DNA from: Terriglobia bacterium
Lineage (GTDB): Bacteria > Acidobacteriota > Terriglobia > UBA7540 > JAPUME01
DNA length: 64,000 bases
Assembly: GCA_965222885.1 (NCBI GenBank)
Contig: OZ244973.1
Coordinates: 1,841,940-1,905,939, forward strand
Reading direction: 5' to 3'
Each line of letters begins with the position of its first letter. Position 1 is the first letter of the stretch. The translations under genes were made by a program, and so were the position numbers. Shown piece after piece: positions 1 to 64,000 of this stretch. The notes beneath the pieces are model-generated. The model did not search any database. It had not been told where the DNA came from and saw only the letters and a list, made by a program, of their open reading frames with translations.

Positions 1-14
1 CCTTTAGGATGAGG

Positions 15-167
15 TCAAGGTGCAGGCGCATCAGACCCTTGAACAGACTTGGTTCGCGGGCGTTCGTTGAGGCTGCATGTGGCACGCAGGTTATCGCCAC
101 GAGCTTGGCTTTGTATTTTGTCCAGAATCTCGCCCAAGTCGCCTATATCGACCTCACGCACTAGCAT
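15..167 (-). pseudogene. Short ORF (50 aa), possibly a truncated DUF4258-like N-terminus
   Basis: Read by hand: AAAGAGGT RBS then MLVREVDIGDLGEILDKIQSQARGDNLRAT...; family resemblance is from memory only. Confidence 0.2.
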
Positions 168-233
168 ACCTCTTTATTGTAATCCTTCAACATAGCCTAT
201 CGGCATTTCCGTGAACATTGCCTTGCTGTCGGA

Positions 234-335
234 TTAACCCCGTGCGGCCTCATACTCTTCCCAGACGCGAGCGATGGTGGCCTGAATCTTAGGCTTAAAG
301 CGGTTGATTAGCTCGCGCTTGGCGGCGGCGAGCAC
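234..335 (-). pseudogene. Relic of a type I specificity-subunit C-terminal tail
   Basis: Translates VLAAAKRELINRFKPKIQATIARVWEEYEAARG*, which aligns with ALVAANRKLVERMEEKIRAAVGRVWGEET at the end of the hsdM-S gene. Confidence 0.65.
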
Positions 336-400
336 ATTTACACTTTAAGCTGTGGGAGAACCTTGATTCTTTCTGTGAGTAGGGCTTCGATTATGTGAGT

Positions 401-1381
401 TTAGGGGCTACTAGGATTCTGTTGTTGAGGAACAGGTGGGGATGCCGGAATGAGAGTCTGCCTTTCTTGTTTAATCCACATTTTCCCTCGATCGCTGGCG
501 ATGAATTTTAAGGAAGGTGAGAGTTCAAAAATCAAGGTCATTAAGTGGTATGCAGTTAGAACATGATTTTGTAAATCCTGGTCATCTTCAAGAAATTCCA
601 GCTTTATCCCGAGTTCCTCAAGTTTTGTCGCTCCGATTCTTTGGCCATGGACATGAACTTGACCATGGCTAGGTGTATCCTCTGCATTGAAATATGCTGC
701 AATAATATCGACTGTTCTCTTTCTTTCCTCCTCATCGCTTACATCTTTGAGCATCCTTTTGTTGAGCCAGTTTACTACTAACTCTTTGCTGTATGCCAAA
801 GCCTTGTCGGCTTCCAATACGAGCGAAGGTCCCATATTCTGTAAAATGGGCGCCCAAAGATGCGCTAATTTCGTGTCCTTTTCAATATCTTCTCTTGCCT
901 TGCTGAATCCTTCTTGAATTGCTCTGGCTGAGTGCGTTTTATTGCCAATGACAAGCTGAGGGTCAATTGGCCCAAGCTGACTCTGCTTGCCGAGCACCAA
1001 TAGGTCGCTTGCGAGACTGATCATTGCGCCGCCGGACATTGCGAGATAAGGTACAACTACCTCGATTCGGTTAAACTTGGAGTGTAAATACTCAACGATG
1101 CTCTCAACAGCGTTCGGGTCTCCGCCGGGGGTATGAAGCATCAATACCAGACCTTTATCTGTCGGTGCTTCGTAAAGCGCGTTCATGAAACCGTTGATAT
1201 CCTCTCTGGTAATGGACACATTATTGTCGGCATTTTGCAGAAAAGCCGATGCGTAGAAGATAATGGTGGCATCGTTGCGACACTTTGAGATGGCGGCTAA
1301 GCGCTCTTTCAACTGCTTATCAAGCCAGTTAGGGTCTTGCTGAGCTTTCAACGAGTCTAGGAGTTCACTCCATGAAGCCAT
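401..1381 (-). CDS. SDH-family ClpP/crotonase-fold serine protease (S49-like)
   Basis: 326 aa; motifs LHTPGG, AMSGG (nucleophile Ser) and QLGPIDPQ; GGAG RBS; AT-richer than flanks. Confidence 0.85.
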   Translation of the reverse strand: MASWSELLDSLKAQQDPNWLDKQLKERLAAISKCRNDATIIFYASAFLQNADNNVSITREDINGFMNALYEAPTDKGLVLMLHTPGGDPNAVESIVEYLHSKFNRIEVVVPYLAMSGGAMISLASDLLVLGKQSQLGPIDPQLVIGNKTHSARAIQEGFSKAREDIEKDTKLAHLWAPILQNMGPSLVLEADKALAYSKELVVNWLNKRMLKDVSDEEERKRTVDIIAAYFNAEDTPSHGQVHVHGQRIGATKLEELGIKLEFLEDDQDLQNHVLTAYHLMTLIFELSPSLKFIASDRGKMWIKQERQTLIPASPPVPQQQNPSSP

Positions 1382-1393
1382 GCCTGCTCCGTT

Positions 1394-1591
1394 TTACTTG
1401 AGGCGAATGGTATTTGTCGTCAGGGGGTGTTCCGGGCTGGAAGGCTGATACTGTATTGTTTCCTTTTCCTTCTGAATCGGCAACTTGTAAAGCTCGCTAA
1501 CTTCCACGTATTGCTGGTATTGCTTTTTGACCTCTTCCAACGTCTTCAGGTAATCATCTGAGATTTTCTCTGATTCAGTTTTTTCAGACAT
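1394..1591 (-). CDS. Small charged hypothetical protein (65 aa) upstream of the protease
   Basis: AGGAGA RBS before ATG at 1591 (MSEKTESEKISDDYLK...); stop is 12 bp before the protease start; same low GC. Confidence 0.7.
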   Translation of the reverse strand: MSEKTESEKISDDYLKTLEEVKKQYQQYVEVSELYKLPIQKEKETIQYQPSSPEHPLTTNTIRLK

Positions 1592-1738
1592 GGGTTTTCT
1601 CCTAATTGGCCGAATTTTCCCATAATGTGTTGCAAATATCAAGTTTCCTCGCCCCACACTCGCCCAACCGCCGCCCGTATCTTCTCCTCCATCCGCTCCA
1701 CCAACTTTCGGTTGGCGGCGACCAGGGCTTGCTCGGCT

Positions 1739-1790
1739 TCGATTTCGGCGACGATCTCCCGCTGCACCCCCAGCGGCGGCAGAGGGATTT
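1739..1790. repeat. 52-bp direct repeat, copy A (HsdS conserved region)
   Basis: 49/52 identical to 3575-3626 by manual alignment. Confidence 0.85.
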
Positions 1791-2133
1791 TTATTTTCTC
1801 TAGGTTCCCTTTCGTGATGTGAACGAGGCCTACCCCGCCATGAAGGTTCTCTTCTACCTGAGCGACTGCCTTGTTCAGGGCGTGGAATAAGTACATCTTG
1901 GTTGCCTGAGCTTTATCGAAATTGACCTTGAAGATGTGCTGGTTGAGTACAGCCTTTCCACCGTTCCAAATATGTGCCCCAAATGAGGTTCCTCGCGAGC
2001 CAGACCAAGAGAAAAGAAGTTGCCCTTCGTTGATGATGTGCCGGCCTCTTACTTGCCCAGTGTAGTAATTGAACCTACTGTCGGGAGTATTAAGGTTTTG
2101 AATTCGGACAATCGGAATGACCTTCCCCCCAAT

Positions 2134-3042
2134 TTAGGTCCAGTTCGAAAGTGAGGAATGGGTTGAATTATCGCCGCCGTCGTGGCTGTGGGAAAGGGGA
2201 AAACTCGAAGAGTTTTCCAAGGTCGCAGAGCGACCGGCTTTTCCACAGCTCGTTTCACCCGCCATCCGAAACAGTTCGGGACTGAGAAATCCGAGCGAAC
2301 TGTGCGGGCGGACCGTGTTGTAGTGGACGCGCCATGCCTCGATGGTGCGCCGGGCATCGGCGAGATACAGAAACCAGTGTTCGTTCGGGCACGCATCCCG
2401 GAACTTGCCGTTGAAGCTCTCTACCAGCGCGTTCTGGATCGGCTTGCCCGGCTGAATGAACCGCAATGTCACGCCGGTTCGTTGAGACCAGAGGTGCATC
2501 GCCTTGCTGGTGAACTCCGGGCCGTTGTCGGTGACGATCGCTTCCGGCCGGGAGCGATCCAGCATGACTCGATCCAGGAGTCGACTGACGCGTTCCCCGG
2601 TGATCGAGATGTCGACGATCTGCCCGATGCATTCCCGGCTGTAATCGTCCACGACGTTCAGCACGCGGAATCGGCGCCCCGTGGCCAGTTGATCGGACAC
2701 GAAGTCCATGGACCAACGTTGGTTAGCCTCCTCCGGTGTCGGCATCGGAACCCGGTTCCGTGCCAATAGGCGTTTCCGTCGTTTCCGCCTGACCTGGAGT
2801 TTCTCTTCTCGGTAGATTCGATACGTCTTCTTCTCGTTCACAACCAACCCCTCAGCTTTCAACATCCCGTGCAGCAGCTCGTATCCATAACGCGGATACT
2901 CGGCCGCCAACTGCTTCAGGCGTTCTCGAAGCACCTCGTCGTCCTCACGACAAGACGAATGTCGAGCCACCGACCGGTGGATCCCAACGAGTCGGCAGGC
3001 CCGCCGCTGACTCAACATCCCGAGCCCGATCACGTGGTCCAC
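2134..3042 (-). CDS. IS3 transposase OrfB (DDE integrase core), probably expressed by -1 frameshift
   Basis: WSMDF, TDNGPEF, VESFNG, YNTVRPHSSLG motifs; A-run at the end of orfA. Confidence 0.93.
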   Translation of the reverse strand: MDHVIGLGMLSQRRACRLVGIHRSVARHSSCREDDEVLRERLKQLAAEYPRYGYELLHGMLKAEGLVVNEKKTYRIYREEKLQVRRKRRKRLLARNRVPMPTPEEANQRWSMDFVSDQLATGRRFRVLNVVDDYSRECIGQIVDISITGERVSRLLDRVMLDRSRPEAIVTDNGPEFTSKAMHLWSQRTGVTLRFIQPGKPIQNALVESFNGKFRDACPNEHWFLYLADARRTIEAWRVHYNTVRPHSSLGFLSPELFRMAGETSCGKAGRSATLENSSSFPLSHSHDGGDNSTHSSLSNWT

Positions 3043-3065
3043 GGCTCGGCGGCGTGCTGCGGGCC

Positions 3066-3332
3066 TTACCAGTTTTTTGACAGCAGTTCCTTCAGGGCCG
3101 CGTTATCCAGATGCGCATCGGCCAGCAGTTGCTTCAGCTTCCGGTTCTCAGCCTCGAGCTGCTTCAGCTTCCTCGCCTCCGATACCTGCATCCCGCCGTA
3201 CTTGGACCGCCATCGATACAAGGTGTGCTCCGAGATCCCGTGCTTCCGGCAGATCTCCTGCTTCTTGGCCCCGGCCTCGGACTCCTTCAGGATTCCGATG
3301 ATCTGTTCTTCCGTGAATCGCTTCCGCTTCAT
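3066..3332 (-). CDS. IS3 transposase OrfA (HTH)
   Basis: MKRKRFTEEQIIGILKE...LEAENRKLKQLLAD...KELLSKNW; GGAGGAG RBS. Confidence 0.93.
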   Translation of the reverse strand: MKRKRFTEEQIIGILKESEAGAKKQEICRKHGISEHTLYRWRSKYGGMQVSEARKLKQLEAENRKLKQLLADAHLDNAALKELLSKNW

Positions 3333-3574
3333 GGTGAGTTCTCCTCCTCCGTTTTACCGGAAAACTCACTCTCGAAGTGGACCGTTTTATGGGGGGAAGG
3401 TCAGGAAGGCCCCCACTATCCGGCTTCTCCCAGTCTTCCGGTTTGAAAGCCCGTCCGTTGATGAGGTCGCATAGATCGCCAATCGGCACCAACGGCCACT
3501 TCGGGTCGATGGGGACGTGGGGGCGGTAGTTGTCGATGACGGCGCGCGCGCCGTCGATGACCTTCTGGTAGCCC

Positions 3575-3626
3575 TCGATTTCGGCGACGATCTCCTGCTG
3601 CACCTCCAGCGGCGGCAGAGGAATTT
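3575..3626. repeat. 52-bp direct repeat, copy B (HsdS conserved region)
   Basis: 49/52 identical to 1739-1790. Confidence 0.85.
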
Positions 3627-5370
3627 CGTAATCTTTCAATTTCGAGAAATGACGTTGATAGCCAGTGTTTTCCAATGGCATAACACGCAGAACGTGATAC
3701 AAAAACCGAGGGTCAACAGTGTCAATTGTACTGAGAATTTTTATACCATCTGCCCCTTGAGCAAAGGGAGTTTCAATTAGTTTCACTGTACATGTGTGAT
3801 CGCCAAATATAACAAGGGGTTTGCTTGGTTGAATCAATATAGATTCGTCATTAGTCCACCCCGCAATTTCTTTCTGCGATTGGTCAATGATGGGAAACTG
3901 TCCAGTTTTGGCGAATGCGGTCTTTTGTATCTTTACCGGAGGAGTGATAGTTTCAATCAGAGTTCCAATCTTCGACCAAGTATATGGCGTGGATTGACGC
4001 GCATTTTCCCGGTATCTCTCTCCGCTCAGGTTGTAATCACCCTTCGCGGCAATCTTCCCCTTCTCGACGATCAGCCCCAATGTCGGCTGGAAGTCGTCCA
4101 GCGGCTCTCTCGCTCGCAGCCGTCGCAGGTATTCGCCAATTTCGGCATGGGCCGCTGGCAGGTCATTCCTGTCGATGGGCCGCCGCTGGGCGCCCAGGTC
4201 GAAGCCGTCGTTTGCGATCTTGAAGAAGCCGATGCGGTCGGTTCTCTTCGCCAGGGCCTTGTCGAGGATCAGAATCGAGGTCTTGACGCCGGAGTAGGGA
4301 TTGAACACCCCTGCCGGAAGCGAGACCACGGCCACGAGAAATTCTTCGACCAGCATCTTGCGCAGTTGCCGATGTGCCGTCTGGCTCTGAAAGATGATGC
4401 CCTCGGGCACGATAATGCCGGCGCGGCCCGAAGGGGTCAGGTGCTCGGCCATGTAGTCCACGAACAGCACCTCGCTCCGTTTGGACTGCACCGAGAAGCG
4501 GTTGTGCGGCCGGATGCCGCCCTTGGGCGACATGAACGGCGGGTTGGCGAGGATCACGTCCGCGTGCTCGTTCCAGCGCTCCTCGCTGGTGAGCGTGTCG
4601 TACTCGAAGACGTGCGGCTGGGCGAAGCCGTGCAGGTACAGGTTCACCAGCGACAGGCGCACCATGTCGGGTGAGATGTCATAGCCCTTGAAGTTGGCGG
4701 CGAGCTTGCCTTTTTCGTCGTGCGTGAGCGTACTGTGCCCCTGGTCGTCGGTATTGGCCGCGAGGATGTGCTTGTAGGAAGAAATCAGGAACCCGGCGGT
4801 GCCGCAGGCCGGGTCGAGCACCCTTTCGTCCTTCTGGGGATCGATAACGGCGACGATGAAGTCTATGACGTGGCGCGGGGTGCGGAACTGCCCGGCGTCG
4901 CCCTGCGAGCCGAGCACGGACAGCAGGTACTCGAAGGCGTCGCCGAGGCGTTCGGAGTGGTCGTAGGTGAACTCGTCGATGACCTTGAGGAAGGCGCGCA
5001 GGGTCTCCGGGTCGCGATATGGCAGATAGGCGTTGTTGAAGATGTCGCGGAAAAGCCGCGGGATGCCGGGGTTCTCCGGCATCTTGGCGATGGCCTCGGC
5101 GTAGAGGTTCAGGGTCTCGTGTCCGCCCAGGCCGGCGCGCATCAGCCTGGCCCAGCCGTAGCGGGCGAACTCGCCGGCGAAGAAGCGGCGCTTGCCGCCC
5201 AACTCCTCGCTCCCCGCGTCGATGTCGTCCATGAACTTGTAGATCAGCGCAATGGTGATCTGCTCGACCTGGCTCTTGGGGTCGGGCACCTTGCCGACCA
5301 GAATGTCGCGGGCGGTATCGATGCGGCGTCTGGTGTCTGCGTCCAGCATGGGATTCCCTCTATGGTATCA

Positions 5371-5397
5371 GCCACAAAAAGCACAAAAGTCACAAAA
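5371..5397 (+). repeat. Left periodic inverted repeat flanking the GxxExxY gene
   Basis: GCCACAAAA-AGCACAAAA-GTCACAAAA (three 9-mers); inverse of 5781-5806. Confidence 0.8.
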
Positions 5398-5768
5398 TGA
5401 GTTGTTTTGATTTCGAGTCTTGCTGACCCGAAGTTCATCAGCATGGCGTCGCGTTGACCGGATGCGCGGAGATAGCCCAGCACCTGCGCGGTATGTTCGG
5501 GGGCTGGCGCCTTGCAGGCTTTAAGTCCAAGGATGAGGCAGTTTTCCACGAACAAATCAGCGAAGTAGTCGCCCAGGACCGCGCCGTCCTCATCTCGCAC
5601 CTGCAGGGGTTTTTGCTGCTCGACAGCCAGGCCGATCTTCCTCAGACGGTGGGCCATCCCGTTTTCGTAAACCTTCTCGAGATGCCCGTTCCGGAGGCAG
5701 GCATGCAGGTCGAAGGCCGTCTGGCGGATTCGATCACACCAAGCCCGGATGCGTTGTTCGTCTCTCAT
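5390..5768 (-). CDS. GxxExxY protein (PD-(D/E)XK nuclease-like), probably damaged
   Basis: GHLEKVY, YFADLFVE, QVLGYL and MNFG motifs. Expected ELK reads GLK. One extra A near 5405-5408 bypasses the apparent natural end EIKQLIL*. Confidence 0.85.
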
Positions 5769-5780
5769 TATTTTGATCTC

Positions 5781-5806
5781 TTTGTATTTTTTGTGCTTCT
5801 TGTGGC
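5781..5806 (-). repeat. Right periodic inverted repeat flanking the GxxExxY gene
   Basis: Reverse complement is GCCACAAGA-AGCACAAAA-AATACAAA. Confidence 0.8.
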
Positions 5807-5813
5807 CATTGCT

Positions 5814-8349
5814 TCAGGCGGCGAACTGGTTCAAGGAGACGTAATCCTTGACGTATTCCGGGATGAGAGCGCGGTACTTCTCCGGCACCGCGCGGAAGTC
5901 GGCGGTGGAAAAAGACGGGTTGGTGGCGAGGTCGGTAAAGCGCTTGCTCTCGATGATGTCGCGGAACTGGTCGCTGGTGGCATAGGCCTTGAAATAGTTC
6001 CTGATGGCCGGGATGGCGCCGGCCTCCTCGGGCTTGTAATCGGCGACGAACTTGGCGAATTCCTCTTCCAGCAGCTCGTCCTTGGACTTGAAGCCGGGGA
6101 TGAGGTCGAAGACCTTTTCCAGGATCTCACGCAAGGTGAGGCGGCGGTCCACGGCGGCGGCCCGGCGCAGCTTGTCGAGGTTGTAGTATTCCTCGGGTTT
6201 GTCGAAAACTTCACGGTTGACGTAGTCGATCACGCGGTCCCACTGTCCGGCTGCGACAGCTTTGGCGATGGTTTCGTCCTCGCGCACCGTGTCCGCGAAG
6301 CGGTCAAAGAACATGCGATCGATCTTCATTCCCTCAGGGCCGATCTTCTCCTCCTGGATGCTTGCGAGAATGTCCTGACCCAGGTGTTCGTAGGCGCCGT
6401 TGAGCTTGACCGGCCCTGTGCCGGTATCGTCATCGACGTTGCCCATTGCGGACTTCGGTAGCTGCAAAACCTCATCGTAGTTGAACTCGGTTTCGAAGTA
6501 TTCGCAGTTGGCGAAGAAATCAAAGAGCTTGAACGCAGTCTTCTGCGCCTCGGTGATGCTGTCCTTGCGGCTGCCGTCCAAAAGCTGGTCCAGAAAGTCG
6601 TGCGTGCGGGTGCCGCGCCCCTTGATCTGGACGAAATCGGTGGGTGAGAAGATGGGGCGGAACAGGCCGAGATTCAGGATATCGGTGCAGTCGTAGCCGG
6701 TGGTCATCATGCCGACCGTCACGCAGACGCGCGCCTTGCTGGTCCGGTAGTCGGGCCGGAAGTTACCCGAACCGAGCAGCTTGTTGTGGGCGAAGTTGAT
6801 GGTGAACTGCTGGGCATCCGCAATCTGCGATGTCACCTGCACCGCGAAGTCGGACTGGTACTTGCCGGGAAACATGCGATCGGCGATCTGATTGAAGGTC
6901 TGCGCGAGCTTGGCCGCGTGCTTCTGGCTGACGGCAAAGACGATGGACTTGCCGGTCTCGCCGCTGATCGGGTCACGCAGCGCGTTCGCAAGAAAGGTCT
7001 TGCAGAAGAGTTGGTTGGTGGCCTGGGAGAAGAAGCGCTTCTCGAACTGGCGCTGCTGGTAGGTTTCCTCTTGATCCTCGCCCGACGCGTCGGTGAACGA
7101 GACGATGAATCCCCGTTCGGATAAGAGCCGGGTGGTCACTTCCGTGCGGGCATCCACTACGGTGGGGTTGATCAGGAATCCGTCTTTCACGCCATCGAGC
7201 AGCGAATAGCGAAAGGTGGGCTGTCCGCTCTCGCATCCGAAAGTGCGGTAGGTGTCGAGAAGGAGTCGCCGTTCGGCCTCGCGTGGGTCGCGCGTGGTGG
7301 TGCCGGGCTTGCCGGTGCCCTTCAAATAGTCGCGGGGGGTCGCAGTCAGACCGAGCTTGTAGCCCACGAAGAATTCGAATACCGCGCGGGCGTTGCCGCC
7401 AATCGAGCGGTGCGCCTCGTCGGAGATCACCAGATCGAAGTCCGTGGGAGAGAAGAGCCGCTGATACTTGTTGTTGAACAACAGGGATTGGACGGTGGTG
7501 ACGACGATTTCGGCATGCCGCCAGTCATCGCGGTTCTCTTTGTAAATGACCGTCCGAAAGTCCGCCGAGAGCAGGGTGGTAAAGACCTTGCGAGCCTGGT
7601 CTTCCAGTTCCAGCCGGTCCACCAGGAAGAGCACGCGGCCCGCATTGCCCGAGCGGAGGAACAGCTTGATAACGGCGGCGGCGGTGAGTGTCTTGCCGGT
7701 GCCGGTCGCCATCTCGAAGAGAAAGCGGTCATGGCCGTTCTTCACGGCTAGCTGCAGGGCATGGATTGCTTTGAGCTGGATAGGAGCGCAGGAAGCGCAG
7801 CTTGTTGGCCTGCATGAAGCCGGGCCGCTCGGCTTGGTTCTGCCAGGCCGCTTCGGAGGCATAGCTTGGCCGCTGGGTCAGGACGATGTAGTCGCCGCCG
7901 ACCCGTTCCTCGATCAGGTGCTGGGGGTTGGGCGTGACCTTGCGGTAGCCGATCACCGAATCCGGCGTCGGGAACGAGGTGATGATGTAGGGATTGCCGC
8001 GTTCCAGATCCCAGAAGTAGTGCAGATTGCCGTTCGAAAGGATGATGAAGCGGCAATTCTGCGAACGGGCATATTTGCGGGCCTGTTCCTTGCCGGTGAG
8101 CGGGTCGATCTTCTCTGATTTGGCTTCCAGAACGATAAAGGGAAACCCGGTGGCATCGAGAAGAAGGAAGTCGATATAGCCCGTAGCGGCCTTCTCGAAG
8201 TCGTTGCCCAGGGCGTCGAGGTCGGACGTCTTGATCGTGACGCTCGGTTCAAGGCAGATGTTGGCGAGCTTGTTCCCCTCGGCGAAGAAGCGCCACCCGG
8301 CTGCTTCGAGCAGTTTATTGATCTTGATGCGTGCGGACGCCTCGTTCAT
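5814..8349 (-). pseudogene. hsdR: Type I restriction endonuclease subunit R (nuclease + SF2 helicase), split by a frameshift near 7778
   Basis: N-part IDFLL...VLEAK nuclease motif; C-part MATGTGKT and DEAHRS. Deleting one C gives ...RFLRSYQLKAIHAL... Confidence 0.88.
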
Positions 8350-8416
8350 GGGGAATCGGTCTCTATCGTTGTGCTGTTGGAGAAGCTTCGTGCTTCCCGT
8401 AACCCCCTTGCCCCCA

Positions 8417-8560
8417 TCAGCGGCTTTCTTCGTCGGGTCGCCACGGATTGATCACGTCGATCCGGCGGCCCTCCAAATCTCCCCCTTTGTGGCGATGGCC
8501 GCGCCTCGGGAACGGCAATGGATGCTATCTGGCAATCGGACTGGCTGGTCGGCGGCGGCA
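8417..8560 (-). pseudogene. PIN-domain (VapC/FitB-like) toxin C-terminal relic
   Basis: Across frameshifts reads SQSDCQIASIA / SRGAAIAT / DLEGRRIDVINPW, matching the D.QIAAIA...AT...DF...VINPW pattern. Confidence 0.65.
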
Positions 8561-9095
8561 GGGAGAAAAAACTACGCATGGCTCGAGTCCACGGTATTAT
8601 AAGTCCAATCGTGAGCAAACGTGGGAATACTACTCGTCCCGCGGCGGAGGTTTGAAACGTGGGGAGAGTTTAACCGCCCGAGTAGAAAGCAACTCCGAGG
8701 GTCCACATCCGAAGGAGGAAGTGAATACGGGAGGCGATGGGGGATGGCTGGGAGCCGTATCGCGCCAAGACGCCGGGTTCTCGCCGGCGCTTTGAACGGG
8801 CACGCGGGGTGTTGCCGGGAGGTGCGTCGGCGTGAGTTTGGCCTCGCGATGATGACGAAGGGGAAGTATTCGAAGAAATGTTTTTGCCGTCTGTGCCTGC
8901 GCGGCCGGCAAGGAAGGATTCGCCGCGATTTCCTTGCCCCCGGCGCCTATCGGTTGAGGGTCTTGTAAGGGGGTGGAATACCAAACGCAAACCCGCGACC
9001 TGCAAATGCAGTCAGGGGAGACTACCGAGTTGACGATAGAGGCCCCGCGCCCGAAAAATCCAGAGGAGATAGTCCTCGCCGGGAGGATTCCCTAA

Positions 9096-10220
9096 GTGCA
9101 GTGCCCAGCCTGTGGGTCCGTCCATCCTGAGACCGCTTCCAAGTGTGCGTGCGGGTACGGATTTCTTTCCGGGGGGCAGGAAGGTGCGGTTCCGCCTGAT
9201 TCGGCCGGTCAGGTTCCCGCAGCAGGAATTCCGCTCCCATCCGCCAAGGCTCCGGGGGCCACCGCGTCCCACCCGACGCGGCAGGCGTCGTTTCATGGGG
9301 ACGGGAGATCCCTGTTCAAAATTCATATCCTGAATCTCCTGCTCACGATTCTGACGTTGGGCGCCTATTATTTTTGGGCCAAGATAAAAGTCCGGAATTA
9401 TTTATACGGGCAGACGGAATTCGAAGGGGACCGGTTTGCCTTTCACGGAACCGGGAAGGAGCTTTTCATTGGCTTCCTCAAAATTGTCCTGTTTTTGGTT
9501 CTCTATGTCGGGGCCGTGACGGCTATCCCTATGGTTTTCGGGAATCGTCTTGCCCCGCTCATGGGGAGAATCCTTTCCTATCTGGTCTTGCTGGTGGTTG
9601 TCCCCATTGCCATCGTAGGGTCCAAAAGGTATGTCCTCAGCCGCACCTCGTGGCGGGGTATCCGGTTTTCGTTCCGGGGCCGCGCCAAGGCTCTGATCGG
9701 TATATTCGTTCGGGATGGGGTCTTCATCGTCCTGGCGTTCGGCCTTTATTATCCCTTCATGCTGCACAACATCAGGGACTTTGTGGTTGGGCACTCGTAT
9801 TTTGGCAACCGACGGTTTCACTATGACGGAGATGCTTGGGACCTGTTCGGACGTTACGTGTTGGCGATTCTGCTTCTTCTGCCGACCTTGGGCCTGTATT
9901 GGTTCTGGTTTGTTGCATGGAAGCAGCGTTATTACTGGGAACACACTACGTTCGGGACCGCTCGGTTTCGAGCCACTATGACAGGTGAGCGGCTCTTGGG
10001 CCTGACTGTGAGCAATGTAGTGCTCCTGATTGTATCCCTGGGGCTGGCGTGGCCCTGGGTGCAGGTCCGTAAGACGCGTTTCTTGATGGCCCATCTCCGC
10101 CTGGAAGGGCCGCTCGACTTGGCGGCCATTCAACAGGAAGCCCAGGCGGCGGCTGCGACGGGAGAAGCTATGACGGATTTTGTGGACACGGGCTTTCTGG
10201 ACTTGGACTTAGGCTTCTAA
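9096..10220 (+). CDS. YjgN (DUF898) family membrane protein with N-terminal zinc ribbon
   Basis: LLTILTLGAYYFWA, FHGTGKELF and SRTSWRGIRFSF motifs; CPAC...CACG N-terminus. Confidence 0.85.
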   Translation: MQCPACGSVHPETASKCACGYGFLSGGQEGAVPPDSAGQVPAAGIPLPSAKAPGATASHPTRQASFHGDGRSLFKIHILNLLLTILTLGAYYFWAKIKVRNYLYGQTEFEGDRFAFHGTGKELFIGFLKIVLFLVLYVGAVTAIPMVFGNRLAPLMGRILSYLVLLVVVPIAIVGSKRYVLSRTSWRGIRFSFRGRAKALIGIFVRDGVFIVLAFGLYYPFMLHNIRDFVVGHSYFGNRRFHYDGDAWDLFGRYVLAILLLLPTLGLYWFWFVAWKQRYYWEHTTFGTARFRATMTGERLLGLTVSNVVLLIVSLGLAWPWVQVRKTRFLMAHLRLEGPLDLAAIQQEAQAAAATGEAMTDFVDTGFLDLDLGF

Positions 10221-10238
10221 ATTTACGGACTCACACCG

Positions 10239-11438
10239 ATGGCAACCCTTTCCAGGACCGAATGGCAAGGCTACTACTTCGATGGGCGGACGCCTACGCG
10301 TCACCCGGTGACGGTTTCCATTCAGAGTGGAGGTCTCAACCTGGCGCACGAAGATGGTACCTCGATCGGGTGGGGCTATGAGGAGATTCGCCAGACGCAA
10401 GGGTATCATTTCAACGAGCCGGTACGCCTCGAACGGGGTGGAGACATCCCGGAAGCGCTGGTTGTAGCGGACCAGAAATTCCTGGAGGCGATTCACCAGG
10501 TCGCGACCGGGAACGCTTCTCACCTTCATAATCCCGCCCTCCGTTCCTCCTGGGGCAAAGTGGTGCTGGTGGCCGGAGTGGGAGTCATTCTTGTCGGGTG
10601 GCTTATGTATGTCTGGGGTATTCCGGCCCTGGCGGGTGAGATTGCCGCGCGCATCCCGGTCTCCTGGGAGGAGCGGATCGGCCGATCGGTGGTTGAGCAG
10701 ATGGCTCCGACCCAGATGAAGTGCCCCGAAACGGAGGGGATGAAAGTCCTGGAAGAGATCGTGAGTAGCCTGGCTGCGGGTGCGGGGGATTCTCCCTATC
10801 AGTTTCGCGTCACGGTGGTCAAGGGTTCGGTTGTAAATGCGTTTGCGGCACCGGGAGGCTACTTGGTGATTTATGAAGGGTTGCTTCGACAAACGGAAAC
10901 GCCCGAGGAGTTGGCTGGCGTGCTGGCTCATGAAATCGAGCACTGCTTGCAGCGCCACCCGACGCGGGCCCTCTTCCGCCGCATGTCAACCCAAGCCCTG
11001 GTAGCGCTGTTGACGGGAGGGGAAGAAGCCCTGGGCGGCGTCCTGCAGATGGCGACAGTGCTGGGCGAGCTCCGCTACAGCCGCCGGGACGAAGAGGCGG
11101 CAGACCGCGGCGGCTTGGCGATGATTGAGGCGGCGAAAATGGATCCGCAGGGAATGATTACCTTCCTGGGCAGGCTGCGGAAGGAAACGGCCCATCGCGA
11201 GGGAGGGCTGGGGTACTTCTCTACCCATCCGCAAATCAGTGAGCGGATTGCGAATCTCAAACGACGCGTGGACCAAGCGCAATACACTCCGGTTCCTCTC
11301 CTGCCGAGCTATACCTGGAGTGAAATGCACCGGATGTGCGAGGCGAGCCCCGGCATTGCGAAGTCAACGATCGGAAAGGGAACGAACTTCATAAGCTCGT
11401 CATCGCAGACACGGTTCGATTTTCCCTTGGCTCGGTGA
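10239..11438 (+). CDS. M48 family metallopeptidase
   Basis: NAFAAPGG, VLAHEIEH (HExxH), YSRRDEEAAD, STHP. Confidence 0.9.
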   Translation: MATLSRTEWQGYYFDGRTPTRHPVTVSIQSGGLNLAHEDGTSIGWGYEEIRQTQGYHFNEPVRLERGGDIPEALVVADQKFLEAIHQVATGNASHLHNPALRSSWGKVVLVAGVGVILVGWLMYVWGIPALAGEIAARIPVSWEERIGRSVVEQMAPTQMKCPETEGMKVLEEIVSSLAAGAGDSPYQFRVTVVKGSVVNAFAAPGGYLVIYEGLLRQTETPEELAGVLAHEIEHCLQRHPTRALFRRMSTQALVALLTGGEEALGGVLQMATVLGELRYSRRDEEAADRGGLAMIEAAKMDPQGMITFLGRLRKETAHREGGLGYFSTHPQISERIANLKRRVDQAQYTPVPLLPSYTWSEMHRMCEASPGIAKSTIGKGTNFISSSSQTRFDFPLAR

Positions 11439-11572
11439 ACGGAACCGCCATTTTGATCTTTCCTCTCTCTCGATATACTTATTGTCGCGCCATTTCCCCG
11501 CGGGTTGGGCGTGCGATTGGATGCGCCGAGGGGCAGGCGTAATTCTCGAAGGGGATTGGCTGGAACCTGTCC

Positions 11573-12046
11573 GTGAATGATTCAGTTCAATATATGGAAG
11601 ATATCGCTGCGCGTGCGTTGGCGACGTGCTCCTTCGGTCCTGATTGCCGTCCTCGGATAGAAACCGGCGGGGTTGGGAAGCGGCTGCTTTTCCCTTTGCG
11701 AGACCGGTCTGCCATTGAGGTTACGCTGGAGGCCGACCGCAAGCGCATACTCGTGGGATTCCAGACGTTGGATCGCGGCTTCAATGACCAGGTGGAAGAT
11801 CAACTGCTCGCAAGCGGCGAATCCTTCGCCGAGCTCCTCGCAATGGAATTGGAGGAGTTGCAAGCCGATACCACTCAGTTTCAGGTGGACCACCACTTTG
11901 ACCGTGACATGCGGGCTTTCCGCTTTTCGACCTACCTGCATTATGACGATGGGGATCTCGCCTCGGAGTCCTTGCGGAACCGCTTGGCGCTGCTGGCTGC
12001 GGGCTTCCGGGGTGTGTTGCGGGAGTTGGTGGAGTTTTACGGCTGA
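11573..12046 (+). CDS. Hypothetical protein
   Basis: 157-aa ORF with protein-like composition, same strand as neighbours; no motif recognised. Confidence 0.6.
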   Translation: MNDSVQYMEDIAARALATCSFGPDCRPRIETGGVGKRLLFPLRDRSAIEVTLEADRKRILVGFQTLDRGFNDQVEDQLLASGESFAELLAMELEELQADTTQFQVDHHFDRDMRAFRFSTYLHYDDGDLASESLRNRLALLAAGFRGVLRELVEFYG

Positions 12047-12181
12047 GAATTCTCTGCCGGGTTGATTTTCATTCCTTAAGAATTGCGGGCCAGGGAACTC
12101 CCTCCGATTCTATCCTTTTCTCTGCCTCGACTTTGTTGTACAACGCATCTGTTCCAGCCTGAGAATAGCAAGGGGGGAGTT

Positions 12182-13213
12182 ATGGCGCTGAAGGTCAAAC
12201 AGATCGCCGAGTTGGTCGGGGGTGAAGTTTCCGGAGACGCGGAGTCTTTGATGGAGGGGGTCGCGGCTCTGGAGGAGGCCAAGCAGAATCAGCTCGCGTT
12301 TGCCGAGGGGGCGCGTCAGGCCGCCAAGATTGCCTCCTCGCAGGCGGGATGCGTGCTCGTGCCGCCGGGAACCGATGAGCCCAACGGTACGGTTATCCGG
12401 GTGGAGCATCCTAAGTTTGCCTTTCTACGAGCGGCTCAGGCTTTGATTCCTCCCGAGGCGGCTCCCCTTTCCCTTCATCCGGCGGCGGTCGTCTCTCCTG
12501 AGGCCGAGTTGGAAGAAAATGTCGGAGTGGGACCTTACGCAGTCGTCGAAAAGGGGGCGTTTCTAGGCGGCGCGACCCGTCTGGGGGCGGGCGTCTATGT
12601 AGGGGAAAACGTCAGAATCGGGCGTAGTTGTCGGCTCTATCCGGGAGTCAAGATCTATTCCGGCGTCGAAATCGGAGACCGAGTGATCCTTCATGCCGGG
12701 GTGGTTCTGGGTTCGGACGGCTTCGGATATGTCTTTGCCGAGGGTGCGCATCACAAGTTCCCGCAACTCGGCGGATTAATTATTGAGGACGACGTGGAGA
12801 TCGGCACGAACAGCACCGTCGATCGTGGGTCGCTCGGTATCACCCGCATCGGGCGGGGAACCAAGATCGATAATCTGGTTCAGGTGGCTCACAACGTGCG
12901 CCTGGGCCGAAACTGTGTGGTGGTGGCTCAGACGGGCATCTCGGGCAGCGCGGTGATCGAAGACGGCGTGATGCTGGGAGGGCAGGTGGGCGTGGGCGAA
13001 CGGGTGCGAATCGAGCCGGGGGCCATGGTGGGCGGACAGGCGGGGATTCTCCCGGGCAAGGTGATCCGCAGGGGACAGATCGTGTGGGGAACACCTGCAC
13101 GGCCCCTGGATGAATTCAAGCGTCAGTTTAAATATCTCTCTTATCTTCCTGAACTTTTAAGACGGGTTCGAGAGCTTTCCCGAAAATTCCCGCGACCGGG
13201 GGGAGGGGACTGA
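12182..13213 (+). CDS. lpxD: UDP-3-O-(3-hydroxymyristoyl)glucosamine N-acyltransferase
   Basis: Hexapeptide repeats, [21 protein letters not shown]; ATG at 12182 after a G-rich RBS. Confidence 0.95.
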
Positions 13214-13271
13214 CCTCCCGAGAGGTGCATACATCAAGGTGTGCCGGGATGTGTGCGTTAAGCCGCAGACT

Positions 13272-13697
13272 ATGGTGGACCAACCCTTCCGCATTCTTGA
13301 CCATACTGCCGACATAGGCTTTGAGTGTACGAGCAAGAGCCGCGAAGACCTTTTCGCCAATGCGGGCAAGGCATTGGTCCATTTCTTTGTGGACCTGGAG
13401 ACCATCGAGCCGCGCGAAGAATTGACGATTGCAGTTACCGGCGAGGATACCGAAAGCCTGCTGGTCAACTGGCTCAGCGAAATCCTGTTTCTGATTGATG
13501 CGGACGGCTGGCTCCTGTCGGAATTTCAGGTCTCGCTCAGGGACACGCATTCCCTTTCCGCCACCGCCCGAGGCGAGCCCTGGGACCGCTCCCGCCACGT
13601 CCCCAAGCTGCTGGTGAAGGCGATCACCTATCATCAGTTGGAAATCACCCTATCACCCGACGGCACTTGGCACGCCCGCGTTTTTCTGGATATCTAA
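13272..13697 (+). CDS. Archease
   Basis: DHTAD N-terminal motif, VKAITYH, C-terminal FLDI; next to rtcB. Confidence 0.92.
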   Translation: MVDQPFRILDHTADIGFECTSKSREDLFANAGKALVHFFVDLETIEPREELTIAVTGEDTESLLVNWLSEILFLIDADGWLLSEFQVSLRDTHSLSATARGEPWDRSRHVPKLLVKAITYHQLEITLSPDGTWHARVFLDI

Positions 13698-13764
13698 ACC
13701 CTGCAATGGGATGTGCATACATCGAGTCTTTTATGATGAATGGGTGCGATGTATGCAGTTTATG

Positions 13765-13796
13765 GGTGACGTAGAACCCGTGGGTTGGTTCTGCGG
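13765..13796 (+). repeat. REP-like palindrome
   Basis: GTAGAACCCG-TGGG-TTGGTTCTGCGG, near-identical to 29017-29042. Confidence 0.55.
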
Positions 13797-13870
13797 ATCG
13801 GTAAAGTGGGGTTAGAAGGACTCCGAGGCGGCACAGAGGGTTCCGCGCCACCTGATTTCCATCCAGCATT

Positions 13871-13899
13871 CTGACAACGCTATATATGCTATATATACT
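13871..13899 (+). promoter_or_regulatory. Putative sigma70 promoter of rtcB
   Basis: CTGACA-17 bp-TATACT; overlapped by tandem GCTATATAT x2. Confidence 0.6.
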
Positions 13900-13942
13900 G
13901 ATGCAAGACATCCATTAGGGGGACAGCAATCGCTGCGGAATC

Positions 13943-15394
13943 ATGGGTTTCAAAATCCACCAACTCGAAAAAATCGACGACTATCGCTGGCTGGTTCCTA
14001 AAAGACTCAAGCCCGGTATGCGGACCGATGCGTTGCTCTATGCCGATGAGAATCTACTGAAGGATTTCATCCAAGACCTCTCGGTCGAGCAGGCGGCAAA
14101 CGTGGCCATGCTGCCGGGCATTGTTGGGCGGTCGCTGGCGATGCCGGACATACATCAAGGCTACGGGTTCCCGATTGGCGGCGTTGCGGCCACCGACGCA
14201 GCCGAGGACGGGGTGATCTCTCCGGGAGGCGTCGGGTTTGACATCAACTGCGGCGTGCGGTTGCTTGCGAGCTCGCTGCCGGTGGATGAAGTGCGGCCCC
14301 GCATTCGCGAGCTGATCAACCAACTCTTCCGCGACGTGCCCTCGGGCGCGGGTAGGGGAGGGCACGTAAAGGTTGCCGGTAATGATGATCTCGACCGGCT
14401 CCTTGTGAACGGCGCGTCGTGGATGGTTGAGCACGGCTACGGCGAAGATGGGGATGTGGTCCGTTGTGAAGAGGGTGGAGCCATGGACGGGGCCGACCCG
14501 GCCGCGGTGAGCGACCGCGCCAAAAAGCGCGGCCGGCCGCAAGTCGGAACGCTCGGTTCCGGCAATCACTTCTTGGAAGTACAGTACGTCGAGCGGGTCT
14601 TCGAGCCGGAGGTTGCCGCAACGCTGGGCCTTGCAGTGAATCAGTGTGTCGTCATGATCCATTCCGGCTCCCGCGGCCTGGGCCATCAGGTCTGCACGGA
14701 TTCTCTGCGCCAAATGGGCGGGGCCATGCGCCGCTACCGAATCGAACTGCCCGACCGCCAACTGGCTTGCGTCCCGGTTCGGTCTCCGGAAGGGAAGGAC
14801 TACCTGGCGGCCATGCGCTCGGCGGCGAACTTCGCCTGGGCGAACCGTCAGGGGATCACGCATTACACGCGTCGGGCTTTTCAGCGAATTTTCGGACCCG
14901 ATACCAGTGTCCAGGTCACTTACGACATTTGCCACAACATCGCGAAACTGGAACGACACCAAGTGGAAGGGCGCCGACGCGAAGTGGTCGTCCACCGGAA
15001 AGGCGCCACGCGAGCCTTCCCGCCCCAACGGCCTGAAGTCCCCGGCGTCTATAAGTCCGTGGGCCAGCCGGTGCTGATTCCCGGCTCCATGGGTACGGCG
15101 TCTTATGTGTTGGTGGGGACCGAGGGAGCGATGCAGGAGACCTTCGGGACCACCTGCCACGGCGCGGGGCGCGTGATGAGCCGCAGCGCCGCCAAGCGCA
15201 GCGCCTACGCCCAAGGGGCCAAGCAACGCTTGGAGGAGCAAGGCGTGGTCGTGCGCGCCGAAACCCGTGACGGCATTAGCGAAGAGATTCCCGAGGCCTA
15301 CAAAGACGTGGACGCCGTGATCGATGTGGTCCACAATGCGGGGCTTTCCAAGCGCGTCGCGCGCCTCAAGCCCATCGGAGTGGTGAAGGGGTAG
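13943..15394 (+). CDS. rtcB: RtcB RNA ligase (archaeal/eukaryote-like long form)
   Basis: MPDIHQGYGFPIGG, GFDINCG, GSGNHFLE, IHSGSRG, HRKGAT, HGAGR. Confidence 0.97.
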   Translation: MGFKIHQLEKIDDYRWLVPKRLKPGMRTDALLYADENLLKDFIQDLSVEQAANVAMLPGIVGRSLAMPDIHQGYGFPIGGVAATDAAEDGVISPGGVGFDINCGVRLLASSLPVDEVRPRIRELINQLFRDVPSGAGRGGHVKVAGNDDLDRLLVNGASWMVEHGYGEDGDVVRCEEGGAMDGADPAAVSDRAKKRGRPQVGTLGSGNHFLEVQYVERVFEPEVAATLGLAVNQCVVMIHSGSRGLGHQVCTDSLRQMGGAMRRYRIELPDRQLACVPVRSPEGKDYLAAMRSAANFAWANRQGITHYTRRAFQRIFGPDTSVQVTYDICHNIAKLERHQVEGRRREVVVHRKGATRAFPPQRPEVPGVYKSVGQPVLIPGSMGTASYVLVGTEGAMQETFGTTCHGAGRVMSRSAAKRSAYAQGAKQRLEEQGVVVRAETRDGISEEIPEAYKDVDAVIDVVHNAGLSKRVARLKPIGVVKG

Positions 15395-15444
15395 TAACTT
15401 GGTGGTTCGGAGTTCAAGATAAAAGGCGTGGTGGAGACAAAACG

Positions 15445-15900
15445 CTAGGGGACCGGCTGCAAGCGGGCCCGGACTTTCTCACTGACCCATCTTCCGTCCA
15501 CGTTCTGCCCCGCAAATTGGGCCATCACAGCCTTCATTACCTTGCCCATCTCTTTGGGATGGGAGGCTTCGGTTTCCTGGAGCGCTGCCGCAACGGCTTG
15601 GTCAATCTGCGCCTCCCCCACGGCGGCGGGCAGGTAGGATTCGACGAATTTGAGCTCAGCCTCTTCTTTTTGTGCCAATTCCTCTCGATTGCCTTTTCGG
15701 AATTGCTCGATCGAGTCCCGCCGCTGATTGACCAGGGTTCGCAGGACGGCTAGTTCGTCGGACTCCTCAAGTGGTTTTCCTTTTTCGATCTCCTTATTTT
15801 TCAGCGCCGTTTTCATCAAGCGCAGGACGCTGAGGCGGAAGGTATCGGTCGCCTTCATGGCTTCCTGCATCTGGTTTTGCACCTTCTCTTACAGATTCAT
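15445..15900 (-). CDS. GatB/YqeY domain protein (in-frame TAA at codon 4, or shorter start at 15882)
   Basis: AMKA...LRLMKTALKN, RRDSIEQF, MGKVM motifs; the ATG with a GAGG RBS reads MNL*EKVQ. Confidence 0.85.
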
Positions 15901-16034
15901 GATAGTTACCTCTGTAGCCGGTTCCGTAAGGGTGAGGTTCCGTCTCAGTGATCTCAGGGCAGAAAAGACAGAAATCCTCCCGAAGGAGGATTTCTGTCAG
16001 GAAGACGGGAAGAACCTGTTTGGCCTGAGCCGGC

Positions 16035-17063
16035 TCAGGCCGGGATGTTTACATCGAACCCGTGCTGGCGGCGATGGTGAGGGCCATCGAACTGCTTGGT
16101 GGACTTGAACAATTCGTGGCGGCCGTCGGTCGCCTCCGGACGGACTTTGGCCAGCAAGGCTGTTTTTTCTTTCTCCGCCATGGGCTTGAAATCACGCGCC
16201 ACGCCGAGGGCCTTATTGAGTTGCGCCATGGATGTCACCCCCACTACGAGAGTGGAGACCGGCAGGCTCAGAGCGTAATGAATACAGGCCGTGGGGGAAA
16301 CACCGGCCTTGTCGGGGAAGCGTCCCTTCGGGTGTCCTCCACCCATACTCTTCATACCGATCACGCCCACTTTCTTTTTCATGCACACGGGCACCACTTG
16401 CTTCTCGAAGCTGCGGTAGTGCGCGTCCATGACGTTGATCGGCATCTGAGAGCTGGCCCAGTGGTAAGGCTTGTTCAGCATCTTCAGGTGGATGATGGGG
16501 TCCTTGTGCCCTGTAAAGCCGATATAGCGCACCTTGCCGGCTTTCTGGGCTTCCAGGGCCGCCTTGAGACCACCTTTTTCGAAGACCCAGTCGGGATCGT
16601 TGTCATAGACCATTTCGTGGAACTGCCATAGGTCCAGATAGTCAGTGCGAAGGCGGCGCAAACTATCATCCAGGCTCCGGTTGGAACCGGCATGATCGCG
16701 CTCGCAATTTTTCGTCATGAGGAAGGTCTTCTTTCGCCGGCCGCCCTCGGCGAGCGCCTTGCCCATGATTTCTTCGCTGTACCCGTCATGGTAATCCCAG
16801 GCGTTATCGAAAAAGGTCATGCCTTGGTCGAGCGCAGCATGCATGATGCGGATGGATTCGGTTTCGTCGGTCGCCGCGGCGATGTGCCATCCGCCCAGGC
16901 AAAGGATGGAGACTCGTTCGCCGGTATCGCCCAGAGGTCGCGTCGGGACACCACCTCCGGTTGGCGTGAGAGTGCCCGCCAAGACCTGATCGGCCAGGGA
17001 AAGCGCAGTGACCGCCCCCAGAGCGGAGTGCATGAATTCTCTTCGGTTGTGATTGGCTTTCAT
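16035..17063 (-). CDS. Aldo/keto reductase with Tat signal
   Basis: NRREFM twin-Arg; FDNAWDY, SLRRLRTDYLDL, GKVRYIGFTGH. Confidence 0.9.
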   Translation of the reverse strand: MKANHNRREFMHSALGAVTALSLADQVLAGTLTPTGGGVPTRPLGDTGERVSILCLGGWHIAAATDETESIRIMHAALDQGMTFFDNAWDYHDGYSEEIMGKALAEGGRRKKTFLMTKNCERDHAGSNRSLDDSLRRLRTDYLDLWQFHEMVYDNDPDWVFEKGGLKAALEAQKAGKVRYIGFTGHKDPIIHLKMLNKPYHWASSQMPINVMDAHYRSFEKQVVPVCMKKKVGVIGMKSMGGGHPKGRFPDKAGVSPTACIHYALSLPVSTLVVGVTSMAQLNKALGVARDFKPMAEKEKTALLAKVRPEATDGRHELFKSTKQFDGPHHRRQHGFDVNIPA

Positions 17064-17098
17064 ATTCGATCTCCCTTTCTTTTCTTAAAGTTGCATAG

Positions 17099-17911
17099 TT
17101 AATTCGCGGGTGGAGGAGAAGGGCTCAGGGCTGAAGAGATATTGGAAAAGATGGTCCGCCCTCCGTCCACTAACAGATTGATGCCGGTGATCCAACCGGC
17201 TTCCTCCGAGGCCAGGAAGGCCACGGCGTGAGCCACCTCGTCCGAGGTCCCTAGCCTTCCCAAGGGGATTCGGGTGGTAATGAGTTGCTTGGCCGCCTCC
17301 GCTCCCGCACCCAGAGTTTTATCGAAGAACGGAGTATTCACGGGGCCGGGCGAGACACAATTGATGCGGATGCCGTACTGGGCTACCTCAGAGGCGAGCG
17401 TCTGGGTGTACATCAACAAGGCCGCCTTCGCAATCGAGTAGAAGGAAAAGACAGGAACTGGCAGGCTGGCCGCTACGCTGGAAATGTTGATGATACATCC
17501 TTTGCCGGTTTTTTTCATGCTGCCGAGGACGGCGTGCGTGTGGGCGACCGCCGAGCGTACGTTCCACCCCATGTCGCGGTCGAAATCCTCCACGGAGGAC
17601 TCGCTAATGGGTTTGTTCACGCCGCCGCCGGCGTTGTTCACCAGGATGTCGAGGCCGCCCCATTTCCGATATGCTTCCTGGACCGCGGCCTGTGCCTGCG
17701 CGGCGTCGGTAGCATCTGCCGGGAAGGGAACCAGCTTGCCCGCACTTTCTGGAAGAGCCTTTCCGATGTCCCGGACGGCATTCTCCAATTTCTGGCCGTT
17801 CCGGGCCGTCACCAACACCGAGGCTCCTTCACGAAGGAAGCATTCGGCAATCGCCCGGCCGATGCCCTCACTCCCTCCGGTAACCAAGGCTTTCTTGTTT
17901 TGCAGCCGCAT
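17099..17911 (-). CDS. SDR family oxidoreductase
   Basis: TGGSEGIG, NNAG, YSIAK, NCVSPG. Confidence 0.92.
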   Translation of the reverse strand: MRLQNKKALVTGGSEGIGRAIAECFLREGASVLVTARNGQKLENAVRDIGKALPESAGKLVPFPADATDAAQAQAAVQEAYRKWGGLDILVNNAGGGVNKPISESSVEDFDRDMGWNVRSAVAHTHAVLGSMKKTGKGCIINISSVAASLPVPVFSFYSIAKAALLMYTQTLASEVAQYGIRINCVSPGPVNTPFFDKTLGAGAEAAKQLITTRIPLGRLGTSDEVAHAVAFLASEEAGWITGINLLVDGGRTIFSNISSALSPSPPPAN

Positions 17912-18195
17912 CGTAGTGTTCAGTTCCGGGCAGTTCGAGGCAACCACCGTGGCCTGCGCACCGAGCTTCTCCGGGTGCTCTTTGGGTTTTAACGATCCTT
18001 AGCTCAGTTCCCGAAAGGGAAAAGGTACACTCTCCGAGGGAATTCTTCAAGGGGAGAAACGAAATAGGCGGTATTGTTAATAAAGCTAAACAGATGTAAT
18101 GGAGGTCTGCCTTGCAGAGGACAATTTAATTTTGCTGCCCGGCTGGTGTAAACTCATAAACATCGGCTGAGCGGAAAACAGGAGAGGGTACAGGA

Positions 18196-19662
18196 GTGAC
18201 GGAGAAACGAAAAGCCTTGTTGATTTGCTTTCTGTTGGTGTGTGTGCCCGTGCGGGCAGACGAGGGTACCGGCAATGTGAGTTTAGGCTTTCGGGAAGAG
18301 CTGTTTTACGTTATGGCGGCCATTCATGCTGCGGGCTATAACCCGGGCGGAGCTTCCAAGGAAAGTCGGGTGCTTCGTCAAGCCTTGGAGGTCGAACTGA
18401 GTCGTCGGGAAATTCCTTCCGTGGCCGACCTTAGATCGTTTTATGACGGCCACCGGGTGCCCGATGAAGCGGGAGCCAGTCTGGGCCAATACATCTCCCT
18501 GGGTCTGCTTCTGGGTTCAGCCCCGGATTTTCCGTTCACGGTCAACGAACAGGACCTGCCGCCCGATGCCAAACGGGTGGCGGAATTTGTGCCCCTCTTA
18601 AGACGATTTTATGAGGAAGCGCAATTGTCGCGGGTATGGGCGCAACTTGAGCCGCACTATGGGAAGGAGGTGGAACGATACAGCCCTCGGGTGCGCCAAG
18701 CCATTGCTGAAGCCGACGGCTACCTCCGCCTGCCGGCGGGACGCTACCTGGGCCGTACCTACTCCATATTTCTGGAACTTTTGGCTTCGCCGAGTCTCAT
18801 TCAGGCGCGCATTTACGGCGCCCATTACTATCTGGTGGCTGCTCCTCTCGATCAACCCAAACTCGAGGAGCTTCGCCACCAATATCTGCACTTTGTTCTG
18901 GACCCGCTGGCAGCCAAGTACGTCCTCCAGATCAACAAGAGCCGGTCGCTGGTGGAGGTGGTAAAGGACGCGCCTCGGCTCGGCACCGAGTATAAGACGG
19001 ACTTCCCGCTCCTGGCCACCGAGTCCCTGATTCGGGCGATCGAGCTTCGGATGGACACTCCCGAAGAAGAGAAGACCAAAGTGCGCCTACAGGATGACGT
19101 CGAGGAAGGTTTCATCCTTGTCCCGTACTTTTACGCCGCGCTGCAAAAATTTGCAAAACAAAAGCAGGGCTTCAACCGTTATTTCCCCACGCTGTTTACC
19201 GACCTCAGACCTAAGAAAGTGCAGGCCAAGCTGGGGACCGTGAAGTTTAAGGGCCGGACCACACCTGCCTCTCCCATGCTTTCCGAGCGGGAGCAAATTC
19301 TTCGCCGAGCGAATGATTCCATTTCGCAGGGACAATTTCTGGAGGCCAAAAGACTTTTCGAGGAAGCCTTGGAAAAGTTTGGGGAAGACGACGAGCGGGC
19401 CCTTTTCGGACTGGGCATTGCCGCCAGCAACCTTCGGAAGCCCGGCCTGGCCAAGAGATACTTTTCCCGGGCCATCGAAGTAACCCGGGACCCGCGAATT
19501 TCCACGTGGTCGCATATCTTTTTGGGCCGCATCCTGGACCTGACAGGTCGGCGGGAGGATGCCGTGGCCCGGTATCGTTCCGCTTTGGTGACCGCGGGCG
19601 CCTACCCGCTGGCCCTACAAGCTGCCCAACAGGGATTGCAGAAGCCTTTTGGCTCCCCATGA
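18196..19662 (+). CDS. Exported protein with C-terminal TPR repeats
   Basis: Signal-peptide-like N-terminus; TPR-like helices in the last ~130 aa. Confidence 0.75.
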   Translation: MTEKRKALLICFLLVCVPVRADEGTGNVSLGFREELFYVMAAIHAAGYNPGGASKESRVLRQALEVELSRREIPSVADLRSFYDGHRVPDEAGASLGQYISLGLLLGSAPDFPFTVNEQDLPPDAKRVAEFVPLLRRFYEEAQLSRVWAQLEPHYGKEVERYSPRVRQAIAEADGYLRLPAGRYLGRTYSIFLELLASPSLIQARIYGAHYYLVAAPLDQPKLEELRHQYLHFVLDPLAAKYVLQINKSRSLVEVVKDAPRLGTEYKTDFPLLATESLIRAIELRMDTPEEEKTKVRLQDDVEEGFILVPYFYAALQKFAKQKQGFNRYFPTLFTDLRPKKVQAKLGTVKFKGRTTPASPMLSEREQILRRANDSISQGQFLEAKRLFEEALEKFGEDDERALFGLGIAASNLRKPGLAKRYFSRAIEVTRDPRISTWSHIFLGRILDLTGRREDAVARYRSALVTAGAYPLALQAAQQGLQKPFGSP

Positions 19663-19778
19663 ACGGTGCCAGCGGGTCATTACGCCGGGGGTAGGTCCGA
19701 AAGAGCACACCCCGGCCCGCCTTCTGTATTGGATTGCAAGAACTTACATAGAATCTCTGGCGCCTTCTTCCTTCCCGG

Positions 19779-19807
19779 TTGACACCTTTTGGCACTTCGG
19801 CTAGTCT
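19779..19807 (+). promoter_or_regulatory. Putative sigma70 promoter of rnc-lepB
   Basis: TTGACA-17 bp-TAGTCT. Confidence 0.6.
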
Positions 19808-19973
19808 GAGAATCGGGCCCTGATTTTCGGTCAACGAATGCCGAGAGGCTCCCCGACTTGGGGTCGGAGCCGACGCATTTCCGGTCGGGTCCCCAAGATT
19901 GGGATTGCAGGAAATTCCATGCGCCGGGTTTTTGCACCGCCCGAAAAGCAAAGGTATTCAGGACTGAGGGTAG

Positions 19974-20675
19974 ATGCCGCAAGGCTCCCTTGAGAAATTA
20001 GAAAAGACGCTCGCATATCAGTTCAGCCAAAAGCAGTGGCTGTCGTGGGCGATGACGCACAGTTCGGCCCGGGCCCGAAACGGCGAGACGGTCCAGGATA
20101 ATGAGCAGCTTGAATTCCTGGGGGATGCCGTGCTGGGATTCATCGTCAGTGACCGACTCGCCCGCGAATGCCCCCACTTGGACGAAGGAGAGCTTTCCCG
20201 AGCGCGAGCTCGGTTGGTTTCGGCTCCCCACTTGGACCAGGTGGCCCGAAAGTTACATGTAGGAAAGTATCTTATTTTGGGCCACGAGGAGGAAAACAGC
20301 GGAGGCCGCAGCAAATGTGCCCTGCTTGTCAACGCCCTGGAGGCCTTGATTGCTGCTCTCTATCGCGACGGAGGGCTCCAGGCCGCCGAGCAGTTTATAG
20401 AAACCTTTGTGCTGCCTCCGAACTTGAAGGTCGCGGCGCCGCAGTTGGTGTGCAGCGATTACAAATCAGCCCTGCAAGAGCGGCTTCAGGCCGACGGGAA
20501 CCGGATTCCGGTTTATCGGGTGATTCAGGAAAAGGGTCCCGAACACCAAAAGACGTTTACGGTAGAAGTCCGTGGGGGGGCTGGTCTTTCGGCCCGGGGT
20601 CGAGGACCCAGCAAGAAGGCGGCTGAACAGGAGGCTGCCCATGCACTCTATCTGAAATTCACCAAGGAGCAGTAA
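19974..20675 (+). CDS. rnc: Ribonuclease III
   Basis: NEQLEFLGDAVL signature; dsRBD DYKSALQE...GPEHQKTF...SKKAAEQ. Confidence 0.95.
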   Translation: MPQGSLEKLEKTLAYQFSQKQWLSWAMTHSSARARNGETVQDNEQLEFLGDAVLGFIVSDRLARECPHLDEGELSRARARLVSAPHLDQVARKLHVGKYLILGHEEENSGGRSKCALLVNALEALIAALYRDGGLQAAEQFIETFVLPPNLKVAAPQLVCSDYKSALQERLQADGNRIPVYRVIQEKGPEHQKTFTVEVRGGAGLSARGRGPSKKAAEQEAAHALYLKFTKEQ

Positions 20676-20678
20676 CGG

Positions 20679-21425
20679 ATGCGTGAGCCGTTTAGGAAAT
20701 CCTGGGCTCGGGACACTTTTGAATCGTTGGTCGTGACGGTGGTTCTGGCTCTGTTCGGGACCAGTTTTGTGGTGCAAGCCTTCCAGATTCCCACCGGATC
20801 GATGGAGAACACCCTTTTAATCGGGGATCACCTGCTGGTGAGTAAATTTGCCTTCGGTGGCCAGCGAGGATTATCCCTCCCTGGCTTGGCCTATCGGGAA
20901 GTTCAGCGGGGTGACATCGTGGTTTTCCGGTATCCCAATGATCCCACCGAGTACTATGTGAAGCGGGCTATCGGCATTCCGGGGGACCGCATTCTCATTG
21001 AAAACCGGACGGTCTATATCAACGGGGTCCAGCAGGCGGAGCCTTACGTTCGGCATACGTATCCGGGAAGCGTCCGAGCGGGCGACAACTTCCCTCCCGA
21101 TTTTCCCGAACTTGAGCGGGGCATGATTCCTGAGTGGAGCGTGGAACTGCCCCATCACGTCCGGGACGGGGAACTGATGGTTCCTCCCGGCCATTTCTTT
21201 GTCATGGGCGATAATCGGGAACAGAGTCTCGACAGCCGGTTCTGGGGATTTGTTCCCCAAAAATACATGGCCGGACGGCCTTTTATCATCTACGCCTCCT
21301 TTGACCGCACGCGCGACGACTACCGCGATGATTCCCAGGGAGGTCGCTTGCGGCGCATCCTGGATCTCTTCACCGACCTTCCCCGTAAATTGCGATGGCG
21401 ACGGACGTTCCAGGTCGTTCGCTGA
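20679..21425 (+). CDS. lepB: Signal peptidase I
   Basis: IPTGSME, YVKR, MGDNR..S.DSRFWG. Confidence 0.95.
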   Translation: MREPFRKSWARDTFESLVVTVVLALFGTSFVVQAFQIPTGSMENTLLIGDHLLVSKFAFGGQRGLSLPGLAYREVQRGDIVVFRYPNDPTEYYVKRAIGIPGDRILIENRTVYINGVQQAEPYVRHTYPGSVRAGDNFPPDFPELERGMIPEWSVELPHHVRDGELMVPPGHFFVMGDNREQSLDSRFWGFVPQKYMAGRPFIIYASFDRTRDDYRDDSQGGRLRRILDLFTDLPRKLRWRRTFQVVR

Positions 21426-21512
21426 ATCGGGTTTCTGCCCTTGGATGGGTACGAATGTGTGAAAATTTCCCACGGCTCTTGGCGGGATGGTCGGAATATA
21501 GAAAGGATTTTG

Positions 21513-22199
21513 ATGATGAAGGTGTCCGGGGATAGGTTTCTTCCGGCCTTGAGTGGCACTTTGCTGTGGCTTACGGTGCTTGCCGGGTCAGGTGGCCCGC
21601 TGGGAGCAGCGAAGGTCTTCTCCTTTGCCGATCCCACGAGTGCCGAGGCCGCCTCGGCACGGGAGCGGGAGAATTTACATTCCCTGGAATTAAAGCTTGC
21701 GCGTTTAAGAAGCCTTCCTTTTAGGAATCACAATCCGGTCGAAATCACCGACCGGGAGGCCAACGCCTACTTCAAGCATCGGGAAAGGAAGGTGTTTCCC
21801 CAGGGCGTTTCCGGAGTGGAATTGGCCTTCGGGCCGGACCGCATCGAGGGATGGATGCAGGTGGATTTTACCGAGTTGAAACGCAGTCGGGCGCAAGGGG
21901 ACTCCCTGAGCGGATGGCTGGTGGAATCTATGCAGGGTATAAAGAAACTGGCCTATCGACTTCAGGTGACGGGCGAAAAAGGCCAAGCCCAAGTGGAGAT
22001 TGAGTCGGCCACTTTCGATGGGGTGGAGCTCCCGCTGATCCTGGTGGAGTTCATGGTCAACCGCTACGTGGAAAGCAAGTACAATCTGGATCTCGACAAA
22101 CCCTTTCCCCTGCCCAAGGGCATCGAGCGGGTGGTCGTGGAGCCTTCGCGGATGCTGATTTATCCCGGCCAACCGGAAATGGAATCCGGCGAGCAGTAG
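21513..22199 (+). CDS. Hypothetical exported protein
   Basis: AAAGGA RBS, hydrophobic N-terminus; fills the lepB-uvrB gap. Confidence 0.65.
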   Translation: MMKVSGDRFLPALSGTLLWLTVLAGSGGPLGAAKVFSFADPTSAEAASARERENLHSLELKLARLRSLPFRNHNPVEITDREANAYFKHRERKVFPQGVSGVELAFGPDRIEGWMQVDFTELKRSRAQGDSLSGWLVESMQGIKKLAYRLQVTGEKGQAQVEIESATFDGVELPLILVEFMVNRYVESKYNLDLDKPFPLPKGIERVVVEPSRMLIYPGQPEMESGEQ

Positions 22200-22253
22200 T
22201 CAAGTTACACCCCGCCTGGATTTTCTGGGTTTTGAGAGTCCCTTCCTGCCTCC

Positions 22254-24245
22254 ATGAACTTCAAACTTGTATCTGAGTACCAGCCGCGCGGCGATCAGGT
22301 GTCGGCGATCGACCAGTTGATCCGGGGCGTCGAGGACGGCGAAAAGCATCAAGTGCTGCTCGGAGTGACCGGCTCGGGAAAGACCTTCACCATGGCCAAG
22401 GTGGTGGAGGCGATCGGCCGGCCCGCGCTGGTCCTGGCACACAACAAGACCCTGGCCGCTCAGCTCTATCACGAGTTCAAGAACTTCTTCCCGGAAAACG
22501 CGGTCGAATACTTCGTCTCCTATTACGACTACTATCAGCCGGAAGCCTATCTGCCGGCTACCGACACCTACATCGAAAAAGAATCCACCATCAACGATGA
22601 CCTGGATAAATTGCGCCTGTCGGCCACGCGTTCGCTCTTTGAGCAGCGAGACTGTTTGATCGTGGCGAGCGTGAGTTGCATCTACGGACTCGGCTCGCCG
22701 GACGCGTATTACGGAATGTTGCTCATGCTGGAGAAGGGGCAGCGGATTTCCCGCTCGGACATTCTGCGCCGCCTGGTGGAGATTCAGTACGAAAGGAGCG
22801 ACCTGGAATTCAAGCGGGGAACTTTCCGGGTCCGGGGCGACCGGATCGAGGTCTATCCCACCTACGAGGACAGCGCCTATCGGATCGAGTTGTGGGGGGA
22901 CCAGATCGAGTCCCTGATCGAGATGGACCCCCTCTTGGGGCGCGCGAAAGGGAGTCTGACCCGCCTGCCGCTTTATCCTCGCACCCATTACGTGATGAGC
23001 GCCGAAACGCGCGAATCGGCAGTGGAAAACATCCTGGAAGAGCTGAAATGGTGGAGTGAAGAGCTGCGGCGGCAAGGTAGAACTGTGGAAGCCCAGAGGC
23101 TGAATCAACGAACCCGGTTTGACGTGGAGATGATGAAGGAGATCGGCTACTGCCACGGGATCGAAAACTATTCCCGGCACCTTTCGGGGCGGTTGCCGGG
23201 CGAGCCTCCGCCTACGCTGCTCGATTACCTTCCGCGCGATGCGCTGATGTTCCTCGATGAGAGCCACCAGACGGTTCCTCAGGTGCGCGGCATGTACAAA
23301 GGGGATCGCTCCCGGAAAGAAAATCTGGTCCGCTACGGTTTCCGCCTGCCTTCGGCGCTCGACAACCGTCCGCTGAAGTTTGAAGAATTCGAGCATCGAG
23401 TGAACCAGGCGATGTACGTCTCCGCCACGCCGGGACCCTACGAGCTGACAAAAACCGGAGGAGCCTTCGTCGAGCAGGTGATCCGGCCCACCGGGCTGGT
23501 GGACCCGGAAGTCCAGGTGCGCCCGACCCGCCATCAAGTGGACGATCTGTTGCACGAAATTCGCCGGCGCGTCGCGGCCCGCGAGCGTGTCCTGGTTACG
23601 ACACTGACCAAACGGATGGCGGAGGACTTGGCGGAGTTCTATTCCGAACTGGGCGTTCGCTGCCGCTATCTCCACTCGGAGATCGATACACTGGAGAGAA
23701 TCCGGATTTTGCGGGATCTGCGGCAAGGAGAGTTCGACGTGCTGATCGGAATCAATCTATTGCGAGAGGGGCTGGACCTGCCGGAAGTCTCGCTGGTGGC
23801 CATCCTCGATGCTGACAAGGAAGGGTTCTTACGGTCGGACTCTTCGCTGATCCAGACGATCGGGCGTGCGGCGCGGCACCTGAACGGCAAAGCGATTCTC
23901 TTCGCCGATAACCGCACCGATTCGATGCGGCGCGCTCTCGAAGAGACCGACCGGCGCCGCAACAAGCAGATTCAGTTCAACGAGCAGAACCATATCACCC
24001 CGCAGTCCATCGTCAAGCCGATTGATATGTCGCTGGTCTCGGTCGGGGAAGCCGACTACGCCACCGTGCCTCTCCATTCCGATACCGACGAGGTGAAGTC
24101 TCTGGATGAGCTGCGCAAGTTGATTCAGGAGTTGGAAACGCAGATGTACGACGCCGCCAAGCAACTGGAATTCGAAAAAGCCGCCCACCTCCGCGACCGC
24201 ATTAAGGTGCTGAAAGGCACCGAAACCGGCCTGCGCCCGCAATAA
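22254..24245 (+). CDS. uvrB: Excinuclease ABC subunit B
   Basis: [23 protein letters not shown]-terminal UVR motif FEKAAHLRD. Confidence 0.98.
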
Positions 24246-24348
24246 TGGCTCAGGGGAGGTGGTGTGGCGCGAAAACGTCAGGGCACGGTTTCAACCATGA
24301 CGATAGGAATCGGAAAGATAGATTTTCCTTGCACCCTGAAAAAGGCCC

Positions 24349-25101
24349 CTACGTCCGCTGGGCGCACCACAGCACGGCGTTGGCGATCACCTTGCGGGGA
24401 ATGGGTTGAAAGAAGATGGGATGGGTTTCGTGGCCGGGGCGGAAGTAAAACACGCGGCCTTTGCCGACGGTCCATACCATGCCGCTGCGGAACTGCTCCT
24501 GGGTGGCCCAATAACTGAAAAAGATGACTTTCTCGGGCGGCGGCACATCGAAAGGCTCGCCGTACATTTCGGTTTCGGGAATCGTGAAGTCCTTGATCCC
24601 CTGAGCGATGGGATGGAACGGCGCGACGACTCGGAGAGTTTCCACTTTCGCTTCATGTCGCCAGGAACCCGGGTCGGCCGTTGCGTCCAGCAGGCTCTTG
24701 AAGATTTTGGACCAATGGGCGGAGTGAATGGCGATGAAGCCGAGTTGGCCTTCTTTGACTCGCCGGACCACCTCCGCGACCCGGTCAAATTGCACGTCGG
24801 CATGCTTCAGATGACCCCACCAGATGAGAACGTCGGTCTGGTCCAGCGCGCGGTCGCTCAGGCCCTGCTCGGGGTCGGTGATCGCAGCCGTCTTCACACT
24901 CATGTCAGGCTGGGTCTGCAGGGATTCGGCCAGGGCGCCGCTGATGCCGTTCGGATAAACCTCTTGCGGCTCGGTAAGCTCGGACCAGCAGAGGACGCGG
25001 ACCCGCTGATGCGATGCGCCGGCCCGGGCAGAGAGTTCGTTGGCGGTTACGGCCGCGGCCATGCCGATGGCCGTTCCTTTAAGAAAATCCCGTCGTTCCA
25101 T
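24349..25101 (-). CDS. ThuA (trehalose utilisation) domain protein with Tat signal
   Basis: MERRDFLKG; VYPNGI, WWGH, EMYGEPF, YFRPGHET; GGAGG RBS. Confidence 0.88.
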   Translation of the reverse strand: MERRDFLKGTAIGMAAAVTANELSARAGASHQRVRVLCWSELTEPQEVYPNGISGALAESLQTQPDMSVKTAAITDPEQGLSDRALDQTDVLIWWGHLKHADVQFDRVAEVVRRVKEGQLGFIAIHSAHWSKIFKSLLDATADPGSWRHEAKVETLRVVAPFHPIAQGIKDFTIPETEMYGEPFDVPPPEKVIFFSYWATQEQFRSGMVWTVGKGRVFYFRPGHETHPIFFQPIPRKVIANAVLWCAQRT

Positions 25102-25293
25102 TCCGCCTCCTGGGTTCTGCGTGGGTGTGAAGTCCCCGCCATTATACAGCTTTCCCAAGGCATTACGACTCGGACCTGTGAGCGAAATCAACCCAACACC
25201 TTGGCGAGGAGGCCGCCGACGAATGACGTTCGAGCCGGCAACCTCATGGAGGATCGAGGAGGGTAGTCGAGAAATCCAGAGGTTCTCACGCAT

Positions 25294-25332
25294 AAAAAAA
25301 GGGTTCCTGAGTTGATCCGCTCAGGAACCCTT
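25294..25332 (-). terminator. Rho-independent terminator of groEL
   Basis: Stem GGGTTCCTGAG/CTCAGGAACCC followed by T7 on the minus strand. Confidence 0.9.
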
Positions 25333-25377
25333 GATGAATTTCAGAAGTAGAAAGCTTGCCCTACACTCGGTCGGCGT

Positions 25378-27012
<1,635 letters not shown>

Positions 27013-27122
27013 CTAAATCCTCCTAAATTTTCAAATCCGTTGCATCGTTCGTCCGCGTCGGGCGAACTCAGCTTCAAAATAAATTCTCACCTTTGGCTTG
27101 TCGGTCCAAGACCTGCGAAGAC

Positions 27123-27437
27123 CTACTTCTTTTCTGCTCCGACTGCTTCCGGTTCGAGGATTACCAAGACCTCATCTTCCCGCAGAATCAGGTATTCTTC
27201 GTCTTCAATCTTGATCTCCGACCCTGAATATTTCCCGAAGAGAATCCGGTCGCCGACCTTTACGTCGAGAGGGAGGAGTCTCCCGTCTTCCGTTTTTTTA
27301 CCGCTTCCCACTGAGATCACTTCTCCCTCATGGGGTTTTTCTTTGGCGGTGTCCGGGATGACGATTCCTCCTTTAACGACTTCCGTCTCTTCGAGTCGCT
27401 TCACTAAAAGACGATCATGAAGGGGACGTACTGACAT
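27123..27437 (-). CDS. groS: Co-chaperonin GroES
   Basis: [25 protein letters not shown]; AAGGAG RBS. Confidence 0.97.
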
Positions 27438-27539
27438 ACTCGCTATCTCCTTTCGCTTCTTCTTATTATGCTTTGGATGTACCGCTGATTTGGCAGGCCC
27501 CCGGGCAATCAAGCCTAAACCTGGGCCGTTAAAAAATAT

Positions 27540-27628
27540 TTAGCACTCCCACAGCAAGGCTCTTAAAGTATAACAACACCGGAAGATTGTCAAGGTATGT
27601 TTTGGCATTCAAAGCCTTCGAGTGCTCA
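27540..27628 (-). promoter_or_regulatory. groESL promoter with CIRCE (HrcA) operators
   Basis: TTGGCATTC-N9-GAGTGCTCA at 27602-27628; TTAGCACTC half-site at 27540-27548; minus-strand TTGACA at 27588-27593 with a TATACT/TACTTT -10. Confidence 0.8.
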
Positions 27629-28108
27629 TTTGGGCCTGCTATCACTTCGAACCTGATGATATTGAAAGACTGAATTCCAGCTTGGCGGGGCGGGGTTCAG
27701 TCTCTTACTCCTTCGGGTGGAGGGAGGCACACTTTTTCGATGGGGAGGCCAGGAAGCAAGTTTGCTCCCCGGTGATGCTCGATCTGCCGACTTAGGTCCA
27801 TTCACCGCCGGAGGATGTCAGTCGGCTCTCTTGGGGATTAACCCTGGGGCTCCGCTCTGACAGAATCCGCACATTTGAAGCGCGTGGCACGTATAATGGG
27901 AGCCGGAGGTGTTACCGCAAGGCCGCCCGGTGCTGATGGACGGGAGGTGTTCCAAGAAACGGACTTTCACCCGTCCAATTCTCAATGAGAATTGCCCGGG
28001 ACGGTCGCGCACAGCCGGCCCCTGGTGCTCTGCGACGGTGGGCCGATTCCGATGGCAAGAGTGCTCTTTCCGGGAGCACTTCATTCTTACCTCCGGCCTT
28101 TTCCGCGA

Positions 28109-28882
28109 ATGAATCAACCTTTTATCGAGTTGGTGGACGTCACGAAATCGTTCGACGATGGCTCGGACCAGGGCGGTCAAGTGGTCCTGGATCGGGTGAA
28201 TTTTCAGGTGGATCGAGGCGAGACCGTGGTGGTCCTGGGACGAAGCGGGGCCGGGAAAAGCGTCACTCTAAAACACATTATGGGGTTTTTGCGTCCCGAC
28301 TCGGGTCAGGTTTTCGTGGATGGGGTCGAGGTCTCCCATTTGGGCGAGGCGGAGTTGTTGGAAATTCGCCGCAAGGTCACCATGGTCTTCCAATCCGGAG
28401 CCTTGTTTGATTCGCTGACGGTGGGGGAGAATATCGCCTATCCGCTCCGCGAAAGGGGCAAGCTCGCTGAATCGGAGATCGAGGAGCGAGTCTCAGACTT
28501 GCTGGCTCAGGTGGACCTGCCCGAGATCGCCGAGCAGATGCCGTCCGACCTCAGCACGGGAATGAAGCGCGCCGTCGCCATGGCCCGGGCCCTGGCCGCA
28601 GAGCCGGAGGCCATCCTCTACGATGAGCCCACCACGATGGTCGATCCTCTCATTGCGGAAACTCTTACTGACCTGATCCTGAAGTTGAAACAGCAGACCC
28701 GGATCACCTCGATGGTTGTTACCCATGATACGAAGCTGGCGCGAGAGTTGGCCGACCGAGTGGTCTTCCTGGTGGAGGGTAAGGTGGCTTACTTCGGGCC
28801 GGTGGACGGTTTGGCATCCCATGAGCACGCATTCATCCGGGAGTTCATGGAGTTGGATAAGGTCTCCTTTTATGGATTCTGA
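28109..28882 (+). CDS. ABC transporter ATP-binding protein, MlaF/Mkl-like
   Basis: GRSGAGKS, VFQSGALFDS, LSTGMKR, YDEPT, VTHD. Confidence 0.9.
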   Translation: MNQPFIELVDVTKSFDDGSDQGGQVVLDRVNFQVDRGETVVVLGRSGAGKSVTLKHIMGFLRPDSGQVFVDGVEVSHLGEAELLEIRRKVTMVFQSGALFDSLTVGENIAYPLRERGKLAESEIEERVSDLLAQVDLPEIAEQMPSDLSTGMKRAVAMARALAAEPEAILYDEPTTMVDPLIAETLTDLILKLKQQTRITSMVVTHDTKLARELADRVVFLVEGKVAYFGPVDGLASHEHAFIREFMELDKVSFYGF

Positions 28883-29011
28883 ATCGGCACCTCCGGGGCA
28901 CTGACTTTTCTCTCCGAGGACGTTCCTTCGGTCGCGCGCGGCATCCGCCGGGCAGGTTTATAGCACTCTGACCCGTCCGGGCCATTCCGGTAAGCCACCT
29001 CATCCTAACAG

Positions 29012-29077
29012 GTAGAGCAGAACCCGCATTTTGGTTCTGCGGTTTTGTCGGGCTGGCGCAGACCTTTTGATTTTGCG
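29012..29077 (+). repeat. Tandem REP-like palindromes
   Basis: GTAG-A-GCAGAACC...GGTTCTGCG followed by a degenerate CTGGCGCAGACC... copy; about 50 bp shared with 32892-32943. Confidence 0.65.
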
Positions 29078-29179
29078 GGGCGTCTGGGATGGCCGGATCG
29101 GTAGCGGTGGGCGGAGGTAAATCAACCAACTCCGGGTAATGAGGTCCGGCGCCGCTTGGCGGTGGTCCCTGGGGAACGG

Positions 29180-30157
29180 TCAGGCTTCGAAAAGGGACCG
29201 GACGAACTCGGAAGGATGGAAGGGAATCAAGTCCTCCGGATTTTCTCCCACCCCTACAAAACGGACCGGAAGTCCCAGTTCGCGGGCGATGGCGACGACC
29301 ACGCCTCCCTTTGCGGTGCCGTCCAGCTTGGTCAACACGACGGAGGTGGCTCTCGCTTGGTCCACAAATTGGCGCGCCTGAGCCAGTCCGTTCTGGCCCG
29401 TCGTGGCGTCAAGAACCAGCAGAACCTGGTGCGGAGCGCCGGGGACTTCCCGGCCGGCAATACGGCACATTTTGGCAAGCTCCGCCATCAGATTATGCTT
29501 GGTATGCAGCCGTCCGGCGGTATCCACGAGAACGGGGTCGCGGCCCTGGCGGCGCGCGGAGGCCACCGCGTCGAAGACAACCGCCGAGGGGTCGGCGCCG
29601 GGCTTCTGCTTTACGATTTCGACTCCCAGCCGGTCCGCCCAAATTTCGAGCTGTTTGACGGCAGCCGCCCGGAAGGTATCTGCGGCGGCCAGCAAAGGTT
29701 GGCGCCCCTGAGCCTGGTAGGCGTGGGCCAGTTTGGCGATGGTCGTTGTCTTGCCGACTCCGTTCACTCCCACCAAAAAGATCACCTCCGGCGGAGATAT
29801 TCCTTTTTTGGCCTCTCCTGCAGGAGTTGCCGGCGACCGGCTTTGCAATGGCTCTTCCAGAATCGTCAGAATTTCCCGCTCGATGGCTCGGGTCAGTTCG
29901 GAGGATTCCCGAAGCTGGCGCTTGCGGACCTGATCTCGAATGTGGGTCAGTATCTCGCGGGTGGTCTTTAAACCCAGATCGGCGGCCAGCAGAGCGGCTT
30001 CCAACTCGTCCAGCAACGATTCATCTACGGTGGGGTTGACTTCGGCGATCTCCTCAAGCTTTTCGACCAGTTGGGTTTTGGTGGAGGCGACGGCTTGCCG
30101 CAGACGGTCCATCAGGCCCGGCGGACTCTTCTGGGAGCCAAACAGGGTTTGCATCAT
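29180..30157 (-). CDS. ftsY: Signal recognition particle receptor
   Basis: [31 protein letters not shown]. Confidence 0.97.
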
Positions 30158-30412
30158 GACCCAGCGATTTTATCGGCTATCTCCCCATGCAGCAACCCGG
30201 GGTGACATGGGCTTGGGATTTCGTGTTTTGCCAATTTTCCTTGTTCGTACCGAGTACAGACGGTTTCTACGACTCGCGCGGACGGATCCCGCCGGCCCGG
30301 TACCGAGAGCAAGTTGCCAGAAACTCTACTTCCGATCTGTCTGCTTGACGGGGAAGCTTACGAAGGGTAGTAGCTCTTGAAACTATTAGTGTAACATACT
30401 ATTATTCGAGAT

Positions 30413-30694
30413 GTGATCCAGAGTTACAAAGACTCCGATACCGAAGCGGTTGCCAACCGAGAACGATGCAGGAAGTTCCCCGTTGACATCCAGCGCCGTG
30501 CCCAGGCCAAACTGATGATCTTGAACAACGCCAAGGGCTTGAACGATTTGCGGGTGCCCCCAGGGAACCGTTTGGAGGCGCTTGCCGGAGACCGGAAAGG
30601 CCAGCATAGCATCCGCATCAACGACCGGTGGCGGATCTGCTTTTTCTGGAAGCAAGGAAATGCCCATCAGGTAGAGATCGTGGATTACCATTGA
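30413..30694 (+). CDS. higB: HigB (RelE/ParE-like) toxin
   Basis: DLRVPPGNRLEALAGDRKGQHSIRINDRWRICF...VEIVDYH. Confidence 0.92.
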   Translation: MIQSYKDSDTEAVANRERCRKFPVDIQRRAQAKLMILNNAKGLNDLRVPPGNRLEALAGDRKGQHSIRINDRWRICFFWKQGNAHQVEIVDYH

Positions 30695-30731
30695 GGTCGC
30701 AAGGACCTGAAAGCAAGAAGGAGCCAAAAAC

Positions 30732-31058
30732 ATGAGCGAATCAGTGGCGCGTAGCCCCCAAAAACTATCTCCCATTCACCCCGGCGAGATTCTCAATGAG
30801 GAGTTTCTCAGCCCCATGAAGATCACCCAGTACCGACTGGCCCAGGCGATCGGTGTGGATGCTCGCCGGATCCATGCGATCGTTCACGGCCAGCGGTCCA
30901 TCACGGCGGAGACAGCCCTGCTGTTCTCGCGCTTCTTTGGCAACTCTGCCGAGTTCTGGATGGGACTCCAGAGCCAGTACGACCTGGAACGGGAACAGGA
31001 TCGCCTGGCCGACAGGCTCGATCAGGTGCCGGTGCACAGCGTCCAAGTCACAGCCTGA
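30732..31058 (+). CDS. higA: HigA antitoxin (HTH)
   Basis: IHPGEIL, ITAETAL, FWMGLQSQYDL; toxin-first order. Confidence 0.92.
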   Translation: MSESVARSPQKLSPIHPGEILNEEFLSPMKITQYRLAQAIGVDARRIHAIVHGQRSITAETALLFSRFFGNSAEFWMGLQSQYDLEREQDRLADRLDQVPVHSVQVTA

Positions 31059-31092
31059 CCCGCCCTCAGCAAAGAGTGGGTCTCCCCAATCT

Positions 31093-31647
31093 TTAAGGCT
31101 CATCGGGAAAGCGGGCCACTTTGAGGTATTCGGCGCCCTGCGATGAGAGCTTGCTTTCAAACAAGTAGATGCTTTCGACAGTGAAGGTGCCGATCATGGC
31201 CCCGGCAAGGCGGCCAACCTCCTGCCGGAGTAGGTCTTGGGGCCGAGAGGGGGAAAAACGCGCCAGGGTTAGATGAGGTTGGAAGGGTCGCGGCTCGCGG
31301 GGGAAACCGGCTGATTCCAAGTACCTTTCCACCTCCGCCGCAAGCGCAGCCAGCTCGGGACCCACCTCCACTCCCGCCCAGAAGACTCGCGGTCGCTGCG
31401 CATTCGGAAAGAAACCGAACCCCTCGACTTTGGCGGGAAAAGGGACAAAACGTGGAAGCCGGGCAAGGCTTCGTTGGACCGACTCAACCTTCTCACGGGA
31501 GATCTCCCCCAGGAATTTCAGAGTTAAATGAACCCCTTCCGGGCGAACCCACCGGGCCCGGCGTGCCATTTCCTTCAGCCTTTTTTGCCAGTTCCCGAGC
31601 TCGGATTTAAGCTCCTCGGGCAATTCGATAGCGACGAAGGCGCGCAT
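31093..31647 (-). CDS. thpR: RNA 2',3'-cyclic phosphodiesterase (2H family)
   Basis: Two HxT motifs: HLTLKFLG and PHLTLAR. Confidence 0.92.
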   Translation of the reverse strand: MRAFVAIELPEELKSELGNWQKRLKEMARRARWVRPEGVHLTLKFLGEISREKVESVQRSLARLPRFVPFPAKVEGFGFFPNAQRPRVFWAGVEVGPELAALAAEVERYLESAGFPREPRPFQPHLTLARFSPSRPQDLLRQEVGRLAGAMIGTFTVESIYLFESKLSSQGAEYLKVARFPDEP

Positions 31648-31658
31648 AGGATGGGAAG

Positions 31659-32894
31659 CTATGGCAAGAGCCACCTGCGGAGACGGTCCAGAGCGGACTG
31701 GGCGGCCTGGTGCTGAATCCGGTCTCGATCCCCCAGAAACCGGTATTTCCGGGTTTCCGAACGCTGTTCATCTGCCAGTGCGATAAAAACCAGTCCCACT
31801 GGTTTTTCCTCGGTTCCTCCCTCGGGGCCGCACAGGCCCGTAACTGCCAACCCCAGGGAAGCGTTCATTTTTCTGCGAACCGACTCTGCCAGGGCCCGAC
31901 AGACCTCGGGGCTTGCACTGCCATGCTGCTCGATCAGTTCGCGACCGATTCCCCCGGGCCCTGTCTTGGAGACGTTCTGGTAGCAGACGATACCCCCTTG
32001 GAAGAAAGAAGAGCTTCCGGGTTGCGAGGTCATGCGTTGGGCGATTCTTCCTCCGGTGCAGCCCTCCGCAACCCCCAGCGTCATTCCCTTTGTCCTGAGC
32101 AGATTGCCGACGACCGTCTCCAGCGACTCGCCGCGGCTTGTAAATATGGCCTCCCCGAGTTCCGCCTCGATCTTGCTGCCGAGTTCATGGAGAAGGGCCT
32201 CGGCCTCCTTCCGGTTGACTCCCTTGGCCCGCAAGTGAATTTCTATTTCCCCGGGCGAGGCCAGCAGAGTCGTTTCCGGATTCGGATAGGGCGTGTAGAG
32301 CGGTGCGGTGCGCTGATCCACCTCGGATTCGGGAAGCCCTGCCACCTTATACACTCGCGTCAGGAGGACCTGGGGTGAGACCAGACGAGCCAGGCGGTCA
32401 AGGCACGAATCTTCAAATAGCGGCTGGAGCTCGGATGGAGGCCCCGGCAGGAGAATGATTTGTACCCCGGCATGATCGATCCACAATCCGGGGGCTGTCC
32501 CGTTCGGATTTGCCAGCCATTCGGCTCCTTTCGGCACCTGTGCCTGCCGCAGATTGATGGCGGGCATCTTGCGGCCATAACGTTGAAATCGTTCCTCGAT
32601 TTGTCGCCGGATTTCATCCACTTCCTGGAGAGGGAGGTGCAAGACCTGGGAAAAGACTTCTCGGGTGACGTCGTCTTCTGTGGGGCCTAAACCCCCGGTG
32701 GCAATAATGAGGGAGGAGCGGGACAGGGCCGCCTGGAGGACCTGAGCCAGCCGCCTCCGGTCATCTCCCACCACGGTCTTGAGGCGGACCTCAATGCCCA
32801 GGCGATTGAGTTTTTCAGTGAGATAGAGAGAGTTGGTATCCAGTCGGTGGGGCGTAAGCAGCTCAGAGCCGACGGCGATGATTTCCGCGTCCAT
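31659..32894 (-). CDS. cinA: Competence/damage-inducible protein CinA
   Basis: VGSELL, TGGLGPTEDDVT, PGPPSE; C-terminal PncC domain. Confidence 0.93.
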   Translation of the reverse strand: MDAEIIAVGSELLTPHRLDTNSLYLTEKLNRLGIEVRLKTVVGDDRRRLAQVLQAALSRSSLIIATGGLGPTEDDVTREVFSQVLHLPLQEVDEIRRQIEERFQRYGRKMPAINLRQAQVPKGAEWLANPNGTAPGLWIDHAGVQIILLPGPPSELQPLFEDSCLDRLARLVSPQVLLTRVYKVAGLPESEVDQRTAPLYTPYPNPETTLLASPGEIEIHLRAKGVNRKEAEALLHELGSKIEAELGEAIFTSRGESLETVVGNLLRTKGMTLGVAEGCTGGRIAQRMTSQPGSSSFFQGGIVCYQNVSKTGPGGIGRELIEQHGSASPEVCRALAESVRRKMNASLGLAVTGLCGPEGGTEEKPVGLVFIALADEQRSETRKYRFLGDRDRIQHQAAQSALDRLRRWLLP

Positions 32895-32943
32895 TTTTAG
32901 TTCTGCGTTTTTGTCGGACTGGCGCAGACCTTTCAGGTCTGCG
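32892..32943 (+). repeat. REP-like palindrome abutting the cinA start
   Basis: CTGG-CGCAGACC-TTTCA-GGTCTGCG hairpin; related copies at 29047 and 39696. Confidence 0.7.
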
Positions 32944-33081
32944 AAGCAGAGTTCCCCTCTCTGGGTCCTTTCCCAAGCACTTCAGGGTGATGTGGCTGAA
33001 CTCCGGCGCAACCCTCTGGGCCTGTTGTCAATCCTCGGCGCTGTTCGCGTGAACCGTAGGGAACGGACAGGCCGATGCCCT

Positions 33082-34101
33082 CTACTCGGGCAAGGCTCTC
33101 CCCTCGACCTGCCAGTCGAGTTCGTAAACTGCGTCAGTGGTCGCCAGGATCGTACTGTGATCTTTGGGGAAGGCTAGTCCCACCAGTCCGGAGCCCGCCA
33201 CGACCAACTCGGCCCGGCCCTGGGGCGTGACGCGGACAATCCCTCGTCGGCCGGCAAGGGAGGCGGCCACGTAGAGATTTCCCTCACGATCGAAAGCCAG
33301 GCCCTGCGGCCGGCCCAATCCCCGGTAAAATTCCGACACTTCGCCTTTGGGAGAGATACGGGAGATGAAATCAAAGCTGGATGTCGTCGGACCCGTCAGG
33401 TATAAAAAACCGTCGGGGCCGAAGGCCAGGTGGTAAGCCGCCATGCTGGGCTCGATGGTGGCGAAGACGAAAATCTTTCGATCCCGGTCGATTTTGAACA
33501 CCGTCCCGCTTCGGTCCCCCACGTAGAGGTTCTTCTCTTTATCGAAGGCAATCCCGGTGGCGATGCCCATGCCATCGGCATAAACCGAGCGATGCCCGTC
33601 GGGGGGCACCTGATAGACGTTCCCTTCGTATCGGCTGGAGACGTACATCTGATCGTCACGATCAAAGGCGATCCCGGTGGGATTCATCAACTCGGTAAGA
33701 AAAGTCTGCATCTTCCCTTTACGGTCGATTTTGTAAACGGAGACCGGCACCTTCTGTCCCCGTGAGCCGCTGAACGTGACGAAGATGTTTCCCTTCGTAT
33801 CGACGGCGGGATTGGCTACAAGATGCAGGTGGTCGGCGAGCCGCCGGCCGAGGGTCATGCGGGCGGAATGGCTCCGGGTTTCTGAGGTCTCCACGGTAAC
33901 GGAATTTTCAACGGCGGTCTCCGGGATCCGCACCAGCAGCCGGTTTTCCGAGCTGATGACAAGGGTCGCGGGGATCTCGCCGAAGCGCACCGTGGGTCGG
34001 CTGGCGCCATCCCGTTGAAATCCTCGCCCGTGGATTGCGATTTCCCCACCGGCAATGGCGGCATCCGGGACAATGCGATCAATATGCGGGTTTTCCTTCA
34101 T
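33082..34101 (-). CDS. IPT/TIG domain + NHL/SMP-30-like beta-propeller protein
   Basis: I.I.G.GF N-terminal motif; repeated P.G[IL]AFD..GNLYV blades. Confidence 0.8.
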   Translation of the reverse strand: MKENPHIDRIVPDAAIAGGEIAIHGRGFQRDGASRPTVRFGEIPATLVISSENRLLVRIPETAVENSVTVETSETRSHSARMTLGRRLADHLHLVANPAVDTKGNIFVTFSGSRGQKVPVSVYKIDRKGKMQTFLTELMNPTGIAFDRDDQMYVSSRYEGNVYQVPPDGHRSVYADGMGIATGIAFDKEKNLYVGDRSGTVFKIDRDRKIFVFATIEPSMAAYHLAFGPDGFLYLTGPTTSSFDFISRISPKGEVSEFYRGLGRPQGLAFDREGNLYVAASLAGRRGIVRVTPQGRAELVVAGSGLVGLAFPKDHSTILATTDAVYELDWQVEGRALPE

Positions 34102-34156
34102 GAATCGAAGACCTTCGAATTTCCCCCTGAATCCTTACGGATCGTTTCCTCGGTCT

Positions 34157-34639
34157 CTACGTCCAGAAAGTTCGGAGAGCGATCAGGATTGCCAAGCTAT
34201 AGACGCCCGCGACGGCATCGTCCAGCATGATTCCCCAGCCGCCGCCCAGGTGCTCCGCGCGGCCGGCCGGGAACGGCTTGAGGATGTCCATCACGCGAAA
34301 AAGTATAAATCCGACTGCGAACCCTTTCCAGCCCGGATTCGCCCAGCCCAGAAAAGTTACCAGTTGGCCGAAAACCTCGTCGATCACGATTCGAGCCGGA
34401 TCGGCATGCTGCAAGTGTCGCGTCGCGGTCCGCGAACTCCACAGACCCAGGATACCCACCGCCGCCAGGACTACCCCCTGAACCGCAAAAAGCGCAGCTT
34501 CCGAAACCGGTAGATGGGTGATCCCGGCCGCGAGCGCCAAGCCCACCAGCGAGCCAGCCGAACCCGGCGCGACCGGCGTGTTTCCCACCGGACCGCAGGT
34601 AGCGATCCAGAGGGCGAGCCGTGGGGCGGGTTCAGCCAC
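34157..34639 (-). CDS. pgpA: Phosphatidylglycerophosphatase A
   Basis: APGSAGS, IVIDEV, FRVMDILKP, MLDDAVAG. Confidence 0.93.
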   Translation of the reverse strand: MAEPAPRLALWIATCGPVGNTPVAPGSAGSLVGLALAAGITHLPVSEAALFAVQGVVLAAVGILGLWSSRTATRHLQHADPARIVIDEVFGQLVTFLGWANPGWKGFAVGFILFRVMDILKPFPAGRAEHLGGGWGIMLDDAVAGVYSLAILIALRTFWT

Positions 34640-34829
34640 TTCGCTTCCTCACGGGTTCGTCGTACGGGCGCGAATCGGAGCCATCCGCACCGCTCTGGAT
34701 GAGCGAAGGAATGACATAGCGCTCTGCGGCCCAATTTCCCAGGTCGATCTCCTTGCAGCCCGCGCTGCAAAAGGGGCGATGAGGATTTCCCGCATAGGTT
34801 GTTTTCTTCTTACAAATAGGACAACGCAT
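34632..34829 (-). CDS. yacG: DNA gyrase inhibitor YacG
   Basis: CPIC...RPFCS..C..IDLGNW. Confidence 0.9.
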   Translation of the reverse strand: MRCPICKKKTTYAGNPHRPFCSAGCKEIDLGNWAAERYVIPSLIQSGADGSDSRPYDEPVRKRSG

Positions 34830-35168
34830 CGAAAGCCCACCGGGAAAAGTTTAGCATAAGTTTGGTGATGGAGGGCTTTACTCGGCGCGCCGGGTCGCGG
34901 GAAGACCCCAGTCTTTGGATTCCAGCCTTTCCGGGTTCGTGATCTCGACCGGCATGCAAGGTGCGTCCATGCGCAGCGTGCCAGGCCGTTGAAGCCATAC
35001 GTTCAAGGGGATGGAATGATCCGCGCGTTGATTGGGGGCCGCCGGCTGGTTGGCGCCCGCTTGGGAGGTTCCCCGGTGTCGCATCGTGGACTTGTGAGAG
35101 AATTGTCACCTCAGAGGTTACAGTCCACCTGCATCTCCCTGGGCCTATTTCCGCTTGGTCCCATGGAA

Positions 35169-36404
35169 TTATCGGCCCACTCTTTTGTACACCTTAACGG
35201 TTTTTTGGGAAGAAGTGGCCAGAAACAGGCCGTTTTTGGAGAAGGCTGCGGTCACGACGGCAAGTTTATGATCCGAGAGGGTTTGGAGATGCTCTCCTGT
35301 CTGGGAGGACCACACCTTGACGGTCGCGTCCTCGGCGGCGGAAACCAGGGTCCGGCCGTCGGGTGAGAACTCGACCCAGTTGACCGGCGCGGTGTGCCCC
35401 TCCAGGACCTTCTTGGGGACCCAATCGGCGGTATCCCAGATTCGAATCACCTGACCGTCACCCGCGGTGGCGACCTGGGAACCATCGGGCGAAAAGGAGA
35501 TCGAGCGGGGCATGCCTTCATGGCCCCGCAGGGCCGCGACCATCTCTTTTTCTTTCAACCGGATTACCACCACGTCGCTCTGCGCGCTCCCAGCCAAGCG
35601 CGCGACCAGCATCCAGTGGCCATCCGGGGAAACACCGAAGAGCTCGGGCCGGCGGGTCAGACTTGCGATCTCCAATTTCATGCCTCGATTCTGCACCGGC
35701 GCCCAGATGTCGAAAGCCTCTCCCGAATAGCGGATCAAATAACGGAGCTGCGGGAAGTAAAAACCCTTCCCCGAATTCGGTTTGTCCACCAGGGCCTTGA
35801 CGGTACCCTCCAGCCCATCCCGGATCGTGTTCCACAGAAAGAGCATTTCCGGTGTCCGCACGCTCTGCTTGCTTCCTTCACTCCTGGGCATCTGGCCGAT
35901 GGCACGCACCAGGAGTGTCGTGTCGTCCACGAAGGGCGCCGAGAGGATGGTTAGATTCCTGACGTCCTCCACTTGCGGCTTCAAGACACGCTGGATGTCT
36001 TGACGAACCAGATTGAACAGCACAATCTTCCCTTGACCACACACAGCCAGGGTTCGACTGTCGGCCGAGAAGGGGGCGGCGGGCGCGGCGCTCGTCTCCA
36101 GATAACCTTCCAGCGTTGCCAGGGATACCCAGAGTGGGAGCTGTTCGCTACCGGGAATCGTCTCCACCTGGGATGAAAGGGGAAGGGCAGAGGAGAGGGT
36201 TACGAGCAAGACCGCCAAGCAGCAGATAGCCTCTCTGCGCCAGCCTCTCTCACCCCGGTCGATCCGGAGGTGAGCGCTCCGTCTTTCCTGCAACCCGTCA
36301 AGCGGCGTACAAGTCAAAGAACCTCTCCTCGTGCCATTTTCTCTACCAGATCGCGGTCGGCTTCGAGAAAAGGGTATCGCGGCAAATCGCGCCGCGCCAC
36401 CCAT
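35169..36404 (-). CDS. WD40 repeat protein (start uncertain, probably near 36260)
   Basis: GH...FSPDG...IWD repeats; signal-like segment CCLAVLLVTLSSA; the called start overlaps the NUDIX gene. Confidence 0.8.
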   Translation of the reverse strand: MGGAARFAAIPFSRSRPRSGRENGTRRGSLTCTPLDGLQERRSAHLRIDRGERGWRREAICCLAVLLVTLSSALPLSSQVETIPGSEQLPLWVSLATLEGYLETSAAPAAPFSADSRTLAVCGQGKIVLFNLVRQDIQRVLKPQVEDVRNLTILSAPFVDDTTLLVRAIGQMPRSEGSKQSVRTPEMLFLWNTIRDGLEGTVKALVDKPNSGKGFYFPQLRYLIRYSGEAFDIWAPVQNRGMKLEIASLTRRPELFGVSPDGHWMLVARLAGSAQSDVVVIRLKEKEMVAALRGHEGMPRSISFSPDGSQVATAGDGQVIRIWDTADWVPKKVLEGHTAPVNWVEFSPDGRTLVSAAEDATVKVWSSQTGEHLQTLSDHKLAVVTAAFSKNGLFLATSSQKTVKVYKRVGR

Positions 36405-36721
36405 TCAATCCGCTCAAACACGCGGTTTTCGGGCTGTCGGGCCGATCCGGTAACCTCGAAGAAGATCACCTCTACGAAACGGTCAGGGTAGCTGTGCTGC
36501 AAGCGATGGACCTGCCGGCCCACGTCGGCTTCCATCCCCAGTTCCTCGCGCAACTCGCGGCTGAGCGCGGCCTCCAGCGTTTCCCCGTTACGCACCTTGC
36601 CTCCGGGGAATTCCCATTGCATGCCGTAAGCGTCCGAGTGGTGCCTCTGGCATATTAAGATGCGCCCTTCGCGCACCAGGATGGCCGCCACGACCAGGAT
36701 CGGTTTTCCGGCCGAAGTCAT
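36314..36721 (-). CDS. NUDIX hydrolase, MutT/NudG-like
   Basis: WEFPGGK...ETLEAALSRELREELG Nudix box. Confidence 0.92.
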   Translation of the reverse strand: MTSAGKPILVVAAILVREGRILICQRHHSDAYGMQWEFPGGKVRNGETLEAALSRELREELGMEADVGRQVHRLQHSYPDRFVEVIFFEVTGSARQPENRVFERIEWVARRDLPRYPFLEADRDLVEKMARGEVL

Positions 36722-36891
36722 CGCAATTCATTCTAGCCCAAGTCACTTTTCTATTGAAACCATAGGGGGGAACCGTTCGTCTTACAAAATAGAGATATTG
36801 ACTCTTGGGCAGGGGATCGCCTTTTTTTCAATCGCGAGGGCCGATCCGGGGTTAAAGTGCCCCTCGGCCGTCTATTTTCATCACCGAAGGT

Positions 36892-38112
36892 GTGGCCATG
36901 CTGATTTCTGGAAAAACCACCTTGGTCCCGGGTCGGCTGCGGGTTGTCGGGGGCCTATTCTCGCGATGGTGCCAACCGGCAGGATTTGCCGCGCTGATTT
37001 GCTGGTCACTATGCCTGGCCGTGCCGGCCTCCGCACTGGAGACGCGGGTCGCCAAGGGAGAGGATGACAGCATCACCATTCGCAGTGGAGAGACGATTGA
37101 CGACACGCTGGTGGCCGTGGGAGACACTGTAAACGTCGATGGCGTCATCACCGGCAACCTTATCGTTTTAGCGAGGCGGGTTACCATCAAGGGCACGGTC
37201 GCCGGCGACCTCATCAGTCTCTCCCAGTATGTCGATCTGGACGGGGCGGTGAAGGGTAACGTCTTTTCCTGTGTCCAGAGTCTTCGCCTCCGCGGACAGG
37301 TGGCCCGCAGCCTCTATGGAATTGGCGAAGAAATCCGGATAGACGCGGGTGCGCGCGTCGATGTCGATGTGATTGCGTTCGGCCAAGAAGTGAGCACAGA
37401 CGGTGCCGTGGGGCGCGACCTTACCGCATTTGCCGGGTCCACGCATGTCCGAGGGGCCGTCGGTCGGAACCTTACCGCTCGCACGGGTCATTTGCGGGTG
37501 CTGGCTCCCGCGCGGGTGGGAGGGCATCTGACGGCGTATGTGAAAAAGAAGGAAAACCTCCACGTCGATTCCGATGTCGAGATTGCGGGCCGACGAGCGA
37601 CCCATCTTCCCAAGGCAAAGGCACCCTCAAAGTCCTACACCCGGCCGAGCTTCTATTTTTGGCAGGCGTTACGTTTGGCGGCAGCGTTCCTCACCGGGTT
37701 GCTGTTGTTCTGGCTCTTTCCGGCGCTGTTTGCGGTCCGATTGGAAACGGCTGGCGCGGTCCTGCGGACCATGGGAGTAGGCTTTCTGGCGCTGGTGGCT
37801 ACGCCGGTGGCGGCCTTCGTAGCAGCGATTACGCTCATTGGCCTGCCGGTCGGTTTGCTGGGAGGGGTTGCTTGGCTGGCCGGGCTCTACTTGGCGAAAA
37901 TTTTCGTGGGCGCCTTTCTCGGCCGGGCCCTGATGCGGTCTGCTGGCCGGCGCTCTTTTGCCGTGACTCTGCTGGTAGGACTGGTGATCTCGCTGGCAGC
38001 GGTGAGCATTCCCTACGCGGGATGGGTCATCCACTTCCTTTTCCTGTTGCTGGGATTGGGTATATTGGTCACGCAGGTGCGCGGGTACTGGTCGGGGTCC
38101 CGCGCGGGATAG
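36892..38112 (+). CDS. Bactofilin-like beta-helix repeat protein with C-terminal transmembrane domain
   Basis: Repeated V.[IV].G.V.G[DN]L units followed by several hydrophobic helices. Confidence 0.75.
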   Translation: MAMLISGKTTLVPGRLRVVGGLFSRWCQPAGFAALICWSLCLAVPASALETRVAKGEDDSITIRSGETIDDTLVAVGDTVNVDGVITGNLIVLARRVTIKGTVAGDLISLSQYVDLDGAVKGNVFSCVQSLRLRGQVARSLYGIGEEIRIDAGARVDVDVIAFGQEVSTDGAVGRDLTAFAGSTHVRGAVGRNLTARTGHLRVLAPARVGGHLTAYVKKKENLHVDSDVEIAGRRATHLPKAKAPSKSYTRPSFYFWQALRLAAAFLTGLLLFWLFPALFAVRLETAGAVLRTMGVGFLALVATPVAAFVAAITLIGLPVGLLGGVAWLAGLYLAKIFVGAFLGRALMRSAGRRSFAVTLLVGLVISLAAVSIPYAGWVIHFLFLLLGLGILVTQVRGYWSGSRAG

Positions 38113-38145
38113 CGCCGGGGGATTTGAGAAACGGAGGGTACTACC

Positions 38146-38589
38146 ATGAGTTGGGAACTGACCAGTTCAGCCTTTGCTCCGAACGGTGATATTCCGCGCG
38201 AATACACCTGCGACGCCGAAGACGCCTCGCCCGCGTTAAGCTGGGGAGAGCCTCCCGCGGGGACGCAAAGCATTGCGCTGATTATGGACGACCCGGATGC
38301 GCCGGGCGGCACCTGGGTCCATTGGGTGCTTTATGAGTTACCGGCGGCGACGCGTGAGTTGCCGCGCGATATTCCTACCCAAGAGACTTTGCCTGACGGC
38401 TCCCTACAGGGCTGGAATGATTTCCGCAAGATCGGCTACGGCGGCCCCGCGCATCGCTATTTCTTTAAGCTGTACGCGCTGGATAAGAGGCTCGACCTGC
38501 CCGGCGGAATGACCAAGGCCGACCTTCTCCGCGCCCTGGAGGGCCACATCCTCGCCCAGGCGGAATTGGTGGGCCGGTATAAACGATAA
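38146..38589 (+). CDS. YbhB/YbcL (PEBP) family protein
   Basis: DDPDAP, WVHWV, HRYFFKLYALD; CPP loop missing. Confidence 0.9.
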   Translation: MSWELTSSAFAPNGDIPREYTCDAEDASPALSWGEPPAGTQSIALIMDDPDAPGGTWVHWVLYELPAATRELPRDIPTQETLPDGSLQGWNDFRKIGYGGPAHRYFFKLYALDKRLDLPGGMTKADLLRALEGHILAQAELVGRYKR

Positions 38590-38618
38590 TGTCAACTCAT
38601 CGAGACTATGAAAGGTGA

Positions 38619-38875
38619 ATGACTGCCGTTCCTTCTCGACACATTGAAAGCCTCCCCGAACCCTCAAGGCCGCCGGATTTGCCGAAGCTCAAGTTGACGC
38701 CATCATTGCCACGATGGGAGACGCCTTCAGTGATACTGTCGTCGCCAAGCAGGACATTGCCCAGCTCAAGGCCGAGATATTCCGGGCGTTGTGGATTCAG
38801 GGCCTTGGTCTAATCGGTGCCTTGGCCGCCATCACTTCTCCCGTTGTCCTCCGGGCGATTACCACCTGCAAATGA
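38619..38875 (+). pseudogene. Frameshifted DUF1640/CCDC90-like gene
   Basis: MTAVP / DTLKAS / LKAAGFAEAQVDAIIATMGDAFSDTVVAKQDIAQLKAEIFRALWIQGLGLIG, paralogous to 38958..39221. Confidence 0.7.
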
Positions 38876-38957
38876 TCTGCGCGGTGATCGGGGCGGCCTT
38901 ACTGAGCTTCTTTGGCAAGGAGGCGCGCGTGGATACGGGCCTATCAGCGGGGCAAGG

Positions 38958-39221
38958 TTACGGAATGAGCTTCACCAGCGTCACCGTGATGCCAACAATG
39001 CCGACGGCCATCAGCCACAGGTGGCGGTAGAGCCGGGCTTCCAACGCCGCCATGTCGGCGCGAAGGGTAGCGACCACTTCCGTCAAGTCCGCCTTGGTGG
39101 CCACGTTTCTGCCGACGGCGCCGCCGACCGTGGCGACCACGGCTTCGGCTTGGGCTTCCTCAAACCCTGCTTCCCGGAGCGCCTTCGCGGCCTTGAGGGT
39201 GTCGAATGCGAGGGTGGTCAT
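38958..39221 (-). CDS. DUF1640/CCDC90-like coiled-coil membrane-anchored protein
   Basis: FDTLKAAKALREAGFEEAQAEA, VATKADL, C-terminal TM helix. Confidence 0.85.
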   Translation of the reverse strand: MTTLAFDTLKAAKALREAGFEEAQAEAVVATVGGAVGRNVATKADLTEVVATLRADMAALEARLYRHLWLMAVGIVGITVTLVKLIP

Positions 39222-39261
39222 GTGCGGGATGATACCACCAGGGCTTCAGTGAACAAGGGAG

Positions 39262-39560
39262 TGTACTCGTCCAGTAGATGAGTGACACTTTGCCTCCTGG
39301 GAAAGGGATTGGTTTTGGGTGAGGAACTCAAGAGGGGTCAGGGAACCGAGAGCTGGGTGAGGACGCACCGGGTTGTCGATGCGTTCCCAAGCCCGGAGAT
39401 CGCGAGGGAGGGCCGGGAGTGGAAACGAGTCGGGGATGACCTCCTGGAACTCCTCGGTAGGGGTAGGCTGGGCGCGTTCGACCCGGCCATGGAGTTGGGG
39501 CGAGCGGGGCGGCAAGACGAACCAGCGCAGGCCGCGCTGCCGGGTACGGCGTTGGGGGGT
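39262..39560 (-). mobile_element. Degenerate IS481-like transposase 3' end with terminal repeat
   Basis: VLPPRSPQLHGRVER...EEF...WERIDNPVRPHPALGSLTP; ends TGTCACTCATCTACTGGACGAGTACA (ACA terminus). Confidence 0.7.
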
Positions 39561-39569
39561 CGCCATGAC

Positions 39570-39630
39570 CTCAGCGGCTAAAGCCGCCTTCCTGACGGGA
39601 CTCTTAGCGGCACGGCTGAAGCCGTGCCCT
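39570..39630 (+). repeat. Double-hairpin palindromic repeat
   Basis: GCGGC-TAAA-GCCGC and GGCACGGC-TGAA-GCCGTGCC. Confidence 0.65.
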
Positions 39631-39691
39631 GACATCAAGGAGTCTGCATTCTCTGATTCGAGCGCCTCTTTTCCCTCATCTCCCCAAATCG

Positions 39692-39772
39692 GCGGCTGGC
39701 GCATACCTTTCAGGTCTGCGTCCCATGATCCCCAACTCCCCCTCATCGCAGACCCAAGGGTCTGCCCCACCC
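39692..39772. repeat. Inverted pair of REP-like palindromes (BIME-like)
   Basis: CTGGCGCATACCTTTCAGGTCTGCG facing CGCAGACCCAAGGGTCTGCCCCACC. Confidence 0.65.
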
Positions 39773-39974
39773 CGTCGGGAGGAAAAAGCCGGGCTGGCTC
39801 GATCTCGGCCTGAATGTCCAGGACCGGAAACGGCCTCCTCTCCCGCAACGGGTCCAGACGGATCCAGAAACCAGGTGCCGTGGTGGCCGGGGCGCGGAGA
39901 CAGTCCTCGACCCCGTCCCGGCGTGCGACCCGGTCCCTTCCCGCAAAGGGGTTCAGCTCCCCTCCCGGAACGGA

Positions 39975-39999
39975 CCGCGCCGCGCCGCGCCGCGCCGCG
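39975..39999. repeat. (CCGCG)5 microsatellite
   Basis: Five perfect pentamers. Confidence 0.85.
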
Positions 40000-40196
40000 C
40001 CCGAACACGTCGTCGCCGACCTCGCAGACCGAGCCGAAGATGGTGTTCGGCCCGCCAGCCTGAACCAAGCAGACGCCTTCCGCCATAATGCCTTCCCAAC
40101 CGCGCCGCAGGCAACAGGAACTCCCTTCCAAACCGGTCCCCTGAACCGCTGACAGTTTTGGTATAATGGCCGAATAGATCATTCGAGGACTCACGC

Positions 40197-43195
<2,999 letters not shown>

Positions 43196-43199
<4 letters not shown>

Positions 43200-45737
43200 A
43201 GGGTAATGGAGAAACCCGGCGCGTGCTTGCGCGGTGCCGCCGCTGGACGCCCGCGCTGGGTCTGGTGGCCGCTCTGTGGCTCGCTTCCTGTGGGGGGAGG
43301 GCTCCCGTCCGACCGCCACCGCCGCCACCGCCGCCCGCCGCCCATGCCGACCGTGGAACCACCGCCTGAGCCACCTGTGGAGCCGCAACCGGGGCCTGAG
43401 ACGCCCGTGGAGCCGCCGCCGAGGCCGCCCGTGGAGCCGCCGCCGAGGCCCGATCTACCGACGGCCACCGACTTCGCCGAGCACCCGGAGTACAGTGCTG
43501 GGGAGGTGAACTCCCAGTGGCTCGCCGCGGTCGGCGCGGCCCAGGCCTATGCCCGCCTCGCGCAGCGGTACGGTGACGAGGCGCCGGGCACCGGCGTGAC
43601 CGTGGGCGTGATCGATACCGGCATCTACCTCGACCATTGGGAGTTCGATCCCGAGCGGGTCTCCGAGGAAGCCTCCGAAGGCGATGGTGGAGACCGCCAC
43701 CATGGCACGCTGGTCGCCAGCGTCATCGCCGCGCAACGCGCTCCCCTTACGCCCGAGGTTCTGGAGTTTCTACCCGCGGCCTCCCGATATAATTTTCACG
43801 GCGTCGCCTGGGGCGCCCGGCTGAAGATGTTCTCGATCCCTCTCGGCACCGGCGGCGGTCCGTACGTGCCGGTGACCCTTGAGCAATCAGAGAGAGGAGA
43901 TAAGTCCCGGGCCGAGCTCTACGAGCGGGTGCTCGACTCCGACATCGATATCCTGAACATGAGCTTCGGCTTCCCGGGTCTGATCGAGAACTACGAGGAA
44001 GCGGGGCTGCGCCGGGCCCTGCCGGAGACGATCGCTGCGCTGTTGCAGAGTGGCCGCGCGGAAAAGACGCTGGTGACCATCGCGGCCGGCAACGCTCATG
44101 GTAGGGAATGCAATCATGGGACAGATAACTGCGTAGGCGCGACCGAGGACGAGAACGGCAGGATCGACGCCAGCTCGCCCGAAGTGCGTGCCGGCCTTCC
44201 CGCCCGGATCGAGGAGCTGCGGGGCCACACGGTCGCAGTGGTGGCGACGAGCGAAGACGGTGGGATCTCGGATTTCTCCAACCGTTGCGGCATCGCCGCC
44301 AAATGGTGCATCGCCGCCCCGGGCGAGAATATCCCGATTGCCTTTCTCCGAAACCTGCCGGATGATATGGTTCGCATAGGTTATGGCCGCACGAGCGGCA
44401 CTTCCGTCGCGGCGCCGATGGTGGCGGGCGGGCTGGCGGTGATGAAGCACTACTTCCGCGACCAGCTCCCGAACACGGATATCCTGACCCGGCTCTACGC
44501 CACCGCCGCCGTCACCCCCGACGACGTGGCTGCGCATGGCGGGCGATGCCCCCGGCATCTGGACACCAACGGCGATCTCTCCACGTGCGAGCTCTCCTCC
44601 ACCCTGGGGCGCGGGCTGATGGACCTCGACGCCGCGACCCGGCCGGTGGGCGAGACCTCGATCGCGCTGGGGAGCGTGCTCTCCGGGCCGCGGGCGGCCG
44701 CGGGATCGAGCTTTCTGGCGACCGGCGGGGCGCTCGGAGATGCCGTCGCCTCGGCGCTCCGGGGCCGGGAGATGGCCGTCTTCGACGAACTCGGCGCGCC
44801 CTTCTGGGTGGGGATGGATCGGGTCCAGGGCATGGCGGATCCGGGCCTCGGCACCCGGCTGGCGCGGTTCCTGGCGCCGGCGGCCGCGACGCGCGAGTCC
44901 GCCGATGGCCGCCTGTCTATCGTCTCCGGTTTTTCCGGCGGCCTCTTGGAGATGCCGTTCGCCGCCACCCGCCTTCGCCTCGGGCACGGTCGCGCCAGCG
45001 GGGAGCACGTCTGGTCGGGCGGGCACGCCTCGCTCGTGCCGGTCGAGCACGGCGGGGCATCGCTCACCCTGGGCGACGGTACGATCCAGGCCTCGGCGTT
45101 CGCCATCGGCGCGGAGTTCAATGACCTCCGGGGCGGCCGGCAGCAGAACTCCGCCGCGGGGGCGGTGCTCTCCTGGCGGGGTAAGGGCGCGCCGTTCGGT
45201 CTTCGGCTGGGGACGGTCCGCGAGTACGACAGCGCGCTCGGCACGTCGGCGCACGGCGCGTTCGGCGGGCTCGCGGCTGGCGTGGCCTTCGCCGGGATGA
45301 GCGTTGCGGCTGCGGCCGGAGACTGGCGCTTCAGGGCCGAGGCGGAGCTTGGGACGACCAATGCGCGCGCCTCACCCGGGCTGGTGCGCGATATCTCGCC
45401 GCTCGGCACCTCGGCCTTCTCGGTCGCCGGCGAGCGCGCCTTCAAGGATGGGAGCCGGCTGCGCCTGTCGCTGTCGCAGCCGCTGCGGGTGGAACGCGGC
45501 CGGATCCGACTCGACGTGCCGGTGGGCCGCACCAAACAGGGCGAGGTGATGCGCGAACTGGTGGACGTGGATGCCGCGCCGTCCGGGCGAAGCCTCGACT
45601 TGGCGGCGGAGTGGACCCGTCCCCTTGCAGTCGCCGGCGAGGCGCGCCTCGGCGCGACGCTCGTGCTGCAGCCGCGCCACGACGCCGGGCGCGCGCCCGA
45701 ACTCGTGCTGATGGTGGGCTACCGACTTGCGTTCTGA
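43196..45737 (+). CDS. S8 subtilase with probable lipoprotein signal, Pro-rich linker and C-terminal beta-barrel-like domain (frameshift near 43335)
   Basis: Triad VIDTG / HHGT / GTSVAAP; C-terminal YRLAF; signal MKGNGETRRVLARCRRWTPALGLVAALWLASC lies in another frame starting at ATG 43196. Confidence 0.8.
43403..43450 (+). repeat. 24-bp tandem repeat (PVEPPPRP x2)
   Basis: GCCCGTGGAGCCGCCGCCGAGGCC twice; degenerate units upstream. Confidence 0.8.
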
Positions 45738-45772
45738 GCGGTCCTGCTGTTATATACCTGGAGTAGAGGATC

Positions 45773-47233
45773 ATGAAGAAACCAAGTGATTTCGGGGCGG
45801 CTGCCCCCCGACTGCCTCGCCGCCACTTTCTGTGGCAGTCGGGAAGCGGGCTGGGCGCGATTGCCCTGGCGTGGCTCCTCGACCAGGATGCCGGTGGGTT
45901 GTCGGCGAAGCTCACCGGGTCGCCGTACGCACCAAAGCCACCTCACTTTCCTGCGAAGGCCAAGCGCGTCATTCACATCTTTGCCATCGGCGGGGTCAGC
46001 CACGTGGATACGTTCGATTACAAAGCGGATCTGATCAAGCACGACGGCAAGGCCCTGAACACCCAAGAGAAAATCGACACCTTCTTCGGTAAGCCCGGCA
46101 ACCTGATGAAGAGTCCATGGGAGTTCAGCCGCCGCGGGGCCAGTGGTCTGTGGGCGAGCAACCTGTTACCCCACCTGGCCACTTGCGTGGACGACATGAC
46201 GTTTATCTATTCGATGGTGGCGAACACTTCCAACCACACGCCCGCAACTTTCCAGATGAATACCGGCTTTATACGCAATGGTTTTCCTTGCCTGGGATCA
46301 TGGCTCGCTTACGGGTTGGGGTCCGAGAATCAGGACCTGCCCGCGTTTGTGGTGCTGCCGGACCCGCGCGGCGTCCCGGGCGGCGGATCCATCAACTGGA
46401 CTTCCGGTTTTCTGCCCGCCACCCATCAGGGGACGGCCTTCCGTACTTCCGATGAGCAGCCCATCGCCGACCTGAAGACTCCCAAGGATGTCCCCGCCCC
46501 ACCCCGCGAAGCGAGCATGGCCTTGCTGCGGAAGATGAACCAGGATCATTGGGCCACCCACCCGGAGGACACCACGCTGGCGGCGCGCATCCGCTCCTAC
46601 GAGCTGGCCGCGCGGATGCAGGTCAGCATTCCGGAAGTCATTGACTTTTCCGGGGAGTCCGAGGAGACGAAACGACTCTACGCTCTCGATTCGCCCGTCG
46701 CCGGGTTCTTCGGGCGCAACTGCCTGCTGGCTCGGCGGCTGCTGGAACGCGGCGTGCGGTTCGTGCAGGCCTATCATGGAGGGCTGATCGACAACAACGC
46801 CAACTGGGATGCCCATGCCGACATTTACGAAAATCACCCGAAGCAGGCGGAAAGCATGGACCAACCCCTCGCCGGTCTCCTGAAAGATCTAAAGGCTCGC
46901 GGCATGCTCGAAGACACGCTGGTTGTGTGGACCACCGAATTCGGTCGCATGCCCATCACGCAAGGAATTGGCGAGCGGGGCCGCGATCATAATCAGCACG
47001 TCTTTACCTGCTGGCTCGCCGGAGCCGGCCTGAAGCCGGGATTCGGCTACGGGTCTTCCGACGAGGTCGGCTACCGGATGGGTGAGAATCCGGTAACGAT
47101 CCATGACTTCCATGCCACGATCCTGCATCTGCTCGGACTCGATCATAAGCGTCTGACCTACTACCACAACGGCATCCAACGCCGCCTGACCGACGTTCAT
47201 GGGAATGTCATTCAGGAGTTGCTGAAGTCCTAA
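45773..47233 (+). CDS. DUF1501 domain protein with Tat-like signal
   Basis: PRRHFLW, AKRVIHIF..GG.SHVDTFD, EFGRMP, GRDH, RRLTDVHG. Confidence 0.92.
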   Translation: MKKPSDFGAAAPRLPRRHFLWQSGSGLGAIALAWLLDQDAGGLSAKLTGSPYAPKPPHFPAKAKRVIHIFAIGGVSHVDTFDYKADLIKHDGKALNTQEKIDTFFGKPGNLMKSPWEFSRRGASGLWASNLLPHLATCVDDMTFIYSMVANTSNHTPATFQMNTGFIRNGFPCLGSWLAYGLGSENQDLPAFVVLPDPRGVPGGGSINWTSGFLPATHQGTAFRTSDEQPIADLKTPKDVPAPPREASMALLRKMNQDHWATHPEDTTLAARIRSYELAARMQVSIPEVIDFSGESEETKRLYALDSPVAGFFGRNCLLARRLLERGVRFVQAYHGGLIDNNANWDAHADIYENHPKQAESMDQPLAGLLKDLKARGMLEDTLVVWTTEFGRMPITQGIGERGRDHNQHVFTCWLAGAGLKPGFGYGSSDEVGYRMGENPVTIHDFHATILHLLGLDHKRLTYYHNGIQRRLTDVHGNVIQELLKS

Positions 47234-47284
47234 CCTAAGACCTCTCCCGCTAAGCCCTACAAAAAAATATAGGAAAAAAACTTC

Positions 47285-47350
47285 TTGACAAGGGTTTTCT
47301 GAACGTGTAGTTTTTGTGGCTAAAAGTGGTCTAAAGTAGAGTAAAGTGAG
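47285..47350 (+). promoter_or_regulatory. dcw promoter with MraZ-binding repeats
   Basis: TTGACA-17 bp-TAGTTT; GTGG/GTGG/GTAG/GTGA at exact 10-bp period (47316, 47326, 47336, 47346). Confidence 0.8.
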
Positions 47351-47385
47351 ATCACGGGGCCAATTAAGGATGGAAACCCTTCCCG

Positions 47386-47826
47386 ATGTTGCGCGGCAGT
47401 CACACGGCGACCATAGACAGCAAAGGAAGGTTGAAAATACCGACCGCGTTCAAAGTGGTGCTCGAGGAGAACTACAGCGCGGAATTTTACATAACGAGTC
47501 TCAATGGTGACTACGTTCGGATTTACCCTTTCTCGGGTTGGAGAGAAATTGAAGAGAAGGTGGCGAGCCTGCCTTCCTTTGATAAGACGAAGAAGAAATT
47601 CCTGAATCGTACCAGTTACTTCGGTCAAATGGTGAAGATGGACACGCAAGGGCGGATTCTGATTCCTTCCCGACTCCGGCAGACAGCCGGCATGAGAGGT
47701 GAGGTAGCCGTTCTCGGGTGCCTCACTTATCTCGATGTTTGGAACCAGGCGCGGTTCCGGGAACAGATTGAAGAGGATCCCATGACCCCGGATGACGAGC
47801 AGAGTCTCAGCATGTTGGGGCTTTAG
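47386..47826 (+). CDS. mraZ: Transcriptional repressor MraZ
   Basis: DSKGRL and DTQGRILIP repeats. Confidence 0.95.
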   Translation: MLRGSHTATIDSKGRLKIPTAFKVVLEENYSAEFYITSLNGDYVRIYPFSGWREIEEKVASLPSFDKTKKKFLNRTSYFGQMVKMDTQGRILIPSRLRQTAGMRGEVAVLGCLTYLDVWNQARFREQIEEDPMTPDDEQSLSMLGL

Positions 47827-48735
47827 ATGCACCAGCCCGTATTGCTGCGGGAATCGCTGGAGTACCTGAATTTGCAACCGGAAGGTTATTACATTGACGC
47901 GACGGTGGGGCAGGGCGGCCATGCCGAGCAGATTCTGAAGGGCCTGACTACGGGGCGCCTTCTGGGTATGGATCAGGACCCGGCAGCTCTTGCTTTTGCG
48001 CGCGCGCGGCTGGGCCGTTTTGGAGACAGGTTCCTGGCCGTGGAAGGGAACTTTGCCGACGTCGTGGAGTTGTTCTCCCGTACCGGGTGGCCGCCCGTTC
48101 AGGGCGTGCTGGCCGACCTGGGGATCAGCGCCCTGCAACTGGAAGATCCGAACCGAGGCTTCAGTTTCACTTTACCGGGTCCCCTCGATATGCGGATGAA
48201 CCCTGCACAACCCCGGACGGCTGCTGACTATGTGAACCATTCGAGCGAGAGAGACCTGGCAGATCTGTTTTACCAGTATGGGGAAGAGCGCCACTCGCGC
48301 CGAATCGCGCGAGCTCTTATGAAGGCCCGCCCTCTTCGAACAACCACCGAACTGGCGCAGGTGGTGACGCGAACAGTCCCCTCCCGGGCGGGCCTCCTCC
48401 AATTTTCAGGCCGAAAGAAAAGACGCCGGTCGCTCCGCGTGCATGCGGCGACCCGGATTTTTCAGGCTCTGCGCATCGCCGTGAATCGAGAGTTGGAGGC
48501 TTTGGCGGCCTTCATCGGGAAGGTGCCGGAGGTCTTGGCGGCCGGCGGCCGGCTGGTGGTCATCAGTTTTCACTCCCTCGAGGACCGGATTGTGAAGCAG
48601 GCGTTCCAGCAATGGCGTCGGGAGCGCGGCTTTCGTCTGCTCACGCGCCACGTGGTTCGATCCGGCGACGAAGAGGTCCGCTCGAACCCGCGTAGTCGAA
48701 GTGCCCGCCTGCGGGTGGCGGAAAAAGTCTTTTAG
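47827..48735 (+). CDS. rsmH: 16S rRNA m4C1402 methyltransferase
   Basis: HQPVL, DATVGQGGH, LDMRM, SFHSLEDRIVK, NPRSRSA. Confidence 0.96.
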   Translation: MHQPVLLRESLEYLNLQPEGYYIDATVGQGGHAEQILKGLTTGRLLGMDQDPAALAFARARLGRFGDRFLAVEGNFADVVELFSRTGWPPVQGVLADLGISALQLEDPNRGFSFTLPGPLDMRMNPAQPRTAADYVNHSSERDLADLFYQYGEERHSRRIARALMKARPLRTTTELAQVVTRTVPSRAGLLQFSGRKKRRRSLRVHAATRIFQALRIAVNRELEALAAFIGKVPEVLAAGGRLVVISFHSLEDRIVKQAFQQWRRERGFRLLTRHVVRSGDEEVRSNPRSRSARLRVAEKVF

Positions 48736-48777
48736 TATTCGCGTACTTGATTCCCTCCGAGGCAAACGAATCCAGCC

Positions 48778-49278
48778 ATGCGTCGAGGAACTTCCCAGGC
48801 GAAGCGAGAAGAACCACGAGGAGCGGCGTGGGTCGCGGCTCGTAACCCGGTCTATGATTTTTATTTCTGGCGGCCGGTGGATAACTCTTCGCTGATTCGG
48901 GCGGTCGATCCGCAAAGACGACGTCAGTATTGGCGGTTCCTGAAGATCAGCGTGGTCGTTTTTCTTTGCGTGCTGATCTATGCCTGGCAATATTTCGCGT
49001 GCCTTCGGCTGCGGCGCGAAATGTCTTTCCTGAAGTCCGAGCATCAGGTTCTGTCGGAATGGCAGTATAAGCTCCGCTTGGAAAGGGCCTCGCTCGCGCG
49101 CCTGGAGCGGATTGAGGCGATCGCCGGCCGCGAGTTGGGTTTGCAGAGGGCCGAGCCTGCGCAGTTCCGATTTCCCAGGCGAGAGGCTGCCGTCGCGGAC
49201 GGCACGACCTGGGCACGGAATGTCCCCGTCCGACCGGGAGCGGAATTTTCCGAGTTGACCGAGGAGGTGGTTCGTTAG
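48778..49278 (+). CDS. ftsL: Cell division protein FtsL-like
   Basis: Single TM helix, coiled coil and RIEAIA..ELGL motif; between rsmH and ftsI. Confidence 0.75.
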   Translation: MRRGTSQAKREEPRGAAWVAARNPVYDFYFWRPVDNSSLIRAVDPQRRRQYWRFLKISVVVFLCVLIYAWQYFACLRLRREMSFLKSEHQVLSEWQYKLRLERASLARLERIEAIAGRELGLQRAEPAQFRFPRREAAVADGTTWARNVPVRPGAEFSELTEEVVR

Positions 49279-49281
49279 CTG

Positions 49282-51330
49282 ATGCGGCGAAAAAGCAAGG
49301 AGTCCATCCGGTGGTCGCGGCGGGTCATGGCGTTAGGGTTGCTGTTCTCGTTGTGGGGGCTGGCGGTGATTTTGCGTCTCTACTATCTCCAGGTCCCGCA
49401 GAATCCGCTATTCCTCAGTCGAGCCGAGAGCCTGTATGGGCGGACTCTGCAGGATACGCCCCGTAGAGGAAACATCTATGACCGGAACGGCACTCCCATC
49501 GCCATCAGCGTGGCCGTGGATTCGCTCTATGCCGTCCCCGCGGAAATTCCCAATCCGGACCTGGCGGCCCGGCTGCTGGCGCGGATTCTCTCTTTTCCTG
49601 CCAAGGATTTGGCGGCCCGGTTGCGGTCGAATCGACATTTCATCTGGATTAAGCGCAAGGTAACGGCTACCGAAATTTCCCGCATGGAGGCGTTGCAGCT
49701 CACGGGGATTTACACCCGGAAAGAAATGAAGCGGTTTTATCCGCAGGGAAGGTTGGCCGCGCAGGTTCTCGGATCTGTGGGAATGGACGGGGCGGGCTTG
49801 GCCGGCATTGAATATAAATTCAACCACAAGTTGCAGGGGCCGCCTGGCCGCCTGGTGCTTGCCACCGGCACGGCGAGCAATCTGTTGGATGGGCCGGACC
49901 GGAGTGCGCCTCCGGGCCAGGGCGTGGTGTTGACCCTGGATGAGAAGATGCAATACATCGCCGAAAAGGCTTTGGATCGGGTAGTGGCTCAATTTCGCCC
50001 TTCCGGAGCGACGGTAGTCGTTCAGGACCCTTTCACGGGCCATATCCTGGCGATGGCCAATCGGCCTTCCTACAATCCGAATGACTTTCGGAAGACCCCG
50101 GAACGGAATTGGATGAACCGCGCCGTGGCCTGGACCTATGAGCCTGGCTCGACCTTGAAGATCGTTACCTTTGCGGCATCGTTGGAGGAAAATCTCACCA
50201 CTCCGCAAGAGTGGATCGACTGCCAGAATGGGTCGCTGTTGCTGGCTGGGCATCGTTTTCACGATCATAACCCGTTCGACTCTCTGACTTCTTCTCAGGT
50301 CCTGGCGCAATCGAGCAACGTGGGAACCATCAAGCTGGCCTTGCGGGTGGGAAAGAAGCGCCTTTATCGATACCTGGACCGATTGGGATTTGGACGACCC
50401 ACCGGGATCAGGTTGCCGGGCGAGAGCCGAGGGTTGCTCAGGCCGCCTCGGAAGTGGTCCAAGCTTTCCTTAGCCTCTCTTTCCCTGGGGCATGAGATCG
50501 GAGTTACCCCGGTACAGCTTGTTACGGCGTATTCCGCGATTGCCAATGGGGGGACTTGGATGCAGCCCAAGATCTTCCGTGGCTATCGGGACGGGGAACG
50601 CCTCGACCCGGTTCAGGATGTTCCCGGGAAAAGAATTTTGCAGCCTTCGACGGCGCAAGAGCTGAAACGTATGTTGGCGCTCGTCGTAGAAGAGGGGACC
50701 GGTCGGCGGGCGCGCCCGGCCGGCTACTCGGCGGCCGGGAAAACCGGTACCGCGCAAAAAATCGATGCCACGGGAAGGTATTCGGACGATGAGTACGTCG
50801 CGTCTTTCGTTGGTTTTGCACCGGTGGATCGACCCGCCGTAACGGTGCTGGTGGTGGTTGATTCACCCTCGGGAGCAATTTATGGAGCTGAAGTGGCGGC
50901 GCCGGTGTTCAAGTCCATCACCGAGCAGATTCTGGCTTATCTAAACGTCCCGCATGCGCCCGCCTTTGAAAATCTCCAGTTGGCATCTTCGGCCGGCGGT
51001 TGGAATGCTTCCTCCTTGGAGGAAGACGACCGGGCGAAGTCCCGCCCTAACGGACTTGGGCGGCCGGTGCCGCCACTTCAGCCTCTCCAGCAAGTCTCCC
51101 TGAAGAAATTTTCGCTTCTGTCATCCGCACCCACGTTGTTTCCCGCGACAAGCCCGGGCATAGAGGTTCCTGATTTTTCGGGCCGACCGCTTCGGGAAGC
51201 GGTGCGGCAGGGTGTGGAATTGGGCCTGAAGATACGAGTCCGAGGTTCGGGTCAGGTGATTCGGCAATTTCCCGAGGCGGGATCAAGATTGGCTCCCGGC
51301 GATGAGATCAGGTTGAATTTCGGCCGCTAA
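49282..51330 (+). CDS. ftsI: Division transpeptidase PBP3 with PASTA domain
   Basis: RGNIYDRNG, EPGSTLK (SxxK), SSN, KTGTAQ. Confidence 0.92.
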   Translation: MRRKSKESIRWSRRVMALGLLFSLWGLAVILRLYYLQVPQNPLFLSRAESLYGRTLQDTPRRGNIYDRNGTPIAISVAVDSLYAVPAEIPNPDLAARLLARILSFPAKDLAARLRSNRHFIWIKRKVTATEISRMEALQLTGIYTRKEMKRFYPQGRLAAQVLGSVGMDGAGLAGIEYKFNHKLQGPPGRLVLATGTASNLLDGPDRSAPPGQGVVLTLDEKMQYIAEKALDRVVAQFRPSGATVVVQDPFTGHILAMANRPSYNPNDFRKTPERNWMNRAVAWTYEPGSTLKIVTFAASLEENLTTPQEWIDCQNGSLLLAGHRFHDHNPFDSLTSSQVLAQSSNVGTIKLALRVGKKRLYRYLDRLGFGRPTGIRLPGESRGLLRPPRKWSKLSLASLSLGHEIGVTPVQLVTAYSAIANGGTWMQPKIFRGYRDGERLDPVQDVPGKRILQPSTAQELKRMLALVVEEGTGRRARPAGYSAAGKTGTAQKIDATGRYSDDEYVASFVGFAPVDRPAVTVLVVVDSPSGAIYGAEVAAPVFKSITEQILAYLNVPHAPAFENLQLASSAGGWNASSLEEDDRAKSRPNGLGRPVPPLQPLQQVSLKKFSLLSSAPTLFPATSPGIEVPDFSGRPLREAVRQGVELGLKIRVRGSGQVIRQFPEAGSRLAPGDEIRLNFGR

Positions 51331-51395
51331 GGGAAGGGGCAAGACCCGGCCCATAGTTCATTTCCGCTGCCCGTGCCGGCCTGTCATCCAAGACA

Positions 51396-52922
51396 ATGAG
51401 AATTGCGAAAATCCTTGCGGGTCTGCCGATTCTGCACTCCGGCCTTGATCTTGCGCGTGAAGTGCGTTCTCTGGCCTACGACTCCCGCCGGGTTCGGCCC
51501 GGAGCTCTGTTCTTTGCCATCCAGGGGGAATTGGCGGACGGATACGACTTTGTTTCCGATGCCATGCGACGGGGAGCGGTAGGCGTTGTCAGCGAACGGG
51601 GCACCCAAAAGGGGCTGGAGGGGGCCTGGATAAGGGTCGAGAATGCTCGCCGTTGCCTTGCGCTGGCCGCGCGCAATTTTTATGGCCGAGCCGATCGCGG
51701 CCTGCAACTTGTCGGGGTCACCGGCACCAACGGGAAGACGACGGTCTGTTATCTCTTGGAAGCGATTTTGCGCGCCGCGGGGCGACCTCCGGGACTCCTG
51801 GGGACGATTGAGTATCATCTGGGGCGGCGTCATTTGGAATCGACCCATACAACGCCCGAATCCCTTGAGCTGCATGAATTTTTTTCCGAGCTCGTGGCCG
51901 CGGGGAAGGATGCCGTCGTCATGGAGGTTTCCTCGCACTCGTTGTCGCAGCAGCGAGTGTTCGGATGCCACTTCAAGGCTGCCGTGTTTACCAATCTGGG
52001 TCAGGATCACCTGGATTACCACGCGACCCTTGAGAATTATTGGGCGGCCAAGAAGAGTCTTTTTATCGACACGGGAGCCGGTCCCCCGGATATGGCTGTC
52101 GTCAATCGAGACGACCCCTGGGGCGGACGGCTAAGGCGGGAGATTCAAGGGAAGAAGATGACTTATGGTTTCAACAAGCTGGCCGACGTTTATCCTTTGC
52201 AGTGGCAAGCGGGATTCTCGGGCCTGAAGGCTTCCCTGGCCACCCCCGAGGGGAGAATGAAAATTGCATCACCCTTGGCGGGAGAGCATAACCTTTCCAA
52301 TCTGATGGCCGCGGTGGCCACCGGGCTCGGGTTGGGCATTCCGAAGGAAGTGGTGGCGGATGGGATCAGCCGCGTTGCGGTCGTGCCCGGCCGTTTTGAG
52401 CGCATCGAGGCCGGCCAGCCCTTCGGCGTTGTCGTGGACTACGCGCACACCGTGGAAGCATTGCGGAAGGTCCTGGAGTCGGCCCGTCGGTTGAAGCGGG
52501 GAAAGCTGATCATCGTCTTTGGGTGCGGCGGCTCGCGGGATCGGGAAAAGCGGCCGCGGATGGGCGAAACGGTGGGTTCGCTGAGCGACCTGGCCATCCT
52601 GACTTTGGATAACCCGCGTGCGGAAAACCCTCTGCGAATTTTGAATGACGTCCAGGTAGGTTTGCAAAAGGCCAGTGGAGAATACCTTGTCGAGCCGGAT
52701 CGAGCCCAAGCGATTCGCATGGCGCTGGAGGCGGCGCATGAGGGCGACCTGGTACTGGTCGCCGGCAAGGGCCATGAAACGCGCCAGATCTTCGCTGACG
52801 AACAGGTCCCTTTTGATGACCGGGACGTTTGCCGCCAATTTCTGGCGACCCTGGGATACCATGAGCCCCCCCCCCCCCCCCCCGCGCGGGGGGGGGGGGG
52901 GGCCAAGAAGGTCCCTGTCTAG
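51396..52922 (+). CDS. murE: UDP-MurNAc-dipeptide--DAP ligase (3' end uncertain, homopolymer runs)
   Basis: GTNGKTT, MEVSSH, DYAHT, DNPR, AGKGHE. Confidence 0.95.
   Translation: MRIAKILAGLPILHSGLDLAREVRSLAYDSRRVRPGALFFAIQGELADGYDFVSDAMRRGAVGVVSERGTQKGLEGAWIRVENARRCLALAARNFYGRADRGLQLVGVTGTNGKTTVCYLLEAILRAAGRPPGLLGTIEYHLGRRHLESTHTTPESLELHEFFSELVAAGKDAVVMEVSSHSLSQQRVFGCHFKAAVFTNLGQDHLDYHATLENYWAAKKSLFIDTGAGPPDMAVVNRDDPWGGRLRREIQGKKMTYGFNKLADVYPLQWQAGFSGLKASLATPEGRMKIASPLAGEHNLSNLMAAVATGLGLGIPKEVVADGISRVAVVPGRFERIEAGQPFGVVVDYAHTVEALRKVLESARRLKRGKLIIVFGCGGSRDREKRPRMGETVGSLSDLAILTLDNPRAENPLRILNDVQVGLQKASGEYLVEPDRAQAIRMALEAAHEGDLVLVAGKGHETRQIFADEQVPFDDRDVCRQFLATLGYHEPPPPPPARGGGGAKKVPV
52866..52902. 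repeat. C18-GCGC-G15 homopolymer palindrome
   Basis: Directly visible. Confidence 0.8.
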
Positions 52923-53128
52923 AGGAGCGCCGGCACGGCGAAAAGGTTAGACCCACGCTCCTCGGCTGAGGTTCGGACGGTCTTTCGAGATTGGTAGGGG
53001 CGAGATTAGCAAGGGCGAGATCAGCCCGGGCGTTCCGGGCCAGGTGATTCGGGAAACAGGCCTGTCTGCGTGCGGTGACGCACAGGCCGGCCGGGTTTCC
53101 CGGAGCTCGACGATGGCGATGGTTGGCG

Positions 53129-54538
53129 ATGCAGCTTCAATTGCAGGAGGTGGGCGAAATTCTGGGCAGCGGAGCGGTGAGGCGATCCGCCGTTTGTGAG
53201 CGCTACAGTACCGACTCTCGCCGGGTCGAGCCGGGTGACCTTTTCTTTGCCATTCCCGGTCCTCGTTTTGACGGGCACGATTTCGTCCCCGCGGCGTTGG
53301 AAAAAGGAGCCGCAGGGGCGGTGGTCCGGGAAGGGTGCCTGGGAGGATACCCCGCATCGCTCCGACCTTCTCTTTTGGGAGTCCCGGATACGACCCGCGC
53401 GCTCCAGGAATTGGGGCAGGCCGTCCGGCGGAAGTGGTCGGGGCCGTTGGTCGCGGTGACGGGCAGCGCCGGGAAGACAACCACCAAGGAGATGATCGCG
53501 TCCCTGCTGGGCGCGCGGTTGTCGGTTCTCAAGTCCCCGGGGAATCTGAACAACGAACTGGGGGTCCCCCTCTCTCTGCTGGCGCTCGAAAATAGCCATC
53601 AAGTTGCTGTCATGGAACTGGCCATGTCCCATCCCGGGGAAATTCGCCGCTTGGCAAGCGTGGTGGAACCGAACGTTGGGGTGGTGACGAACGTCGCTCC
53701 GGTCCACCTGGAGTTCTTCGAATCGCTGGCTGCCATTGCCCGTGCGAAGTATGAACTGGTGGAGCAATTGCCGTCCGATGGGGTTTTGGTGCTCAACGCC
53801 GATGATGAGCATGTGCGGCAGTTCCGGGAGAGGTTTTCGGGCCGAGTGGTAACGTTTGGGGTGGAGTCGCGGGCGGACTATCAGGCCACGCGGCTCCGGG
53901 TGACCTCCGAGGGCGGTATGGACTTTGATTTGCGGGCGGAGGGCAGGGTTTTACCCGTTTCGCTCCATCTCCCCGGCGAGCATAACGTAAGGAATGCGCT
54001 GGCCGCCGTTGCCGTGGCGCGGCAATTTGACGTTCCGCTGGACTCGATTGTGCCGGCCCTCGATCAGCTCCGCTCCTATGGTCAGCGGAGTGAGGTTTTT
54101 CGTCTGCCCGGCGGTGTTACCCTCATCAATGACTCCTACAATTCGAACCCCCAGGCCTTGGAGGAGATGTTGCGGGTACTCGGAACGTGGCCGTCGGCGG
54201 GACGGCGGCTCCTGGTCGCCGGGGAGATGCTGGAGTTGGGTGAGACAGCTCCGCAATGGCATTGTAAACTGGGAGAAAAGGCGGTGGCGATGGGCCGGGT
54301 GGACTGGCTGGTGGCCGTTCAGAACCAAGCGCGCTCTTTTCTCGAGGGTGCCCGGCAGGCCGGCCTGAAGAGTTCTCGCATGCGGTTCTTTGCCAGGGTG
54401 GAGGAGGCCGGAGAATTTGTATCCTCTTTGATCTCGGCGGGCGATACGGTGCTCGTCAAGGGATCCCGGGGAGTAGGTCTGGAAAGATTGGTGGAGCGCG
54501 TTCGTTCCCACGCGGAAAGTTCATCCGCGGCCCCATAG
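53129..54538 (+). CDS. murF: UDP-MurNAc-tripeptide--D-Ala-D-Ala ligase
   Basis: GSAGKTTTKE, NNELGVP, DSYNSNP, VKGSRG. Confidence 0.95.
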   Translation: MQLQLQEVGEILGSGAVRRSAVCERYSTDSRRVEPGDLFFAIPGPRFDGHDFVPAALEKGAAGAVVREGCLGGYPASLRPSLLGVPDTTRALQELGQAVRRKWSGPLVAVTGSAGKTTTKEMIASLLGARLSVLKSPGNLNNELGVPLSLLALENSHQVAVMELAMSHPGEIRRLASVVEPNVGVVTNVAPVHLEFFESLAAIARAKYELVEQLPSDGVLVLNADDEHVRQFRERFSGRVVTFGVESRADYQATRLRVTSEGGMDFDLRAEGRVLPVSLHLPGEHNVRNALAAVAVARQFDVPLDSIVPALDQLRSYGQRSEVFRLPGGVTLINDSYNSNPQALEEMLRVLGTWPSAGRRLLVAGEMLELGETAPQWHCKLGEKAVAMGRVDWLVAVQNQARSFLEGARQAGLKSSRMRFFARVEEAGEFVSSLISAGDTVLVKGSRGVGLERLVERVRSHAESSSAAP

Positions 54539-54545
54539 GTTCAGG

Positions 54546-55679
54546 ATGCTCTATTATCTGTTGTATGAAATGTTAGTGGATTACGTCGGTATCTTGAATG
54601 TCTTCCGTTATCTTACTTTCCGCACCGCCTACGCCGCTCTTACCGCCCTGTTGATATCCATGCTGGTCGGGCCGTGGATGATCCGCAAGCTGAAAGATTT
54701 TCAGATCGGCCAATATATCCGCGACGACGGCCCGGATTCCCATCAGCGAAAAGCGGGCACGCCTACCATGGGCGGCCTGCTGATTATTCCCTGCATTCTG
54801 GTTCCCACGCTCTTATGGGCGGACCTTACGAACCGGTTTATATGGCTGGTTATGGGTTCCATGCTGGCCTACGGGCTGGTGGGATTTTGGGACGATTTGC
54901 AGAAAGTTACCGGCCGGCGCAACCGGGGGTTGGGCGTCCACGCGAAATTGAAATTTCAGATTGCCGTGGCCCTGGGGGTGGGTCTGATGTTGCTTTTTCA
55001 GGCGGCGCAAGGTAGCTTTAATACCAAAATGATCTTCCCGTTTTTCAAGCGTCTCCAGCCCGATCTATTGCTTTACCGATTCTTGGACTCTGTTTGGACT
55101 TGGCCTTTGGCCTATTTGCCGTTCCTGGTTCTGGTGACCTTGGTGTTGGTGGGTTCTTCCAATGCCGTGAACCTGACCGACGGGTTGGATGGGTTGGCCA
55201 TCGGCTGCGTGGTCATTTCCAGCGCGGCCCTCACCGTTCTCTGTTACGTGGCGGGCCATTCCCAGTGGGCCGATTATCTCGACGTGGCTCATTTGCCGGG
55301 AATGGGAGAGCTCACCATTTTCTGCGGGGCGATGGTCGGGGCGAGTCTTGGGTTTCTTTGGTATAACGCCTTTCCCGCCCAGATTTTCATGGGAGACGTG
55401 GGCTCGCTCGCCCTGGGGGGTGCCATCGGCACGGTGGCATTGATTATCAAGCAGGAATTGCTCCTTTTCTTCGTTGGCGGAATCTTTGTCATCGAAGCGC
55501 TGTCGGTCATTTTGCAGGTTGCGTCCTTTCGATTATCGGGCCGCCGTGTATTCAGAATGGCCCCTTTGCATCATCACTTTGAGCTGGCGGGGTGGACGGA
55601 GTCGAAAATCATCATCCGTTTCTGGATCCTGGCCCTGATTTTCGCTCTATTGGCTCTGACGACTCTGAAGATCCGATAA
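54546..55679 (+). CDS. mraY: Phospho-N-acetylmuramoyl-pentapeptide transferase
   Basis: KAGTPTMGG, NLTDGLDGL, FMGDVG, MAPLHHHFE. Confidence 0.97.
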   Translation: MLYYLLYEMLVDYVGILNVFRYLTFRTAYAALTALLISMLVGPWMIRKLKDFQIGQYIRDDGPDSHQRKAGTPTMGGLLIIPCILVPTLLWADLTNRFIWLVMGSMLAYGLVGFWDDLQKVTGRRNRGLGVHAKLKFQIAVALGVGLMLLFQAAQGSFNTKMIFPFFKRLQPDLLLYRFLDSVWTWPLAYLPFLVLVTLVLVGSSNAVNLTDGLDGLAIGCVVISSAALTVLCYVAGHSQWADYLDVAHLPGMGELTIFCGAMVGASLGFLWYNAFPAQIFMGDVGSLALGGAIGTVALIIKQELLLFFVGGIFVIEALSVILQVASFRLSGRRVFRMAPLHHHFELAGWTESKIIIRFWILALIFALLALTTLKIR

Positions 55680-57250
55680 TGCGCAGCACTCTTTCGGTAT
55701 TCGATAGAATCCGATTCGTCATCTCCGGGGATTGGCACAAGGAAAGGCGAGGCGGCGAGGTGTGGCCCGGTAGAAATGCCTCGGCGACCCCGGTAGATGT
55801 GTCGGGCCGCCGCGTTTTGGTGGTCGGCCTCGGGAAGACCGGTTGGGCCGCGGTTCGCCTGCTCCGCAGTCAGGGAGCTCAGGTCACGGTTTCCGATTTC
55901 CGCCCGCCCTCCGTTTTCCAGGATGTAATCGGTGACCTCATTGACCAACAGGTGACCATCGAGCTGGGGCGGCATACGGAGGCCACTTTCTGCCACCAGG
56001 ATTGCATCGTTGTCAGCCCCGGGGTGGACCCCAAGCTGCCAGTTCTACGCACGGCCCGGGACCAGGGCATTCCCGTCGTTTCGGAAGTGGAAGCCGCCAG
56101 TTGGTTTGTGCAAGCTCCGATCGTCGGGATCACGGGTTCGAACGGAAAAACCACCACCACGTCTTTGCTCGGGGAGATTCTGGCGGCTTCCGGCTTTCCC
56201 GTTCAGGTCGGAGGGAATATCGGGACTCCTTTGATTTCACAGGTGCAGTCCTCCGATCCCCGAGGATTTTTCGTTGTCGAGCTCAGCAGTTTTCAACTGG
56301 AGGCGATCCTCGACTTTCGCCCGTTCGTAGCCGTGCTTCTCAACCTGACTCCGGATCACCTCGACCGCCATGGTTCGTTTTCAGAGTACGTGGCCGCCAA
56401 AGTGAATCTGTTCCGCAACCAGACCGCGGATGATTTTGCCGTCCTCAATGCCGATGATCCGCAGGTGATGGCGGTGGCCAAATCCTTGCGGAGTTTCGTG
56501 GTGCCTTTCAGTCGCAAACGGGAGCTGCTCGAGGGGGTGTTTGTACAGGACGGCGAGATCATTTATCGCATGGGCAATCTGGAAGCGAGTGTTCTCGCCC
56601 TAAAAGATATTCAAATCCGGGGACTGCATAACCTGGAAAATGTTCTGGCCGCGGTGGCGACCTCTTGCGTGTTGGGGGCCGATCTGAAGAGGATCGGGGA
56701 ACCGACGCGCCGGTTCCGAGGAGTCGAGCACCGGCTGGAATTTGTCCGCCAAATTCGCAACGTGAGCTTCTACAACGATTCGAAGGCCACTAATGTGGAA
56801 GCGACCTCGCGGTCGGTTGACGCCTTCGCTCCGGGGGTCCACCTGATCCTGGGCGGCCAGGAAAAGGGCAGCAGCTTCCGGCCTCTGCGGCGGTCTTTGC
56901 AAGGCAAGGTGGAAAGAATTTTTCTGATCGGGTCCGCGGCCGAACGTATTGCGGCGGATATTTCCGGAGTCGGAGAAGTCGTCCACTGTGGCGATCTGCC
57001 AAGAGCGGTGCGGGAGGCCTTCCGGGGTGCTCGCGCCGGCGATACCGTTTTGTTGGCTCCTGCTTGTGCCAGTTACGATCAATTTCAGGATTTTGAACAT
57101 CGCGGCAGGGTTTATAAAGAGACCGTTTTCGAACTTGCCCAGGAGACCGGGCCCGATTTCCCCAAGGAAATTCGGTTGAAATCTTTGTCCGTATTGCCCT
57201 CCAAGCCGGACCCGGAATCGAACCCAGGAACACGAATTAGGAGAAGATAG
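55679..57250 (+). CDS. murD: UDP-MurNAc-L-Ala--D-Glu ligase (start uncertain: ATG 55679 or GTG 55760)
   Basis: GLGKTG, GSNGKTTT, ELSSFQL, NDSKATN, PACASYDQF. Confidence 0.94.
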   Translation: MRSTLSVFDRIRFVISGDWHKERRGGEVWPGRNASATPVDVSGRRVLVVGLGKTGWAAVRLLRSQGAQVTVSDFRPPSVFQDVIGDLIDQQVTIELGRHTEATFCHQDCIVVSPGVDPKLPVLRTARDQGIPVVSEVEAASWFVQAPIVGITGSNGKTTTTSLLGEILAASGFPVQVGGNIGTPLISQVQSSDPRGFFVVELSSFQLEAILDFRPFVAVLLNLTPDHLDRHGSFSEYVAAKVNLFRNQTADDFAVLNADDPQVMAVAKSLRSFVVPFSRKRELLEGVFVQDGEIIYRMGNLEASVLALKDIQIRGLHNLENVLAAVATSCVLGADLKRIGEPTRRFRGVEHRLEFVRQIRNVSFYNDSKATNVEATSRSVDAFAPGVHLILGGQEKGSSFRPLRRSLQGKVERIFLIGSAAERIAADISGVGEVVHCGDLPRAVREAFRGARAGDTVLLAPACASYDQFQDFEHRGRVYKETVFELAQETGPDFPKEIRLKSLSVLPSKPDPESNPGTRIRRR

Positions 57251-57256
57251 GAAGGC

Positions 57257-58354
57257 GTGCCCCGTCATTTGGCCTCGGACCGTTATTTATTCGGTGCCAC
57301 GCTGGTTTTGGTGCTGTTCGGAGTGCTGATGGTATTCAGTGCCTCGGCGATGGCGGCTGAGGCTCGGTTGGGTACCGGCTACTATTTTCTGGCCCGGCAA
57401 TTGATCTGGGCGGTCTTCGGGTTGATGATGCTGGTGGGTTTCATGCACTTCGACTATCGTCGCCTGCGCCGTCCCGCCGTGGTGTTTCCTGCTTTTTTCC
57501 TCCAGTTGACGTTGCTGGTGGCGGCGCTGTTATGGCCGGACGTGGACACGGTGCGCCGGTGGCTCCCGTTGGGAAAGTTCTTTCTCCAACCCTCGGAAAT
57601 CAGCAAAGTAGTTCTGATCATTTTCTTGGCCTACTTTCTGGAGAAACGCCGCGGTAAGGTCAACGAATTCCTGGGAACTCTATTGCCGATGGGATTCCTG
57701 GCCGGGCTCACGGTCCTGCTGGTTTTACAAGGGCCGGATTTGGGAACGGCGGCTCTTCTGGGATTTACCGCTTCTGCCGTCCTGTTTGCTGCGGGTCTTC
57801 GCCTGACCTATATCGGTTGCGGCCTGGTTTTTTCCGCCATTGGGCTCTATTTTCTGGTCGTAGATGTTCCTTATCGGTATAACCGCATCCTCGCTTTTCT
57901 TGACCCTCATGCCGACCCTATGGGCAAAGGCTTCCAAATCATTCAATCCCTGACGGCGGTGGGAAGCGGCGGCATTTCCGGGTTGGGATTCATGGAAAGC
58001 CGCCAGAAACTTTATTACCTCCCCGCCGCCCACACCGATTTCATCTTCGCAGTGATCGGCGAGGAGTTGGGATTCATCGGCTGCCTGGCCGTTCTGTCCC
58101 TGTTTGCGGTGATTCTGTGGCGGGGGATGCGGGCGTCCTTGCGGTGCCGGGACGAATTCGGGCGTCTGCTCGCCTTGGGGTTGACCTCGATGCTGATTCT
58201 ACAAGCCCTGATCAACGTAAGTGTAGTGGTCGGGTTGCTGCCCACCAAAGGTATCCCGCTGCCCCTTGTTAGTTACGGCGGCAGTTCGCTGGTGAGCAGC
58301 TTGATGGCGATCGGGATTCTGCTGAATATTTCCCAGCATTCCAGTTTGGAATGA
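57257..58354 (+). CDS. ftsW: SEDS peptidoglycan polymerase FtsW
   Basis: QPSE, PDLGT, HTDFIF, SYGGSS. Confidence 0.95.
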   Translation: MPRHLASDRYLFGATLVLVLFGVLMVFSASAMAAEARLGTGYYFLARQLIWAVFGLMMLVGFMHFDYRRLRRPAVVFPAFFLQLTLLVAALLWPDVDTVRRWLPLGKFFLQPSEISKVVLIIFLAYFLEKRRGKVNEFLGTLLPMGFLAGLTVLLVLQGPDLGTAALLGFTASAVLFAAGLRLTYIGCGLVFSAIGLYFLVVDVPYRYNRILAFLDPHADPMGKGFQIIQSLTAVGSGGISGLGFMESRQKLYYLPAAHTDFIFAVIGEELGFIGCLAVLSLFAVILWRGMRASLRCRDEFGRLLALGLTSMLILQALINVSVVVGLLPTKGIPLPLVSYGGSSLVSSLMAIGILLNISQHSSLE

Positions 58355-58462
58355 GAGGAAAGTCATTCGCCGTTTCGTTCGAGAGGATATTCTACTCGCG
58401 CCGGGTCGGGTCCTTTCTCCTCGTCCACCCGAAATCTCCGCGTTTTGTTAAGGAGAACAGAG

Positions 58463-59137
58463 GTGCTGCAAAGGCCGATTCAGTGGATCACCTTCGACTG
58501 TTACGGAACCCTGATCGATTGGAAACGGGGAATTCAGGGCTTTTTTCGTGAGCTTGTGACTGGCCCGGGGGCCAGTGAGAGCCTCACCCGCATCTTTGAG
58601 CGGTGGGAGGCCATTCAATTCCGAATGATTCAGGGTCCGTACCGAGAGTACCACATCATCCTTCGTAACAGCCTCATCGAAACGATCCGGGAGTTGAAAA
58701 CCGATTTCTCCGAGGAGTCTGCGGATCTTCTTTCGCAGAGGTTGCCGCGCTGGGAACCCTTTTCGGACGTTCGAGAAATACTCCCTCGGCTCCAGGCACG
58801 ATACAAGTTGGGTATTATTTCCAATATCGATAATGACATGATCGAGGAGACGGTTCGGTGGATGGGAGTTGACTTTGATGCCATCGTCACGGCGCAACAG
58901 GCTCGTGCTTATAAACCCAACCCGGCGCCCTTCCAATTGTTTTTGCGGCGTTCAAGAATACTTCCAGAAGAAGTTCTCCACGCCGCGTTCGGATTCCGTT
59001 ACGATCTGACTCCTGCGAGGTCTGCCGGTTTTCAGACCGCCTTTGTCAGGCGCTCGGGCCAGACGATACCCCGCGGATTTTCGGCCGACGTCGAAGTCCG
59101 TGACCTGGGGGATCTACTGACTATGCTGGACGGCTAG
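58463..59137 (+). CDS. HAD hydrolase, haloacid dehalogenase type II-like
   Basis: FDCYGTLIDW, SNID, YKP; AGGAG RBS before GTG. Confidence 0.9.
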   Translation: MLQRPIQWITFDCYGTLIDWKRGIQGFFRELVTGPGASESLTRIFERWEAIQFRMIQGPYREYHIILRNSLIETIRELKTDFSEESADLLSQRLPRWEPFSDVREILPRLQARYKLGIISNIDNDMIEETVRWMGVDFDAIVTAQQARAYKPNPAPFQLFLRRSRILPEEVLHAAFGFRYDLTPARSAGFQTAFVRRSGQTIPRGFSADVEVRDLGDLLTMLDG

Positions 59138-59281
59138 GTGTCCCGCAGGAAGAGAGGGATCAAAGCGATGCAGATTTCCGCAGCCGAAAGAGGTAATGGA
59201 CGCTAAGGATTCCGTTGCCATTACATTTCGACGGGCCGAGTTTCCTGCTGGAAGAACTGTGAAAAGAGAGGTCTTGCCAAA

Positions 59282-60706
59282 TCAGGAGGAAAGCGGGAGG
59301 CGCGCGGAGGCCTCCTGATAGACGTCGTCGCGGGTCTTCAATCCTCCTGCCAGATACTTTCCCGCGGCGGCCAGGTGATGCCAGCGGTCCGGTGCCGTCG
59401 ATTCCTGGAAGCTTTCAATCTGCGCATCGGTGTATTTGGTCAGGTGGGAATCCTGGCAGGTGGACGCCATTCCCGCCAGCAGGGAAGTCAACCCGGTGGA
59501 GGGATAACCCAGATTTCCATAGCTCAGAATGCTGTCACCGGCAGCTTCCCCGTCTCCTTCCTCCAACTGATGTTCGATGGTTGCGAGCGACGCGTCGGTG
59601 CGAGGCTTGCGGAGTCGCGGCGAAAATTCCATCGGGCCATCGGCAAATGCCAGATGATAGAGCGCCACCCACGCCGCGCCGGCCAGGCAAAGCTCCTTGG
59701 CCTCGGAGTCGTCCACCAGCCGGGCGGACCACCGGAGAGCGTGCAAGGTCGTCAGGGCATGGACCCAGACGATGTCCAACCGTAGAGGGCCTGCGAGCAT
59801 CAGGTGGGTCGCTGCCAACGCTGCGGCTTCCCAGAGAAATCGAGTGGGTGCTCCCTGGCCTAATCGCTGCCCCAGCATCTCCCAGGGCCCGTTCAATAGC
59901 TGCTGATCCAGGGTGTGGTGGAGCGAGGGAGCAATCCCTTGTCCGGCGCGATTCTCAGGCGGGCGCGGCGTTCCGGATAACAACGCTCCGGCCAAGTCGC
60001 TGCGCAGCTTGCTTTCGTTCCCGGAGGCATGGAAACTTTTCCACTCCACCGGGCTCGCTTTTCTCAGCACGCCCAAGCCGGAAAAACACGGTTGGGAAGA
60101 GAACATCTGGTAGGTCGCTGCCAGCCATGTGGCGACCCAGGGGAAGAGAGTGTTGCTCCGGTTCCCTCCGGTGAACTCAAGCGCGCGGGTCATGTGCATG
60201 GTCCCGATCAGGGAATGTTCCAATAGACCTTCCAGAGCCAGTCGAGCCAGGGAACTGGATGCCCGCAACCGCCCTTGCTGGTGATCCACCGTCAGGATGA
60301 GTTGAGCGGCAGTCTTCGTGTCACCCTTGCGGATGGCGTTTCGCAGGTGTTGGAGGCCGACGCGGTAACCGGAACCCACGACGGGTGGAATGGATCCTAA
60401 AGATTGCAGACGTCTTGCGGCCAGGTTGGCCTCGGCTACCGACTGAATCGCTGCGATATGCTGATACCGCGCCGGACTGATGGCTGCCAGCCGGTAGCGG
60501 GCGTGGATCGAGAGCGGAGCGTGCGTACCCAGACTGAAGTCTGCGAAATTTCCGGAAGCCACCGGCTGCCGTAGAGCTACCTCCAGGGCCGCTCGATGGA
60601 GAGAAGCCGGATTCTGCGACTGCCCAACAAGCTCGGCCATACTGGGAACGATCTGATGGGACTCGGCTTCTTCAATCTTACGAACCAGATCGGTATGCGC
60701 CACCAC
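59282..60706 (-). CDS. Helical hypothetical protein, possibly questin-oxidase-like
   Basis: 474 aa; HALTTLHA and DSHLTK motifs. Confidence 0.6.
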   Translation of the reverse strand: MVAHTDLVRKIEEAESHQIVPSMAELVGQSQNPASLHRAALEVALRQPVASGNFADFSLGTHAPLSIHARYRLAAISPARYQHIAAIQSVAEANLAARRLQSLGSIPPVVGSGYRVGLQHLRNAIRKGDTKTAAQLILTVDHQQGRLRASSSLARLALEGLLEHSLIGTMHMTRALEFTGGNRSNTLFPWVATWLAATYQMFSSQPCFSGLGVLRKASPVEWKSFHASGNESKLRSDLAGALLSGTPRPPENRAGQGIAPSLHHTLDQQLLNGPWEMLGQRLGQGAPTRFLWEAAALAATHLMLAGPLRLDIVWVHALTTLHALRWSARLVDDSEAKELCLAGAAWVALYHLAFADGPMEFSPRLRKPRTDASLATIEHQLEEGDGEAAGDSILSYGNLGYPSTGLTSLLAGMASTCQDSHLTKYTDAQIESFQESTAPDRWHHLAAAGKYLAGGLKTRDDVYQEASARLPLSS

Positions 60707-61040
60707 CGCCTCTATGCCTCCGTCTGTTTCCTATCCTGTCGGAGTATGATCTTGGCCATGCTGCCGAAAAATCCGGTGCCTGTCAAGAGCGGTCGCAGGA
60801 TTACGGATTCGACCTCCGGTTCCATTTTTACGCTCGACTTACTACCGCACCGCACGGCGGGGAAATCCCCAGACGGGTGGCACTTGCCGCCAAGCTCTCC
60901 ACCGACTAGACTGATCGGAAAGCGGCTTGCTCTTTTCTGCCGGCTCGCGCGCGGTAGGATCGGGACGCTTATCTTAGGCAAGAGGAGGGCCGGTGCTGTT
61001 AAAAGTCGGAAAATCAAGGCCGTTTCGGGAGGGAATCCCC

Positions 61041-61487
61041 ATGCTCGGAGGATTATTCCTGGCTGTTATCCTGCTGCCGGCCGCGATCACGGTAGCTGGG
61101 GGTCAAGTGGAAAGTGAGCTTGAAGACATCACGGGACGCTACTCTTTTCTTTCCGCCGACGACCTGTTGGCGATCCTTGACGAGGACGGAGATTTGGCGG
61201 GGTACATTGATGTCTATCAGACGGAAGGGGAGTCGGACGATATTTTCAGTTACACTCTCGCGCATGGAACGCGCCGCGGCCGGAAGGTGAAATTCAAGAC
61301 GATCACCATTCACGGTCTCTATTATCGCTTTTCCGGGAAGGTGGAGCGCGGCGAGGCTCGAAAGCCGCATCAAAGGGACTACTTGCGGCTGATCGGCAGC
61401 CTGGCAATCGTCAGGCGAAATCCCGCCACGAAGGAGGAGAAGGCCGAACGCCGGCACGTTGTTCTGGAAAGCCTGGGCGATGAGTAA
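61041..61487 (+). CDS. Hypothetical exported protein
   Basis: GGAGGG RBS; signal-peptide-like N-terminus. Confidence 0.65.
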   Translation: MLGGLFLAVILLPAAITVAGGQVESELEDITGRYSFLSADDLLAILDEDGDLAGYIDVYQTEGESDDIFSYTLAHGTRRGRKVKFKTITIHGLYYRFSGKVERGEARKPHQRDYLRLIGSLAIVRRNPATKEEKAERRHVVLESLGDE

Positions 61488-61560
61488 TTCCGGGCTGCGT
61501 TCGGGACCCTCGAAGTGATTTTTTCCTTGACCCGTTTGCAAAGTTTCCGGAAGGAACCGC

Positions 61561-62353
61561 GTGCGTAACCCTCTTCCGTTTCGTGACCAGGTGGCCATCG
61601 TGACCGGCGCGGGGCAGGGCATCGGCCGGCGTATCGCCTTGGACCTGGTTGAGCAGGGCGCGTGGGTAGCCTTTGTCGGCCGTCAAAAGAAGAAGCTCGA
61701 GCAGGCGGCACGCTTGGCGGGGGCCGGCCGGCAACCGACGCTCGTCATTCCGGCGGATATTGGCCGGAAGGACCAGGTGTGCCGGATGGTTCGCCAGGTG
61801 ATTCGCCGCTTTGGGCGGCTCGACATCCTCATCAACAATGCGGGCTCGCGCGGCCCCACCGCGCCGGTCGTGGAACTGGACCTGCCGAGTTGGCAACAGG
61901 TCATGGACGTGAATATCACCGGACCTTATCTGTGTTCCCGCGAGGCTTTCAAGTGGATGCTCCAAGGGGTCCATCGTCAACATGTCCTCCGTGGCGGGCC
62001 AACACGGCTATCCGCTACGAGCCGCTTATGCGGCGTCGAAGTGGGGTGTGATTGGTCTGACGCTTTCGCTGGCGCAGGAGGGGGGTGCCGCTGGCGTCCG
62101 CGTGAACGCCATCTGTCCGGGCCCGGTCGAGGGCCCTGGACTCCAAGGCGTCCTGGTGGAGCGAGCCGAAAAGCTCGGAGTGCCGGTCGAGGAGATGCGT
62201 CAGCGCTTCCTGCGGCCCCTGGCCTTGGGCCGTCCCGTCACCGAGGAAGACATCAGCCGGGCAGTGCAGTTCCTCTGTTCGGATGCCGCAGCCAACATTA
62301 CCGGCCAAGTCCTGAACGTGGATGCCGGTTTCGGCCTCTGGCCGGCGCTTTAG
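61561..62353 (+). pseudogene. SDR oxidoreductase with frameshift near 61967
   Basis: TGAGQGIG and NNAG in one frame; GSIVNMSS, YAASK and NAICPG in another. Confidence 0.85.
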
Positions 62354-62472
62354 AGGAATTCATGCGAACCGTTGAACCTTGAAACGGCTCGCAACAACGG
62401 GGCGTTGCAGCCCGAAATTCTCGCAACGCTGCTGCAGATGGCCCTTTATACGGGTTTTCCTGCTTGTTGGGA

Positions 62473-63276
62473 CTAGCTTCCACCACCCTTCTTGGCTTGG
62501 TCGTTCAGGCCCCAGTCATAATCTCGAAATACAACCTGGATCTTCTTGAAACGGGCCAGTTGCTGTTTGCGTTCCGGGGTCAGGTAGAGTTGGACGTAAT
62601 CTTGCAATTCGACTTTCCTGCCCAGGTGATTCTGCCCCCAGGAAAGAAAGTCCTCCTCATACCAGTCGAAAATTTTTGCAAGTACCAGTCGATTCGTGCC
62701 GGGCTCGAGCCGGACGTGGCGGTCATCGTTGTGGTACTCCCGCGCCACTTGGTCGAGCTGCTCGTTGATCCTTTCAGGATGAAAGATTTCCCGGGGCAGC
62801 CTGGGGCAGCCGCGAGAAGCGCAATTGAGCGCAAAGTGGATGCGAGGATCGCCAAAGCCTTTACGGATGATTTCGTTCTCCAGATTCCGGAAGCTCATTT
62901 TCTTGCCGCCCAGGCGAATGTACCGAAAGAAAAAAACACTGTAGGGAATCCATCCGATATCGGTGATCTTCTGCACCGGATAGTGGTCCACCACGACGCG
63001 GAGAATCCATGCATTGTAGGCGTTGATCCAGTAGGCCAGGCGGCTCTCCGGCGTCTGAAACAGCGCCGGATGGCTGGCCGGGCTGATTTTCGCGATGAGA
63101 GCGATAAAGGTATCGAGGTCCTGCCGCTTTGCCTTCAGCGCGGCATAGTTTACATAGCCCTGCTCGTCCACGTGCTCGGCCAGCACTCGTTCCCATGACG
63201 CATAGTGGAAACGATCCGTCCCGGAGGCTCCGATAGTGGCGAGGACCGTTACGAGGGTAAGAAGGATTCCCCGCAT
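62473..63276 (-). CDS. DUF547 domain protein
   Basis: LAYWINAYNA, DPRIHFALNCASRGCP, IFDWY..DF, YDWGLN; TGATG overlap with the upstream gene. Confidence 0.9.
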   Translation of the reverse strand: MRGILLTLVTVLATIGASGTDRFHYASWERVLAEHVDEQGYVNYAALKAKRQDLDTFIALIAKISPASHPALFQTPESRLAYWINAYNAWILRVVVDHYPVQKITDIGWIPYSVFFFRYIRLGGKKMSFRNLENEIIRKGFGDPRIHFALNCASRGCPRLPREIFHPERINEQLDQVAREYHNDDRHVRLEPGTNRLVLAKIFDWYEEDFLSWGQNHLGRKVELQDYVQLYLTPERKQQLARFKKIQVVFRDYDWGLNDQAKKGGGS

Positions 63277-64000
63277 CACGCTTTCCCCTCCAGCATGGCC
63301 CACTCGCGGCCCATACCCTGTTTTCGAGCTTGCTTTTCAACATATCCCGCTACGGCCACGTCCCAAATGGCAATCCCGTTGGATTTGAACAACGTCACCG
63401 AGTCGGGAGATCTTCTTCCCGGATGCTTGCCGCTTACCACCTGATGCAGGTCTATGATGCCGTCCCAGGTCCGGTGAGCTTCGGCAAGTCCGAGAATCAG
63501 ATCTCCCGACTCTTTGCGGGACTGCTCGAGAGAATCGACGGCAATCAACTCCACCCGTTCCAAAACGTTTCCGTCCAGCTCCCGCCGGTTCGCCATGTTG
63601 GCGCCGATGGCATTGAGGTGGGTGCCGGGACGGAGCCACTCTCCTTTCAGGATCGGCTCGGCGGACGTGGTGGCGGTGATAATAATGTCGGCGTCCCGGA
63701 CGGCGGCCGCGGCGGACGAAACCTTGCGCACTTCCAGATTCAGTTTTGTGGACATTTCGCGGGCAAATTCACTGCGGCGCTCTTCGCTGCGGCTGTAGGC
63801 CGCTGCGGAGGTTACGTCGCGGACCGCGGTGACGGCTTCCAATTGGGTCCGCGCCTGCCGTCCGGTGCCCAACACGGCTACCCGCGAGGCGTCACTGCGT
63901 GCCAGATGTTTCGTTGCCACGCCGCTGGCCGCTCCTGTGCGAATACGTCCCAACTGATCGGCTTCTATCAATGTCCGCAGCGCGCCCGTTCGCGCGTCGT
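63276..64000 (-). CDS. Ornithine cyclodeaminase/mu-crystallin family protein (5' end outside window)
   Basis: RTGAASG, GTGRQA, FKSNGIAIWD; frame open to the window edge. Confidence 0.9.
   Translation of the reverse strand, partial: DARTGALRTLIEADQLGRIRTGAASGVATKHLARSDASRVAVLGTGRQARTQLEAVTAVRDVTSAAAYSRSEERRSEFAREMSTKLNLEVRKVSSAAAAVRDADIIITATTSAEPILKGEWLRPGTHLNAIGANMANRRELDGNVLERVELIAVDSLEQSRKESGDLILGLAEAHRTWDGIIDLHQVVSGKHPGRRSPDSVTLFKSNGIAIWDVAVAGYVEKQARKQGMGREWAMLEGKA

Follow-up and report, generated by a model that had tools for sequence, protein, structure and literature searches.

REPIN/RAYT systems pair an enzyme gene with the cognate repeats that flank it, in genomes populated with hairpin doublets of those repeats (PMC3116915). 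As described in PMC3116915 and PMC3337134, REPINs are doublets of REP sequences that form hairpins, and a RAYT is a REP-associated tyrosine transposase. Another kind of small element, the intervening sequence (IVS) of 23S rRNA, consists of an open reading frame (ORF) within a 28-bp terminal stem that is cut by RNase III; in the account of PMC4990558, IVSs are regarded as selfish, are sporadically distributed, and lack any known mechanism of mobility. In a survey published in 2012, the GxxExxY (PDDEXK_3) members of the PD-(D/E)XK superfamily were entered as "Unknown" (PMC3424549). Within the literature that we searched, which left subscription-only papers and database comment fields outside its scope, mentions of the family were incidental, and we found neither a function for it nor a prior description of a link between its genes and repeats. 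The TIGRFAMs notes reportedly mention paralogous expansion. Here, we describe a cassette in which the gene for a GxxExxY protein, a predicted PD-(D/E)XK nuclease of about 125 aa, lies between inverted arrays of a short unit with the core CRCNRAG, typically three units to an array. The cassette occurs in many bacterial phyla and behaves like mobile DNA. In logic it comes closest to REPIN/RAYT systems and in anatomy to the 23S IVS.

We analyzed a 64,000-nucleotide stretch (here referred to as the window) of the 4,036,827-base genome of a Terriglobia bacterium. Genes on the minus strand of the window are lined up as in an operon, running from hsdR through a GxxExxY gene and a methylase-specificity fusion to an IS3-family transposase (3042-2134). 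The upstream host gene, an EcoAI-like hsdR (5814-8349), consists of two overlapping frames with a frameshift near residue 200, one bearing the HSDR_N domain (8349-7729) and the other an EcoAI-like ResIII helicase (7862-5814), unlike its orthologue in genome G055, which is a single frame of 859 aa. The downstream host gene (3148-5349) encodes a 733-aa protein that joins an N6 DNA methylase to a specificity domain. Profile matches thus reverse the hsdR and hsdM labels of the initial annotation, and the orientation is likewise corrected, with the GxxExxY gene on the minus strand.

Between these host genes, a repeat search recovered two arms of 26 nt, at 5371-5396 and 5781-5806, that are 85% complementary and lie 384 nt apart, together with three direct units at 9-nt spacing (5370-5397); the 436-bp unit enclosed by inverted repeats of 9-nt units is present as first described. 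In the sense of the gene (minus strand), the 5' arm (5781-5806) starts 7 nt past the hsdR stop and comprises three tandem 9-nt units, with the minus-strand reading GCCACAAGA AGCACAAAA AATACAAA. The 3' arm (5371-5396, also assigned to the minus strand) is its inverted copy, reads GCCACAAAA AGCACAAAA GTCACAAA on the plus strand, and ends 21 nt ahead of the methylase start codon. Over their outer 18 nt, the arms match at 17 positions. The flank alignment of the window locus scores 32, compared with an average of 14.9 and at most 23 in 100 shuffles, and none of 178 displaced flank pairs from comparable loci reached 30. When either outer 18-mer was searched against the whole 4,036,827-base genome with up to two mismatches, the partner arm was the sole match. 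No target-site duplication is visible at 5366-5370 or 5807-5811, in agreement with the initial annotation, and an Rfam search of 5000-6200 returned nothing beyond a chance snoRNA match (E = 0.57).

The only gene between the arms, as had been proposed, is a GxxExxY/PDDEXK_3 remnant (5393-5768, minus strand; HMM match spanning 5403-5738), which exceeds the cutoffs of both PF13366 (92.8 bits; cutoff, 22) and TIGR04256 (102.1 bits; cutoff, 35). Intact relatives score 140 to 158 bits, and the window copy is the sole member of the family in its genome. The signature is retained as G28-H-L-E31-K-V-Y34. The D...ExK motif is not intact: D71 is kept, and codon 81 (5526-5528, minus strand) is GGA, a Gly codon in place of the catalytic Glu that 19 of 20 aligned homologues retain. 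The protein also deviates from the IIGA and LGPG stretches that are near-invariant in the 20-member alignment. At codon 122 (5403-5405, minus strand), the gene has one base more than nearly all related contigs, which causes a frameshift right after the conserved LEIK. These contigs, which are at least 80% alike, derive from other organisms in the mixed samples of four public runs, where base 5404 is missing at depths of 204.9 of 229.1 (X1), 484.6 of 492.9 (X3), 25.4 of 25.4 (X5), and 476.3 of 476.3 (X6). The window ORF has no stop of its own and reads into the methylase gene to 5244, giving 174 aa compared with about 125 aa for a complete protein. If the extra base were removed, the frame would end at a TGA (5390-5392) inside the 3' arm, where the natural stop had been placed at the outset. 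The substitution and the extra base had both been noted at first sight, and together they bear out the reading of this copy as dead; the 436-bp unit is a decayed copy of a GxxExxY cassette. A further decayed GxxExxY copy was seen at locus L151.

The nearest relative of the window gene occupies the same place in the orthologous restriction-modification (R-M) locus of G055, and the two are sisters on the protein tree, where the window branch is very long (2.04). The two GxxExxY proteins are 41% identical over 104 residues, and the HsdR proteins are 72 to 73% identical over two matched pieces. The G055 gene neighbors a hairpin built of GGACAGAAT and GGACAGGAT units. The window's family includes three other genomes, none of which has arrays or genes of the GxxExxY and four-helix-bundle families, and we therefore conclude that the R-M island, with the unit inside it, was probably imported horizontally.

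Matches to the GxxExxY family occur in 40 of 61 related genomes. Flanking inverted repeats scoring at least 30 were found at 25 of the 31 relatives' loci that have enough flank (24 of 30 without L015, from an unpublished genome), compared with 0 of 178 displaced controls. The arms of these relatives are tandem arrays of 8- to 9-nt units, for example, ACCACAGAG-GCACAGAG-ACACAGAG. We then scanned one genome per species with the family alignment, which gave 80 loci representing 16 or more named phyla; flanks scored at least 30 at 55 of these loci and at 0 of 290 controls, and the loci are spread over the Acidobacteriota, Chloroflexota, Planctomycetota, Bacteroidota, Pseudomonadota, Verrucomicrobiota, and other phyla. 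Combining both sets, inverted arrays flank 80 of 111 GxxExxY loci and 0 of 468 displaced controls, and the proposal that the window's flanks would recur with many genes of this family is upheld.

At least one array of two CRCNRAG units lies within 170 nt of the gene at 93 of 112 loci; in 211 comparison segments taken as background, no forward and 3 reverse arrays were counted. The dominant layout has the core running inward from both ends, forward upstream and reverse downstream, in pure form at 48 loci and with extra arrays at 17. Arrays are canonical on both sides at 64 loci, 37 of which have three units on each side. Of 239 spacers between cores, 208 measure 1 to 2 nt and the rest up to 4 nt, and the commonest lead-in of the core is TCAC. 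The 9-bp period that was initially emphasized is real in the window arms, but it does not hold as a rule of the family, whose norm is 8 to 9 nt with variable spacers. With three units in each of its 26-nt arms, the window unit belongs among the inverted arrays, although its individual units depart from CRCNRAG, mostly by an A for the final G: one arm holds CACAAGA, CACAAAA, and TACAAAG, the other three copies of CACAAAA. The locus (L001) was scored as "none" for the canonical core. With its 9-nt units and ACAARA-type core, it diverges from the family pattern.

The class of unit tracks protein phylogeny: on a 100-protein tree it requires 29 changes, compared with 40.8 on average and never fewer than 35 over 500 label shuffles. 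A well-supported clade with NFG...LEYKRF C termini has CRCAGAT units in all six members. The suggested covariation of repeat and protein phylogeny is thus found, and it is weak evidence for coevolution because relatives share labels by descent. As to genomic setting, most of the 112 loci lie in housekeeping contexts, adjoining alaS, methylmalonyl-CoA mutase, purB, and other genes. Many cassettes share their position in different genera, next to alaS, mcm, purB, or dapD-like genes, which suggests that cassettes are often old and vertically inherited. At the 101 loci for which a crude longest-frame rule assigned both neighbors, the two were codirectional with the gene in 61 cases and both opposed to it in 9.

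A PD-(D/E)XK fold is predicted for the protein from an AlphaFold model of an intact member (pLDDT, 94.5). VIA-align gave Z scores of 8.1 for the BpuSI nuclease domain, 7.6 for SSO0001 (Cas4), and 6.3 for Hjc, where values below 8 may reflect merely a common arrangement. Foldseek searches of the PDB returned no match at an E value of 0.001 or lower, the best being Cas4, lambda exonuclease, and Hjc (E = 0.017 to 0.1), and a sequence search against solved structures likewise gave no match (best E value, 0.087). The likeness to Hjc resolvases, Cas4, and restriction nuclease domains is therefore one of fold only. With one intact homologue as the tblastn query, phage records gave no match at 1e-5, and plasmid records gave 8 matches.

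The arrays are specific to the GxxExxY family. CRCNRAG arrays were found at 0 of 30 four-helix-bundle loci and at 0 of 20 loci of Y1 transposases, taken from five genomes rich in arrays, and on the latter count we rejected Y1 transposases as the mobilizer of the arrays. Four-helix-bundle genes have arrays of their own: they too lie between inverted arrays, of 7-nt units, with 18 of 30 loci scoring at least 30 compared with 0 of 179 controls. As a separate observation, many Y1 loci carry other flanking palindromes, several of which contain GTAGCC.

Spacers differ in content between organisms. We examined the recX-alaS spacer in 30 relatives and found recX in 28. A GxxExxY cassette occupies the spacer in three (one of them truncated), and one more locus ends at a contig edge; in 11, heptamer arms of the GAATTAT type enclose a four-helix-bundle gene, with 9 of the ORFs intact and confirmed by TIGR02436 and 2 broken. 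Three have one or several solo CRCNRAG hairpins, four have heptamer remnants only (including L166, from an unpublished genome), four have 0 to 112 nt without such repeats, and three have other content.

The hsdR-methylase spacer was compared in nine orthologous R-M loci, including that of the window. A GxxExxY gene occurs in the window and G055, a KilA-N gene in L183 and L187, an ORF6N gene in L185, a Fic gene in L184, and a gene for a four-helix-bundle protein with a suffix domain in L182; the 66-nt spacer of L181 retains one arm-like remnant, and L186 is empty, with a spacer of 20 nt. Contigs of the four public runs also carry the empty form, joining 5343-5351 to 5818-5820 through 13 to 19 other letters; the joint from 5349 to 5818 was found in three contigs of X1, two of X3, and one of X6. 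The empty site that had been predicted for this spacer is thus in hand. A single joint from 5403 to 5788, in X6, would be the arms-only form. Empty, arms-only, and filled alleles exist at the R-M and recX-alaS spacers, always as differences between organisms. Further contig joints ran from 5397 to 5593 and from 5397 to 5662.

Arrays far outnumber genes. The 61 relatives contain 2,288 triple arrays compared with 99 gene matches. Genome G044 has 307, the most among the relatives, compared with 3 for a reversed control pattern; of its first 100 listed arrays, 76 form 38 convergent pairs, 21 of which have a loop of exactly 22 nt. Ten G044 copies aligned over 360 nt have a near-identical core of about 150 to 170 bp and unrelated flanks. 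The arrays occupy the center of this core, a long, imperfect palindrome found in both orientations. Such near-identical, dispersed copies point to recent multiplication. The solo repeats foreseen by the initial annotation are therefore abundant in relatives, but the window's own genome has none (0 canonical triple arrays).

Genes and arrays tend to co-occur. Across the phylum, 150 of 401 genomes contain the gene and 240 contain at least one array, with totals of 9,837 arrays compared with 404 gene matches; these counts depend on one regular expression for the array and take in six unpublished genomes (G014, G039, G049, G084, G109, and G212). With kinship ignored, at least 10 arrays occur in 101 of the 150 genomes with the gene compared with 20 of the 251 without it, and the median number of arrays is 29 where the gene is present and 0 where it is absent (Spearman coefficient, 0.65; 401 genomes). 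Among the 61 relatives, again with kinship ignored, the median is 23.5 in the 40 that carry the gene and 5 in the 21 that lack it (rho, 0.575). Exceptions run in both directions. At least 20 arrays occur in 16 of the 251 gene-less genomes, which counts against strict dependence, and at least 10 occur in 7 of the 21 gene-less relatives; G135, which is 100% complete, has 91 arrays and no gene, and gene-less G010 has 72, with one identical 23-mer at a minimum of nine places. Conversely, 24 of the 150 genomes with the gene, that of the window included, have 0 or 1 array.

Our preferred interpretation, which we hold about as likely as not, is a REPIN/RAYT-like system in which the PD-(D/E)XK nuclease would act on the arrays and drive their spread. 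The nuclease would recognize the repeated core within the arms, and the variable spacing of the cores fits unit-by-unit recognition on a flexible, possibly single-stranded, nucleic acid. Gene-less hairpins of arm, loop, and inverted arm would be nonautonomous copies that multiply in intergenic DNA, and the gene-bearing copy would ride in one such hairpin and land in the spacers of codirectional operons. Movement might proceed by cut-and-copy through single-stranded hairpins or by homing into solo hairpins, with the arms as homology. Against this reading we count the arrays that persist in gene-less genomes, the gene-bearing genomes with 0 or 1 array, the shared positions of many cassettes in different genera, the lack of a visible target-site duplication, the noncanonical units of the window, and the absence of any other array from its genome.

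The resemblance to REPIN/RAYT systems covers several features: an enzyme gene flanked by its own short cognate repeats; repeats dispersed in tens to hundreds, mostly as hairpin-forming inverted doublets in intergenic DNA; a repeat type that covaries with the enzyme lineage; and repeat populations that can outlast the gene. Repeat abundance is a feature of the relatives here, in contrast to the window's own genome with its 0 arrays. The systems differ in the enzyme, a nuclease of about 125 aa with a predicted PD-(D/E)XK fold as opposed to an HUH Y1 (IS200-like) transposase; in the arms, which are tandem 8- to 9-nt units where a REP is a single palindrome; and in the gene, which is often multicopy (up to 11 per genome) and sits inside operon spacers. 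Miniature inverted-repeat elements (MITEs) and transposons with terminal inverted repeats share the inverted ends, the short gene-less derivatives, and the insertion polymorphism, but the GxxExxY cassette has no DDE or other known transposase and no visible target-site duplication, and its ends are iterated short units.

The strong co-orientation with operons (61 codirectional loci compared with 9 opposed) would also fit a role at the RNA level, and we consider a cassette like the 23S IVS an unlikely alternative. Its arms would pair in the polycistronic transcript and a host double-strand RNase would cut the stem, freeing the message of the small ORF and sparing the host operon, and the protein would not be a mobilizing enzyme. 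Folding of the window unit as sense RNA is consistent with this: the closing stem appears in both the minimum-free-energy and centroid structures (z-score, −3.5), and none of 100 shuffles folds as well. The shared anatomy, a small ORF in terminal inverted repeats with a long closing stem as in the known IVSs, argues in the same direction, as does the arm-gene-arm layout of the relatives' genes for four-helix-bundle (S23p) proteins, the family to which the IVS protein belongs. If pairing in RNA maintained the arms, however, G-U pairs would be expected to favor the sense strand, and no such bias is seen at 868 aligned positions from 25 loci (25 sense-wobble, 23 antisense-wobble, and 59 transversion differences). 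Nor are mirrored units likelier to be alike (118 of 176) than nonmirrored units (228 of 361), and mirrored units show no position-specific covariation (67% compared with 63 to 65%). The core is kept across phyla beyond what a stem alone needs, and a role purely as an RNA stem is on these three grounds not favored. Solo hairpins in both orientations also speak against it. The setting and the ORF differ from those of the IVS as well: the window unit lies between protein genes, none of the fetched GxxExxY loci matched rRNA, and the ORF is of another family.

A second alternative, to which we give somewhat less credence, is that the hairpins are a domesticated host system with no present-day mobility, serving as REP-like terminators, mRNA stabilizers, or protein-binding sites, with GxxExxY as the nuclease or binding protein by which the host services them. 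The many cassettes at conserved positions across genera with their ORFs intact, the persistence of arrays in gene-less genomes, and the argument made in PMC5581495 that RAYTs are themselves domesticated are all compatible with such a role. It sits poorly with the near-identical dispersed copies of G044 and the recent multiplication that they indicate, with a spacer that is empty, solo, or filled among close relatives, with multiple gene copies per genome, and with the occurrence of decayed copies such as that of the window. Finally, that the gene is an accessory or defense part of the type I R-M operon and the repeats are its regulatory sites is very improbable, since most of the 112 loci lie in housekeeping contexts and orthologous R-M operons work with an empty spacer of 13 to 20 nt, even though the gene lies between hsdR and the methylase gene in both the window and G055 and the orthologous spacers host KilA-N, ORF6N, Fic, and four-helix-bundle passengers.

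Extending the REPIN/RAYT-like reading beyond this family is more speculative. GxxExxY proteins could be the mobilizing nucleases of an unrecognized superfamily of CRCNRAG hairpin repeats that spans phyla, with the four-helix-bundle genes and their heptamer arrays as a parallel second case, the two together making up a new class of minimal mobile DNA; we hold this possible but tend to doubt it. Were it true, a class of small ORFs in tandem-repeat hairpins would also explain the origin of the 23S rRNA intervening sequences. The same class might also account for the short tandem heptamer (STRR) repeats of cyanobacteria, and we found no paper linking STRR or heptanucleotide repeats to these genes.

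For the window itself, the cassette explains the broken ORF in a decaying R-M island. More broadly, GxxExxY/PDDEXK_3, a large and widespread family without an assigned function, is now tied to a specific conserved DNA motif, of which single genomes hold tens to hundreds of scattered copies (about 9,800 arrays in 401 genomes). The protein thereby gains a testable candidate substrate in the (CRCNRAG)3 arrays and the hairpins that they form, and for genome annotation the motif flags a family of repeats that so far goes unlabeled. The four-helix-bundle parallel bears on the old question of where the 23S rRNA intervening sequences came from. If the nuclease does move the repeats, the family would represent a second, unrelated REPIN-like system and a very small mobile element that is neither DDE nor HUH.

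Inverted tandem arrays enclose not only GxxExxY genes but also genes for four-helix-bundle proteins of the TIGR02436 family (the 23S rRNA IVS protein family), which has up to 22 matches per genome among the relatives. The repeat units around the four-helix-bundle genes are 7 nt long, both among 30 loci from relatives (L039 to L068, including L040 from an unpublished genome) and at loci in the spacer between recX and alaS; examples from the arms are AGGGATT, TCAGTTT, GGGGTTC, AGCCATC, GACAGTT, and GAATTAT. Flank inverted-repeat alignment scores of at least 30 were obtained for 18 of the 30 loci, compared with 0 of 179 displaced controls.

The sole four-helix-bundle gene in the window's genome (L069, G000:C1:1840485-1840811) lies ∼1.1 kb to the left of the window start. 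An in-frame TAA interrupts it, and inverted heptamers, GAATTAC and GAATTAG, stand on either side of it. This gene and the dead GxxExxY copy, a decayed nuclease gene between hsdR and the methylase gene, belong to one common island, which has an open reading frame (ORF) for an SDH-type ClpP-like serine protease at its left edge (window 401-1381). An IS3-family transposase ORF with rve and HTH_21 domains (window 2134-3042) is immediately downstream of the methylase gene. The hsdR gene occupies two frames that overlap at window 7729-7862, and because its orthologue in a relative with the orthologous restriction-modification locus (G055) is a single frame of 859 amino acids, the window copy must be frameshifted near residue 200. 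Within the GxxExxY gene, contigs from four public sequencing runs of mixed communities join window position 5397 to 5593 or 5662, with CGAAT between, and these joints may reflect partial alignment of other GxxExxY alleles.

In one array-rich relative (G044; L188 to L217), arrays form the center of a palindromic repeat element of ∼150 to 170 bp, with outer inverted segments (GTGAAAAAAT... and CACGGGCG...); 10 copies are near-identical, and some copies are nested within a further repeat. Many Y1-transposase genes in array-rich genomes (L220 to L239) are flanked by palindromes that differ from the CRCNRAG arrays, several of them with GTAGCC (for example, GTAGCCCACGGC...GCCGTGGG), and that appear to resemble classical RAYT-associated REPs.

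Small genes also vary among the hsdR-hsdM spacers of orthologous type I restriction-modification operons (L181 to L187), where KilA-N, ORF6N, and Fic proteins occur as passengers, as does a four-helix-bundle protein carrying the suffix domain. Depending on the relative, the recX-alaS spacer (L150 to L179) holds a cassette of either type, solo hairpins, or nothing, with four-helix-bundle genes at L152, L155, L161, L163, L164, and L168 to L171; this spacer is a hot spot.
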